The notes beneath the pieces are model-generated. The model was not told the DNA's origin, made no database searches, and worked only from the letters and a program-made list of their open reading frames with translations. Below, one piece after another: positions 1-12,758 of a stretch of DNA of 12,758 nucleotides. The DNA is from a virus (Duplodnaviria > Heunggongvirae > Uroviricota > Caudoviricetes), in IMG/VR virus record IMGVR_UViG_2636415500_000004; one strand, written 5' to 3'. How positions within the stretch are numbered: the stretch's first letter is position 1; each line of letters begins with the position of its first letter. The position numbers were made by a program, and so were the translations under genes.

Positions 1-27
1 TTATGAGGGGATCTCTCAGCACCAAGC

Positions 28-47
28 AAAAAAGCTCCCGAAGGAGC
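28..47 (-). terminator. Candidate intrinsic terminator about 210 nt downstream of the cspI stop
   Basis: Minus strand reads AAGGCUCC-UUCG-GGAGC followed directly by UUUUUU: GC stem with UUCG tetraloop and U-tract. No hairpin seen closer to the cspI stop. Confidence 0.5.
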
Positions 48-254
48 CTTCATTTTCACTTTTTTAAATCCAACGACAGACGGCTGGCATTTAAGTATTG
101 TGAAATATTATCAAATGTAATCATCATTGATTTACAAAAGATACATTTTGCCCCGAAAGGATTCATGTCAGAAACATCAAAAGATGATGTTCTATACTGG
201 GAACCATGACAACACGGGCATCTAAAGTGAATATGGTTTGTAATATTGTCTACC

Positions 255-467
255 TCAAAGCGCCACTACATGAACAGCGGCAGGACCTTTAGGTCCGTTC
301 TCAATACCAAATTCAACTTCCTGATTCTCAGTTAATGTTTTGAAATCGTTGCTCTGAATTGCTGAGAAATGGACAAACACATCTTTGCTGCCATCTTTCG
401 GCGTGATGAAACCAAAACCTTTTTCAGGGTTAAACCATTTCACTAAACCAGTCATTTTGTTAGACAT
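255..467 (-). CDS. cspI: Cold-shock protein, CspA family (70 aa)
   Basis: ORF translation [21 protein letters not shown]...[10 protein letters not shown] carries the cold-shock domain RNP motifs (KGFGFI, VFVHF). RBS AAGG 7-8 nt upstream as in cspA-type genes. Assigned cspI by neighbourhood. Confidence 0.93.
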
Positions 468-630
468 AATTATTACCTTTTGAAGAAATTAGCCCTTGGG
501 CAGAATGGTCCGAAAAAAAATATCAGAGAGAAAAACCAACAAGGAAATCTCAAGAGGTACAAATAATAAAATTATAACAATGACTGCTTCAGATAAATTT
601 GTAACAAACCAGAACACCATTAACGCATGA
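468..630 (-). promoter_or_regulatory. cspI promoter and long 5' leader (about 145 nt)
   Basis: Minus strand carries GCGTTAATG (candidate -10 at 619-624), the same motif found upstream of cspB and resembling the cspA promoter region; AT-rich UP-like tract further upstream. Long leaders are typical of cold-inducible csp genes. Confidence 0.5.
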
Positions 631-829
631 TTAACCACCCATAGCAAGGATTACTTTTGTAAAGAAAAACACAGCAATGAAAGAATAGCTTTATTTATTA
701 ATAAAACGTGTCATTCTGATTAAGACCTTTTATCTTACCCTTAAGATTTCAGGAATTTTGGCTCATGGAAGAGTCCTTTTTATTTAAATTTTACATTCCG
801 CGATGTAAATGTTCCGATTTAATATTACC

Positions 830-1853
<1,024 letters not shown>

Positions 1854-1857
<4 letters not shown>

Positions 1858-2165
1858 AGATATTTATGATGAGGACGCTCGTGCTTATTGGCAGGATTTT
1901 CAATCTTAAAGGAGTACTGATGCTGCAGATAAGACTCAACTTTTTCTGACAATTTTTCTGCTACTTCCAGGAAGACTTGCCGGACGCTCCTTCTGGCTGC
2001 TGCCTCATAAAACTCCAGCGCAGCTCCTTCAACACGGTCCATGGCGACATCCAGGTCAAAAATTTCACCGTCAAAGCGTTCTTTGTCCTGTAAGGCTACA
2101 GTTACCGTAACTTTATTCTCAAAATTACGGACTCCTTTCACAACCAGTTCATAGTCTTGAGTCAT
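1854..2165 (-). CDS. ydfR: Conserved prophage protein of unknown function (103 aa) between holin and endolysin
   Basis: Intact ORF with 4-nt overlap onto the endolysin start. Recalled as YdfR (DUF1327) from Qin. Confidence 0.8.
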
Positions 2166-2169
2166 TGGA

Positions 2170-2385
2170 TTACTCTCCTCTCGCAGCCTTACGCCTGTCT
2201 TCTTTAATCTTGAAATAAAGATTTGTCAGATACGTCAGCAGGCCAAAAACCAGGCTACCCAGCACACCGATTGCAGCCCACTGTGACGGAGTTACTTTAT
2301 CGAGTAACTGCAATGCCCAGAAACCAGCATTACCCGCCGATGTGCCATAGGCAACACCTGTTGTTAACTTATCCATTGATTTCAT
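2170..2385 (-). CDS. essQ: Class II holin / pinholin, S21-like (71 aa)
   Basis: Translation [28 protein letters not shown]...[10 protein letters not shown]: dual-start motif M-K-S-M, two TM segments, charged C-terminus. RBS GGTGAGG upstream. The ORF-track version (96 aa from 2460) is an over-extension. Confidence 0.9.
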
Positions 2386-2516
2386 ATCCTCACCCCGATG
2401 TACACGGATGGTGCAATATGTTTGAAAAGATCGGAGTCTACGGGGTAGTTTTGACAGCACACGTTGTTCTCAACGGCGCTAAAAAAACATACACATTAAA
2501 AATGTGGGTAATTATT

Positions 2517-2545
2517 TTGAAAGAAAGTCATATATAAAATAATAA
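2517..2545 (+). promoter_or_regulatory. Candidate sigma-70 promoter for the zinc-ribbon mini-protein
   Basis: TTGAAA (2517-2522), 17-nt spacer, TAATAA (2540-2545). AT-rich region, so chance matches are plausible. Confidence 0.3.
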
Positions 2546-2604
2546 TACGAGAAATGTTTTCATATTTAGTGTACTGTATACGGCCATTTATACAGGAAAA
2601 GCCT

Positions 2605-2775
2605 ATGTCAGAACGTAAAAACTCAAAATCACGCCGTAATTATCTCGTTAAATGTTCCTGCCCAAACTGCACCCAAGAGTCAGAACACAGTTTTTCAAGA
2701 GTACAAAAAGGTGCCCTTTTGATCTGCCCTCATTGCAACAAAGTATTCCAGACAAATCTTAAAGCTGTAGCCTGA
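2605..2775 (+). CDS. ynfU: Small zinc-ribbon protein (56 aa)
   Basis: MSERKNSKSRRNYLVKCSCPNCTQ...LICPHCNKVF: two Cys pairs (CPNC, CPHC) about 22 residues apart. Good RBS AGGAAA 7 nt upstream of ATG 2605. Length and motif fit my recollection of the Qin small protein YnfU. The longer 73-aa track ORF from 2554 lacks an RBS. Confidence 0.65.
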   Translation: MSERKNSKSRRNYLVKCSCPNCTQESEHSFSRVQKGALLICPHCNKVFQTNLKAVA

Positions 2776-2834
2776 TTGATTTTATTAGTAACAAGTATTT
2801 TTTATATTTTAATAATATATTTAAAGCAGATAAT

Positions 2835-2857
2835 AAAAAACCCGCCTGAGCGGGTTT
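2835..2857 (-). terminator. Intrinsic terminator, strong on the minus strand (likely ends the cspB transcript), weaker on plus
   Basis: AAAAAACCCGC-CTGA-GCGGGTTT; minus-strand reading gives the stem followed by UUUUUUAUU. Confidence 0.6.
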
Positions 2858-3138
2858 GAGATTGTGGTGCTTTTTGTGGGAGTCATCCACTTACGCACTT
2901 TGTTTTGCCATGCCAGCAGTTAGCTTCTGCTGTAAAACTATTCATGCAGCAAACCTGCACTTCACCACAATGGTTAGCATACTTTTCCTGATTAAGATTT
3001 TGCCAAATATGCTAGCCATTGTTTCATGTATTGGACCTCCTTACTTTTTATTAAAGAGATCCAATATTCACTACTCTGTCCGTATCTCTACTCAGGCATC
3101 AGCCTTCTTCGTTATCGTATACAGACGAGCGATGAATT

Positions 3139-3354
3139 TTAATCAGTAATGATGACATTTGCTGCTGCAGGACCTTTAGCACCACTCTCTATAGAGAAGG
3201 TAACCTTTTGACCTTCAAATAAGGTTCGATAATTATCATTCTGAATCGCAGAAAAATGCACAAACACATCTTTACTACCATCAACAGGAGAAATAAAGCC
3301 GAAACCTTTATCAGCGTTAAACCATTTTACTAAACCAGTCATTTTATTTGACAT
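3139..3354 (-). CDS. cspB: Cold-shock protein, CspA family (71 aa)
   Basis: [38 protein letters not shown]... with cold-shock domain motifs. Long upstream leader. Divergent from cspF. Confidence 0.93.
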
Positions 3355-3560
3355 TCTACATTCCTTAACTTGAGCCTTTCGGCATAAATGGTTTGCATAA
3401 CAGAAACGACTTCGTACTTAATTGGAGAGACTCAAAGAAGGAATAAGTGAATAACACCTGAAATGAGAACTGCTTTAGTAAACTACTTCGTATATCGTCT
3501 GTTCTTCAAACCGACGCAATCATTAACGCATAGTTGAACATATGAAGCAATGTTTATTTT
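3355..3560 (-). promoter_or_regulatory. cspB promoter and long 5' leader (about 160 nt)
   Basis: Minus strand has GCGTTAATG (candidate -10 at 3522-3527) followed by GGTTTGAAGAACAGACG, resembling the cspA cold-box region GGTTTGACGTACAGA. Confidence 0.55.
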
Positions 3561-3654
3561 AGACATCCAGCCATCTTCAACCCCATCAAAAAACTATAGC
3601 TTTCTTCAGGAACGTGTGTATAGTGCGCCAAGTTATCAGTATTAAGGAATTTTT

Positions 3655-3867
3655 TTGTCCCGTAAAATGACAGGAATTGTCAAAACCTTTGACGGCAAAA
3701 GCGGCAAGGGTCTTATCACCCCATCCGATGGTCGTATCGATGTCCAGCTTCATGTTTCAGCGCTCAATCTCCGCGATGCAGAAGAAATTACCACCGGATT
3801 ACGCGTGGAATTTTGCCGGATAAATGGTCTGCGTGGCCCTTCAGCTGCCAATGTTTACCTTTCATGA
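3655..3867 (+). CDS. cspF: Cold-shock domain protein, divergent CspF/CspH-type (70 aa), probable TTG start
   Basis: [27 protein letters not shown]...[21 protein letters not shown] is 6 nt before TTG at 3655; the first ATG (3667) has no RBS. Short leader, unlike cspB and cspI. Confidence 0.88.
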
Positions 3868-3921
3868 GCTATATTAAAGCTTTAATTTCAGGCCCCATCG
3901 GATCACACATGGAGAGTTTTT

Positions 3922-4011
3922 ATGAATAACCCCGTCTGTCTTGATGACTGGTTGATTGGCTTTAAAAGCTTATGCTGTACTTTGGCCGTAATAGCTCTGC
4001 TAATAATATAA
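3922..4011 (+). CDS. Candidate small hydrophobic protein (29 aa), [29 protein letters not shown]
   Basis: ATG preceded by GGAGAG with 7-nt spacing; one TM-like hydrophobic C-terminal segment. Lies 55 nt downstream of cspF on the same strand, before the terminator at 4153-4185. Confidence 0.35.
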
Positions 4012-4152
4012 TAAGCAGACTCATTGTGTTTAGGGACATTGTACTGGAAGAAAACATTTTAAACATCAGGCAAATAACCAAGTCACCAGCTAAATAATAA
4101 GTTAACAGACATGAGTCCCGGGATGAGATTCAACATTACCATTGCCCCATTT

Positions 4153-4185
4153 AAAGCACAAAACCCGCTCATCAGCGGGTTTTCT
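4153..4185. terminator. Bidirectional intrinsic terminator; on the minus strand a candidate tR'-like late terminator
   Basis: CCCGCT-CATC-AGCGGG stem with U-tracts on both sides: plus TTTTCTACTTTTTCTT, minus UUUUGUGCUUU. Confidence 0.6.
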
Positions 4186-4228
4186 ACTTTTTCTTAACGT
4201 CGGGTATACAAAGCCCATCGTTGAAAAA

Positions 4229-4257
4229 ATTTTATCCATATTTTTTGAAAAATGCAA
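4229..4257 (-). promoter_or_regulatory. Candidate late promoter (pR'-like) just downstream of the Q-like gene
   Basis: Minus strand TTGCAT (4252-4257), 17-nt spacer, TAAAAT (4229-4234). Sits about 35 nt after the quuQ stop and about 45 nt before the terminator at 4153-4180. Confidence 0.4.
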
Positions 4258-4288
4258 ACATCATGTCGCCATCTTCAGCAAAAATCAT

Positions 4289-5041
4289 TTATCTCGTCAC
4301 CTTCCTCAATTGCGCTTCCGCGTATGCTTCTTCCTGCCAGCACTTTGTTACCAGTTTACCAATGACGTCCGCATACCCCTTATACCACTGATAATCGGTC
4401 AGGTCTGGTACCAGCTTCTGGACATGACGTCGTGCCAGCGTGGTCGGTAAACGACTAAACCGGTTTCCATTACAACGCCCACAAATCTTATATACCGGTA
4501 CGCCATGAAACCGGGTTCTTTTTTCATCCAGAACAATCCCTTTACCCTTACACCCTCTGCACGCTGTGCTGGCTTCGCCCTTACCATGGCAATGCTGACA
4601 TAGTTCCTTCACCCATTCTTCCTTGATTACAGATTCCCCGCGTCTGTAGTGTTTCACCACTTCGCGCAATACATTATAAAATCCCGTACCTGAACAATGC
4701 TCACAGCGAGCCTTACTTGCCGCAGACCTGGAGTAATCAGCAAAGGCAAAACTCACGAGGTAAGGAATAATCTGTAACCGGATTTCTTCACTCAATTTGT
4801 TCAATGTCGGGTTATCCAGTGCCATCGCGTAATTTAGCAGGCCTTCAATCGCAAACTGAGGGTCCTGAACACCAACTTTTGCCAGAAATAAGGCCAACCC
4901 AAGTGGTGCTTTCGACTGCACCATCCCCTGCGCTGCCATTACATCCGTAATTGTTAAACAACCGGTGCCTGTCGCTGGAGCGTCATCGCTCAATTTTGGA
5001 GATTTTGGGGAGTAATATTTTGGTAAGGCTTCAAGGTTCAT
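4289..5041 (-). CDS. quuQ: Putative late-gene antiterminator Q-like protein (250 aa) with four CxxCxGxG zinc-finger repeats
   Basis: Start at ATG 5041 (MNLEALPK...) with RBS GGAG 7 nt upstream; the track start at 5071 would overlap ydfU. Motifs CEHCSGTG, CQHCHGKG, CRGCKGKG, CGRCNGN. Position upstream of the late promoter and lysis genes. Confidence 0.85.
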   Translation of the reverse strand: MNLEALPKYYSPKSPKLSDDAPATGTGCLTITDVMAAQGMVQSKAPLGLALFLAKVGVQDPQFAIEGLLNYAMALDNPTLNKLSEEIRLQIIPYLVSFAFADYSRSAASKARCEHCSGTGFYNVLREVVKHYRRGESVIKEEWVKELCQHCHGKGEASTACRGCKGKGIVLDEKRTRFHGVPVYKICGRCNGNRFSRLPTTLARRHVQKLVPDLTDYQWYKGYADVIGKLVTKCWQEEAYAEAQLRKVTR

Positions 5042-5054
5042 GCTCGTTCTCCAC

Positions 5055-6104
5055 TTACGCCAGTACGCCAATTGCCAGCGCGCGATCGATAAAACGAAAT
5101 ATCAGCTCCAGTTGGGAGCCATACTTATCTTCAAATGCCACTGTATCCGTATGCAGCTCGTTGTGATGCTTTCTGCACAAAGGCAACACAAAGAGATCAT
5201 GTGCTTTTGTTCCCATTCCGCCCTGCCCGTGACCAATCAGATGATGCGGATCGTCGGCTGGCATACCGCAGCAAGCACACGGCTGTGTCTTAACCCAACG
5301 TGTGTATTTCTCCTTAACCCAGCGGCGACGTTTAGGCAGCTTCATGAAAGATTCCGGAGACTCTGGATCAACGGTGATGCTTACCACCGTCTTTTCCTGT
5401 GGTGATTTTTGTTGCTGGTGGGCGTAAGGCAACGGTGCAAGATTTTTTGTGCGTTGTTTCAATATGCTGGTGGCGGTCTGCTCTCCCGGTACGATGTCGC
5501 TTTCGCGGTACACCGAGCAGATTTTTTCCGCTGGTAATCCCAGCGAACGACGCGATACAGCCTCAGGTAGTGCATCCACCACCTGATTGCAGACCGCCCA
5601 CCAGGATAATTCAGCCAAAGATAATTCCCGCTCCTGCGTACCGCTTATTGCGTGACGGATGACGTCAATCACCCATGCTGTCAGATTTTGTTGAGCAAGC
5701 AGCTCCAGTGATTCCGATGTCTGGTCACGCAGTTGGTTGTCGCAGTGCCAGCACAACACCATTGCGCCGGTACCATAACGGTGAATGACTGTTTCAGTGT
5801 GATGGTAATCGCCATTAGGCCACTGGCAGGATGTAACATGACGTAATAGCCAGTCGGACAATGCGCCAACGCCGCCAGCAGCACGAATCACCCGTTCGTT
5901 ACTAAAAAACGGCAGCAATGTTTTGTCTTCCGCCAGCGGCTGGCGAACGGCAGGAACGACTCCGGATGGCAGATTACGCATGCTTTTTGGTTCCGGTTCC
6001 ACCAGCACTCGAGGATTATGAAATATCTGTATGGATTCACGGCCCGGCTTAAGGACCACCAGCCCAAGCTCAGGCACCAGAACAGGTCTAAGTAATACCC
6101 GCAC
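5055..6104 (-). CDS. ydfU: Prophage protein with C-terminal HNH-like zinc-finger nuclease motif (349 aa from GTG 6104)
   Basis: C-terminus CACCGMPADDPHHLIGHGQ...LCRKHHNELH resembles an HNH (His-Me finger) motif. GTG at 6104 follows the TAA of the upstream ORF by 1 nt; the in-frame ATG at 6143 would overlap that ORF by 38 nt. Recalled as YdfU (DUF968). Confidence 0.8.
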   Translation of the reverse strand: MRVLLRPVLVPELGLVVLKPGRESIQIFHNPRVLVEPEPKSMRNLPSGVVPAVRQPLAEDKTLLPFFSNERVIRAAGGVGALSDWLLRHVTSCQWPNGDYHHTETVIHRYGTGAMVLCWHCDNQLRDQTSESLELLAQQNLTAWVIDVIRHAISGTQERELSLAELSWWAVCNQVVDALPEAVSRRSLGLPAEKICSVYRESDIVPGEQTATSILKQRTKNLAPLPYAHQQQKSPQEKTVVSITVDPESPESFMKLPKRRRWVKEKYTRWVKTQPCACCGMPADDPHHLIGHGQGGMGTKAHDLFVLPLCRKHHNELHTDTVAFEDKYGSQLELIFRFIDRALAIGVLA

Positions 6105-6105
6105 G

Positions 6106-6384
6106 TTACCTCCAGATCCGTTGCTGGAAAGTGCGGGACGCACGTGGTGGGCGTTCGGAATAAGGCAGCCTGACAGAGATTATCCAGTGCCGATAGTCGA
6201 GACTGAGAGCTTTCTTAACCTCGAACCCGCGCCTGCGGTAAGAATGAATCAGCCATTCGGCCTGTTCTGCAGTGCATGGAGGGTGCTGGAACCATTCAGA
6301 CTTGAATGCGTGAGAATACCGCCCGTGCGTGCAGGCAAGAACGGGCGAATTATCAGAATTGTAATATTTTGCGTTGCGTGCCAT
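6106..6384 (-). CDS. Hypothetical protein (92 aa) immediately upstream of ydfU
   Basis: RBS GGAGAAAA 7 nt before ATG 6384; stop TAA abuts the ydfU GTG. May correspond to a small annotated Qin gene (possibly ynfO), but I cannot confirm from memory. Confidence 0.55.
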   Translation of the reverse strand: MARNAKYYNSDNSPVLACTHGRYSHAFKSEWFQHPPCTAEQAEWLIHSYRRRGFEVKKALSLDYRHWIISVRLPYSERPPRASRTFQQRIWR

Positions 6385-6450
6385 CGGTTTTCTCCGGTGG
6401 CACGGTGTTACTCAGCGGGAGTTCAGCCCCGCGCAAGATTGTAGATGAGT

Positions 6451-6702
6451 TTATTCTCCTGAAAAAGCAGAAAAGCCAGCTTTTATTCCGATCTCTTTCA
6501 ATGCCTGTAATGAAGTGACAAACTCACCTTCGCGCAAGATAAATCCGTCCGTGACCCGAGCATCCACAAAATTAATTAACGCAGCCCCATTCTTTCGCAA
6601 ACACATAATGCGGTAATGACTAACAAGATTTCCATTTTCAACGCACACAGCATAGAGGCCATCTTCACAAAAAATTTTACGCAGTTCTTCGATGTTCATC
6701 AT
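6451..6702 (-). CDS. rem: Prophage protein Rem (83 aa), function unknown
   Basis: MMNIEELRKIFCEDGLYAVCVENGN... with RBS GGAAGGA upstream. Position between ydfU and hokD matches Qin. Confidence 0.82.
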   Translation of the reverse strand: MMNIEELRKIFCEDGLYAVCVENGNLVSHYRIMCLRKNGAALINFVDARVTDGFILREGEFVTSLQALKEIGIKAGFSAFSGE

Positions 6703-6820
6703 CAGAATCCTTCCGGATAATTAGCTCTCCCCTTTAAGGGACCATCCCTCTTATCCCTGCGCGCTACTTAAGTATTTTTGATTCTATTCCGGCACCGTCC
6801 AGAACTTCAAACGCGTTGAA

Positions 6821-6850
6821 AATAAAAACAAAAACCCGCCGAAGCGGGTT
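6821..6850 (-). terminator. Intrinsic terminator ending the relB-relE-hokD transcript
   Basis: Minus strand AACCCGC-UUCG-GCGGGUU followed by UUUGUUUUUAUUUUC; about 70 nt downstream of the hokD stop. Confidence 0.65.
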
Positions 6851-6918
6851 AAGTGCGGGTGCGTTGAGGATGCCTGCCACATCAGAGGTGGCGAGGGATT
6901 TCTCCCCCGCCGGGTCTC

Positions 6919-7074
6919 TTACTCCTCAGGTTCGTAAGCTGTGAAGACAGCGACCTCCGTCTGGCCGGTTCGGATTCGTACCTCGCAGAGGTCTTTCCTC
7001 GTTACCAGTGCCGTCACTATGACGGTTAAACAGATGACGATCAGGGCGATTAACATCGCCTTTTGCTGCTTCAT
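6919..7074 (-). CDS. hokD: Hok-family type I toxin, small membrane peptide (51 aa)
   Basis: Hand translation of the minus strand: MKQQKAMLIALIVICLTVIVTALVTRKDLCEVRIRTGQTEVAVFTAYEPEE. RBS AGGAGAAG upstream. Not in the ORF track because it is under the size cutoff. Confidence 0.9.
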   Translation of the reverse strand: MKQQKAMLIALIVICLTVIVTALVTRKDLCEVRIRTGQTEVAVFTAYEPEE

Positions 7075-7145
7075 AGCCTGCTTCTCCTGTCAACGCAAAG
7101 CAGAAGTGTCACCTTCGGTGCGAAACAGAGATGTCATGCTTTGGT

Positions 7146-7433
7146 TCAGAGAATGCGTTTGACCGCCTCGCTATATACTTCCGAGCGTTCTCTTTTCCCA
7201 ACAGAAATCACGAAAACGACAACTTTCTCGTCTATAACCTGGTATACAAGGCGATAGCCTGAAGACCGGAGCTTAATCTTGTAACAATCAGGCATACCAC
7301 GGAGCTTGTTTGCTTCAATCCGGGGTGACTCAAGTACTTCAACCAGCTTCTTTTTCAACTGTTCACGTACCGTCGAGCCCAGCTTTCGCCATTCCTTTAG
7401 TGCCCGCTCGTCAAAATCCAGAAAATACGCCAT
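7146..7433 (-). CDS. relE: Type II toxin RelE, ribosome-dependent mRNA endonuclease (95 aa)
   Basis: MAYFLDFDERALKEWRKLGSTVREQLKKKL...; start overlaps the relB stop by 1 nt (TGATG). Confidence 0.95.
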   Translation of the reverse strand: MAYFLDFDERALKEWRKLGSTVREQLKKKLVEVLESPRIEANKLRGMPDCYKIKLRSSGYRLVYQVIDEKVVVFVISVGKRERSEVYSEAVKRIL

Positions 7434-7672
7434 CAGAGTTCATCCAGCGTCACACGTACTGGCTTAGGATTACGAAGCCGTTCTTTCACTATCTCCACAA
7501 GTTCAGCATCTTCATCACTCAGGAGTGTCTGTTTGAACGGCAAGCGTTCATTGTCAGCGATATACTCGAGCATGAGACGAAGCGCTTCAGAAGGAGTTAC
7601 ACCCATTTTTTCAAGCGCGGCGTAAGAACGCGCTTTAAGTTCATCGTCAATACGCAGGTTAATGCTACCCAT
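7433..7672 (-). CDS. relB: Type II antitoxin RelB (79 aa)
   Basis: MGSINLRIDDELKARSYAALEKMGVTPSEALRLMLEYI...; ribbon-helix-helix-type N-terminus; directly upstream of relE. Confidence 0.95.
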   Translation of the reverse strand: MGSINLRIDDELKARSYAALEKMGVTPSEALRLMLEYIADNERLPFKQTLLSDEDAELVEIVKERLRNPKPVRVTLDEL

Positions 7673-7683
7673 GTCTTACACCT

Positions 7684-7736
7684 CTTGTAATTACAAATGT
7701 CATTACAAGTATCGCACTACAACATGCTTAGGGCAA
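7684..7736 (-). promoter_or_regulatory. relBE promoter with operator palindrome (relO)
   Basis: Minus strand -35 TTGCCC (7731-7736), 17-nt spacer, -10 GATACT (7708-7713). Imperfect palindrome CTTGTAAT-TACAAATGTC-ATTACAAG (7684-7709) with repeated TTGTAAT/TACAA units covers the start site. Confidence 0.65.
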
Positions 7737-8002
7737 GTCACGAAGGAAGTCAGAAAGTAGTCGTAAGAACGGTGATCACTGTCCGCTTTGTGCCAGGAGC
7801 AGCCATTGCTAAGTCCATCCTGTATTGTGCAGGTCAGCTCGTTTTTAAAGAGTCCGGCCATCATCTTACTGGTACAGACACCATATACTTTGTGACGGTC
7901 AGGCTACATATGCACAACTCAACTTATTCATCTATTTTTTGCTTTAGCATGTCAGTGTTGCTTTCTCGTCGGCGGGTGAGCGGTGACCTGACCTGTCGAT
8001 AA
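7697..8002 (+). CDS. ydfV: Questionable ORF (101 aa) divergent from relB, overlapping the relB operator
   Basis: Position and length match the K-12 annotation ydfV as I recall it, but I see no convincing RBS, the start lies inside relO, and the composition is atypical. Listed for completeness. Confidence 0.3.
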   Translation: MSLQVSHYNMLRASHEGSQKVVVRTVITVRFVPGAAIAKSILYCAGQLVFKESGHHLTGTDTIYFVTVRLHMHNSTYSSIFCFSMSVLLSRRRVSGDLTCR

Positions 8003-8154
8003 AGGAACGTAACACGTTTTATGCAACACCCGCATGCGGCAGAAAATTATTGCCGAACGTTTACCCCTGTCAACAAGCTTTACTTTCTGAGGCGCGCCAG
8101 CCCGCGAGGAAAACAATCTGAACATCAAACAATTAATGACACAAGAAATACGAT

Positions 8155-8181
8155 TAAAGATTTTTTTGTGCATGCCGATAG
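8155..8181 (+). promoter_or_regulatory. Sigma-28 (FliA) type promoter upstream of flxA
   Basis: TAAAGATT-N11-GCCGATAG against consensus TAAAGTTT-N11-GCCGATAA; 23 nt upstream of the flxA ATG. Confidence 0.7.
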
Positions 8182-8204
8182 TGCTTTTTTAAAAGGAGAA
8201 ATCT

Positions 8205-8537
8205 ATGTCTGTCACAATTCAGGGAAATACCTCAACCGTTATTTCAAACAACTCCGCCCCGGAAGGAACATCAGAAATAGCCAAAATCACAAGACAAATT
8301 CAGGTGCTGACTGAAAAGCTTGGGAAAATCTCATCGGAAGAGGGGATGACGACACAGCAGAAAAAAGAAATGGCTGCATTGGTACAGAAGCAAATTGAAA
8401 GCCTCTGGGCTCAACTGGAGCAGTTGTTAAGGCAGCAGGCAGAGAAAAAGAATGAAGACGCGACAGTTCAGCCTGATAAAAAAGAAGAGAAAAAAGACGA
8501 TACAAATACCGCTGGCACCATTGATATTTACGTCTAA
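8205..8537 (+). CDS. flxA: FlxA, FliA-regulated protein of unknown function (110 aa)
   Basis: MSVTIQGNTSTVISNNSAPEGTSEIAKITRQIQVLTEKL...; RBS AAGGAG 6 nt upstream; coiled-coil-like Gln/Lys/Glu-rich sequence. Confidence 0.9.
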   Translation: MSVTIQGNTSTVISNNSAPEGTSEIAKITRQIQVLTEKLGKISSEEGMTTQQKKEMAALVQKQIESLWAQLEQLLRQQAEKKNEDATVQPDKKEEKKDDTNTAGTIDIYV

Positions 8538-8551
8538 GTGACAGCCGTATT

Positions 8552-8576
8552 GTGGCCCTCATCGGGCCACTTTTCG
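8552..8576 (+). terminator. Intrinsic terminator after flxA
   Basis: GTGGCCC-TCATC-GGGCCAC followed by TTTTCGCC. Confidence 0.6.
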
Positions 8577-8921
8577 CCATCAGCCTTTTCTTTAAAGACA
8601 TATTATCTTTGTATCATTTCTGATAGTTAACATTACAAGATATAAGTAATGGACGCACTCCCAATTAGTCTATTTAAATCGCCACGAGTTTAACTGACAA
8701 CCCATGATCAATTATGAATTGCAACTATTTCTGTAGTCACTTTTGTGGGGACAGTCCACAAAACTGCCAACTTCCGCTTCTTGCTCTTAGCGGACATTAG
8801 CATAGGCTATTTACCATAACGCCTCATTACGCGCACCGCCCAGACTGACTCAGCGCGTTTCTGGCATATCCCCGGTAAAACAAGTAACAAACCACCCGAA
8901 AATGAACACCAGAAACGCGAC

Positions 8922-9149
8922 TTAAGAATCTACCCTATGAATGGATATGCACTCAACCGAATCGATCTTGGTTTCAATCTTTTTTATCGGGATCAGGCTT
9001 CTTTTTAGGTAACTTCGGGGGCTTAACTTGCTGATGACTTTGCGTTCGGCGCGTAAGCCAGGGATGGTCAGCTTTAGGTTTAACATAGTATTTTGAGCGT
9101 AAATCAATACGGGCATTATCCACTCGTTCATGGACACTCTTTTCATCAT
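8922..9149 (-). CDS. Hypothetical protein (75 aa), last gene of the dicC-ydfX string
   Basis: ORF overlaps the ydfX stop by 4 nt, suggesting co-translation. By synteny this is where K-12 annotates ydfW/intK (integrase remnant), but I cannot recognise integrase motifs in the translation. Confidence 0.45.
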   Translation of the reverse strand: MMKRVSMNEWIMPVLIYAQNTMLNLKLTIPGLRAERKVISKLSPRSYLKRSLIPIKKIETKIDSVECISIHRVDS

Positions 9150-9436
9150 CCAGTGGTAGCCTCCATAATTGCAGGCACTAGCGCCGTGAACTTTTCACGC
9201 TTATCCCTGGTGTCGATAGCCTTCCAGCGTTCAAATATCTTCACTCGATTAACGCCAAGCGCTCGCTGATCAATCGCGCCACCTTCATATGTGACACGCT
9301 GAACATCGATGTTCGGGCGCTCTTTCAAAGCCCAGAATGCTTCAGTGATTAATATCGTCGCCTGCTCCTGTGTCATTCCTGGTCGACATATCCAGGCATC
9401 CAGAGCCTCACGAGCCTGTTCAGGAGTGATTTTCAT
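9146..9436 (-). CDS. ydfX: Prophage protein YdfX (96 aa), function unknown
   Basis: MKITPEQAREALDAWICRPGMTQEQATILI...; start overlaps the dicC 3' end by 17 nt. Confidence 0.78.
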   Translation of the reverse strand: MKITPEQAREALDAWICRPGMTQEQATILITEAFWALKERPNIDVQRVTYEGGAIDQRALGVNRVKIFERWKAIDTRDKREKFTALVPAIMEATTG

Positions 9437-9650
9437 TGTTCAACCGCCCCGCCCGCTTCGTCTTACGATATTCATCATAAACTTTGGGATCATACTGAAG
9501 CTCCCCGCCAGATGCCTCCTGTAGACGCATCGCGCGACCTTCGGGAACTAAATCCCCTTTCCAGCTATAAAGCGAAGCCAAACGAATACCTGCTGCTTGT
9601 GCAAGTTTTGTTTTTGAACCGAAATACAAAAGAGCGTCAGTTTTAAGCAT
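9420..9650 (-). CDS. dicC: Cro-like transcriptional regulator DicC (76 aa)
   Basis: MLKTDALLYFGSKTKLAQAAGIRLASLYSWKGD... with HTH; divergent from dicA; RBS AAGGTG upstream. Confidence 0.9.
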   Translation of the reverse strand: MLKTDALLYFGSKTKLAQAAGIRLASLYSWKGDLVPEGRAMRLQEASGGELQYDPKVYDEYRKTKRAGRLNNENHS

Positions 9651-9733
9651 TTAAAACACCTTTATTGTTAGTCATAACTAACAAGATAGATGTTAACAAA
9701 AACATAGTCAATACGATTTAGCATTAGCTAACT
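9651..9733. promoter_or_regulatory. dicC/dicA divergent control region with operator palindrome
   Basis: Perfect palindrome TTGTTAGT-CATA-ACTAACAA (9665-9684) overlapping a candidate dicC promoter (minus strand -35 TTGACT at 9706-9711, 17-nt spacer, -10 TATCTT at 9683-9688). Further TTAGC/TAGCTAA palindromic elements sit next to the dicA start. Confidence 0.6.
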
Positions 9734-10141
9734 ATGGAAACAAAAAATTTAACTATCGGCGAACGCATCAGGTATCGTCGGAAAAACCTCAAACACACCC
9801 AAAGGTCTCTTGCTAAAGCCCTGAAAATCTCCCATGTGTCTGTATCACAATGGGAACGGGGTGATAGTGAACCTACAGGGAAGAACCTTTTTGCCCTCAG
9901 TAAAGTATTGCAATGCTCACCAACATGGATTCTATTTGGCGATGAAGACAAGCAACCAACACCACCTGTTGAGAAGCCAGTTGCCTTATCCCCCAAAGAA
10001 CTAGAGCTCCTTGAGCTGTTTAATGCACTGCCAGAATCAGAACAGGATACCCAGCTCGCCGAAATGCGAGCTCGAGTAAAAAACTTCAATAAACTCTTTG
10101 AAGAATTACTAAAAGCCCGTCAGCGGACAAATAAAAGATAA
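9734..10141 (+). CDS. dicA: Repressor DicA, XRE-family HTH, P22 c2-like (135 aa)
   Basis: METKNLTIGERIRYRRKNLKHTQRSLAKALKISHVSVSQWERG... classic XRE HTH. Confidence 0.95.
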   Translation: METKNLTIGERIRYRRKNLKHTQRSLAKALKISHVSVSQWERGDSEPTGKNLFALSKVLQCSPTWILFGDEDKQPTPPVEKPVALSPKELELLELFNALPESEQDTQLAEMRARVKNFNKLFEELLKARQRTNKR

Positions 10142-10176
10142 CATCATCAATGAGTTATCTTTTACCACATCAATTA

Positions 10177-10230
10177 TGTTAGCTATAGCATACAAAATCA
10201 CTTGACCGATATGTTAGTCATGGCTAATCT
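10177..10230 (+). promoter_or_regulatory. Promoter of the dicB operon with two operator-like palindromes
   Basis: -35 TTGACC (10202-10207), 17-nt spacer, -10 TAATCT (10225-10230). TGTTAGTCATGGCTAA inside the spacer and TGTTAGCTATAGCATACA just upstream share the TGTTAG half-site with the dicC operator. Confidence 0.55.
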
Positions 10231-10307
10231 TGTTTGCATCAACACACCGCACGGTGTTCTCAGCAAACAGTTCCGCTACCCCAGCGTTAAGGGGAAATGA
10301 GGTCAGC

Positions 10308-10463
10308 ATGGATACTATCGATCTTGGCAACAACGAATCTCTGGTGTACGGCGTGTTTCCAAACCAGGACGGCACGTTCACCGCAATGACGTATACCAAA
10401 AGCAAAACGTTTAAAACCGAAAATGGTGCCCGTCGCTGGCTGGAAAGAAACTCAGGTGAGTGA
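10308..10463 (+). CDS. ydfA: Small protein YdfA (51 aa)
   Basis: MDTIDLGNNESLVYGVFPNQDGTFTAMTYTKSK...; RBS GAGG upstream of ATG 10308. The longer track ORF from 10230 would start inside the promoter. Confidence 0.82.
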   Translation: MDTIDLGNNESLVYGVFPNQDGTFTAMTYTKSKTFKTENGARRWLERNSGE

Positions 10464-10464
10464 T

Positions 10465-10593
10465 ATGGATTTCGACACAATCATGGAAAAGGCTTACGAA
10501 GAATACTTCGAAGGCCTTGCCGAAGGCGAAGAAGCTCTCAGCTTCAGTGAGTTTAAACAGGCGCTTTCCAGTTCGGCAAAATCTAACGGCTGA
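10465..10593 (+). CDS. ydfB: Small acidic protein YdfB (42 aa)
   Basis: Hand translation MDFDTIMEKAYEEYFEGLAEGEEALSFSEFKQALSSSAKSNG. RBS AGGTGA upstream; ATG is 1 nt after the ydfA stop. Confidence 0.82.
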   Translation: MDFDTIMEKAYEEYFEGLAEGEEALSFSEFKQALSSSAKSNG

Positions 10594-10622
10594 TAAGCGA
10601 AACAGCACCGCGAGGAATCAGT

Positions 10623-10841
10623 ATGCAGAAACGAGAACCCGTCATCATCGCGCCAGACTATACCGATGATGAACTTTATGAGTGGATGCGCCAGAAAATT
10701 AATGCAGCGCAGGATCTGAAATGGGCTAATGAAGCCAGGGCTAAGCAGGCTGAAAATCTGTCCGCTCTGGAGCAGGATATCACCAATCTGGAAAAAGCAG
10801 CGGCATTAAGCATTGCCAGAATGATTACATACCCGCGTTAG
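10623..10841 (+). CDS. ydfC: YdfC (72 aa), function unknown
   Basis: MQKREPVIIAPDYTDDELYEWMRQKINAAQ...; RBS GAGGAA 6 nt upstream. Confidence 0.85.
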   Translation: MQKREPVIIAPDYTDDELYEWMRQKINAAQDLKWANEARAKQAENLSALEQDITNLEKAAALSIARMITYPR

Positions 10842-11181
10842 TAGCTAATCAACAAAGCTAAGGTTAGTAATTAAGGAGTTCTCCACGGGTGAGGTGGAGT
10901 GCGTGCGCCGGACACGGGTGCGCATCCGGAACTGACAGTTTACTGAAAGGATATTTCCCTGAAAAGTCAGACCATAACGCGAAAGCGCATGGCGAGGTAG
11001 CTGGTTCATAGATAGCCTGTCGTTAAATTTTCGTCGACCGTGCGCTTCCGGTTGTGGCAACCCGCGAAATGGCGCGGCGGTAAGTATGGCGGGGTTATTC
11101 CTTCCCCGTTGAGGACACCGGGTTGTCAGGTTGACCATACGCTTAAGTGACAACCCCGCTGCAACGCCCTCTGTTATCAAT

Positions 11182-11239
11182 TTTCTGGTGACGTTTGGCG
11201 GTATCAGTTTTACTCCGTGACTGCTCTGCCGCCCTTTTT
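11182..11239 (+). ncRNA. dicF: DicF small regulatory RNA (Hfq-dependent; represses ftsZ and other targets)
   Basis: Sequence UUUCUGGUGACGUUUGGCGGUAUCAGUUUUACUCCGUGACUGCUCUGCCGCCCUUUUU matches DicF as I recall it. Ends in its own terminator hairpin (GGCGG...CCGCC + U5). Lies inside the dicB operon between ydfC and dicB. Confidence 0.85.
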
Positions 11240-11243
11240 AAAG

Positions 11244-11391
11244 TGAATTTTGTGATGTGGTGAATGCGGCTGAGCGCACGCGGAACAGTTAAAACCAAAA
11301 ACAGTGTTATGGGTGGATTCTCTGTATCCGGCGTTAATTGTTAACTGGTTAACGTCACCTGGAGGCACCAGGCACTGCATCACAAAATTCA
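11244..11391 (+). repeat. Perfect 14-bp inverted repeat pair (TGAATTTTGTGATG / CATCACAAAATTCA) forming a long-range stem between dicF and dicB
   Basis: Arms at 11244-11257 and 11378-11391 enclose about 120 nt. The first arm lies about 62-75 nt after the DicF 5' end, consistent with the reported RNase III-dependent longer DicF form. Confidence 0.6.
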
Positions 11392-11408
11392 TTGTTGAGG
11401 ACGCGATA

Positions 11409-11597
11409 ATGAAAACGTTATTACCAAACGTTAATACGTCTGAAGGTTGTTTTGAAATTGGTGTCACTATCAGTAACCCAGTATTTACTGAAGATGCCAT
11501 TAACAAGAGAAAACAAGAACGGGAGCTATTAAATAAAATATGCATTGTTTCAATGCTGGCTCGTTTACGTCTGATGCCAAAAGGATGTGCACAATGA
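11409..11597 (+). CDS. dicB: Cell-division inhibitor DicB (62 aa)
   Basis: MKTLLPNVNTSEGCFEIGVTISNPVFTEDAINKRKQERELLNKICIVSMLARLRLMPKGCAQ; RBS GAGGA 7 nt upstream. The longer track ORF from 11304 is rejected. Confidence 0.92.
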   Translation: MKTLLPNVNTSEGCFEIGVTISNPVFTEDAINKRKQERELLNKICIVSMLARLRLMPKGCAQ

Positions 11598-11785
11598 ATT
11601 CAGCATTTGTGCTTGTTCTGACAGTTTTTCTTGTTTCCGGAGAGCCAGTTGATATTGCAGTCAGTGTTCACAGGACAATGCAGGAGTGTATGACTGCAGC
11701 AACCGAACAGAAAATTCCCGGTAACTGTTACCCGGTCGATAAAGTTATTCACCAGGATAATATCGAAATCCCGGCAGGTCTTTAA
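11594..11785 (+). CDS. ydfD: YdfD (63 aa), small membrane-anchored protein reported to cause lysis when overexpressed
   Basis: MNSAFVLVLTVFLVSGEPVDIAVSVHRTMQECMTAATEQKIPGNCYPVDKVIHQDNIEIPAGL with N-terminal TM segment. ATGA overlap with the dicB stop; RBS AAGGA upstream. Confidence 0.85.
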   Translation: MNSAFVLVLTVFLVSGEPVDIAVSVHRTMQECMTAATEQKIPGNCYPVDKVIHQDNIEIPAGL

Positions 11786-11877
11786 AACAGTTCCGTAATA
11801 AATATCCGGTTTCATTCTTATATGCCAGCAATGGCAGGGATTTGTTCATCCTTAAATCTGTCATGAGGTTAAAACAA

Positions 11878-12642
11878 ATGAGTAAAGTCTTTATTTGCGC
11901 CGCTATTCCTGACGAACTGGCAACAAGGGAAGAAGGCGCTGTGGCTGTAGCCACAGCCATTGAAGCTGGCGACGAACGCCGTGCTCGAGCAAAATTTCAC
12001 TGGCAATTCCTGGAACATTATCCGGCTGCTCAGGACTGCGCTTATAAATTTATTGTCTGCGAGGATAAACCTGGCATACCCCGCCCTGCCCTCGATTCAT
12101 GGGATGCTGAATATATGCAGGAAAACCGCTGGGATGAGGAGTCTGCTTCTTTTGTCCCGGTTGAGACTGAATCCGATCCGATGAACGTCACTTTTGACAA
12201 GCTGGCCCCTGAAGTACAGAACGCTGTCATGGTTAAGTTCGACACATGTGAAAACATCACCGTTGATATGGTTATTAGCGCACAGGAATTGTTGCAGGAA
12301 GACATGGCAACATTCGACGGACATATCGTTGAAGCGTTGATGAAAATGCCAGAAGTTAACGCCATGTATCCGGAGCTTAAGTTGCACGCCATTGGGTGGG
12401 TTAAGCATAAATGTATTCCTGGTGCTAAATGGCCCGAAATTCAGGCAGAGATGCGCATCTGGAAAAAACGTCGCGAAGGTGAACGCAAGGAAACCGGAAA
12501 ATACACGTCTGTTGTTGATCTCGCCCGCGCCAGAGCCAATCAACAGTACACTGAAAATTCAACAGGAAAAATCAGCCCGGTCATTGCTGCCATTCATCGC
12601 GAATACAAGCAGACATGGAAAACACTGGATGACGAACTGGCC
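11878..12642 (+). pseudogene. ydfE: ydfE, prophage gene truncated at its 3' end by an IS2 fragment
   Basis: Hand-translated ORF from ATG 11878 (MSKVFICAAIPDELATREEGAVAVATAIEAG...) with RBS GAGGT. Native coding sequence continues to about 12642, after which the same frame reads out-of-frame IS2 sequence to the window edge. Confidence 0.7.
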
Positions 12643-12758
12643 TATGGGCGCTGCTTCGCAGACAGGCAGAACTTGATGGTATGCCTGCGATCAATGCCAA
12701 ACGTGTTTACCGGATCATGCGCCAGAATGCGCTGTTGCTTGAGCGAAAACCTGCTGTA
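12643..12758 (+). mobile_element. insD: Internal fragment of an IS2-family transposase gene (insD/orfB), 5'-truncated, continuing beyond the window
   Basis: Frame 3 translates to [38 protein letters not shown], matching IS2 InsD as I recall it. No IS2 terminal inverted repeat or insC precedes it, so this is a remnant rather than a complete element. Confidence 0.8.

Follow-up and report, generated by a model that had tools for sequence, protein, structure and literature searches.

An inverted repeat that reaches into the ribosome-binding site of a small gene raises the question of whether it controls that gene, as RNA or as DNA, or has arisen as a by-product of sequences that are kept for other reasons. 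We have addressed this question for ynfU, which lies in a 12,758-nt stretch of DNA filed as a viral record (hereafter, the window). The original prediction was that a 7-bp repeat in front of the gene could sequester its Shine-Dalgarno (SD) sequence as RNA, or could serve as a protein-binding site as DNA. The repeat is most likely incidental. It shows no sign of selection, and the finding matters little as it was filed. By comparing the DNA in front of ynfU across genomes, the analysis produced a map from which one particular promoter and one start site are predicted.

The window is Qin, a cryptic prophage of E. coli K-12, and a 501-nt query that takes in the site matches K-12 MG1655 at 100% identity, as it does ~1500 further complete E. 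coli genomes. Adding 1,638,200 to a window coordinate gives the position in K-12-like records such as NZ_CP026344.1. The 56-aa ORF that had been singled out for the pattern CxC-P-x-C ... C-P-H-C was confirmed on the plus strand at 2605-2775 (56 codons and a stop) with both zinc knuckles present. This ORF is ynfU; the identical sequence carries that name in the annotation of K-12 MG1655, and of 5426 complete E. coli genomes, 1653 carry ynfU, annotated every time as “putative zinc-binding protein YnfU”. Translation from the ATG at 2605 to the stop ending at 2775 gives MSERKNSKSRRNYLVKCSCPNCTQESEHSFSRVQKGALLICPHCNKVFQTNLKAVA, in which the cysteines are arranged as C17-x-C19-P-x-C22 and C41-P-H-C44. 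The ribosome-binding site is as good as was claimed, with AGGA at 2594-2597, 7 nt ahead of the ATG. Full-length profile scores above the curated cut-offs place the protein in both Pfam PF23499 (YnfU; E = 3.5e-31, 107.3 bits against a cut-off of 27, residues 1-49 of 49) and NCBIfam NF038384 (79.4 bits against a cut-off of 36). No variation is seen among 26 homologues at P20, C22, S26, E27, H28, S29, F30, P42 or C44, and conservation reaches at least 90% at C17, C19 and C41; the family thus keeps both CPxC knuckles and the SEHSF core.

Both the gene and its zinc knuckles are already known and published. Weaver et al. (bioRxiv 10.1101/511675) found ynfU through ribosome profiling of stalled initiation complexes (Ribo-RET), gave the length of the protein as 56 aa, remarked on its two CPxC zinc knuckles, and detected the tagged protein at the top abundance among the newly found small proteins. 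The gene was recovered again by PIRT-Seq. No function of YnfU was reported in the literature searched. The family is small, comprising 49 clusters at 90% identity, and an exhaustive profile search returned 41 representative proteins at E ≤ 1e-3 and no tie to a larger characterised family. The named source organisms are nearly all Enterobacteriaceae.

The surroundings of the gene are those described originally. On the minus strand, cspI, rzpQ, rrrQ, ydfR and essQ follow one another in that order, and after them come ynfU (+), cspB (-), cspF (+) and quuQ/ydfT (-). With essQ (2170-2385, minus strand) on one side and cspB (3139-3354, minus strand) on the other, ynfU stands alone in a 753-nt intergenic region (2386-3138) that is AT-rich, as had been noted, at 37% G+C. 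By the gene list and the K-12 annotation, cspB is the convergent neighbor of ynfU, and cspF (3655-3867, plus strand) is the third gene of a neighborhood that recurs in other genomes. In the window from 2170 to 5071, the three genes lie between the Q gene quuQ/ydfT and the lysis cassette (essQ, ydfR, rrrQ and rzpQ), which is the cargo slot of lambdoid phages, and ynfU is oriented antisense to the Q-dependent late transcript. The ynfU copy of a Klebsiella phage (locus L089) also adjoins holin and lysozyme genes.

Downstream of ynfU, a G+C-rich hairpin, AAACCCGC/GCGGGTTT, at 2838-2857 scores as a strong terminator on the minus strand and as a weak one on the plus strand. Minus-strand transcripts of cspB probably finish at this hairpin, as do, on the plus strand, those of ynfU. 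A strong minus-strand terminator ~280 nt past the cspB stop would give cspB a long 3' UTR, with no annotated feature within it (2860-3138). There is a second, weaker terminator-like site on the minus strand at 2944-2960. In some strains of E. coli, an IS200C element has inserted after the ynfU stop and ahead of the shared terminator (NZ_CP063515.1, positions 842-1300 of locus L093; the window equivalent is ~2780-2830). Rfam matches above the gathering score were obtained elsewhere in the window for the cspA thermoregulator at cspB (3123-3515, minus strand) and at cspI (228-613, minus strand), and for the DicF sRNA at 11183-11234 (plus strand).

The repeat itself, CTGTATA-N8-TATACAG at 2574-2595, is real, with arms that are 100% complementary over 7 bp and 8 nt between them. 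The left arm, CTGTATA (2574-2580), covers the last 4 nt of a -10-like hexamer, described below, and the next 3 nt. The right arm, TATACAG (2589-2595), ends on A2594 and G2595 of the SD, so that the reported overlap with the ribosome-binding site holds to the extent of two bases of AGGA. Statistically, the repeat carries modest weight. When the 66 nt ahead of the start codon are dinucleotide-shuffled, 3.7% of the shuffles contain a perfect 7-bp repeat with a loop of 3-12 nt; for the 753-nt intergenic region the figure is 41%. Across the whole window, perfect 7-bp repeats begin at 29 positions, against 9.3 ± 3.6 in shuffles. Since the window holds dozens of gene starts, the coincidence of one such repeat with one of them is unremarkable.

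Whether the repeat is kept with the gene had been put forward as a check on the original prediction. Upstream regions were gathered from 80 loci on contigs chosen as one genome per species and from loci of other sources, and 61 distinct upstream regions were aligned. The genera covered were Escherichia, Citrobacter, Klebsiella, Raoultella, Enterobacter, Kosakonia, Kluyvera, Atlantibacter, Phytobacter, Salmonella and others. At least six of the seven pairs are kept in only 6 of the 61 distinct regions; most keep two to four, which is about what chance provides. Paired cells amount to 47.7%, compared with 47.1 ± 1.1% in column shuffles, and 153 of 500 shuffles were as high. When the register of the repeat columns was slid along the 61-sequence alignment, the pairing score was similar, and RNAalifold found zero consensus pairs in the 61 aligned upstream regions. 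In the columns of the right arm, most genera read (A)ATCAG and are without the extra A that completes the arm. The repeat is also absent from the divergent phage copies of Klebsiella phage ST13-OXA48phi12.4 and Escherichia phage PHB10. The repeat is therefore not conserved with the gene, which other genera and phages carry without it.

Within the E. coli type there is little variation from which to judge. The ynfU site of E. coli-type phages is identical to that of K-12, and both arms are intact in every E. coli-type allele. The 80 viral-contig copies retrieved are 98-100% identical overall, and because they are near-identical throughout, their intact arms are uninformative on selection. In Escherichia sp. 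E1V33, an A replaces the outer C2574 of the left arm.

A series of blocks at fixed spacing is conserved in front of ynfU. In order, these are an A-tract, G2551, 17 nt, GTG-TA--GT, CC-TT, a few indel-tolerant nucleotides, CAGGA and the ATG. The tract is A/T-rich and UP-element-like (2533-2546, plus strand), and its conserved columns are the A's at 2541 and 2544. A weak -35-like sequence, GAGAAA (2549-2554, plus strand), contains the invariant G2551 and stands 17 nt upstream of the -10-like hexamer TACTGT (2572-2577, plus strand); its part as a -35 element is putative. The hexamer reads TACTGT in E. coli and TATGGT in most genera. Its family pattern is TA--GT: 61 of 61 regions share the four named bases, and positions 3 and 4 vary; the three bases that typify a sigma-70 -10 element (T at position 1, A at 2 and T at 6) are accordingly all fixed. 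Of 85 distinct upstream regions, 83 have this pattern, 76 of them at 27-30 nt before the ATG. The -35-like G is found at the fixed 17-nt spacing in 80 of 83 regions; otherwise usually just the final A of this element is conserved, and the match to TTGACA is weak. The 17-nt spacer is variable in sequence and free of alignment gaps, with indels tolerated only downstream of the hexamer. Further downstream, the block CC(A/C)TT (2584-2588, plus strand), in which CC and TT are near-invariant, would be the transcription-start region as judged from its distance to the hexamer, and the SD region CAGGA (2593-2597, plus strand) is near-invariant in the 61 aligned regions.

The fixed T, A and T, the rigid spacer of variable sequence and the A-tract are together typical of a sigma-70 promoter that has a weak -35 element and an UP-like element, and from the comparison of upstream regions we infer that the conserved blocks are such a promoter. 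This reading draws on established promoter anatomy. The match to consensus is low, at 3/6 for GAGAAA as a -35 element and 3/6 for TACTGT as a -10 element. A locus in Yokenella regensburgei has lost the whole block except the SD, and there ynfU comes ~35 nt after a cspF-like gene (~2750-3001 of locus L081), which suggests that it is co-transcribed with the cold-shock gene. Loss of the block where ynfU directly follows a cspF-like gene fits a promoter and not a leader element. Conservation of the hexamer is not coding, as the variants TAAGGT, TAATGT and TAAAGT are in-frame stops.

Several other readings of this region were tried. An in-frame ATG at 2554 (2554-2604) opens an ORF of 73 aa, and homologues are extended in this way in several database entries. 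An N-terminal coding extension from that ATG was rejected, 13 homologues having an in-frame TAA as the first three bases of the hexamer and the published protein being 56 aa long. A shared regulon motif was likewise rejected after an nhmmer profile of the block matched only in front of ynfU genes. Judged by eye, the block does not fit the sigma-E or the sigma-32 consensus. Sigma-S, whose -10 context prefers a C immediately 5' of the hexamer, was set aside on finding a G there. That G (G2571, in the GTG 5' of the hexamer; 2569-2577) and G2576 at hexamer position 5 are invariant or nearly so among the 61 sequences. They are unexplained by sigma-70 recognition and could belong to an overlapping factor site. 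Table S1 of Kim et al. 2012 gives starts for ydfR, cspB and cspF, and none for the gap that holds ynfU.

The account that we favor, and that we regard as probable, is that ynfU is a known gene with its own sigma-70-type promoter and that the repeat is a by-product without a dedicated regulatory role. The gene would be a “moron” of Qin, situated between the Q antiterminator gene and the lysis cassette, with its own sigma-70-type promoter, a short leader, a canonical SD and a terminator that is probably shared with the convergent cspB. The repeat would have arisen from two changes in the Escherichia lineage, both inside elements conserved for other reasons. In the -10-like hexamer, TATGGT would have become TACTGT; just before the SD, ATCAGGA would have become ATACAGGA, with an extra A preceding CAGGA. 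Transcription is predicted to start near 2583-2587. With a start at that position, the left arm overlaps the -10 hexamer and would be left out of the mRNA, and so it is probably not in the ynfU transcript.

The left arm would be transcribed under an alternative in which the repeat is a hairpin in a longer leader, one that begins at ~2553 from an upstream promoter-like site of E. coli, partly masks the SD and is perhaps temperature-tuned. A consensus scan does find a site for such a leader, with a -35 TTGAAA at 2517-2522, 18 nt, and a -10 AATAAT at 2541-2546, within the A/T-rich tract, and at 10/12 it scores better against consensus than the conserved hexamers do; this site is not conserved outside Escherichia. 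If it is used, both arms would be transcribed, and the hairpin is predicted with a probability of ~0.87 at 37 °C. The fold pairs A2594 and G2595, two of the four SD bases, and leaves G2596-A2599 unpaired at ~0.9 at the same temperature, so the SD is not occluded. The isolated hairpin has an energy of -6.4 kcal/mol, no better than shuffles (z = -0.13), with z ranging from -0.8 to +0.07 when longer contexts are folded. Across the 61 regions the structure is neither conserved nor covarying, and an Rfam scan of the ynfU leader returned nothing at the gathering threshold or at E ≤ 10. Also against this alternative, YnfU is well expressed at 37 °C, and the predicted probability of the hairpin drops to 0.71 at 15 °C, where competing folds appear. 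The abundance of YnfU, the highest among the new small proteins of Weaver et al., implies that its translation is not strongly blocked. The proposed sequestration of the SD is thus unsupported, with only A2594 and G2595 paired and neither covariation nor excess stability, and we consider the hairpin leader quite unlikely.

As DNA, the repeat could be an operator of the Escherichia lineage, at which a dimeric host or prophage repressor bound to CTGTATA-N8-TATACAG would block RNA polymerase at the ynfU promoter. The palindrome is perfect, its local chance expectation is the 3.7% given above, and each half resembles a LexA half-site. On the conserved-promoter model the palindrome would span ~-10 to +10, a classic position for a repressor. 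Against an operator, the palindrome is a single copy in the 12.7-kb window even when 3 mismatches are allowed, and it does not recur in use elsewhere: of 120 exact matches to the motif in IMG/VR phage contigs, 46 are the same ynfU site and the others carry 61 different spacers in unrelated contexts. Homologues of other genera and phages are missing the repeat, and Escherichia sp. E1V33 has lost its outer C. The spacing of the half-sites exceeds that of a LexA box by 6 bp. We know of no E. coli regulator with CTGTATA-N8-TATACAG as its consensus. The proposal of a protein-binding site accordingly found no support, in recurrence or in conservation, and we hold an operator to be unlikely.

The resemblance to LexA deserves separate mention, since the original prediction had called it superficial, and rightly so. 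Both halves of the repeat, TACTGTATA and TATACAG, read as LexA half-sites, whereas CTGT and ACAG stand 14 bp apart and not 8. No CTGT-N8-ACAG with at most one mismatch occurs at the ynfU site, and the best 20-mer there matches the LexA consensus at 11-12 of 20 positions, a score that is reached dozens of times in the window; the site is not a LexA/SOS box. A further alternative would make the site a degenerate LexA (SOS) or Zur operator, tying a zinc-binding protein to DNA damage or to zinc supply. In its favor, TACTGTATA is a perfect LexA half-site, and the left half of a Zur box is matched perfectly by GAAATGTT at 2551-2558, the full 23-mer matching at 15/23. Against it, the Zur box has a poor right half, the LexA spacing is wrong, and neither element is found in other genera. 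LexA and Zur boxes were both rejected on spacing, score and lack of conservation, and this alternative is very improbable indeed. It may be recorded that a Zur-like left half-site does front the gene of a putative zinc-binding protein. More broadly, it is improbable that the Escherichia palindrome is a recent operator or leader hairpin that puts ynfU under lineage-specific control.

A cold-shock-domain gene lies within ~1 kb of ynfU in 62 of 87 loci. The commonest arrangement, found across enterobacterial genera (loci L002-L088), is ynfU, a convergent cspB-like gene and then a cspF-like gene. Klebsiella and Raoultella have a cspF-like gene directly downstream of ynfU on the same strand, and in Lelliottia a YnaE-family gene is just upstream. 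Much of this adjacency could be inherited synteny rather than independent association. Whatever the role of the repeat, we tentatively raise the possibility, which we rate as somewhat less than even, that YnfU is a zinc-ribbon partner in a conserved ynfU-cspB-cspF cold-shock module that lambdoid phages have taken up as cargo. That ynfU travels with csp genes supplies a concrete condition, cold shock, and concrete partners for an uncharacterised protein.

Other known systems bear comparison with this locus, some of them through the protein. The AF2 model of YnfU has four short strands at a mean pLDDT of 61, which is low confidence; a zinc ribbon fold is plausible and is not established by this model. 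Foldseek of the same low-confidence model against the PDB gave nothing significant, the best match being 2akl (PA0128) at E = 0.4. With the N-terminal zinc ribbon of the PhnA/YjdM type, as in PA0128 (PDB 2akl), YnfU shares a four-cysteine knuckle arrangement, and a resemblance to PA0128 was also reported by Weaver et al. (bioRxiv 10.1101/511675). Pfam Zn_Ribbon_YjdM matches YnfU at E = 1.3e-4, but the 22.4 bits fall below the gathering score of 30.8, and YnfU is without the PhnA C-terminal domain; this is resemblance, not membership. The DNL-type zinc finger (Tim15/Zim17, PDB 2e2z) and the eL42/L44e zinc ribbon have in common with YnfU the pattern C-x2-C ... S/T-E/S-H-S ... KG ... C-P-x-C. Matches of the YnfU profile to PDB sequences are weak (Tim15, E = 0.012; ribosomal protein L44e, E = 0.028), and Pfam zf-DNL scores below threshold at E = 0.074, so that the likeness to DNL and L44e proteins may serve as a lead only.

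Another comparison is with SD-sequestering hairpins and RNA thermometers such as FourU, ROSE and the cspA leader. The ynfU stem is like these in that its 3' arm enters the SD. It differs in covering two SD bases, in lacking excess stability, covariation or an Rfam match, and in having a left arm that may not be transcribed.

In gene arrangement, the locus is like the morons that lambdoid phages carry in the interval from the Q antiterminator gene to the lysis genes. In Stx phages, the stx genes occupy this slot. The genes ynfU, cspB and cspF likewise lie between quuQ/ydfT and essQ, and as in lambdoid morons they have promoter-like and terminator elements of their own and a low G+C content. In contrast to lambdoid morons, ynfU, cspB and cspF are ordinary chromosomal genes, outside any prophage, in most other genera.

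Follow-up and report, generated by a model that had tools for sequence, protein, structure and literature searches.

The stretch of viral DNA considered here, referred to below as the window (12,758 nucleotides), contains an open reading frame (ORF) of only 29 codons directly downstream of the cold-shock gene cspF, and the question raised by this locus is whether so short a frame is a gene and, if so, what its product may do. A first-pass annotation, made from the letters alone, had proposed a translated hydrophobic mini-protein with a strong ribosome-binding site and had been unable to give it a name. The window belongs to the Qin cryptic prophage of Escherichia coli K-12, the window coordinate plus 1,638,200 being equal to the NC_000913.3 coordinate, and the ORF is, base for base, ynfS (b4750). 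This Qin gene for a 29-aa protein is real and translated, is already known, and has been named since 2018. What is added here are orthologues in Citrobacter, the evidence for selection, and the fixed linkage of cspF and ynfS in a mobile cassette. The reading favored overall, to which a probability of roughly 60% is assigned, is that ynfS is a cassette-borne gene of a cspF-ynfS transcript and, more tentatively, that its product would be membrane-associated and act on a host membrane protein or the bilayer.

Identity and translation of ynfS

The features of the locus are collected in Table 1. By direct reading, the frame opens with ATG at 3922, runs for 29 codons, and closes with TAA at 4009-4011, immediately followed by a second TAA; both the ORF and the well-spaced GGAGAG read by the first-pass annotation are present in the sequence. 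The product corresponds to YP_009518791.1 / WP_120795389.1, the latter being labeled as a 'hypothetical protein' by the NCBI pipeline in other E. coli genomes. A dedicated Pfam family of 29 positions, PF23697 'YnfS', is matched by the peptide over its full length (residues 1-29 on profile positions 1-29) with 80.9 bits (E = 4.7e-23, cutoff 27), and searches of NCBIfam, PHROGs, and PDB sequences with YnfS returned nothing usable.

Table 1. Coordinates of the features of the cspF-ynfS locus in the window
Feature	Position	Strand	Basis or remark
cspF (b1558), cold-shock-domain protein, gene upstream of ynfS	3655..3867	+	NC_000913.3 annotation; Pfam CSD 77.8 bits
cspF-ynfS spacer, 54 nt, holding the ynfS ribosome-binding region	3868..3921	+	no terminator-like site in a scan of 3868-3921
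Shine-Dalgarno GGAGAG	3911..3916	+	direct reading; 5-nt TTTTT spacer, then the ynfS ATG
ynfS (b4750) coding sequence	3922..4011	+	29 aa; identical to NC_000913.3 1642122-1642211
3' untranslated stretch, ynfS to terminator, 148 nt	4012..4159	+	variable, mosaic among prophages
Predicted bidirectional intrinsic terminator	4160..4183	both	G+C-rich 10-pair hairpin, 5 G-C pairs, T-runs on both strands

Published experiments have established that the gene is translated. With a chromosomal SPA tag, the YnfS protein was detected in LB as one of 36 such small proteins (VanOrsdel et al. 2018, PMC6001520), whose Table 1 lists 'ynfS, cspF / ydfT, 1642122-1642211, 29 aa' with the same peptide; according to the same paper, a ribosome-profiling screen with tetracycline had also scored the gene as positive without identifying it (PMC6001520). 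Strong start-codon peaks were subsequently reported with both retapamulin and Onc112 (Weaver et al. 2019, bioRxiv 10.1101/511675), and the protein level was comparable to that of most newly found small proteins (10.1101/511675). Two checks suggested in the first-pass annotation, initiation-stalled profiling and a chromosomal tag, thus already have positive outcomes: the SPA tag sustains the proposal of a real translated gene with a strong ribosome-binding site downstream of cspF, and the published peaks at 3922 provide the initiation signal whose absence had been named in the first-pass annotation as a possible refutation. At the transcript level, ynfS is among the genes down-regulated by fluoride in a tiling array (PMC10100675), and a survey of the y-ome of E. 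coli from 2024 still counts it among the uncharacterized genes (PMC11551758); neither the literature nor the family searches assign a function to YnfS.

The signals for translation are consistent with these data. The GGAGAG element is kept in every E. coli and Citrobacter copy examined, while the spacer between cspF and ynfS has diverged between the two groups apart from GGAGAGTTT. The initiation region (3868-3940) is poorly structured, being less folded than its own shuffles (z = +1.56), which fits an accessible ribosome-binding site.

The 2-kb stretch around ynfS is overlapped by 41 ORFs of 20 aa or more, and a 29-codon ORF by itself means little, yet the ynfS ORF exceeds chance, because it combines a hydrophobic segment with a length, a Shine-Dalgarno sequence, and a position after cspF that are kept in Citrobacter DNA diverged beyond detection by blastn. 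Among the 58 ATG-initiated ORFs of 22-40 aa in the window, only one has a 19-residue segment with a Hessa sum at or below 0, and YnfS itself qualifies (-1.01 kcal/mol). As a discovery, the locus carries little weight, given that the gene is named, that two independent methods have demonstrated its translation, and that Pfam devotes a family to it. The case does illustrate that sequence-only reading can pick a real small gene among dozens of chance ORFs.

Annotation of the gene in isolated phages is uneven. No feature is annotated at ynfS in phage 2H10 (locus L006, 2501-2590), and in phage PhiR63_1 (L007, 2501-2590) ynfS is likewise unannotated and an overlapping 41-codon ORF in another frame is called at locus positions 2551-2676; the latter corresponds to the unconserved window ORF 3972-4097.

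Proposed transcript, terminator, and mobile cassette

The description of the hairpin beyond the ORF as a bidirectional terminator is fair, since its predicted folding is strong in both orientations: it reaches -15.1 kcal/mol on the plus strand (z = -4.0) and lies within a structure of -30.5 kcal/mol on the minus strand (z = -3.95). Such a hairpin would stop the cspF-ynfS RNA on the plus strand and any minus-strand RNA coming from downstream of ydfT (Q). A cspF-like gene lies directly upstream of ynfS in the 112 E. coli-type loci with full flanks among the matches listed, in 22 of 22 Citrobacter-type viral contigs, and in three further loci (L132, L134, and L135). Co-transcription of the two genes is plausible in view of this constant linkage and of the absence of a terminator between them, and it is considered quite likely that cspF and ynfS form, in this order, a single two-gene transcript, which would run to the bidirectional terminator and be part of a mobile cargo cassette. 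Among the segments compared, the 3' untranslated stretch is the most diverse (pi about 0.10), and it has no homology in Citrobacter; since it is mosaic and non-homologous among prophages, variability from about 4040 onward is unusable as a neutral yardstick.

In Qin, the order of genes is essQ (leftward), followed at a distance by cspB (leftward), then cspF and ynfS (rightward), the terminator, and ydfT (Q) and ydfU (both leftward), so that the direction of cspF-ynfS opposes that of phage late transcription. The cassette, with cspB and the cspF-ynfS pair pointing away from each other, would sit in lambdoid prophages with the antiterminator Q gene on one side and the lysis genes on the other, and in the lysogen it would be expressed from the opposite strand to that of the late phage genes. 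With a strand opposite to that of essQ-ydfR-rrrQ-rzpQ and no match to a holin family, ynfS does not have the features of a holin, antiholin, or spanin gene.

The RNA families of the window offer further context. Full-length leaders of the cspA thermoregulator type were found by Rfam for cspI and cspB on the minus strand (228-613 and 3123-3515), whereas no such leader was found for cspF; the DicF sRNA was located at 11183-11234 on the plus strand, and between cspF and ydfT nothing came near any gathering score. cspF is not known to be one of the cold-inducible csp genes, a view with which its lack of a leader agrees.

On the minus strand, a promoter-like site (TTTGCA-18-TAAAAT, 4258->4229) lies directly downstream of the ydfT stop codon (4289-4291), and the terminator hairpin of cspF-ynfS is situated about 45 nt past it. 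Judged from its sequence, the region 4155-4258 on this strand resembles a late promoter of lambdoid phages together with its first terminator (pR'-tR'), an arrangement that would yield an RNA of approximately 65-70 nt; Rfam returned for it just a far sub-threshold isrK-like match (16.6 bits against 50). Transcription carried by Q through the hairpin would run antisense to ynfS and cspF and then enter cspB and the lysis genes.

The locus is widespread in E. coli. At least 80% of the region 3868-4200 is present in 1,406 of 5,426 complete genomes (26%), and the 1,720 matching records comprise 1,293 that are at least 99% identical and 258 at 90-95%, the remainder being mostly partial. The region is also present in the isolated lambdoid phages 2H10, PhiR42_1, PhiR63_1, and HannyBb, where it is flanked by the Q gene on one side and the holin gene on the other. 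A scan of IMG/VR with a degenerate DNA pattern recovered at least 118 complete copies of ynfS (L008-L127), and the 118 complete copies among the matches listed represent 9 DNA haplotypes and 8 distinct translations, with one copy lacking the start codon. Short contigs of metagenome-assembled genomes labeled Mucilaginibacter sp. and Veillonella parvula (L143 and L153) carry E. coli-like cspH or cspF loci, and these labels most likely reflect binning contamination.

Several structural variants of the locus were encountered. A recurrent deletion of 258 bp (window 3857-4114), seen in L005, L152, L153, L156, and hits H70-H73, removes the end of cspF, the spacer, the whole of ynfS, and most of the 3' stretch; it brings the truncated cspF almost directly up to the terminator, and the strains concerned are natural ynfS-null strains. 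In strain CEA106S (L181, H1), an IS1 element with a 9-bp target duplication is inserted at 4014-4022, that is, 3-11 nt past the ynfS stop, and three further hits (H2-H4) share this layout, in which ynfS is intact yet cut off from the terminator. The idea that IS1 disrupts ynfS in some strains was rejected on account of this position beyond the stop codon.

Comparison of settings bears on how the gene travels. Two Citrobacter loci show a Qin-like order of holin, cspB-like gene, and cspF-ynfS, followed by a Q gene, DUF968, and RusA, and the Q families adjoining the cassette differ, being PF03589 in Qin and PF06530 in those two loci. In Citrobacter braakii ATCC 51113 (L134, 1988-5147), the cspB-like, cspF, and ynfS genes lie between genes for an NADPH-dependent FMN reductase and a GmrSD-type restriction nuclease, with no phage Q or lysis genes adjoining, which indicates that the cassette can persist outside a recognizable prophage. 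Because the same cassette occurs beside unrelated Q families and beside non-phage genes, the gene orders suggest that csp-ynfS moves as a unit, independently of the neighboring phage genes, in the manner of cargo ('moron') genes.

Orthologues and selection on the peptide

Orthologues were sought by using CspF as a handle in bacterial contigs with one genome per species and then inspecting the downstream DNA. In three Citrobacter species, a 29-codon ORF starting with ATG and preceded by GGAGAG was found 65-68 nt past the stop codon of a cspF-like gene. Its products are 52-59% identical to YnfS, the accompanying cspF-like products being 83-87% identical to CspF, and in two of the three species the similarity is no longer picked up by blastn at the DNA level. 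The Citrobacter orthologues match PF23697 with 32.3 and 37.2 bits, above the cutoff of 27. A second pattern scan yielded 22 further copies in viral contigs, all with 29 codons, the same Shine-Dalgarno sequence, and a cspF-like gene upstream, and no chance match among them; when all orthologues are taken together, the start codon lies 57-68 nt after the cspF stop. A looser scan for more clades returned the same loci and one chance match inside an unrelated ORF of 125 aa (L182). Downstream of the core paralogue cspH, no relic of ynfS was found, the homology ending with the csp coding sequence, and in Escherichia, Salmonella, Klebsiella, and Enterobacter the loci with a cspH-like gene contain neither a similar ORF nor a hydrophobic ORF at that position.

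Between clades, ynfS shows pN of 0.22-0.32 and pS of 0.57-0.97, and dN/dS is 0.16-0.33 where computable, with cspF at 0.06-0.13. With all pairs added together, the annotated frame, which is the sole stop-free frame, has a pN/pS of 0.37, versus 0.78 and 1.17 in the other two, and Fisher tests of synonymous versus nonsynonymous changes give p values between 0.03 and 6e-7. In three clades the peptide has exactly 29 residues despite synonymous sites near saturation, and 11 residues are invariant (M1, L7, D9, W10, L11, G13, K15, S16, C18, T20, and L26), 9 of them within residues 7-20. Protein-level purifying selection on YnfS between Escherichia and Citrobacter is clear, and the conservation of the frame in homologous regions, which the first-pass annotation had proposed as a check, is borne out. 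A role as a leader peptide or regulatory upstream ORF does not suit the locus, since the peptide is under purifying selection and no plus-strand gene lies between ynfS and the terminator.

Within E. coli, the pattern is different in kind. The variable ORF sites across at least 118 copies comprise 8 nonsynonymous changes, 1 synonymous change, and 1 loss of the start codon (ATG to ATA), small counts drawn from a search whose degenerate pattern itself fixed nine codons. By hand calculation, 8 nonsynonymous changes out of 9 have a probability of about 0.02 under the between-genus ratio and of about 0.35 under neutrality. The excess is taken to reflect either a loosening of constraint as the prophages decay or polymorphism that is mildly deleterious. 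The nonsynonymous excess, the loss of the start codon, and the strains with the 258-bp deletion together indicate that ynfS is dispensable, and constraint on it looks relaxed at shallow depth.

These observations bear directly on the possibility that only the act of translating ynfS matters, in cis, through protection of the 3' end of the cspF mRNA or through the spacing of ribosomes before the terminator, the peptide itself being functionless. Polymorphism that is almost entirely nonsynonymous, a copy without a start codon, the deletion of the gene in some strains, and the lack of a reported function would all agree with such a role. The comparison between genera speaks against it, however, in the low in-frame pN/pS, the invariant residues, and the fixed length, and a purely cis role would not keep the D-W-L-x-G-x-K-S-x-C-x-T block; this explanation is accordingly judged unlikely.

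Possible membrane association, rival roles, and known systems

The first-pass annotation had regarded the C-terminal half of the peptide as a plausible single transmembrane helix, and this proposal stands in one part. The hydrophobic character is sound: the last 9-13 residues are hydrophobic throughout in all clades, with no polar C-terminus, and in residues 21-29 the character is kept while the identities vary. The transmembrane helix, as predicted from sequence, is marginal. For the most favorable stretch of 19 residues (11-29), the Hessa sum is -1.0 kcal/mol in K-12 and +1.3 to +1.7 kcal/mol in the orthologues, the uninterrupted hydrophobic run covers approximately 13 residues, and K15 lies inside the segment. 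Positive charges are found solely on the N-terminal side, and W10 and K15 are typical interfacial residues. An arrangement of the conserved residues on one helix face was examined and rejected (conservation moment 0.036 versus 0.084 +/- 0.043 when permuted, P = 0.87), and for residues 6-21 as an amphipathic in-plane helix muH is 0.34-0.44, a value significant against shuffles in the Citrobacter FP75 allele and not in the other four of the five alleles.

Given the hydrophobic tail, the interfacial W10 and K15, and the confinement of positive charges to the N-terminal side, an association with the membrane, with the N-terminus inside, a buried tail, and the conserved block at the interface, is tentatively favored. 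The tail (about residues 17-29) would be buried in the membrane, and the invariant L7-x-D-W-L-x-G-x-K-S-x-C-x-T20 block would lie at the cytoplasmic membrane interface. As a protein made constitutively in normal growth, YnfS would be non-toxic at native levels and, like other small membrane proteins of E. coli, may work by binding either the bilayer or some protein of the host's inner membrane. No report of a membrane location or a partner of YnfS was found in the literature.

The marginal transmembrane score and the position of the conserved block, which falls in that half of the peptide with polar or interfacial character, would also suit a cytoplasmic YnfS that is not embedded in the membrane and that pairs with or modulates CspF or a different nucleic-acid-binding protein. 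Such a partnership would explain the strict linkage, the ynfS ORF never having been found without a cspF-like gene directly upstream in the copies examined. Linkage is expected anyway for two genes of one small operon, however, and a tail that is hydrophobic in every clade and ends without polar residues is unusual in a soluble peptide. Furthermore, the absence of a ynfS-like ORF next to the core paralogue cspH suggests that this Csp subfamily needs no such partner, which leaves the soluble-partner explanation improbable.

Little probability is likewise given to the more specific proposal that YnfS is an effector of the mobile cassette (cspB / cspF-ynfS) that sits beside a particular inner-membrane protein and changes the phenotype of the lysogen. 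Its target might be, for instance, a transporter or a phage DNA-entry factor, and the outcome would be either exclusion of a superinfecting phage in the manner of DicB or the tuning of a membrane function in step with the Csp proteins. If this were true, the excess of amino-acid polymorphism within E. coli would represent diversifying selection instead of decay; the present analysis contains no evidence of a link between YnfS and phage resistance.

It is also judged very unlikely that YnfS damages membranes in the manner of a type I toxin or a lysis peptide and is kept in check by antisense RNA or convergent late transcription: the peptide is small and hydrophobic, the same prophage carries hokD and relBE, two weak minus-strand promoter-like sites lie past the ynfS stop (4032->4005 and 4032->4003, 9/12 matches), and Q-driven late transcription from the ydfT side would be antisense to the gene, but such sites occur at chance frequency (6 found versus 3.5 +/- 2.1 expected), their sequence is altered in a second E. 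coli haplogroup and non-homologous in Citrobacter, no conserved antisense sRNA gene with a promoter was found and no Rfam sRNA came near its gathering score, the ribosome-binding site is open and not sequestered, the protein is translated and accumulates in ordinary growth, unlike tightly repressed type I toxins, no similarity to toxin or holin families was found in Pfam, NCBIfam, or PHROG, and the lysis genes are grouped at a different place, on the opposite strand. The toxin suggestion of the first-pass annotation thus finds no support, and no report of toxicity or membrane depolarization upon overexpression of YnfS was found in the literature.

The preferred reading continues to be that of a putative membrane-associated product of the proposed cspF-ynfS transcript. 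Within the K-12 'y-ome', YnfS still belongs to those small prophage proteins that are uncharacterized, and for its future study the between-genus selection, the constant company of cspF, the invariant residues, and the natural deletion and start-loss alleles provide points of departure.

Compared with known systems, the ORF of the window shows no difference from K-12 b4750 (PF23697) in coordinates, 29-aa sequence, or position between cspF and ydfT. YnfS resembles the small inner-membrane regulatory proteins AcrZ, MgrB, MgtS, and YldA of E. coli in having fewer than 50 aa, one hydrophobic segment, and a strong Shine-Dalgarno sequence, and in its detection by SPA tagging and initiation-stalled ribosome profiling. 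Its hydrophobic segment is nevertheless weaker and shorter (-1.0 to +1.7 versus -1.9 to -4.7 kcal/mol) and, unlike theirs, reaches the very C-terminus without a flanking charge, and there is no sequence similarity. With Hok, Ldr, Ibs, TisB, and ShoB, it shares the short hydrophobic peptide and the location in prophage or accessory DNA, but it differs from these type I toxins in having no conserved antisense RNA promoter, an unstructured ribosome-binding site, constitutive translation, and no family match. A precedent for the action of a Qin cargo peptide is DicB, a small protein of the same prophage for which PMC6832061 describes an action on inner-membrane proteins of the host and protection against phage; its sequence and locus are unrelated to those of YnfS.

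A further comparison concerns the layout of the cassette. In cspI-ynfQ-ynfR-ynfN and cspG-ymcF-ymcE-gnsA, as in cspF-ynfS, a csp gene is followed by one or more tiny ORFs on the same strand (cspI-ynfQ-ynfR at NC_000913.3 1638188-1638667, L002; cspG-ymcF-ymcE-gnsA at 1051461-1052240, L128), and YnfS has no sequence similarity to the products of ynfQ, ynfR, and ynfN or of ymcF, ymcE, and gnsA. A csp gene with trailing small ORFs thus seems to be a recurring cassette design. Among the small proteins of such cassettes, YnfR is cold-induced (PMC6001520), and the content of unsaturated fatty acids is reported to rise when GnsA or GnsB is overexpressed (10.1101/2024.03.27.586906 and its references 26 and 27). 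The latter effect points, as a lead from context, to a membrane theme for csp-linked small genes.

Follow-up and report, generated by a model that had tools for sequence, protein, structure and literature searches.

The Qin prophage raises the question of whether a promoter-like and a terminator-like sequence, which follow one another on the minus strand just beyond a Q-like gene (positions 4153-4257), constitute the late-gene switch of a lambdoid phage. An earlier note made from the sequence had proposed this architecture (pR'-qut-tR'), in which a short terminated RNA is made constitutively unless a Q protein modifies RNA polymerase to read on into the lysis genes. As described below, this proposal is supported by a Q gene of Pfam family PF03589, a mapped transcription start, a pause element identical to that of lambda, a mapped RNA 3' end and the lysis genes that lie downstream. 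The site is very probably the late-gene regulatory cassette of Qin, a lambdoid prophage, in which pR' and its Q-utilisation site precede tR'. It is an unannotated but typical late cassette of the Q-lambda type, textbook in kind.

The locus

The window, by which we mean the whole stretch of 12,758 nucleotides that was analysed, is the Qin prophage of E. coli K-12, and 801 bases around the site show 100% identity with E. coli K-12 MG1655. The site was matched in 2461 of 5426 complete E. coli genomes, and 1257 E. coli records carry the site region at an identity of at least 99%. RefSeq places the site between ydfT (quuQ; 4289-5041, minus strand) and the plus-strand genes ynfS and cspF, and further along the minus strand from the site it lists cspB, ynfU (on the plus strand), essQ, ydfR, rrrQ and rzpQ. 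An open reading frame at 4102-4257, annotated as a CDS in the phage record PhiR42_1, has no Pfam match; its start lies inside the -35 hexamer, and it was treated as spurious.

Window coordinates are converted to those of U00096.3 by adding 1,638,200, an offset derived from the published position of ynfS and checked against the printed sequence of a Term-seq 3' end. Between NC_000913.2 and the later genome version we take the offset at the Qin locus to be +1976, a conversion supported by the exact coincidence of the predicted and the listed transcription start site (TSS) that it produces.

The promoter and its pause element

The earlier note had placed a promoter, a hairpin and a U-tract after the quuQ stop, and all of these features are present there. 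The quuQ stop codon occupies 4291-4289, and the -35 hexamer of pR', TTGCAT (4252-4257, minus strand), begins 31 nt beyond it. This hexamer is the same as the annotated -35 of phi80 pR' and is invariant in the variants of 80 near-identical viral loci. It is followed by a spacer of 17 nt and by the -10 hexamer TAAAAT (4229-4234, minus strand), which is TAAGAT or TAGGAT in relatives, so that the order on the minus strand is TTGCAT-17-TAAAAT-TTTTTC-AACGATGGG. The promoter had been described as near-consensus; the hexamers and the spacer are as described, but in a generic scan they match the consensus at only 9 of 12 positions. Matches of this type number 22 in the window against 21.2 expected from shuffles, and at such a chance-level frequency the promoter match carries no weight by itself.

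The site is distinguished from chance by the sequence that follows. At a distance of exactly 6 nt from the -10 hexamer, which is also the spacing in lambda pR', stands AACGATGGG (4214-4222, minus strand), a -10-like AACGAT followed by GGG; both the 9-mer and its distance from the -10 are identical to those of lambda pR'. The pattern TANNNT-N6-AACGATGGG has exactly one match in the window, compared with 0.06 in shuffles even when one mismatch is allowed. In lambda, AACGAT serves as a -10-like, sigma-dependent pause element and as the loading site for Q (PMC9388147). This sigma70-dependent pause element, the decisive feature of the locus, was absent from the earlier note.

The mapped start, pauses and RNA 3' end

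Published transcript maps place both ends of an RNA at the site. A dRNA-seq TSS at 1640446(-) of NC_000913.2 corresponds to 1642422 (1640446 + 1976) and thus to window position 4222, the first A of AACGAT, which is the position that lambda predicts and which agrees with the earlier expectation of a start near 4222. This TSS was taken as the 'nearest TSS' in the supplementary data of an RNET-seq paper, where the TSS set is that of the Thomason dRNA-seq study (PMC7876045). The supplements of Cappable-seq and SMRT-Cappable-seq contained no entries near the site, these files possibly not being full TSS lists.

RNET-seq with K-12 W3110, aligned to NC_000913.2, located promoter-proximal pauses with RNA 3' ends 13, 15, 16 and 17 nt from the TSS, at 1640433, 1640431, 1640430 and 1640429 (window 4205-4209, minus strand), in a paper that makes no mention of prophage or Qin (PMC7876045). 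In the sigma70-affinity sample from the greAB-deleted strain, the pause score is 6881 at distance 17 and 5783 at distance 16, and the Qin pause is the fourth strongest in the distal-pause (G1d) sheet for that sample. The file comprises four data sheets and gives each Qin pause coordinate four times, so the pauses presumably occur in both the sigma70 and the beta' pull-downs, from wild-type and greAB-deleted cells alike. The lambda pause lies at +16/+17. At 16-17 nt from the annotated TSS, the strong Qin pauses sit about one base beyond it, a difference within the uncertainty of the TSS.

At the other end, Term-seq with MG1655 mapped an RNA 3' end to 1642356(-) of U00096.3 (window 4156), with the printed sequence ...GCGGGUUUUGUGC (PMC7815308). 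This end was assigned to the class 'orphan', and a file that covers three growth conditions has three entries for it (PMC7815308, supplementary file 1). It closes the U-tract at 4156-4163 (minus strand; UUUUGUGC) of the intrinsic terminator tR', whose hairpin (4160-4183, minus strand) has the form AAAACCCGCT-GATG-AGCGGGTTTT, is followed by GTGCTTT and begins 45 nt after the -10 hexamer. The hairpin folds with -17.0 kcal/mol (z -6.6) and is bidirectional by sequence. The mapped end lies 8 nt past the GC stem, as intrinsic termination would give.

Given the mapped start at 4222 and the mapped 3' end at 4156, the short pR'-tR' transcript (4156-4222, minus strand) is 67 nt long, in good agreement with the terminated RNA of roughly 70 nt that had been anticipated, and is the analogue of the 6S RNA of lambda. 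It is predicted to fold with -26.2 kcal/mol (z -5.55) into a 5' hairpin, an A-rich AAGAAAAAGUAGAAAA linker and the terminator hairpin. No Rfam family matched at the site of this RNA.

QuuQ and its candidate binding element

QuuQ belongs to the Q-lambda family of antiterminators and, within it, to a long-arm, phi80-like subgroup, and carries four CXXCXGXG-type repeats. The protein matches Pfam Antiterm PF03589 (E 3.6e-54), which is the Q-lambda family and is separate from the Q21 and Q82 families, as well as DnaJ_CXXCXGXG (E 1.3e-08). It aligns over its full length with the Q-lambda structure PDB 7UBM (E 4.6e-36) in two blocks, and the insert that separates these blocks coincides with the match to the DnaJ CXXCXGXG zinc-finger model. 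In an alignment of Q proteins, QuuQ groups with those of phi80, HK225 and others that have an extra CXXC...CXXC pair in the arm, a pair that the Q proteins of lambda and P22 do not have. The N-terminal segment of QuuQ is well conserved and includes G39. Structural work established that this segment of Q-lambda forms, together with NusA, a nozzle on the RNA exit channel, and a substitution of G39 in Q-lambda abolishes antitermination (PMC9388147).

Q-lambda contacts a 13-bp Q-binding element (QBE), its helix-turn-helix body engaging positions 1-4 and its arm engaging positions 11-13 and sigma region 4 (PMC9388147). At Qin, the promoter spacer contains a candidate for such an element at 4236-4248 (minus strand), with TCAA at -26 to -23, six unspecified bases and TGG at -16 to -14. 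At the same spacer positions lambda has TGAA-N6-TGG, and phi80, whose record marks a Q site at -28 to -22, has GCGG-N6-TGG. The Q-lambda structure papers show QBE sequences only in figures; we infer the position of the Qin element from its fit to the annotated phi80 site and to the geometry of the 13-bp lambda QBE. Among the 58 cassettes of the family survey described below, T occurs at -26 in 54, G at -15 in 49 and TGG at -16 to -14 in 31; position -25 is C or G, and positions -21 to -19 are A-rich. The Qin spacer is nearly invariant among its close relatives. To judge by these patterns, the Q-binding element in the spacer may consist of two parts, with specificity bases that vary at -25 to -22.

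Conservation among close relatives and across the family

Close relatives were represented by 80 viral contigs whose Q proteins are 94-100% identical to QuuQ. The promoter followed by AACGATGGG was found exactly in 76 of the 80 loci; three carry a one-base variant (AATGATGGG or GACGATGGG) in which the critical A2 and T6 are kept, and the remaining contig stops at the Q gene. Both promoter and pause element are thus retained in 79 of 80, with the -35 hexamer and most of the spacer invariant, whereas the terminator stems and the downstream DNA turn over: stems such as CCCGCU/AGCGGG, CCUCGC/GCGGGG and CCGC/GCGG are GC-rich and lie at the same distance, and the DNA beyond them is unrelated.

For the wider family, one genome per species was combined with phage records, yielding 58 distinct Q-lambda-type cassettes from Enterobacterales, in genera that include Escherichia, Salmonella, Klebsiella, Enterobacter, Erwinia, Pectobacterium, Proteus, Morganella and Xenorhabdus. 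An exact AACGATGGG is present in 40 of the 58, the 6-nt gap after the -10 hexamer in 51, and a terminator composed of a hairpin and a T-run in 57. The terminator stem ends at a median of +63, falling between +51 and +74 in 47 of the 57. With a stem end at +62/63, Qin lies at the mode of this distribution, and lambda, with its 6S RNA of 194 nt, is the outlier.

Two sets of phage records are of particular note for Qin. PhiR42_1, deposited as a complete phage genome, has a Q protein and a pR'-tR' stretch that are both identical to those of Qin, together with the same cold-shock cargo before the holin and the same lysis gene layout. Records of Stx2c-converting phages encode a 94%-identical Q; their promoter and pause element are the same as in Qin, and their terminator stem is different. 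In these phages stx2A/stx2B follow on the same strand approximately 2.6 kb downstream of the cassette, and the interval contains one open reading frame, a DNA methylase and two tRNA genes. A comparative paper on the pR' of Stx phages offered no detail for Q proteins of this type.

Comparison with lambda, phi80 and P22

The Qin promoter (-35 TTGCAT, 17-nt spacer, -10 TAAAAT, gap TTTTTC, pause element AACGATGGG) can be set beside three named systems that all share the 17-nt spacer. Lambda pR' has -35 TTGACT, -10 TAAATT, gap TGACTC and the pause element AACGATGGG; P22 has the same hexamers and gap with the pause element AACGATGGA; and phi80 has -35 TTGCAT, -10 TAGATT, gap CATCTCT and the pause element AACGCTGGG.

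Qin resembles lambda in the position of the cassette after a homologous Q gene, in the length of the spacer, in the identical AACGATGGG at 6 nt past the -10, in the sigma70-associated pause approximately 16-17 nt from the start, in the T(G/C)AA-N6-TGG of the spacer at the same positions, and in the intrinsic terminator followed by lysis genes. The two systems differ in the length of the terminated RNA (67 nt in Qin, 194 nt in lambda), in the -35 hexamer (TTGCAT in Qin, TTGACT in lambda) and in the cargo of approximately 1.8 kb, comprising cold-shock and small genes, that precedes the holin in Qin. QuuQ also bears a 43-residue insert that supplies the second CXXC...CXXC pair of the arm, an extra zinc module in comparison with Q-lambda. 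A further difference concerns the bases just upstream of the pause element. Lambda has there, one base upstream, a -35-like TTGACT, to which sigma region 4 is repositioned in the Q-loading complex (PMC9388147). Qin has TTTTTC in its place, and the details of Q loading may differ for that reason. Among the cassettes listed, the lambda-like TGAC beside the pause element is found only in lambda, P22 and two others (L112 and L123).

Phi80, whose record annotates the -35, the Q site, the -10 and the terminator, shares with Qin the -35 TTGCAT, the TGGA just before the -10 and a nearby terminator, with a stem end at about +69 in phi80; its gp17 (Q) belongs to the same long-arm subgroup and is 36.5% identical to QuuQ over the full length. 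Phi80 is unlike Qin in having the pause element AACGCT at 7 nt past the -10, GCGG rather than TCAA in the spacer, and no cargo before its holin. For P22, the annotated features of the record are P-late, a qut-like site, the RNA 5' end and t-late (+31 to +59). P22 is similar to Qin in having a short terminated leader and an annotated lambda-like qut; it differs in that gp23 (gene 23) is of the short-arm lambda type and in that its promoter is nearly identical to that of lambda.

A possible hairpin at the 5' end of late transcripts

In the minimum-free-energy fold of the 67-nt RNA, the first bases are paired. The predicted 5'-terminal hairpin (4196-4222, minus strand) consists of an AACG/CGUU outer stem and a GGGC/ACCC inner stem, and nucleotides 2-4 of the Qin RNA have a pairing probability of 0.99 compared with 0.35 when the tails are shuffled. 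The capacity for such pairing, between the first 4-5 nt and a complementary stretch at roughly +20 to +27, is predicted for Qin, lambda and P22 as well as for most relatives. Differences in the pause element are often accompanied by a corresponding change in the partner, as in AACAAU/AUUGUU, AAUGA/UCAUU, UCGUG/CACGA, UCAU/AUGA and UAGUG/CACUA.

In a class-level permutation of arms against tails, 1 of 5000 permutations scored as well as the native pairing. In a set of 47 curated sequences, the pairing probability of nucleotides 2-4 was 0.63 against 0.32 with shuffled tails (class-level Wilcoxon p 0.011). The AACGAT class shows a strong signal, the AU-rich classes a weak one. Among the procedures applied to this hairpin, anchoring on the promoter alone misplaced many starts, a 4-bp helix test was without power, and with MAFFT and RNAalifold the arms were not alignable across the variable loop lengths. 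A description of such a hairpin was not found in the papers searched, a coverage that did not extend to the older subscription literature. We offer as a tentative proposal, which has a real chance of being right but may well be wrong, that late transcripts of the Q-lambda type begin with a conserved 5' hairpin whose 5' arm is the RNA copy of the pause element (AACGA) and whose 3' arm is its complement at approximately +20 to +27. Should the hairpin prove to be maintained by selection, it would be a so-far undescribed part of the late leader. Its role might be to shield both the late mRNA and the short RNA at their 5' ends, or to act just outside the Q nozzle after the 5' end has threaded through.

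A model for the Qin late switch

These features suggest the following sequence of events. The published maps show that, in ordinary laboratory culture, sigma70 RNA polymerase starts at 4222, pauses 13-17 nt downstream with sigma70 still attached, and releases a 67-nt RNA ending at 4156. By identity with lambda, the pause would arise as region 2 of sigma70 rebinds the -10-like AACGAT on the non-template strand, and release would reflect intrinsic termination at the hairpin and U-tract (4183-4156). QuuQ, when made, is expected from homology to bind the promoter spacer at approximately TCAA-N6-TGG (-26 to -14) and to dock on the paused complex, where its conserved N-terminus together with NusA may form an RNA exit channel nozzle, as shown for Q-lambda. 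The polymerase so modified would ignore both tR' and the terminator that follows cspB.

The path that such a polymerase would travel runs antisense to ynfS and cspF, then in the sense direction through the cspB leader (an Rfam cspA thermoregulator at 3123-3515) and cspB, across a hairpin at 2857-2838 and antisense to ynfU before it reaches essQ. The hairpin (2838-2857, minus strand), strong and terminator-like, was detected in the scan as AAACCCGCTCAGGCGGGTTT followed by TTTATTATCT. The gene essQ (2170-2385, minus strand) encodes the holin (Pfam Phage_holin_2_1, E 4.4e-34; RefSeq) and is the first lysis gene on the path; ydfR, rrrQ (Pfam Phage_lysozyme) and rzpQ follow it, these late or lysis genes all lying on the same strand as pR'. 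From 4156 to the start of essQ at 2385, the distance is approximately 1.77 kb. The second minus-strand terminator and the roughly 1.8 kb of cargo before essQ that had been described are both present. Term-seq also recorded a 3' end at 1642188(-), window position 3988, at an imperfect hairpin (3988-4019, minus strand; -9 kcal/mol, z -2.6) antisense to ynfS, a possible second (back-up) termination or processing site.

By homology with Q-lambda, QuuQ-dependent read-through would carry transcription into cspB and the lysis genes, producing cspB RNA in the sense direction, antisense RNA over cspF, ynfS and ynfU, and then essQ-ydfR-rrrQ-rzpQ. This expected effect of late transcription, sense for cspB and antisense for cspF, ynfS and ynfU, is a prediction from the orientation of the genes only.

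Alternative readings of the site

Qin is a cryptic, defective prophage, and it is conceivable that the cassette persists as an intact-looking fossil in which the promoter, pause and terminator work and the Q switch is never thrown in K-12. We consider this reading doubtful though deserving of some weight, and we hold the same of its corollary, that the sole present effect of the site is a constitutive dead-end RNA and the insulation of cspB/cspF from upstream transcription. The 'orphan' label of the 4156 end would suit such a state, and the literature searched for the function of quuQ/ydfT or for a Qin late promoter yielded no relevant report, nor did it yield evidence on the expression of quuQ in K-12. 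Against it, quuQ is a full-length reading frame identical to that of the complete phage record PhiR42_1, the functionally important residues of QuuQ are conserved, and the region is at least 99% identical in the 1257 E. coli records. Moreover, the fossil reading concerns the present use of the element and not its identity.

A second alternative is that the short RNA acts mainly as a trans-acting regulatory sRNA resembling StxS, and that in the defective prophage its part in a Q switch is secondary or has been lost. StxS provides a precedent for the development of a pR'-tR' transcript into an Hfq-dependent sRNA and, like the Qin RNA, is a constitutive short RNA that arises as a by-product of Q-regulated termination in the lysogen (PMC7547250). 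The 67-nt RNA is made constitutively, ends in a terminator hairpin and has the A-rich linker between its two hairpins, and 'cspF.ydfT.IGR' is a node in an Hfq RIL-seq feature table. Yet the sRNA probability that a RIL-seq-based classifier assigned to cspF.ydfT.IGR is only 0.0024, the RNA has no Rfam family, its U-tract is short (UUUU, then GUGC), and close relatives keep the promoter and pause element without conserving the linker. What sets StxS apart is that it is documented to arise by processing of a longer precursor, to bind Hfq and to act on known targets (PMC7547250); as for another sRNA, Pas, a preprint reports that K-12 is without Pas genes. A mainly regulatory role appears improbable, and the sRNA reading would in any case be compatible with a Q switch.

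Finally, it is very improbable that the hairpin is the terminator of the convergent plus-strand genes cspF/ynfS and the minus-strand promoter-like match a coincidence, for although the hairpin is symmetric and the generic scan lists it on the plus strand only (tail CTACTTTTTC; plus-strand fold -15.1 kcal/mol), the minus-strand TSS, pauses and 3' end are all experimentally mapped, Term-seq has no plus-strand 3' end at 1642370-1642409, and in relatives that do not have cspF the hairpin accompanies Q and pR'. As an exclusive explanation, a plus-strand terminator is contradicted by the minus-strand maps; the sequence still allows bidirectional use.

Implications

Recognition of the site as a Q-lambda-type late cassette names an abundant 'orphan' 3' end among the RNAs of E. 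coli K-12 and supplies a mechanism for it. It also accounts for a sigma70-dependent promoter-proximal pause that is among the strongest in the genome. Neither the 3' end nor the pause was linked to a prophage Q switch in the papers from which these data came. The K-12 chromosome carries a lambda-like pause and terminator cassette that might serve for the study of Q loading by long-arm, phi80-type Q proteins. Because a 94%-identical Q and the same pR'-pause-terminator layout precede stx2c in Stx2c-converting phages, the properties of this cassette also bear on toxin expression.

Predicted 5'-terminal hairpin of the late transcripts

RNA folding predicts a hairpin at the extreme 5' end of the short RNA that starts at pR' (4196-4222, minus strand), and the same element is predicted in lambda, in P22 and in many of the loci L083-L174, which carry Q-lambda-type cassettes. 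The pause element, as copied into RNA, makes up the 5' arm of this predicted hairpin. From sequence comparison, this arm appears to co-vary with its complement at about +20 to +27 across Q-lambda-type late transcripts: a permutation test of arm against complement returned 1/5000, and the pairing probability was 0.63, versus 0.32 with shuffled tails. No description of a 5'-terminal hairpin in these transcripts was found in the literature searched.

3' ends and terminators on the predicted read-through path

The tR' hairpin is symmetric in sequence and, judged from its plus-strand reading (4160-4183, tail CTACTTTTTC), could potentially terminate transcription in both directions; the Term-seq map of MG1655 lists no plus-strand 3' end there in its three growth conditions. 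Further along the minus strand, Term-seq places a second 3' end at U00096.3 position 1642188 (window 3988), beyond an imperfect hairpin (-9 kcal/mol) that lies antisense to ynfS (3988-4019 for hairpin and 3' end together). This site may act as a back-up terminator or a processing site for pR' read-through, and the phi80 record likewise annotates two terminators in tandem downstream of pR'. The strongest minus-strand ends downstream of cspB map to 1641224/1641226 (window 3024/3026), and not to the strong hairpin at 2857-2838. A further Term-seq 3' end, entered immediately before the minus-strand ones, is printed as the plus-strand reading of that hairpin; because the strongest minus-strand ends fall elsewhere and this plus-strand end matches it, the hairpin may serve ynfU.

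Other features of the window

A 51-codon ORF with a TTG start (4102-4257, minus strand), annotated as a hypothetical protein in PhiR42_1, a phage record whose Q is identical to QuuQ, extends across promoter, short RNA and terminator. With no Pfam match and its start within the -35 hexamer, it probably does not represent a gene. Two Rfam matches below their gathering scores were also recovered. A weak isrK-like match (6829-6910, minus strand; 25.1 bits, E 0.053, under the gathering score of 50) overlaps a terminator-like hairpin (6850-6833) upstream of rem, and an STnc100-like match (11232-11441, plus strand; 34.4 bits, under the gathering score of 47) sits directly 3' of DicF (11183-11234). 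STnc100 has been related, in a 2026 preprint, to PasD, a group of prophage sRNAs located near PF03589 Q genes.

QuuQ and its relatives

In the Stx2c-converting phage LC727877 (L083 3001-3900, L175 2769-4009), stx2A/stx2B are preceded, at a distance of about 2.6 kb, by a Q 94% identical to QuuQ that comes with the promoter and pause element seen in Qin and with a terminator; the intervening DNA contains an ORF, a DNA methylase and tRNA-Met/tRNA-Arg. QuuQ itself (product of 4289-5041, minus strand) bears four CXXCXGXG-like repeats at residues ~111-195, amounting to two predicted zinc sites, whereas Q-lambda has two repeats (one zinc) at this place; the long arm recurs in phi80 Q and in many Q proteins from enterobacteria. 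The extra repeats may alter contacts to the Q-binding element and sigma region 4.

Follow-up and report, generated by a model that had tools for sequence, protein, structure and literature searches.

Several systems with which this locus can be compared are already described, and nearest in setting is YbcO (DUF1364, PF07102, PDB 3G27) of DLP12. YbcO and YdfU have both been placed in His-Me finger group 7 (Jablonska 2017, PMC5714182), the HNH-type classification of YdfU also appears in PMC4999995, and both genes directly precede rusA and Q in the nin region. The two proteins nevertheless differ in that YbcO is a single domain of 96 aa whereas YdfU has about 265 more N-terminal residues with a Cys/His cluster of their own, and in their zinc ligands, which are CxxC...CxxH in YdfU and Cx7C...CxxC in YbcO; direct sequence searches gave no significant link between them. 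PdcB of phage P1 (P1_gp107) is a full-length homologue of YdfU, with 26% identity over 91% of YdfU, a DUF968 match at 3.6e-50, a GTG start and the same N-terminal motif, but several of its finger histidines are replaced and its gene lies outside a nin region, downstream of the phd-doc addiction module and upstream of lpa and pacA; pdcB is nonessential and its function is unknown (PMC10695390, PMC10067587). YdfU further shares the Pfam family DUF968 with proteins of Gram-positive phages such as phiETA Orf20, which have a C-terminal zinc-finger HNH and a proposed role in recombination (Curtis et al., 2014, PMC4118853). The gene contexts differ, and the Orf/NinB-like N-terminal domain reported for the Gram-positive proteins (PMC4118853) has no counterpart in YdfU as judged by Pfam, which gave no NinB/Orf signal. 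The statements in PMC5714182, PMC4999995 and PMC4118853 are predictions, and the papers that we found contain no report of nuclease activity for any DUF968 or DUF1364 protein. The lambda NinG/Rap (PF05766) and RusA (PF05866) proteins belong to families other than that of YdfU while their genes occupy the same slot, which has the small nin genes on one side and Q on the other. In most prophages YdfU is accompanied by RusA, and hence YdfU is an addition to RusA rather than a substitute for it.

The window that we analyzed, 12,758 nt in all, corresponds to the Escherichia coli Qin cryptic prophage, and the gene pair of interest lies in its nin region (from the replication genes to Q), between rem and the Q antiterminator gene (Table 1). 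RefSeq/PGAP calls exactly two genes here, ydfU (WP_001265198.1) and the hypothetical protein listed in Table 1. The usual occupant of the space between ydfU and Q, rusA, is missing in Qin; of 106 prophage loci, about 88 have RusA, as detected by homology, in the 1.3 kb downstream of ydfU, and the records of diverged E. coli alleles have rusA annotated directly 3' of ydfU. We consider it very probable that the pair represents two separate nin-region genes of a lambdoid prophage that are probably co-transcribed and translationally coupled, and that YdfU is a His-Me finger protein. Since Qin is a cryptic prophage, it is uncertain whether the host expresses either gene.

Table 1. Features of the small gene-ydfU locus of the Qin prophage (positions are those of the window; gene coordinates include the stop codon).
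Feature	Position	Strand	Remarks
rem	6451..6702	-	upstream of the 92-aa ORF, 66-nt gap; phrog_340, function unknown
Shine-Dalgarno GGAG of the 92-aa ORF	6392..6395	-	7 nt before the ATG; read from the sequence
92-aa ORF, phrog_1212	6106..6384	-	ATG 6384, TAA 6108-6106; RefSeq 'hypothetical protein' WP_012304870.1
Upstream in-frame GTG	6141..6143	-	start of the old 362-aa annotation (P76162); rejected
Predicted mRNA hairpin	6098..6137	-	buries the ydfU Shine-Dalgarno and GTG
Shine-Dalgarno GGAGG of ydfU	6109..6113	-	4 nt before GTG 6104
Junction TAA-C-GTG	6102..6108	-	stop 6108-6106, C 6105, start 6104-6102
ydfU, 349 aa	5055..6104	-	GTG start, TAA 5057-5055
N-terminal Cys/His cluster	5727..5828 (aa 93-126)	-	C93-Q94, C118-W119-H120-C121-D122-N123, R126
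Pfam DUF968 (PF06147)	5067..5627 (aa 160-346)	-	E 1.4e-76, 256.8 bits, cut-off 27.8
His-Me (HNH-like) finger core	5151..5279 (aa 276-318)	-	residues conserved across homologues
quuQ/ydfT, Q antiterminator	4289..5041	-	PF03589; ATG 13 nt past the ydfU stop

The basic anatomy is as a sequence-only reading of this DNA had described it: a 92-aa ORF with a good ribosome-binding site ends one nucleotide before the GTG that opens the 349-aa YdfU frame. The GGAGG of ydfU lies in the final two sense codons of the small gene (TGG AGG, Trp-Arg), and five E. coli alleles share exactly the same 28-nt junction, ATCTGGAGGTAACGTGCGGGTATTACTT, and are all annotated as stop, one nucleotide and start, although the genes themselves are just 83-90% identical, which shows that the arrangement is no chance feature. 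An 18-nt core of the junction is present in at least 120 prophage stretches in IMG/VR. The same reading had proposed tight translational coupling, and this is well supported by the anatomy, with a stop and a start that all but touch, a Shine-Dalgarno sequence inside the upstream ORF and a layout that recurs in relatives across the family. The two genes are probably carried on one mRNA. A promoter and terminator scan found nothing between them, the number of sites being no higher than in shuffled sequence.

A predicted mRNA hairpin would pair the Shine-Dalgarno sequence and the GTG of ydfU with codons just upstream in the small gene. Its 5' arm lies within the final 11 codons of the 92-aa ORF, its stems are CCCGCAC with GUGCGGG, which includes the start codon, and UUUCCAG with CUGGAGG, which includes the Shine-Dalgarno sequence, and its bulge, UAAC, is the stop codon plus one nucleotide. 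The computed free energy, for a region that was picked after the fold was seen, is -19.3 kcal/mol (z -2.9; of 200 shuffles, one folded equally well), and the stability of the 121-nt context is unexceptional (z +0.5). When 120 prophage junctions, representing 23 variants, were threaded on the hairpin, 22 of the 23 variants scored from -11 to -19 kcal/mol, with the 3' arm being fixed by the search pattern that retrieved these junctions; the same 22 keep the arm that pairs with the start codon in their own minimum free energy folds, and seven variants re-pair the inner Shine-Dalgarno stem differently. As the 5' arm is protein-coding, its conservation is inseparable from selection on the protein. 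With the Shine-Dalgarno sequence and GTG occluded in this way, ribosomes finishing the small gene would open the ydfU start or re-initiate at it. The coat and replicase genes of phage MS2 are the classical translationally coupled pair with an occluded downstream start. The Qin pair resembles them in its abutting stop and start, in a Shine-Dalgarno sequence within the upstream coding sequence and in the predicted hairpin hiding both signals, and it differs from such classical pairs in that coupling is here deduced from sequence alone.

The 92-aa ORF is a real, independent gene with a small-protein family of its own. It matches the phrog_1212 profile at E 1.7e-35 over the full length of the profile (aa 27-92 on positions 1-66 of 66), and the family, for which there is no known function, has a core of about 66 aa with invariant residues that correspond to F32, Y49 and W91 of the Qin protein. 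The Qin member has in addition a disordered N-terminal extension of 26 aa. Values of dN/dS between 0.13 and 0.34 among the five E. coli alleles show that the ORF is under purifying selection. In the AF2 model the core (aa 28-91) has the order beta-alpha-beta-beta-alpha, with block-mean pLDDT above 90 over approximately aa 31-70 and with aa 1-24 disordered; a fold search with this model gave no significant match in the PDB (best E 0.4, to generic small alpha/beta domains), and a PDB sequence search with the small-protein profile likewise gave nothing significant. NCBIfam has no match for the 92-aa protein or for YdfU. A search of 1.84 billion representative proteins yielded 60 matches, nearly all of them free-standing proteins of 64-70 aa. 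PdcA of P1 (66 aa), encoded just upstream of pdcB, was considered as a member of the family and rejected.

What follows phrog_1212 genes in the other loci examined is most often a nuclease gene of the nin region. The next gene encodes RusA in about 59 of 68 IMG/VR loci, a set that was retrieved with a single family member and is therefore biased to one subgroup with mostly RusA as the partner. It encodes YbcO in mEp237 and phiES15, where the junction is of the same kind as that of Qin ydfU, a YdfU-like protein in loci L063 and L065 as well as in Qin, and a NinG-like protein in loci L067-L072, in the last case behind a spacer of 52-84 nt that holds an inverted repeat. In GF-2 the downstream gene is annotated as a 'putative recombination endonuclease' and starts 1 nt past the stop of the small gene. 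Across the family, downstream starts range from a 4-nt overlap to 2-3 nt past the stop, and a Shine-Dalgarno sequence within the terminal Trp-Arg/Gly-stop codons is found at the RusA, YbcO, YdfU-like and GF-2 junctions, such that junctions analogous to that of Qin are seen with three other downstream nuclease genes.

These shared junctions admit a broader reading, which we regard as speculative and unlikely, wherein phrog_1212 genes are a conserved 'leader' of the nin nuclease slot (RusA, YbcO, YdfU, NinG) and gate nuclease synthesis. The invariant C-terminal Trp-Arg/Gly-stop codons would double as the ribosome-binding site of the nuclease gene, translation of the small gene would melt the occluding hairpin, and the small protein might also bind or modulate those nucleases or their branched-DNA substrates. 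In another reading, the small protein is dedicated to the nuclease encoded downstream, for instance as its inhibitor, its chaperone or a specificity subunit, and coupling serves to set the stoichiometry. In most of the loci examined a nin-region nuclease gene indeed follows, either immediately or after one or two intervening genes, tight junctions are seen with RusA, YbcO, YdfU and the GF-2 protein, and on its upstream side the small gene has different neighbors in different loci. Such a partnership is improbable, in our view, because at least two unrelated folds are encoded downstream (RusA on the one hand and His-Me finger proteins on the other), which argues against a specific protein contact, because other genes (for the Dcm methylase and NinF) intervene before the nuclease gene in Erwinia phage 59 and Pantoea PA-1, and because, of the inspected phage records with a YdfU homologue, those of SfV, YeP3, EPP-1, P1 and Vibrio phage Cla have a different gene directly upstream of it. 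Moreover, YdfU is matched by 186 phage records and the small protein by just 63, no informative fold match was obtained for the latter, and the conserved gene order of the nin region alone could give the adjacency.

For YdfU itself, the proposal of a His-Me finger at the C-terminus is supported by profile comparisons, and the HNH-type classification of this part is already published. The full DUF968 profile (positions 1-171) is matched above its gathering score, the phrog_96 profile ('HNH endonuclease') is covered end to end (aa 1-349 on positions 1-334 of 334), hhalign aligns the C-terminus with YbcO-like proteins over the whole finger (E 3.5e-4), and HNHc_6 falls just below threshold (26.3 bits against a cut-off of 26.6). 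The finger reads C276-x2-C279, D285-P-H287-H288, H302-D303, C310-x2-H313-H314-x3-H318. The pattern first noticed, CxxC...DxHH...N...Cx2HHxxH, is thus broadly there, but the stretch from the HH to the second Cys contains no Asn, and the last His (H318) comes after three residues rather than two. A candidate catalytic His is found in H287, invariant in one alignment of homologues, or H288, invariant in another; in profile alignments the conserved His of YbcO-like proteins falls on H288, and the HH of McrA on H287-H288. The putative zinc ligands are C276/C279 and C310/H313, H314 and H318 lie on a predicted helix, and P1 PdcB and the Vibrio homologue are the only ones in which these residues are not all conserved. 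The best PDB profile matches of YdfU, both weak, are YbcO (3g27, E 0.65) and the McrA HNH (E 1.1), and a direct PDB sequence search found nothing significant. The AF2 model of YdfU, based on 23 homologues of 46-90% identity, is poor (mean pLDDT 49, with just aa 270-345 reaching 63-85), and Foldseek with this low-confidence model gave nothing significant.

The N-terminal Cys/His cluster of YdfU, the columns of which are invariant in seven homologues of 28-61% identity, may be a second zinc site, and the AF2 model has a beta-hairpin and a helix at this point (pLDDT approximately 50-56). The resemblance of the cluster (CQW...DYHH...LCWHCDN) to a second, degenerate HNH module had no support in hhalign, at E 0.89 (global) and 0.11 (local) against the C-terminus and 0.66 and 0.71, respectively, against YbcO, and this reading was dropped. 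YdfU is most probably a DNA nuclease or a DNA-binding accessory protein that works together with the recombination and junction-resolution functions of the phage, with a C-terminus that would be a zinc-stabilized His-Me finger of the DUF968/DUF1364 group.

The sequence-only reading had linked this finger to packaging or anti-defence functions, and we consider it very unlikely that YdfU is a packaging-associated HNH protein, in the manner of HK97 gp74, or an anti-defence or defence nuclease. The HNH-type motif is present, and there is a weak, sub-threshold match to RecA_dep_nuc (the P1 Ref family, E 0.0037), but in every lambdoid phage and prophage examined ydfU lies between the replication/nin genes and Q, usually next to rusA, and far from the terminase genes, beside which a gp74-type gene, needed for cos cleavage, would be expected. 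P1 pdcB is the lone homologue near packaging genes, being separated from the downstream pacA by approximately 630 nt, an interval that holds lpa; P1 forms plaques without pdcB, whereas pacA and pacB are essential genes. On the defence side, PADLOC at E up to 0.01 returned nothing for the 92-aa protein, YdfU or Rem.

The start of ydfU could in principle lie further upstream, at position 6143, in which case a 362-aa protein would overlap the small ORF and be translated independently of it. The codon there is GTG and not the ATG that had been described, while the 38-nt overlap ascribed to it is correct. The frame is open, GTG is present in four of the five alleles and the older database entry P76162 uses this start, and the P1 record still refers to a 362-aa YdfU. 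The codon is nevertheless GCG in the allele of strain A10, no Shine-Dalgarno sequence can be read before it, and the 13 extra residues fall outside the family profile, with the phrog_96 alignment beginning at residue 1 of the 349-aa protein, and are missing in six aligned phage homologues. In keeping with this, an N-terminus of the form M-R/K-x-L/I-L/I is common to SfV, YeP3, EPP-1 and P1 PdcB, the N-terminus of the Vibrio Cla homologue aligns with a one-residue gap, and the current annotation (NP_416078.4, 1,050 nt) fits the 349-aa protein that starts at GTG 6104. Initiation at 6143 is thus highly improbable, and we take GTG 6104 as the start.

Finally, comparison of homologues for fusions gives two separate genes, and the suggestion that the junction is the scar of an ancestral gene split by a frameshift can be regarded as refuted for practical purposes, since the parts occur independently with other partners and no ancestral or widespread fusion is seen. 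In favor of a split, the two reading frames differ by one nucleotide, the ydfU frame continues open into the small ORF for 25 codons before GTG 6104, and one E. coli genome encodes a 438-aa fusion protein (P0121). The latter is known from one sequence on one contig, and a 13-nt deletion (CAACGGAT/ctggaggtaacgt/GCGG) accounts for it. No second fusion was present in the best 120 of 1,429 matches to a concatenated 92-aa plus YdfU query, among which fusions should rank highest, none was found among 129 close homologues, and a fusion to DUF968 was seen in none of the 60 small-protein matches among the representative proteins. The other long matches to the concatenated query were set aside as internal duplications, alternative upstream start calls, or YdfU-Q and YdfU-RusA fusions in single assemblies. 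The small protein precedes RusA, YbcO or NinG elsewhere and, as noted above, its ORF is under purifying selection. YdfU homologues with 28-61% identity begin at the same residue behind unrelated upstream genes, namely a deoxyribosyltransferase gene in Vibrio phage Cla, a KilA-N gene (Pfam) in SfV, a gene for a similar protein of 269 aa in YeP3, a short gene annotated as LexA repressor in EPP-1 and pdcA in P1. The Qin pair is accordingly made up of ordinary, separate, closely packed prophage genes and is not one broken gene.

Beyond annotation the importance of these findings is slight, as PGAP already calls both genes and the HNH class of YdfU is published. For annotation itself, comparative evidence now backs the 349-aa GTG start of ydfU, and the curated MG1655 record (NC_000913.3), in which no CDS is annotated between ydfU and rem, is still without the conserved 92-aa gene. 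For the biology of the nin region, the small gene belongs to a family that appears from its junctions to be consistently coupled to a downstream nuclease gene. Should coupling or a physical partnership be shown, it would provide the first functional handle on phrog_1212 and on the DUF968/DUF1364 nucleases.

Translation of ydfU is probably coupled to that of the small ORF directly upstream of it, with tight coupling a well-supported reading, as the sequence-only reading had suggested. The final two sense codons and stop of the small ORF (TGG AGG TAA) form the Shine-Dalgarno sequence for ydfU, and the 28-nt junction is identical across five diverged E. coli alleles, as against 83-90% identity in the genes otherwise, with stop, one nucleotide and GTG annotated in all five. 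Similar junctions occur in other phages, in which Trp-Arg/Gly-stop codons likewise serve as the Shine-Dalgarno sequence for the next gene, and the start of that gene overlaps the stop (ATGA, TGATG) or lies 1-3 nt past it. The junction is also predicted to fold into a hairpin with a free energy of -19.3 kcal/mol (z -2.9) for a region selected after folding, the 121-nt context around it not being unusual on folding. Among 120 prophage junctions comprising 23 sequence variants, 22 of the 23 remain stable when placed on this structure, at -11 to -19 kcal/mol (the 3' arm being fixed by the search pattern). The MFE folds of these 22 also keep the start-codon-pairing arm, although in seven the inner Shine-Dalgarno stem forms other pairs. 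Most substitutions in the 5' arm, which is coding sequence, are C-to-U and preserve pairing as G-U, or are located in the loop. The post-hoc region, coding 5' arm and fixed 3' arm are why we infer coupling rather than regard it as demonstrated.

Features of the small ORF-ydfU region, in window coordinates
Feature	Position	Strand	Detail
Terminator-like hairpin	6833-6850	minus	after hokD; with T-run
Sigma-70-like promoter match	6781-6810	minus	just upstream of rem
GGAG	7 nt before small-ORF ATG	minus	
Small ORF	6106-6384 (ATG 6384 to TAA 6108-6106)	minus	92 aa
Predicted hairpin	6137-6098	minus	40 nt; CCCGCAC:GUGCGGG (start codon region), UUUCCAG:CUGGAGG (Shine-Dalgarno); UAAC bulge
Sole nucleotide between small-ORF stop and GTG	C 6105	minus	
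ydfU	GTG 6104 to 5055	minus	349-codon frame
Cys/His cluster of YdfU	5727-5828	minus	aa 93-126; ...CQW...LCWHCDN..R
Gap from ydfU to quuQ (ydfT)	5042-5054	minus	13 nt; without rusA

The anatomy originally described for these two ORFs is essentially correct on checking the sequence, and RefSeq/PGAP calls precisely these genes. A further in-frame start proposed 13 codons upstream, at 6143, does exist and would give a 38-nt overlap with the small ORF, but the codon is GTG rather than ATG; no Shine-Dalgarno sequence precedes it, and it is GCG in the allele of strain A10. A GGAGG stands 4 nt ahead of GTG 6104, the phage profile phrog_96 matches over its full length beginning with the first residue of the 349-aa protein, and the SfV and P1 homologues likewise have GTG at the equivalent position. 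Entry P76162, with the older 362-aa version, has been superseded, though the P1 record still cites it, and the current NP_416078.4, at 1,050 nt, corresponds to the 349-aa version.

The window is the Qin cryptic lambdoid prophage of E. coli (gnsB ... cspI, rzpQ, rrrQ, ydfR, essD, cspB, cspF, ydfT (quuQ), ydfU, hypothetical protein, rem, hokD, relE, relB, ydfV, flxA), and many E. coli chromosomes match the 1.9-kb region around the two ORFs at 100% identity; every feature described for the pair is on the minus strand. Strains HSP425, ETEC4073, and MEI4BO-21 are 100% identical to the window, which is not MG1655 itself, as YdfU reads GEQTATS around residue 208 versus GELTATS in that strain. In the curated K-12 MG1655 record (NC_000913.3, 1644305-1644650) the conserved 92-aa gene is intact but unannotated, with no CDS separating ydfU (b1560) from rem (b1561), whereas PGAP-annotated genomes do call it. 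The terminator-like hairpin and promoter match before rem suggest that rem, the 92-aa ORF, ydfU, and quuQ could be one transcription unit, such sites being no more numerous than in shuffled sequence.

The alternative view, that the two ORFs are the scar of a single ancestral gene split by a frameshift, is refuted. A concatenated small-ORF and YdfU query, built to push any fusion to the top of the matches, gave one among the 120 best of 1,429 matches, P0121 (438 aa, a single sequence on a single contig), whose junction (...QQR-MRVLL...) is accounted for by a 13-nt deletion. A HMMER search of 1.84 billion representative proteins gave 60 relatives of the small protein, nearly all free-standing, of 64-70 aa and aligned to residues 28-92, and none joined to DUF968; a single 338-aa match is a spurious repeat protein. 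The YdfU homologues of SfV, Yersinia YeP3, Edwardsiella EPP-1, Vibrio phage Cla, and P1 (PdcB), at 28-61% identity, are 329-347 aa and all begin at the conserved N-terminus that they share with YdfU. The genes upstream of them are unrelated to the small ORF, encoding, respectively, a KilA-N protein, a 269-aa protein similar to it, a short gene product annotated as LexA repressor, a deoxyribosyltransferase, and PdcA, a protein outside phrog_1212. A few assemblies encode YdfU joined to the antiterminator Q (DUF968 + PF03589; P0123, P0124, and P0126, 607 aa; P0302, P0305, and P0306, 584-587 aa) and one encodes YdfU joined to RusA (P0175), presumably because of a frameshift or misassembly in the individual genome.

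Residues 27-92 of the small protein match the phrog_1212 profile (66 positions, function unknown; E 1.7e-35), and on dN/dS values of 0.13-0.34 among the five alleles its gene is under purifying selection. Fragments aside, the proteins closest to it, 129 homologues that come only from Escherichia or Shigella, are 88-92 aa long. The AF2 model has a confident beta-alpha-beta-beta-alpha core (aa 28-91; block-mean pLDDT >90 over about aa 31-70), while the first 24 residues, specific to Qin, are disordered. Throughout the family the penultimate Trp is invariant, and its codon contributes to the Shine-Dalgarno sequence of the gene that follows.

The locus belongs to the nin region, known members of which act on recombination intermediates, and does not adjoin the terminase genes. 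Most E. coli prophages have hokD, (rem), small ORF, ydfU, rusA, and Q in that order; a RusA homologue is detected in the 1.3 kb that follow ydfU in about 88 of the 106 prophage loci, and in further annotated E. coli loci rusA comes directly after ydfU. The Qin type, with Q directly after ydfU, is a minority (about 10 loci), and hence Qin appears either to have lost rusA or to have a minority arrangement. Phages mEp237 and phiES15 have the parallel order small ORF, YbcO, RusA, Q; many IMG/VR prophages have RusA after the small ORF and others NinG, and in GF-2 the gene 1 nt past the small-ORF stop is annotated "putative recombination endonuclease." In the loci examined (L006-L073 from IMG/VR, L003, L005, and L083), phrog_1212 genes sit upstream of a nin-region nuclease (RusA, YbcO, YdfU, or NinG) and the gene upstream of them is variable. 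The NinG-like junctions (L067-L072) are not tight, with a 52-84-nt spacer bearing a GC-rich inverted repeat (GCCAG...CTGGC) that is terminator-like in L067-L070, where a T-run follows.

The C-terminus of YdfU was correctly read as a His-Me (HNH-type) finger, and the proposed motif was close to the actual residues (C276-x2-C279 ... D285-P-H287-H288 ... H302-D303 ... C310-x2-H313-H314-x3-H318) except that the stretch from HH to the second Cys has no Asn. The Pfam domain DUF968 spans aa 160-346 (1.4e-76), several PHROG "HNH endonuclease" families match the C-terminus, HNHc_6 falls just under its cut-off (26.3 versus 26.6 bits), and RecA_dep_nuc, the P1 Ref family, matches weakly. YbcO-like proteins align end-to-end with a profile of the 71 C-terminal residues (hhalign E 3.5e-4); when that profile is compared with PDB sequences, YbcO 3g27 (E 0.65) and the McrA HNH domain (E 1.1) rank first, both weakly. 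The AF2 model of YdfU is poor, and a Foldseek search with it was uninformative. The assignment is not new, as it agrees with the placement of YdfU/DUF968 and YbcO/DUF1364 in group 7 of the His-Me finger superfamily, with RusA and Q noted as neighbors (Jablonska et al., 2017, PMC5714182), the predicted nuclease function of YbcO (Kaur and Subramanian, 2016, PMC4999995), and the zinc-finger HNH motif described in DUF968 (Curtis et al., 2014, PMC4118853). The otherwise unassigned N-terminal half holds a Cys/His cluster with invariant C93, Q94, C118, W119, D122, N123, and R126, conserved as far as P1 PdcB and the Vibrio phage homologue and without detectable similarity to the C-terminal finger, and this may be a second zinc site.

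A packaging or anti-defense role, as first suggested, is not supported, given the distance of the nin region from the terminase genes, the absence of PADLOC defense-model matches for either protein, and the dispensability of P1 pdcB in CRISPRi and insertion experiments (PMC10695390, PMC10067587). The likeliest role for YdfU is that of an accessory nuclease acting on DNA, or an accessory DNA-binding protein, alongside RusA. Overall the finding is ordinary and already known or annotated, and its modestly new points are the gene missing from the curated MG1655 record and a nin-region small-gene family in which the C-terminal codons double as the ribosome-binding site for the nuclease gene that comes next.

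Follow-up and report, generated by a model that had tools for sequence, protein, structure and literature searches.

The window examined here, a stretch of 12,758 nucleotides taken as a whole, showed 100% identity to the Qin prophage of Escherichia coli K-12 in nucleotide comparison. The locus described below is the long-known relB-relE-hokD (relBEF) operon of E. coli K-12, from which it differs neither in sequence nor in annotation: in the 100% identical region of MG1655, relB, relE and hokD are annotated with ydfV and rem on their flanks. All three genes lie on the minus strand. The first, relB (7433-7672), was taken from the open reading frame list and encodes a type II antitoxin and autorepressor of 79 amino acids (Pfam RelB, E=1e-32). 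It is followed by relE (7146-7433), encoding a ribosome-dependent mRNA interferase of 95 amino acids (Pfam ParE/RelE toxin, ParE_toxin, E=2e-13), and by hokD, also named relF (6919-7074), encoding a Hok/Gef membrane toxin of 51 amino acids (Pfam HOK_GEF, E=1e-23). The ATG of relE overlaps the TGA of relB by 1 nt (base 7433), and 71 nt (7145-7075) separate relE from hokD.

The order of a RelB-family antitoxin gene first and an overlapping RelE/ParE toxin gene second is that of a RelBE system, as is the palindromic operator over the promoter. This operator, relO, through which the operon is autorepressed, was found by an inverted-repeat search as CTTGTAATGACA TT TGTAATTACAAG at 7684-7709; its 12-nt arms (7684-7695 and 7698-7709) are 92% complementary, lie 2 nt apart just 3' of the -10 hexamer and cover the expected transcription start. 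The promoter hexamers were read from the sequence on the minus strand (7708-7736) as TTGCCC (-35, 7736-7731) and GATACT (-10, 7713-7708) with a 17-nt spacer. They match the consensus at only eight of 12 positions, below the threshold of the promoter scan, and their position agrees with that of the published PrelBEF (PMC3598666). The transcript ends at the intrinsic terminator of the hok locus (6817-6850, minus strand), where a stem at 6850-6833 is followed by a T run.

An earlier note on this DNA had described relB, relE and hokD as co-directional, between a promoter whose start is covered by the relO palindrome and a strong terminator at 6821-6850, and proved correct in every detail, including the overlap, the gap and the palindrome over the expected start site. 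It had also called this an unusual hybrid arrangement. The arrangement itself holds; "unusual" does not, as it has been known since the 1980s and is not peculiar to K-12. The relBEF operon, reportedly described in 1985-86, is one of the earliest toxin-antitoxin operons on record. That hokD is an orphan hok gene is also known, and Pedersen and Gerdes are said to have stated in 1999 that it was inactivated by "genetic rearrangement".

A hok gene without its leader

Rfam detected no sok-family RNA in the window at its gathering score or at E<=10, and a sub-threshold Rfam search of 6700-7800 returned only weak, terminator-driven matches (isrK at 25 bits, and rsmX) and no sok. This absence is meaningful because intact control loci score strongly: in loci with an identical HokD and without relBE, which served as positive controls, Rfam sok (RF01794) lies directly upstream of hokD at 104-117 bits, and sok scores across the intact relatives overall were 84-117 bits. 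There is likewise no mok frame. A TGA at 7090-7092 (minus strand), inside the transposon repeat described below, closes the hokD frame where mok would be, and no start codon in that frame lies between it and the hokD ATG. One of the three intact loci inspected (L004) carries a 70-codon in-frame mok, with an in-frame ATG 57 nt upstream. The tac sequence is absent from the whole window, and the promoter scan of the relE-hokD spacer gave no promoter-like site on either strand. The plus-strand pair TTGACC (7159-7164) and TATACT (7174-7179) pointed out in the earlier note is present; a spacing of 9 nt is much too small, and the pair faces into relE and not towards the hokD leader. A literature search for "sokD" and "mokD" returned nothing bacterial.

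Intact sok/hok loci and lambdoid phages encode a Hok identical to the HokD protein. The alignment with canonical hok/sok loci that had been proposed shows the leader elements to be gone in K-12: homology to intact hok loci ends at 7088, 14 nt before the hokD ATG, and the sequence upstream is transposon end and relE. Across thousands of E. coli genomes the hokD match runs only from window position 7088 downstream. With the hok/sok loci of R1 and of chromosomes, K-12 hokD shares the Hok/Gef frame with its Shine-Dalgarno sequence and a 3' untranslated region with fbi and terminator identical to those of intact loci (for the terminator, identical in two of three aligned intact relatives and nearly so in the third). 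Unlike them, it has no hok promoter, no tac or ucb element at its 5' end, no upstream mok start, no Sok target and no antisense sok gene, and it is transcribed from a type II toxin-antitoxin promoter. The fbi (fold-back inhibition) element CCTCAACGCACCC (6857-6869, minus strand) is kept and its 5' partner tac is gone. In an intact relative, nucleotides 1-12 of the mRNA (GGGUGCUUGAGG) are predicted to pair with fbi in the minimum-free-energy fold. Folds of the K-12 RNA were not robust, the Shine-Dalgarno and fbi pairings differing between the full-length RNA and a fragment; being fragment-dependent, the folds made for accessibility of the hokD Shine-Dalgarno sequence were used only qualitatively.

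It might be supposed that this is a conventional hok/sok locus beside relBE, in which sok and mok have degenerated or diverged, and a 55-codon open reading frame with a TTG start (6926-7093) does overlap hokD in another frame. The TTG at 7093, however, falls inside the transposon repeat, and the frame has no Pfam match. With sok blank at E<=10 in Rfam, no promoter-like site on either strand and hok homology stopping at 7088, such a locus is scarcely credible, and neither the sok-like RNA nor the mok frame that the earlier note considered decisive for it was found. hokD is a hok gene that lacks a hok/sok system, and its only transcription is read-through from the promoter that RelB and RelE repress. 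The 58 nt that follow relE were also considered as a vestigial hok leader, but their apparent likeness to the R1 leader was not supported; that stretch is the transposon repeat.

The uninterrupted form of the hokD locus is seen in hokW-sokW of the Stx2 prophage Sp5 and in the MokW/HokD genes of lambdoid phages such as mEp460, whose Hok is identical or nearly so to HokD. Both K-12 hokD and these intact prophage loci lie just upstream of a DUF968/ydfU gene and a Q-type antiterminator gene. While hokW-sokW is a working toxin-antitoxin pair (PMC8621323), K-12 hokD appears to have been cut from its leader by a transposon, and the leader deleted.

Parts of a relBE-carrying transposon

The right terminal inverted repeat (IRR, GGTGACACTTCTGCTTTGCGTTGACA) of an IS1202-family transposon occupies the 26 nt at 7088-7113 (minus strand), before the hokD Shine-Dalgarno sequence. 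The repeat matches the left repeat (IRL) of a plasmid-borne element at 19 of 26 positions, with TGT...ACA ends; the same IRR also terminates native insertion sequences in metagenome-assembled genomes. Next to it, at 7073-7087 (minus strand), lies the right copy of a 15-bp target duplication, GGAGAAGCAGGCTAT, which begins at the hokD Shine-Dalgarno GGAG and holds this together with the AT of the start codon. K-12 has this right copy only, the left one being deleted. The relBE cassette forms the last 708 bp of the transposon and has no terminator. Its left boundary, TGGCACAAAGCGGACAGTGATCACC (7771-7795, minus strand), resembles an inverted repeat, matching the right repeat in 17 of 20 columns, and is found in at least six left contexts.

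Further to the left, 7796-8778 is the E. coli version of the transposon cargo, with flxA (8205-8537, plus strand) and most of the ydfV frame (7697-8002, plus strand); in the complete element of 3272 bp described below, this region has the transposase gene on one side and the relBE cassette on the other. A remnant of the transposase C-terminus was identified by tblastn at 9025-9159 (minus strand; amino acids 386-430, 91% identity) and makes up most of the ydfW frame. These 45 amino acids are all that K-12 retains of a transposase which in relatives has 430-446 amino acids and matches the ISNCY model NF033594 (E=1e-138), and which NCBI annotates as IS1202-like ISEsa1 family. ydfW, ydfV and probably flxA belong to the transposon, as remnants or cargo, and are not genes of the Qin phage. 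In 1212 genomes the flxA-ydfV flank was found, always with relBE, and a search for an unoccupied site bearing the left flank of K-12 gave none, because flxA and ydfV lie inside the transposon.

IS1202-family elements are known for long target duplications, TGT ends and cargo genes (PMC10132070; bioRxiv 2022.12.17.520857), with duplications of 15-17 bp in one subgroup. The present element, in its complete form in relatives, shares with the ISEsa1-like members ("transporter IS") a transposase of about 446 amino acids, imperfect inverted repeats (26 bp here, about 24-26 bp in the family), a 15-bp duplication and cargo. It differs in that the cargo includes a type II toxin-antitoxin pair, located at the far right end, past an internal sequence that resembles a repeat. 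The K-12 copy comprises only the right 2.07 kb, with IRR as its sole terminal repeat. The 708-bp cassette may possibly be an independently mobile mini-element: it has repeat-like ends and its several left contexts, and the contexts inspected show no duplication. A 13-nt inverted repeat straddling both cassette ends is partly target sequence.

Intact and interrupted relatives

A junction between hokD leader and IRL, predicted from the transposon model, was found in 691 E. coli genomes, in which the whole 3.3-kb element lies in an intact sok/mok/hokD locus with the 15-bp duplication noted above. In 14EC047 the element is 3272 bp long, in the order IRL-tnp-ydfW-flxA-ydfV-relB-relE-IRR, with exact copies of the repeat on both sides and an intact hokD leader to its left. 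The leader at locus L034 was confirmed by blastn. Compared with 14EC047, K-12 has the same locus minus 7.25 kb, with a junction near 9158 at the end of the transposase remnant (9159-9025). This comparison places the ydfX/ydfW deletion junction at 9157-9159, in the microhomology GGAG(G/C)CTAT. The deletion removed phage O, the leader of hokD together with sok and mok, IRL and the greater part of the transposase gene; the K-12 flanks are 99.3% identical to those of the relatives, and the K-12-type junction is present in 359 genomes.

Plasmids show the same event. When an IncHI2 plasmid whose sok-hok locus is undisturbed (L008) was compared with the version in which that locus is interrupted (L010), the difference was a 6.1-kb insert with terminal inverted repeats matching at 19 of 26 positions (TGT...ACA), a 446-amino-acid ISNCY transposase (NF033594, E=1e-138) and a 15/16-bp duplication; a second plasmid has another 15-bp duplication in another hok allele. 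The same element is thus seen at the same spot in two further, plasmid-borne hok alleles, each with a 15-bp duplication of its own, so that the direct duplication is documented in three independent insertions in relatives. Junctions between the right end of the element and hok start regions comprise at least seven classes; the orientation is sense in six hok alleles and inverted in one case (L020).

That the relBE-hokD junction arose from recombination or gene conversion among hok alleles, or from ordinary lambdoid mosaicism, in place of transposition, also deserves consideration. K-12 has no left duplication and no IRL, the region from Shine-Dalgarno sequence to ATG is conserved among some hok alleles, and the junction on one plasmid (L007, GGAG|ATG) is not what a simple 15-bp duplication would give. 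Nevertheless, a complete element with exact 15-bp direct repeats exists in a hokD allele of E. coli, one deletion away from K-12, and the two plasmid alleles bear allele-specific duplications. The relBE cassette is moreover 99.2-100% identical beside hok regions that are only 50-84% identical, which argues against recombination and mosaicism and makes them very unlikely.

Origin of the relBE-hokD arrangement

The relBEF arrangement is the footprint of a transposon that has acted likewise on several plasmid and prophage hok genes. Very probably, as judged from sequence comparison, hokD lost its antisense-RNA control when the relBE transposon landed just before its start codon and the leader was then deleted, leaving it to be transcribed by read-through as part of the operon. 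An IS1202-family (ISEsa1-like) transposon with relBE in its last 708 bp would have entered the hok/sok locus of a prophage precisely at the point where the mok/sok leader gives way to the hok start. Because the insertion duplicated 15 bp, the hok frame would have kept its Shine-Dalgarno sequence and ATG. The K-12 lineage would then have dropped 7.25 kb, and with it the hok promoter, tac, ucb, the mok start, the Sok target, the sok gene, IRL and most of the transposase. The history of K-12 is read from its relatives, K-12 itself having no left duplication, IRL or transposase gene. The operon was already known; the transposon origin is the addition made here to its description. The "chromosomal" relBE of K-12 is, by this account, a mobile cassette of recent arrival; IncHI2 and IncF resistance plasmids carry copies that are 99-100% identical to it.

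The clustering of insertions at hok starts differs from published surveys, in which the long-duplication groups had no target preference (PMC10132070). The evidence tilts slightly towards a relBE transposon that inserts selectively at hok Shine-Dalgarno/start-codon regions in prophages and plasmids, moving Hok from Sok/mok control to a type II promoter, with K-12 relBEF as a decayed example. No description of such targeting was found in the searchable literature, a scope outside which two key subscription papers fell. If the preference is true, hok starts would be the first known target for the long-duplication IS1202 group, and the transposon would neutralise a resident addiction module while bringing its own, one module displacing the control of the other.

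Transcription and operation

Published work has shown that the single relO-repressed promoter yields one transcript, which crosses relE and the end of the transposon, continues into hokD and stops at the hok terminator. Northern blots show one relBEF transcript, and once PrelBEF was deleted, relBEF mRNA was no longer induced and its 3' portion containing relF no longer accumulated (PMC3598666). With this published transcript, and with no mok, sok or promoter of its own, hokD is supported as a distal cistron of the relBE operon, as the earlier note proposed. RelB/RelE autoregulation of the co-transcribed operon is likewise published (PMC3598666). The hokD mRNA must be made, since it is edited by TadA (PMC5630033).

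A promoter of hokD's own, independent of relO and lying either inside relE or at the outward-facing TTGACA of the transposon end, was weighed against this. Insertion-sequence ends often create hybrid promoters, and the end of IRR is a perfect -35 hexamer (7093-7088). No -10 hexamer stands 16-18 nt downstream, however; there is only TATGAA, 12 nt away, from which any start would fall at or after the hokD ATG, and the scan of the spacer gave nothing. A constitutive transcript hybridising to relE and relF does persist in the PrelBEF deletion strain, which its authors ascribed to a promoter created by the deletion, but the relF RNA induced by toxin or starvation is lost in that strain (PMC3598666). 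A separate hokD promoter is therefore improbable.

Having no antitoxin of its own, hokD would be expressed in step with relBE derepression. Translation of HokD from the retained Shine-Dalgarno sequence is probably inefficient, and this may be why the arrangement is tolerated; no demonstration of HokD translation from the native operon was found in the accessible literature.

The three-gene arrangement might alternatively be adaptive, Hok being kept by selection as a second, membrane-acting toxin under RelB/RelE control. The duplication has preserved the hok frame and Shine-Dalgarno sequence in all three independent insertions, sense orientation predominates, the relF part is the most abundant fragment of the mRNA after toxin-induced cleavage (PMC3598666), and HokD is toxic when overexpressed (bioRxiv 2025.08.07.668861). 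Retention of the frame, on the other hand, follows automatically from the duplication, and the inverted insertion speaks against selection. Some linked hok genes also look damaged (L027 without a stop, L021 truncated, L007 without Shine-Dalgarno spacing), and the accessible literature reports no phenotype of native hokD. An adaptive role is accordingly possible though doubtful, and the simplest view of the co-transcription is that it follows from the transposon's landing site as a by-product, not that it is a purpose-built hybrid system. In mazEF-mazG and other type II pairs, a terminator-less cassette likewise co-transcribes its downstream neighbour (PMC5120126); the relBE case differs in that the downstream gene encodes a toxin as well, of a different toxin-antitoxin type, and was brought alongside by what appears to be targeted transposition. 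The relBE deletions and "delta-10 TA" strains in wide use alter this transposon remnant, and thereby the expression of hokD.

Operon structure of the K-12 hokD locus

The window is the Qin cryptic prophage of E. coli K-12. MG1655 and numerous further strains, in which ydfV, relB, relE, hokD and rem are annotated, matched a 1101-nt query spanning the locus at 100% identity. As claimed in the earlier note, relB (7433-7672; Pfam RelB, 1e-32), relE (7146-7433; Pfam ParE/RelE-fold toxin, 2e-13) and hokD (6919-7074; Pfam Hok/Gef, 1e-23) are co-directional with short gaps, all being on the minus strand of the ORF list with a 1-base overlap between relB and relE and 71 nt between relE and hokD. The strong terminator proposed after hokD was recovered by a terminator scan (stem 6850-6833, then a T run), the relO operator palindrome by an inverted-repeat search (7684-7709), and the plus-strand TTGACC/TATACT pair with its 9-nt spacer by reading the sequence (7159-7179). 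The observation thus holds in every particular. Neither a terminator nor a promoter-like site was found between relE and hokD, and scanning of both strands detected no sigma-70-like site in or near this spacer. Rfam also recognized cspA-type thermoregulator leaders at cspI and cspB (228-613 and 3123-3515, both minus strand) and the DicF small RNA (11183-11234, plus strand), which are features expected of the Qin prophage.

Co-transcription of hokD (relF) with relBE has been published: a single full-length relBEF mRNA was seen with northern probes for relB, relE and relF, and the relF part builds up as the most abundant fragment upon toxin-induced cleavage (PMC3598666). Deletion of the promoter PrelBEF abolished both the mRNA induction and the build-up of the 3' portion, while a constitutive transcript that persisted was blamed by the authors on a deletion-created promoter (PMC3598666). 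Co-transcription of relE and hokD across a 71-nt spacer also appears in RegulonDB-based summaries (PMC5120126), and TadA edits hokD mRNA (PMC5630033), so this mRNA is made. Inactivation of K-12 hok loci by insertion elements, point mutation or genetic rearrangement is attributed to Pedersen and Gerdes (1999), as cited in PMC7232551 and PMC5630033, and a 2019 review stated that integration of a plasmid-derived relBE turned an ancestral 70-codon hokD ORF into 51 codons (PMC6379469). The reading of hokD as the distal cistron of a type II operon is therefore supported, both by this literature and by the missing accessories described below, but the finding as posed was already known.

Loss of hok/sok control

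No sok-family element was found in the window at the Rfam gathering score, nor over 6700-7800 at E<=10. The frame upstream of hokD is shut by a TGA at 7092-7090 with no start codon after it, which bears out the reported lack of a mok frame, and tac, the mRNA 5' end of intact hok loci, is absent from the entire window. These absences are meaningful because close relatives test positive. The hokD region was present in about 4,700 of 5,426 complete E. coli genomes (megablast) but joined to relBE in only 1,162; in the remaining carriers the match begins at window position 7088, 14 nt before the ATG, and runs downstream. Three loci without relBE were inspected (O55:H7 CB9615, an ST131 strain and ECCHD184), all with an identical HokD protein and with Rfam sok (RF01794) directly upstream at 104-117 bits. 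An in-frame upstream ATG was present only in CB9615 and ECCHD184. The latter has a sigma-70-like promoter at the predicted hok mRNA start and an in-frame mok of 70 codons, and in its minimum-free-energy fold the first 12 nt of the mRNA (GGGUGCUUGAGG, tac) pair with CCUCAACGCACCC (fbi) in the 3' UTR. Such tac-fbi pairing is the classic hok fold-back. The same Hok protein, annotated MokW or HokD, is encoded by active lambdoid phages; a hokW-sokW locus of prophage Sp5 is a functional type I system (PMC8621323).

Of the mok, sok and fbi elements named in the note as possibly deleted or degenerate, sok and mok are gone together with tac, but alignment with the intact loci showed fbi (6857-6869) and the terminator to be unchanged in K-12. 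Sok-, mok- and tac-dependent control are thus all physically missing, and the K-12 hokD is a hok gene lacking a hok/sok system.

Insertion and deletion in E. coli

If K-12 derives from an insertion into a phage hokD locus, some genomes should keep the left junction. A synthetic query, in which the hokD leader ending GGAGAAGCAGGCTAT was joined to TGTTAACACC, found matches in 691 E. coli genomes with at least 80% of the query aligned (96-99% identity among the matches listed), under features annotated as ISNCY or IS1202-like ISEsa1-family transposase. In the Qin-like prophage of 14EC047, the left part (dicC, ydaT, O etc.) is followed by a hokD leader that matches its intact counterpart at 98.4% identity and then by the left terminal repeat (IRL), transposase, ydfW, flxA, ydfV, relB, relE, the right terminal repeat (IRR), hokD, rem, ydfU and ydfT, the element measuring 3,272 bp between exact GGAGAAGCAGGCTAT repeats. 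K-12 is 98.6-99.3% identical to this 14EC047 locus apart from a 7.25-kb deletion, whose junction at 9158-9159 carries the microhomology GGAG(G/C)CTAT and fuses the ydfX pseudogene, which is ydaT-like, to the C-terminus of the transposase. On the minus strand, ydfX (9158-9436) retains only the N-terminal part of a YdaT-family gene, and a 45-residue transposase remnant (aa 386-430, 91% identity) covers most of the ydfW ORF (8974-9159). This junction is common to 359 E. coli genomes.

The "genetic rearrangement" of hokD thus resolves into two events: a transposon insertion split the locus, and a deletion in the K-12 lineage removed the transposon's left half along with the orphaned sok/mok leader. 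The transposon origin, the exact K-12 deletion and the recurrent hits on hok start regions may be new. The 3272-bp transposon has flxA (8205-8537, plus strand) between its transposase gene and its relBE cassette. In E. coli this gene is thus probably cargo of the element and no part of the Qin phage; at this position the plasmid versions have a cytochrome b and a cation-diffusion-facilitator gene.

The relBE cassette and its transposon on plasmids

Over 1,300 plasmids of Klebsiella, Enterobacter, Salmonella, Citrobacter and E. coli carry the relBE segment, in almost every case with at least 95% identity, and there too a Hok gene usually follows it, of other alleles than hokD. It is a discrete 708-bp cassette (5'-TGGCAC...GTTGACA-3', window 7795-7088) with a constant left edge across at least six different contexts. 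Cassettes are 99.2-100% identical across loci while the adjoining hok regions are only 50-84% identical; the pairings are therefore recent, and cassette and hok did not diverge together. The 9 nt outside the left repeat-like end are alike in five otherwise unrelated contexts (window 7796-7804, minus strand, and the corresponding positions of L005, L006, L016 and L020: GTCCGCTCC, GTCCGCTTC, GTCCACTTC, GGCTGCTCC, GTCTGCTCA) and could form a 7-bp hairpin with AGCGGAC inside the cassette; no target duplication is seen in any of the five. The ydfV ORF (7697-8002, plus strand) has its start within the relO palindrome, passes antisense across the relBE promoter and leaves the cassette at its left edge (about 7795) to enter transposon cargo. 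It is thus made up of two unrelated segments that meet at this edge, and may be no real gene.

One IncHI2 plasmid (L008) has an uninterrupted sok-hok locus (Rfam sok, 84 bits). Compared with it, a relBE-hok IncHI2 plasmid (L010) carries a 6,093-bp insert in the region from the hok Shine-Dalgarno to the ATG, flanked by a 15/16-bp duplication (AGGAGAAGAAGGCCAT). The insert ends in imperfect inverted repeats, TGTTAACACCAAGCTGTAATGTCCCC and TGTCAACGCAAAGCAGAAGTGTCACC (the latter given for the opposite strand), matching at 19/26 positions with TGT...ACA ends; a 446-aa transposase (ISNCY model NF033594, 1e-138) lies at its left end and relBE at its right. The same element occupies another hok allele on a Klebsiella michiganensis plasmid, with its own 15-bp duplication GGAGAAGAAGCCATG. 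Both plasmids with a transposon-split hok (L010 and L033) have a second insertion sequence in or beside the orphaned sok/hok leader, namely ISKpn8 inside the leader of L010 (27102-28543, 4-bp duplication) and, in L033 (2065-3069), a member of the IS110 family some 170 nt upstream of the point where hok is split; no sok-family match is left there. On the Klebsiella pneumoniae plasmid CP067828.1 (L007, 3209-3225) the relBE-hok junction reads TTGACAGGAG|ATGAAACT, with zero Shine-Dalgarno-ATG spacing, and lacks 9 nt that the same hok allele has in its intact relatives; this is a deletion or illegitimate junction and no simple 15-bp duplication.

Transposon family and apparent target preference

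IS1202-family elements encode transposases of about 440-460 aa, and have imperfect 24-26-bp repeats with TGT ends; in some subgroups the duplications are 15-17 bp or longer, and certain members bear cargo genes (PMC10132070; bioRxiv 2022.12.17.520857). The traits of the relBE-carrying element fit this family. Its right repeat is a genuine insertion-sequence end: three metagenome-assembled genomes contain the 23-nt right-end sequence, and in one of them (L025) it forms the end of an insertion sequence of about 1.5 kb that encodes a transposase. These exact matches lie in distant phyla (L022, L023 and L025; Pseudomonadales, Anaerolineales and Azotimanducaceae), and in the L025 insertion sequence the transposase is homologous and the right-end motif is repeated subterminally.

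When one genome per species was scanned for the right-end sequence, 22 loci were found. In the enterobacterial set, six different hok alleles have the repeat next to their start region, in the sense orientation and 3-13 nt ahead of the ATG. In the one inverted case the repeat lies at the hok leader, at the very same 15 nt, with an Rfam sok match (94.7 bits) touching it. The flank is not hok in three or four enterobacterial cases, at least two of which adjoin another insertion sequence, and at a separate hok-adjacent locus (L021) another insertion sequence has shortened hok. The proven duplications of all three insertions start at the GGAG of the hok Shine-Dalgarno. Since the long-duplication IS1202 groups showed no target in published surveys (PMC10132070), this apparent preference for hok start regions looks new.

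Expression and role of hokD

As others have shown, RelB/RelE repress PrelBE at relO, and a single mRNA extends to the hok terminator, its hokD-containing 3' part being the most stable. The 15-bp duplication leaves the hokD Shine-Dalgarno and ATG in place; hokD output would be expected to track relBE derepression, with translation probably weak. HokD overexpression is toxic (bioRxiv 2025.08.07.668861). Co-transcription with relBE is regarded as a by-product of the insertion site, and an adaptive role for hokD as a second toxin is considered unlikely.

When the fragment from the relE stop to the terminator was folded, UGCGUUGA of the repeat (7097-7090) paired with UCAACGCA of fbi (6867-6860), beside the Shine-Dalgarno; the full-length RNA fold differs, so this is only a hint. 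Over 8 nt, fbi and this outer end of the transposon repeat are fully complementary (minus strand). The chance of such a match within the 58-nt spacer is estimated at about 0.005, and it could provide a substitute fold-back or be coincidence. The Tyr47 codon of hokD lies within a TACG motif (6933-6936, minus strand), the site at which A-to-I editing by TadA, changing Tyr to Cys, has been reported for hokC, hokD and hokE (PMC5630033). The hokD 3' UTR (6829-6910, minus strand) also matched isrK, an Hfq-binding RNA from a Salmonella prophage, below the Rfam threshold (25 bits, the gathering score being 50); the match is probably driven by the two hairpins and the terminator.

Follow-up and report, generated by a model that had tools for sequence, protein, structure and literature searches.

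The put sites of phage HK022 suppress termination in cis, without phage proteins, via the zinc-binding domain of the beta-prime subunit of RNA polymerase. In the Bacillales, the eps-associated RNA (EAR) is an intra-operon processive antitermination RNA that promotes readthrough of downstream terminators. Here we describe a structured leader RNA of phage early operons; from sequence comparisons its structure is well supported, and its function is a proposal. It is located in the dicB operon of the Escherichia coli Qin prophage, within a window of 12,758 nucleotides (the whole stretch of DNA that was analysed), in the untranslated interval between ydfC and the DicF sRNA. The predicted RNA domain, referred to below as the core, is formed by the helices P0 to P3 and a pseudoknot; the phage that shares its name with one of these helices is always written as phage P1. 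The features of the locus are:

9734-10141, dicA
after dicA, with the ydfC ORF ending at 10841, ydfA, ydfB and ydfC
10842-11050, plus strand, upstream module, a mosaic unit of its own that Rac-type and Stx-type phages carry in the absence of the core
11051-11165, plus strand, core domain of about 115 nt (P0, P1, P2, P3 and pseudoknot)
11166-11182, plus strand, spacer from the core to the reported RNase E-made 5' end of DicF, varying in length and sequence between lineages
11183-11234, plus strand, DicF sRNA (Rfam RF00039, 76.7 bits), past the end of the interval but part of one functional unit with the core
11409-11597, dicB

Like HK022 put, the core is predicted to be a folded nascent RNA encoded in an early operon of a lambdoid phage that lacks N, with a repressor-controlled promoter upstream and terminators ahead, and it carries conserved unpaired nucleotides, as expected for the binding of a host machine (PMC9378689). 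This put-like setting was found in cdtI, Ayreon, Tritos, Erwinia and Izhakiella, on the P_L side only. The two elements differ in architecture, put being about 70 nt long with two stems and a triple helix whereas the core measures about 115 nt and combines four helices with a loop pseudoknot. They also differ in arrangement: put is present in both early operons of HK022 but the core occurs in a single copy per phage, and, unlike put, the core always adjoins a terminator, antitermination by the core being a proposal. Homology to put was rejected, since the putL and putR sequences taken from NC_002166, which agree with the cryo-EM numbering (PMC9378689), gave no BLAST match and the covariance model built for the core (R1) had no match at either site.

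The other systems share single traits with the core. EAR is likewise structured, about 100-120 nt in size and situated between genes of an operon (ydfC and dicB in Qin), but it belongs to another phylum and has another fold, and the regulatory role of the core is only proposed. The lambda N/nut system resembles the core in its position at the head of the P_L operon and in the requirement that terminators be passed ahead of the recombination and int-xis genes; in contrast, the N gene is absent from the core-bearing phages cdtI, Ayreon and Tritos. A search for boxA yielded matches at chance level and none in the interval, and the loop AAAUGG of hairpin P1 does not appear to be a GNRA-like pentaloop of the boxB type. 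A lambda-type nut site was rejected because the interval holds no boxA and the core-bearing phages lack N. Terminating riboswitches, like the core, have a conserved closed junction with a pseudoknot, after which come a variable spacer and then an intrinsic terminator, and the placement of a structured conserved element directly before an intrinsic terminator, as in riboswitches and attenuators, was seen in 105/105 copies of the core. Unlike riboswitches, the core shows no conserved competition between antiterminator and terminator; the competition between P0 and an upstream helix, Pu, leaves the terminator out, and no ligand is indicated.

Searches with Rfam 15 at gathering and permissive (E<=10) thresholds placed no family in the interval 10842-11181, EAR, C4, riboswitches and ribozymes included, and there was no Rfam match at the core in phage P1, cdtI, P7, pPE4 and HannyBb. 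The DicF model RF00039 covers 11183-11234 only and had no match within 10842-11181 even at E<=10. DicF and the core are linked in most copies, but the core also occurs without DicF and DicF-like RNAs without the core, and no DicF was found at the Rfam level beside the cores of phages P1 and P7. The genome record of phage P1 labels a 'dicF-like' region of 102 bp (68791-68892) that overlaps the 3' half of the core and the terminator. Similarity in sequence around the core has thus been noticed before, and Faubladier and Bouché (1994) probably noted sequence conservation around dicF. Descriptions of the fold were not found, nor were its modularity and linkage to a terminator described in Rfam or in accessible papers, a full-text search with the invariant blocks included.

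Composition of the ydfC-DicF interval

A preliminary description of this DNA had set the interval apart as a GC-rich, highly structured untranslated spacer of 340 nt. Its boundaries are right, with the ydfC ORF stopping at 10841 and the Rfam match to DicF beginning at 11183. The GC content of the interval is 52.6% (58.3% in the core and 50.2% in the upstream part), as compared to 48.2% and 42.0% in the 500-nt flanks on the left and right, respectively, and 45.0% in the window; the interval is thus richer in GC than its neighbours, but the rise is modest and 'much more GC-rich' was an overstatement. The fold-energy z-scores were -2.35 for the plus strand and -2.28 for the minus strand of the whole interval, and -0.90 and -1.04 for the parts 11046-11170 and 10842-11045, respectively, so that the label 'highly structured' gets no backing from the energies. 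The folding energy of the interval is unexceptional, and any special character must show in its evolution.

The interval contains no credible ORF, in agreement with the preliminary description. The 111-aa ORF on the minus strand had no match in PHROG, and an ORF of 36 aa on the plus strand (11040-11150) matched only phrog_8854, a family whose function is not known. Homologues differ by indels of +1, +4 and +5 nt over the latter ORF, and therefore no reading frame is conserved over the core. The family phrog_8854 is probably spurious, a product of ORF calls made over an RNA. A protein-coding gene was rejected on account of the frame-breaking indels and the lack of a family of known function.

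Both BLAST and alignments indicate that the interval is a mosaic of two modules with differing distributions, not a single structured leader of 340 nt as had been proposed. In BLAST searches against phage genomes the matches broke near query positions 210-215. The segment at 21-215 (window 10862-11056) was shared with Qin-like phages and some Stx and Rac-type phages, and the segment at 210-332 (about 11051-11173) came out as a separate conserved core that was also found in cdtI, Stx2c phages, Ayreon and 2H10, and with 77-82% identity in phages P1 and P7. An alignment with phiSTEC1589, Tritos, HannyBb and Rac-SA53 broke at the same module boundary. The upstream two-thirds of the interval is a separate module, outside the core domain, and the duplicated GTGCGC sits within it.

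The sole clearly conserved feature of the upstream module, as judged by covariation, is a long-range helix of 20 bp, Pu, which was predicted both by RNAalifold and by single-sequence minimum free energy (MFE) folding:

10973-10994, plus strand, 5' strand of Pu (CAUAACGCGAAAGCGCAUGGCG)
11035-11056, plus strand, 3' strand of Pu (CGACCGUGCGCUUCCGGUUGUG), the last 6 nt of which double as the 5' strand of P0

Four of the 20 pairs showed compensatory changes in the RNAalifold analysis of six sequences. Since Pu and P0 both use GUUGUG, they are mutually exclusive, and in Qin they are nearly isoenergetic, with an MFE of -75.2 kcal/mol for the fold with the upstream (Pu) pairing and -72.2 kcal/mol when P0 was enforced. 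The resemblance of aacgcgaaagcgcatggcgagg to cccgcgaaatggcgcggcgg hinted at a degenerate second core in 10842-11050, but the covariance model finds none there and this candidate was rejected. The same repeat appears to mediate recombinant junctions in the loci L016, L063 and L144.

The predicted core domain and its distribution

Comparative analysis identifies 11051-11165 on the plus strand as a discrete, conserved and pseudoknotted RNA domain, built from the following elements:

11051-11058 with 11158-11165, plus strand, closing helix P0 (GUUGUGGC with GCUGCAAC)
11062-11077 (11062-66 with 11073-77), plus strand, hairpin P1 (CCGCG-AAAUGG-CGCGG)
11084-11089 with 11135-11140, plus strand, pseudoknot (GUAUGG with CCAUAC), the 3' strand lying inside the P3 loop
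11090-11108 (11090-94 with 11104-08), plus strand, variable hairpin P2 (CGGGG-UUAUUCCUU-CCCCG)
11120-11156 (11120-28 with 11148-56), plus strand, hairpin P3 (GGGUUGUCA ... UGACAACCC) with an invariant 19-nt loop

The single-stranded blocks GGCGCGGCGGUAAG, CAGGUUGA and GCYURAG were invariant from Escherichia to Erwinia and also in phages P1 and P7. The covariance model R1 scored 125 bits at the core, which was its sole match in the window, and 88-126 bits on 36 diverse homologues. In the model-based alignment of these 36 sequences 92.7% of the cells were paired, as compared to 42-56% in slid controls, and 9/19 nested pairs showed compensatory changes; none of 500 shuffles attained any of the five measures. 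Folding of single sequences independently yielded P0, P1, P2 and P3, and G-U pairs in P0, P2 and P3 are compatible with an RNA read from the plus strand alone.

The support is distributed unevenly among the helices. P0 was paired in 93.7% of the cells among 69 sequences and was also predicted by single-sequence MFE folding; its tail occurs in the variants GCUGCAAC, GCUACAAC, GCCACAAC and ACCACAAC, with complementarity kept in all of them, and a C-G pair is replaced by U-A in the cdtI group. P1 was paired in 95.6% of the cells, with wobble changes only (C-G to U-G) and no double changes. P3 displayed compensatory changes in 6/9 pairs and was paired in 95.4% of the cells, the Izhakiella strands GGGUAACCA and UGGUUACCC being an example of its double changes. 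The position of P2 formed a hairpin in 16 of the 19 folded lineages (the P2 segment of pPE4, L063 and Serratia has a different MFE fold) with at least nine different stem sequences, among them CGGGG/CCCCG, CUGGG/CCCAG, CUGGGGU/GCUCCAG, CAGGUG/CACCUG, CCCGGG/CCCGGG and CAGGG/CCCUG. The P2 loop is pyrimidine-rich, and 3/5 of the P2 pairs had compensatory changes in the model-based alignment. One further candidate closing helix, GGCG with CGCC or CGCU, was paired in 88%, with an invariant 5' side and mismatches in the cdtI group.

From the alignments, the pseudoknot is strongly conserved but its covariation is thin. It was paired in 99-100%, with a single variable pair (U-A, C-G or U-G) that is never mismatched among the 69 sequences, and takes the form GCAUGG/CCAUGC in phage P1; because the search patterns fixed most of the pseudoknot positions, the covariation support is partly circular. 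Scans of IMG/VR that forced changes at the two central positions of the pseudoknot recovered only three sequences, of which one carried a G-U wobble and the others were uncompensated singletons. Another candidate pseudoknot, joining the P2 loop to the GAGGA linker, is compatible with Qin and L039, but was rejected since on inspection it fails in phage P1, Erwinia and Trabulsiella.

Only part of the base pairing named in the preliminary description agrees with this structure. That pairing is conserved across homologues holds in so far as compensatory changes were found in the core and in Pu, and CGCG-aaatgg-CGCG corresponds to the conserved helix P1, although without compensatory change. The pairing of GCGGGGTT with AACCCCGC was lost in the comparison, the GGGG being used locally in P2 and the AACCC pairing with GGGUU in P3. 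The local hairpin GGTTG-TGG-CAACC was also poorly kept, with 15-21 of the 69 sequences unpaired at two positions; its bases belong instead to the long-range helices P0 and Pu.

Homologues were collected from IMG/VR (120 loci), from species-representative genomes and from plasmids (511 records). The core region was present in 4,431 of 5,426 complete E. coli genomes (~80%), with a median of two and up to eight copies, and no RefSeq annotation was found at the core in these genomes. Most copies of the core are near-identical E. coli sequences. The 511 core-bearing plasmids are apparently P1-like phage-plasmids, about 90-100 kb in size, non-mobilizable and with identities at the level of phages P1 and P7. 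In the species-representative genomes, the core was found in Escherichia, Shigella, Citrobacter, Serratia symbiotica, Trabulsiella, Erwinia tracheiphila and Izhakiella.

A DicF-like hairpin from which the core is precisely absent was seen in phiSTEC1589, the Shigella phage POCJ13, Rac-SA53 and vB_EcoS-666R9. At such loci the strands of P0 make a plain hairpin, GUUGU-GAAUA-ACAAC, and by this comparison the core behaves like an optional domain inserted into the loop of P0. The first two of these phages encode N, and Rac-SA53 and vB_EcoS-666R9 have no annotated N. The idea that the core replaces N was rejected as a rule, being borne out only in part: it holds in several phages but fails for the Rac-type phages, which have neither.

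Operon setting and the adjacent terminator

As seen from its genome contexts, the core moves as a module among the repressor-controlled early operons of temperate phages. In N-less lambdoid phages and prophages from several enterobacterial genera it occupies the operon on the P_L side, and in phages P1 and P7 the C1-controlled Pban leader; it is always co-directional with the early operon and within a long untranslated stretch. In phage P1, it begins about 35 nt past the start site of Pban and is followed by the terminator GCCCAUC-UUCG-GGUGGGC-U6, tRNA genes, tciABC and ban. In Ayreon and cdtI, which lack the N gene, the order is cI, P_L (TTGACA-17-TAATGT) and then the core about 285 nt downstream. 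The intact Qin-like phage Tritos has the order CI, ydfABC, core, DicF, dicB, ydfD, exoVIII, xis and int. Erwinia and Izhakiella carry cII and Cro on one strand and a CI-type repressor, core, terminator and DUF2303. In Qin, about 900 nt separate the promoter from the core, and no plus-strand terminator was predicted between dicA and the core.

An intrinsic terminator, defined as a hairpin with a U-tract within 130 nt, followed the core in 105/105 unique copies that had enough flanking sequence, as compared to 34/208 random positions on the same strand. The terminator hairpin lay 3-66 nt past the end of P3 (median 40 nt). Of the 105 terminators, about 90 were of the DicF type (GGCGG) and 11 were of the unrelated type found in phage P1; in the Qin window, the terminator is the DicF hairpin with its U-tract. 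The core and the terminator were independent of each other in the MFE folds. No pairing of the core or its tail with the terminator was found to be conserved across lineages, and it was absent in L055, cdtI and Erwinia; an attenuator pairing of the core tail with the terminator was rejected for this lack of conservation.

DicF is formed in two ways, when transcription ends at the DicF terminator and when RNase III processes readthrough RNA, and its 5' end is an RNase E cut (PMC9438474, PMC5069750). Because both termination and processed readthrough are described in this literature, partial readthrough at the DicF terminator is real.

Candidate functions of the core RNA

By analogy with HK022 put and the Bacillus EAR, we propose that the core acts in cis to set the level of readthrough at the adjacent terminator and at later ones, a reading to which we assign a probability of roughly 0.4. 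The folded core would set the ratio at which RNA polymerase stops or continues at the DicF terminator; stopping would give a short RNA ending with DicF, and reading on would reach dicB and the later genes of the operon, such as exoVIII, xis and int in the intact relatives and the tRNA genes and ban in phage P1. Like put and EAR, the nascent core would have the elongation complex or a host factor as its direct target. Such direct action is likelier than a classical attenuator since no hairpin that competes with the terminator is conserved and since the core has invariant unpaired nucleotides. In Qin, Pu could modulate the folding of the core as a rival of P0 for GUUGUG. More tentatively, and with odds that are clearly against it, the core may belong to a structurally new class of nascent RNAs that regulate the elongation complex, either a put-like antiterminator or a switch that senses a factor or ligand, with a fold unrelated to that of put.

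Several observations weigh against control of readthrough in cis. The tight linkage to a terminator fits an RNA gene bounded by a terminator, or an attenuator, equally well, and a processive antiterminator need not adjoin a terminator. Rac-type phages have a DicF-like terminator but lack the core and an annotated N, so that the core is not required for readthrough in these close relatives. The correlation by which N is present where the core is absent comprises few phages, and the single core per phage contrasts with the presence of put in both early operons of HK022. Finally, the domain is thermodynamically unexceptional (z -0.90) and the covariation of its pseudoknot is thin.

The preliminary description had suggested, as an alternative, a second non-coding RNA, which is possible. 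A stable non-coding RNA that is freed from the early transcript and acts in trans is in our judgement unlikely. Its ends would be the Pban start and the adjoining terminator in phage P1, where promoter, core and terminator constitute a self-contained unit of about 160 nt, and the RNase E cut at the 5' end of DicF in Qin; the lambdoid contexts, however, provide no 5' end of its own, and a discrete RNA species is not documented in PMC9438474 or PMC5069750. The presence of a terminator right after the core in all 105 copies suits an RNA gene, and the core is optional and modular, as are accessory phage sRNAs. The invariant unpaired blocks suggest a conserved partner, which could be a host protein or host RNAs contacted through the invariant loops or the pyrimidine-rich P2 loop. 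The CU-rich sequence of this loop (UCCUU or CUCC) is similar to motifs that bind Shine-Dalgarno sequences by base pairing, but the motif differs in cdtI, Citrobacter and Serratia.

It seems improbable that the core is a sensing leader of the riboswitch or attenuator type, in which the choice between P0 and alternative pairings would decide on termination and a ligand or factor would favour P0. The alternatives in such a model are the pairing of GUUGUG with the upstream CAUAAC strand of Pu and that of the CACAAC tail with GUUG-like sequences downstream. The domain does look like an aptamer, with a closed multi-helix junction, a pseudoknot, invariant junction nucleotides and a variable 'expression platform' that ends in a terminator, and P0 and Pu, which cannot form together, differ little in energy in Qin. 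A downstream GUUGUG or UGUUG could pair with the tail in Izhakiella and in the pPE4/L126 type, and in phage P1 the tail sequence CCGAAG is the complement of CUUCGG in the terminator. Complementary stretches as short as 5-6 nt are, however, expected by chance, and pairing of the core or tail with the terminator was not conserved, being missing from L055, cdtI and Erwinia. The independence of core and terminator in the MFE folds also speaks against a sensing leader, and the gene content downstream points to no ligand.

A role in the processing or stability of the DicF precursor, either guiding RNase E or protecting the precursor, was the main suggestion of the preliminary description and is similarly improbable. 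The RNase E-made 5' end of DicF lies just 17 nt past the core (PMC5069750, PMC9438474) and about 90 of the 105 unique copies stand before a hairpin of the DicF type (GGCGG), both of which would suit such a role. On the other hand, phages P1 and P7 retain the core before an unrelated terminator and without a DicF that Rfam recognizes, DicF-like RNAs occur without the core in Rac-SA53, 666R9, phiSTEC1589 and POCJ13, and the spacer between the core and DicF is variable in sequence and in length (3-66 nt), which together make a function specific to DicF unlikely.

A mosaic spacer with no active role, or a signal that works as DNA, with the structure as a by-product of GC content and shared ancestry, would fit the unremarkable z-scores of the fold, the near-identity of most copies, which are from E. 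coli, and the dispensability of the core in some phages, but is very improbable given that 9/19 pairs are compensatory and the slid controls collapse, that the stem sequence of P2 is wholly replaced while the hairpin stays, that the G-U pairs are strand-specific and that the loops are invariant across genera amid unrelated surrounding sequence. The view of the preliminary description that this is not a passive spacer is thus borne out for the 3' third of the interval, where compensatory changes and strand-specific G-U pairs point to a folded, conserved RNA.

DicF, Qin and phage P1 have been studied heavily, yet the core, which lies beside DicF, has no Rfam family or annotation. Should it act in trans, phages would encode a new structured RNA that has a host partner. 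If instead the proposed control of readthrough is true, the core would be only the second structural class of protein-free phage RNA that reprograms the host RNA polymerase, and it could help explain how early terminators are passed in N-less lambdoid phages and in the ban operon of phage P1. It would also provide a handle on the production of DicF and DicB, and thereby on the inhibition of cell division, effects on phage receptors and the regulation of virulence in EHEC. A new class of regulator would then be present in phage P1 and in most lambdoid prophages of E. coli, where it would bear on the decision between DicF and the rest of the operon.

Gene calls and repeats around the core

In several phage records, gene callers have annotated hypothetical proteins across the core, the conserved pseudoknotted RNA domain. 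These calls (L-numbers denote homologous loci with core-type regions) are likely to be false genes, since indels between homologues break the frame.

Gene calls over the core
Window 11040-11150, + strand: ORF matched by PHROG family phrog_8854
L008 2463-2648: hypothetical protein
L002 (phage cdtI) 3045-3500, - strand: hypothetical protein

A short internal repeat is formed by window positions 10975-11003 (aacgcgaaagcgcatggcgagg) and 11060-11089 (cccgcgaaatggcgcggcgg), and to judge from the sequences of loci L016, L063 and L144 it appears to mediate deletions. Some prophages, among them the Shigella flexneri copy, whose DicF has decayed, have CAUAAC fused straight to the P1 helix of the core and have lost the 3' strand of the long-range helix Pu along with the 5' strand of the core helix P0. 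There are three copies of the motif GUGCGC and two of its complement GCGCAY, among positions 10898-10930, 10985-10990, 11039-11045 and 11274-11280 of the window, one of the GCGCAY copies lying directly 3' of DicF (GAGCGCACGCGG), so that several alternative long-range pairings are possible. One of these would enclose both the core and DicF, and the pairings may have a bearing on the RNase III cleavage that has been reported 3' of DicF.

Terminators in related loci

The DicF-like terminator hairpin is far longer in Erwinia, Izhakiella, Trabulsiella and Serratia. Its loop in these loci contains AGGAG, a spacer of 7-9 nt and an AUG, from which an ORF continues across the hairpin's 3' half and the U-tract, an arrangement that suggests a possible coupling of translation to termination in these loci. 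In the cdtI-type loci, a second sequence conserved across genera (GAGCAUCACCGGGCGACGGGCUCAUAACCCAAUCCACCCGGGCG) is located 3' of the terminator, between the two strands of a stem some 14 bp long (ACAAAACAGAGAAG ... CUUCUCUGUUUUGU). This element, absent from the window, may be an additional structured RNA of the same leader.

Terminator-associated features
L154 about 4665-4740; also L155, L152, L139: long DicF-like terminator hairpin
L157 (phage Ayreon) 4175-4265; also L002, L149, L154, L155: conserved post-terminator sequence

In phage vB_Apl-pPE4 (L007, about 2595-2760), the unit of tail and DicF-like terminator (CCGCCACAACAACCCATGTTGATTACC...CCCGCCCTTTTTAAAGTGAATTTTGTGAT) is tandemly duplicated and preceded by only one core. 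Apart from its label as an 'Actinobacillus' phage, it resembles a lambdoid phage of E. coli in its genes (dicA, ydaT, kil, exoVIII), and the host may therefore have been misassigned.

Other structured RNAs

The untranslated interval between DicF and dicB holds a sub-threshold match to the Rfam family STnc100 (window 11246-11386, + strand; 34.1 bits, where the gathering score is 47; E 1.3e-5). STnc100 has been tied to prophage PasD sRNAs (2026 preprint), and this spacer may therefore contain a third RNA module. Two cspA-type leaders, presumably belonging to the Qin cold-shock gene paralogues, are ordinary features that are already known.

Structured RNAs and their scores
Window 3123-3515, - strand: cspA-type thermoregulator leader (158.8 bits)
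Window 228-613, - strand: cspA-type thermoregulator leader (112.8 bits)
L002 540-728, - strand: C4 antisense RNA (68.4 bits) adjoining isrK (60 bits)

The C4-isrK pair is located on the P_R side of the core-bearing cdtI immunity region, and such phages thus hold several structured RNAs near their repressor genes.

Follow-up and report, generated by a model that had tools for sequence, protein, structure and literature searches.

RNase III makes a staggered cut that leaves a 2-nt 3′ overhang. Among its described sites, the closest to the locus considered here are the 16S and 23S processing stems of the rRNA operons and the intercistronic sites of T7 and lambda; cuts are also made in 5′ leaders (lambda N, lambda cIII and adhE), where they activate mRNAs or bring about their decay. 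In the dicBF operon of Escherichia coli K-12, a cut by RNase III on the 3′ side of the small RNA DicF has reportedly been known since 1990, the primary mapping being attributed to Faubladier in that year.

DicF occurs as a 53-nt species and as an RNase III-dependent 72-nt species that shares its 5′ end (PMC5069750, PMC9438474). A related arrangement is found at kilR, where the sRNA KilS has been described as derived from the kilR 5′ UTR (PMC8175672). The third system of relevance is the prophage sRNA family STnc100, one copy of which lies 75 nt downstream of stx2B (PMC12370729), and which a preprint relates to PasD, an abundant Hfq-bound sRNA of enteropathogenic E. coli (EPEC) (bioRxiv 10.64898/2026.05.13.724894). 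An earlier, sequence-only reading of the dicF–dicB region had drawn attention to an inverted repeat; what is new here is the structured domain between its arms, which that reading overlooked.

The dicF–dicB locus of the Qin prophage

The window (the whole stretch of 12,758 nt that was analysed) corresponds to the cryptic prophage Qin of E. coli K-12, with 100% identity to K-12 derivatives, and carries dicC, dicA, ydfA, ydfB, ydfC, dicF, dicB and ydfD in this order. MG1655 coordinates equal window coordinates plus 1,638,199, an offset taken from the dicB start. DicF was found with the Rfam covariance model RF00039 at 11183–11234 of the + strand, where the score passes the family gathering threshold of 48 bits, and the MG1655 annotation of dicF covers 1649382–1649434. 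The annotated RNA takes in its terminator hairpin and the first part of the U-tract (11235–11239). The features of the locus are collected in Table 1.

Table 1. Features of the dicF–dicB region (window coordinates)
Feature	Position	Strand	Basis or remark
DicF sRNA, 53 nt	11183..11235	+	RF00039, 76.7 bits; MG1655 b1574
P1 5′ arm, 21 nt	11242..11262	+	predicted fold; contains repeat arm 11244–11257
Putative RNase III cut, 5′ arm	11254..11255	+	72-nt length and annotated 5′ end
Hairpin P2 (GCGGCUGAGCGCACGC)	11266..11281	+	almost invariant
Hairpin P3	11282..11329	+	invariant 5′ side (GGAACAGUUAAA), variable body
Hairpin P4	11330..11356	+	10-bp stem, near-invariant loop GUUAACU
Hairpin P5 (CCUGG-AGGCA-CCAGG)	11358..11372	+	within family signature CACCnGGAGGCACnnGGC
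P1 3′ arm	11373..11393	+	predicted fold; contains repeat arm 11378–11391
Predicted partner cut	11382..11383	+	2-nt 3′ overhang geometry on P1 pairing
dicB Shine–Dalgarno (SD), GAGG	11397–11400	+	sequence; 3 nt beyond P1
dicB CDS, 62 aa	11410..11598	+	Pfam DicB PF05358, E 1.9e-40; MG1655 b1575

That DicF sits within an mRNA between ydfC and dicB agrees with the annotated gene order; between the end of ydfC at 10841 and DicF lie about 340 nt of non-coding RNA. This stretch (10842–11182) is GC-rich and highly structured, and neither Rfam nor the covariance model built in this analysis assigned it to an RNA family. No σ70-like site that might serve as an internal dicB promoter was found on the + strand of 10800–11700, in agreement with PMC10448788.

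Open reading frames across the dicF–dicB spacer are mechanical. One of them, 11304–11597 on the + strand, is a GTG-initiated, in-frame extension of dicB back through P4, P5 and the P1 3′ arm, and is probably untranslated. The wording of a 1988 title by Cam et al. ("translation ... from an in-phase internal start") seems to point to this extension. Elsewhere in the window, two cspA-type thermoregulator leaders on the − strand (228–613, 112.8 bits; 3123–3515, 158.8 bits) are presumably those of Qin cold-shock genes and are unrelated to the dicF–dicB module.

A long helix encloses a predicted four-hairpin domain

The 14-bp inverted repeat noted earlier proved to be perfectly complementary, with 120 nt between the arms 11244–11257 (TGAATTTTGTGATG) and 11378–11391 (CATCACAAAATTCA). 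No other perfect inverted repeat of at least 12 bp whose loop is 300 nt or shorter exists in the 12.7-kb window. When the window was shuffled with dinucleotide composition preserved, a perfect 14-bp inverted repeat of this kind appeared in only 14 of 500 shuffles (mean 0.038 per shuffle). As RNA, and with G-U pairs counted, the repeat extends to a helix of 21 contiguous pairs, termed P1, of which 3 are G-U. P1 was present in both the minimum free energy and the centroid structure whether 165, 238 or 601 nt of context were folded; the fold z-scores were −5.3, −4.5 and −3.7, respectively, and no shuffled sequence folded as well. Together with a weak 7-pair extension beyond P1, the arms gave a duplex energy of −30.4 kcal/mol. 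The second arm had been placed 4 nt before the dicB ribosome-binding site (RBS); the figure needs correction, as the perfect arm ends 5 nt and the extended helix 3 nt from GAGG.

The 110 nt inside P1 are predicted to form a domain of four hairpins, P2 to P5, rather than a loop. GTTAAC-type palindromes had been pointed out in this interval, and they are present as a run at 11333–11354; they are, however, the stem and conserved loop of the covarying RNA hairpin P4, and not evidence for a DNA-level site. An invariant GUUAA near the junction of P2 and P3 (11289–11293) could pair with UUAAC at 11341–11345 in the P4 loop, and the GUUAAC of that loop is self-complementary, so that a pseudoknot or a kissing dimer is allowed. 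The two sides of the possible pseudoknot hardly vary, and the two exceptions (L026 and L135; numbers with L are our locus labels) are not compensatory. More than 60 nt of the domain are invariant, which a plain processing site would not need, and the core must therefore do something beyond what such a site explains. It may be an excised RNA product, a cis-acting sensor or a scaffold on which the processing site folds.

The same module precedes other early genes

A blastn search against phage genomes showed that 11229–11393 is present in phages without dicB, some of which also have no DicF. The module stands before kil in Rac-SA53, Shigella 75/02 Stx, phiSTEC1589, pPE4, PhiR5_2, 683R6, 666R9 and Evi, and in kil/kilR-type phages it ends 10–20 nt upstream of the start codon. 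In P7 and D6, where no DicF-like hairpin is found, it lies in a tRNA cluster and ends ~40 nt before tciA (TerB-like). Other downstream genes encode an Ash/Rha-family regulator or small proteins to which no function is assigned. Because the downstream genes vary in this way, the module is a leader of early, mostly host-directed genes that is not restricted to division inhibitors.

Motif scans of genome and viral collections added copies from Klebsiella, Citrobacter and many E. coli prophages and brought the collection to 78 unique elements with 29 distinct arm pairs. The motif used on genome contigs, CACCNGGAGGCACNNGGC, was too loose, most of its 120 loci being chance matches in GC-rich genomes; about 14 enterobacterial loci were useful.

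A second copy of the module is found in K-12 itself, in the Rac prophage (NC_000913.3 1418239–1418409, corresponding to L253 1740–1910 on the − strand; 168.7 bits with the covariance model of this analysis). It ends 10 nt before the kilR ATG (1418229), and KilS (1418405–1418502) ends at the U-tract where the module starts. KilS–module–kilR therefore mirrors DicF–module–dicB, giving paralogous layouts in one genome: an sRNA that ends at its terminator, the structured module and a cell-division inhibitor gene. The Rac copy differs from that of Qin in having a bulged A and an extra U-G pair in P1 and an SD that lies ~9 nt further away from it. In the literature examined, nothing on RNase III was reported for the KilS–kilR leader.

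Several further arrangements were observed. Members of a third class (L041 1436–1575 on the − strand, L132, L134 and ~20 further viral loci) have a short closing helix and a GC-rich body, score 73 bits with model R1, and adjoin a DicF-like terminator hairpin on its upstream rather than its downstream side. In one prophage class, represented by L138 (4747–5234), DicF (61 bits) and then the module are followed by Rfam matches to isrK and C4 antisense RNA at the start of an Ash/Rha-family ORF, an immI-like cassette behind the same leader. Phage D6 carries a second, weaker copy of the family downstream of tciB (L009 2679–2793, + strand, 40.7 bits). Finally, two records given non-enterobacterial hosts, Aeromonas phage AP1 (98.8% identity) and Actinobacillus phage vB_Apl-pPE4 (86% identity), carry this E. 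coli-type region, with a Rac-like gene order in pPE4, which suggests contamination or a wrong host assignment.

P1 and the internal hairpins covary

For examination of the structure across copies, two alignments were used. In a MAFFT alignment of 25 representatives, which was not fitted to the structure, the five-helix structure paired 90.8% of cells, compared with 33–42% when the partners were slid by 1–3 columns, and 15 pairs showed changes on both sides. None of 500 column shuffles reached the observed covariation score or percentage paired, a control that overstates significance because the sequences are related. In an alignment of 51 distinct sequences to the covariance model, 96.9% of cells paired and 18 pairs changed on both sides; the model was itself built from the MAFFT alignment, so that this second alignment is fitted to the structure and leans towards it. 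Changes on both sides in the 51 sequences affect 10 of the 21 pairs of P1 and 5 of the 10 pairs of P4. The 3-bp base of P3 (11282–11284 with 11327–11329) covaries between A-U, C-G and U-A, and P5 shows a U-A to G-C exchange in 8 sequences. Among single exchanges, L171 differs from the kil type by U-A to C-G and A-U to G-C, L165 shows U-A to G-C and L223 G-U to G-C.

An alignment-independent comparison was made with the outer arms, without the inner 8 bp, which hardly vary between copies. Outer arm sequences are unrelated between the four lineages compared (E. coli, two Klebsiella types and Citrobacter), and their pairing is kept: with their own partner they gave −13 to −18 kcal/mol, against mostly −2 to −8 kcal/mol with a foreign partner, the exceptions being found among related arms. 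Judged from these alignments and arm exchanges, P1 is upheld by compensatory changes in other phages. The covariance model scored 172.7 bits on the + strand and 18.7 bits on the − strand, which fits an RNA of the dicB strand; on the same scores, and with the overlapping reading frames being mechanical, an antisense or coding reading was rejected.

Relation to STnc100 and P1 length by context

In a permissive Rfam scan, 11232–11441 matched the STnc100 model (RF02076) over its full length with 34.4 bits (E 9e-6), which does not reach the gathering threshold of 47. None of nine related loci (L001, L002, L009, L010, L026, L132, L138, L171 and L241) matched STnc100 at gathering, and five canonical copies (L016, L029, L043, L063 and L070) scored 70–88 bits. 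The consensus structure of STnc100 shares its closing helix and the order of its hairpins with the Qin module. Both share a closing helix that begins at GGUGAAU, internal hairpins followed by CACCnGGAGGCACnnGGCACC, and residence in lambdoid or P1-like prophages. They differ at the first hairpin, where the module has P2 (GCGGCU..GCGCACGC) in the place of the canonical CCCCC..GGGG hairpin, in the length of the closing helix (21 bp in Qin, 6–9 bp in canonical copies), and in what follows: the Qin module has no terminator of its own, the dicB SD and AUG coming next. It does not therefore look like a free-standing sRNA, whereas terminators do follow the canonical copies L029, L042, L043, L063 and L126. 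On this match to the family model, the Qin module is a relative of the STnc100/PasD prophage sRNAs that scores below the family threshold.

The length of the closing helix was then compared between contexts. Copies directly before an ORF (dicB, kil, L171, L223/L138, Klebsiella and Citrobacter) have a helix of ~17–22 bp, in some cases with one bulge or with one or two mismatches, and duplex energies of −26 to −36 kcal/mol, apart from one Klebsiella copy at −19.6 kcal/mol. In the canonical STnc100 copies examined (70–88 bits), which mostly have an intrinsic terminator after them, it measures 6–9 bp, and in the third class, upstream of the DicF-like hairpin, ~9 bp. A long P1 is not universal, since in P7, D6 and related copies it is reduced to 9 inner pairs with a weak outer helix. 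Most operon-internal copies lacking their own terminator have the long helix, as expected if an endonuclease has to make their ends.

P1 as the likely site of RNase III processing

Counted from the annotated 5′ end, the 72-nt DicF species would end at 11254 (11183 + 71), the 13th of the 21 positions of the P1 5′ arm; the length is known second-hand, and the end is precise to about ±2 nt. As this is the central part of P1, it is likely that RNase III makes its known cut 3′ of DicF in this helix. The sequence-only reading had expected the longer, RNase III-dependent DicF to end in the first arm, as the computed position bears out. Its broader suggestion that the stem generates DicF applies to the 72-nt species, whose end is inside P1, but not to the 53-nt species, which ends at its own terminator and is thus independent of the stem. 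With 21 contiguous pairs, P1 is long enough for a substrate of E. coli RNase III, which takes about two helical turns (~20 bp or more) of mostly uninterrupted double strand. An rnc-dependent signal between dicF and dicB appears in Table S1 of PMC5371410, where position 1649470 (window 11271, entered under "dicF-dicB" as a known site) has 26 reads in the rnc mutant and none in wild type.

A second long helix is predicted upstream of DicF, formed by 10972–10997 with 11032–11057 (slightly irregular; −41.9 kcal/mol, z −2.6). A 190-nt DicF species has an RNase III-dependent 5′ end at ~11046 (PMC10448788), which falls in the 3′ arm of this second helix and is consistent with RNase III sites that flank DicF on both sides. 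Position, helix length and covariation give good support to a role for P1 in RNase III cleavage, which provides the known cut with a structural explanation.

The reading that we favour, and hold to be probable, is that P1 acts as an RNase III helix by which the dicBF read-through transcript is split into three pieces. P1 would form in read-through transcripts of the operon and close the four-hairpin domain, and a staggered cut near its middle, at ~11254/55 and ~11382/83, would release (i) ydfABC with the 72-nt DicF, whose single-stranded tail would be trimmed to the terminator hairpin, (ii) the ~128-nt domain, 11255–11382, still closed by 8 bp, and (iii) the dicB–ydfD mRNA with a 27-nt leader before the AUG. 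Such a cut would mature DicF from read-through RNA and uncouple the toxic dicB cistron from the RNA upstream of it. We infer from the modelled pairing that RNase III would cut exactly here on both strands and that dicB would be affected, our guess being a modest change in RBS access and faster decay of the spacer.

Compared with the rRNA processing stems and the T7 and lambda sites, the Qin locus has the same long-range helix of about two turns around a folded domain in a polycistronic transcript and a published RNase III-dependent end inside the helix, and a double-strand cut would likewise separate upstream RNA, enclosed RNA and downstream mRNA. Unlike the rRNA stems, for P1 only the end in the 5′ arm is documented, second-hand, and a stable enclosed RNA is conjecture. 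T7 and lambda have simple hairpins, interrupted by internal loops, at their sites, whereas P1 encloses a multi-hairpin domain.

The enclosed domain as a possible RNA product

A different emphasis would place the function in the enclosed RNA: a ~128-nt STnc100/PasD-like molecule (11255–11382), excised by RNase III in the manner of pre-rRNAs and acting in trans. Since the domain has no terminator of its own, P1 would then mainly supply its ends. We regard this as rather unlikely. In its favour, the core aligns to the full STnc100 model with matching architecture (E 9e-6), its canonical relatives are free-standing RNAs with terminators, and PasD is abundant and Hfq-bound in EPEC (bioRxiv 10.64898/2026.05.13.724894). 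A long P1 is found in most terminator-less, operon-internal copies; the copies of P7, D6 and a Salmonella locus adjoin tRNA genes, that is, processed stable RNAs; and the strong invariance of the loop sequences fits a functional RNA. Against this, the position inside the domain at 11271, with 0 wild-type and 26 rnc reads (PMC5371410), suggests that the domain is lost rather than accumulated once cleaved, albeit on low counts and with short RNAs perhaps under-sampled. In addition, the MG1655 annotation has no RNA from the dicF–dicB spacer, the only annotated sRNA at the Rac copy is KilS, upstream of it, and the linker and terminator that follow the canonical core are replaced in Qin by the dicB RBS. 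It is accordingly doubtful, if conceivable, that the dicF–dicB and KilS–kilR spacers encode a third, unrecognised RNA product of ~128 nt that is excised by RNase III.

dicB translation and the possibility of a cis-acting sensor

The stem had also been proposed to control dicB translation, which the structure does not bear out: the SD and AUG lie outside P1, the SD by 3 nt, so that the conserved pairing of SD or start within the helix that marks a sequestering operator is not seen. In the predicted Qin fold, the SD pairs weakly with the U-tract of the DicF terminator through U-G and U-A pairs stacked coaxially on P1, with an SD unpaired probability of 0.03–0.11 in the precursor and 0.22–0.46 after the cut. 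In kil-type copies the U-tract pairs instead with an A-run upstream of the SD, and the SD is not involved; conserved SD occlusion was therefore rejected. As the SD pairing is weak in Qin and replaced by A-run pairing in the kil type, stem-based translational control is possible in Qin but would be neither strong nor conserved. The lambda N, cIII and adhE leaders are comparable in that cleavage of a leader helix close before the RBS gives the downstream cistron a new 5′ end, and possibly altered translation or stability; the dicB SD is, however, outside the helix, and an effect on dicB is conjectural.

These observations also bear on a cis-acting sensor or operator, in which a factor, temperature or a ligand would open or stabilise P1 and in this way determine RBS access or the fate of the mRNA, with RNase III secondary. 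The module always ends near an RBS (3–20 nt from P1 to SD), its invariant junctions and loops resemble those of an aptamer, and the largely paired SD of the predicted Qin precursor becomes freer without the 5′ part. We nevertheless consider such a sensor improbable. The SD and AUG are outside P1, and the SD is held by 4–7 weak U-G/U-A pairs that kil-type copies do not conserve. The downstream genes are heterogeneous (DicB, Kil, a TerB-like protein, an Ash/Rha regulator and small proteins), no ligand or protein candidate is known, and no switch architecture is visible in canonical copies. A riboswitch-like alternation between P1 and a terminator was rejected on the last point, as canonical STnc100 terminators start ~15–35 nt past P1 and do not overlap it. 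A put-like antiterminator of the HK022 type was likewise rejected, since model R1 gave no match in the HK022 genome at E values up to 10.

A feature of the DNA itself (terminal repeats of a mobile element, a boundary of module recombination or a protein-binding palindrome) is very improbable: the homology between dicB-type and kil-type phages does break at the end of the P1 3′ arm, and recombinants exist (L183 and Evi) that combine a core of the Qin type with a 3′ arm of the kil type, but the arms covary through G-U intermediates, the three G-U pairs of Qin would become A-C mismatches in the complementary strand, the model score is confined largely to the + strand, the internal hairpins covary as RNA, and arms that are wholly different between lineages while their pairing is kept are unlike a protein-binding site or a transposase end.

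Implications

Among the prophage systems that block cell division in E. coli, DicF/DicB and KilS/KilR have been studied best. The RNase III cut of 1990 gains a concrete, conserved structural basis, and what was a vague "processing site" becomes a set of defined nucleotides, the P1 arms and the invariant loops, that are open to mutation and compensation. One module precedes dicB, kilR, tciA and other early genes across phages of E. coli, Shigella, Klebsiella and Citrobacter; this leader is now linked to the STnc100/PasD sRNA family and points to an RNA family that is missed at current Rfam thresholds. Should the enclosed domain prove to be an RNA product, division-inhibitor operons would yield two regulatory RNAs and a toxic protein from one transcript, and RNAs of the STnc100 type would have two routes of biogenesis, through their own terminator or through excision by RNase III.
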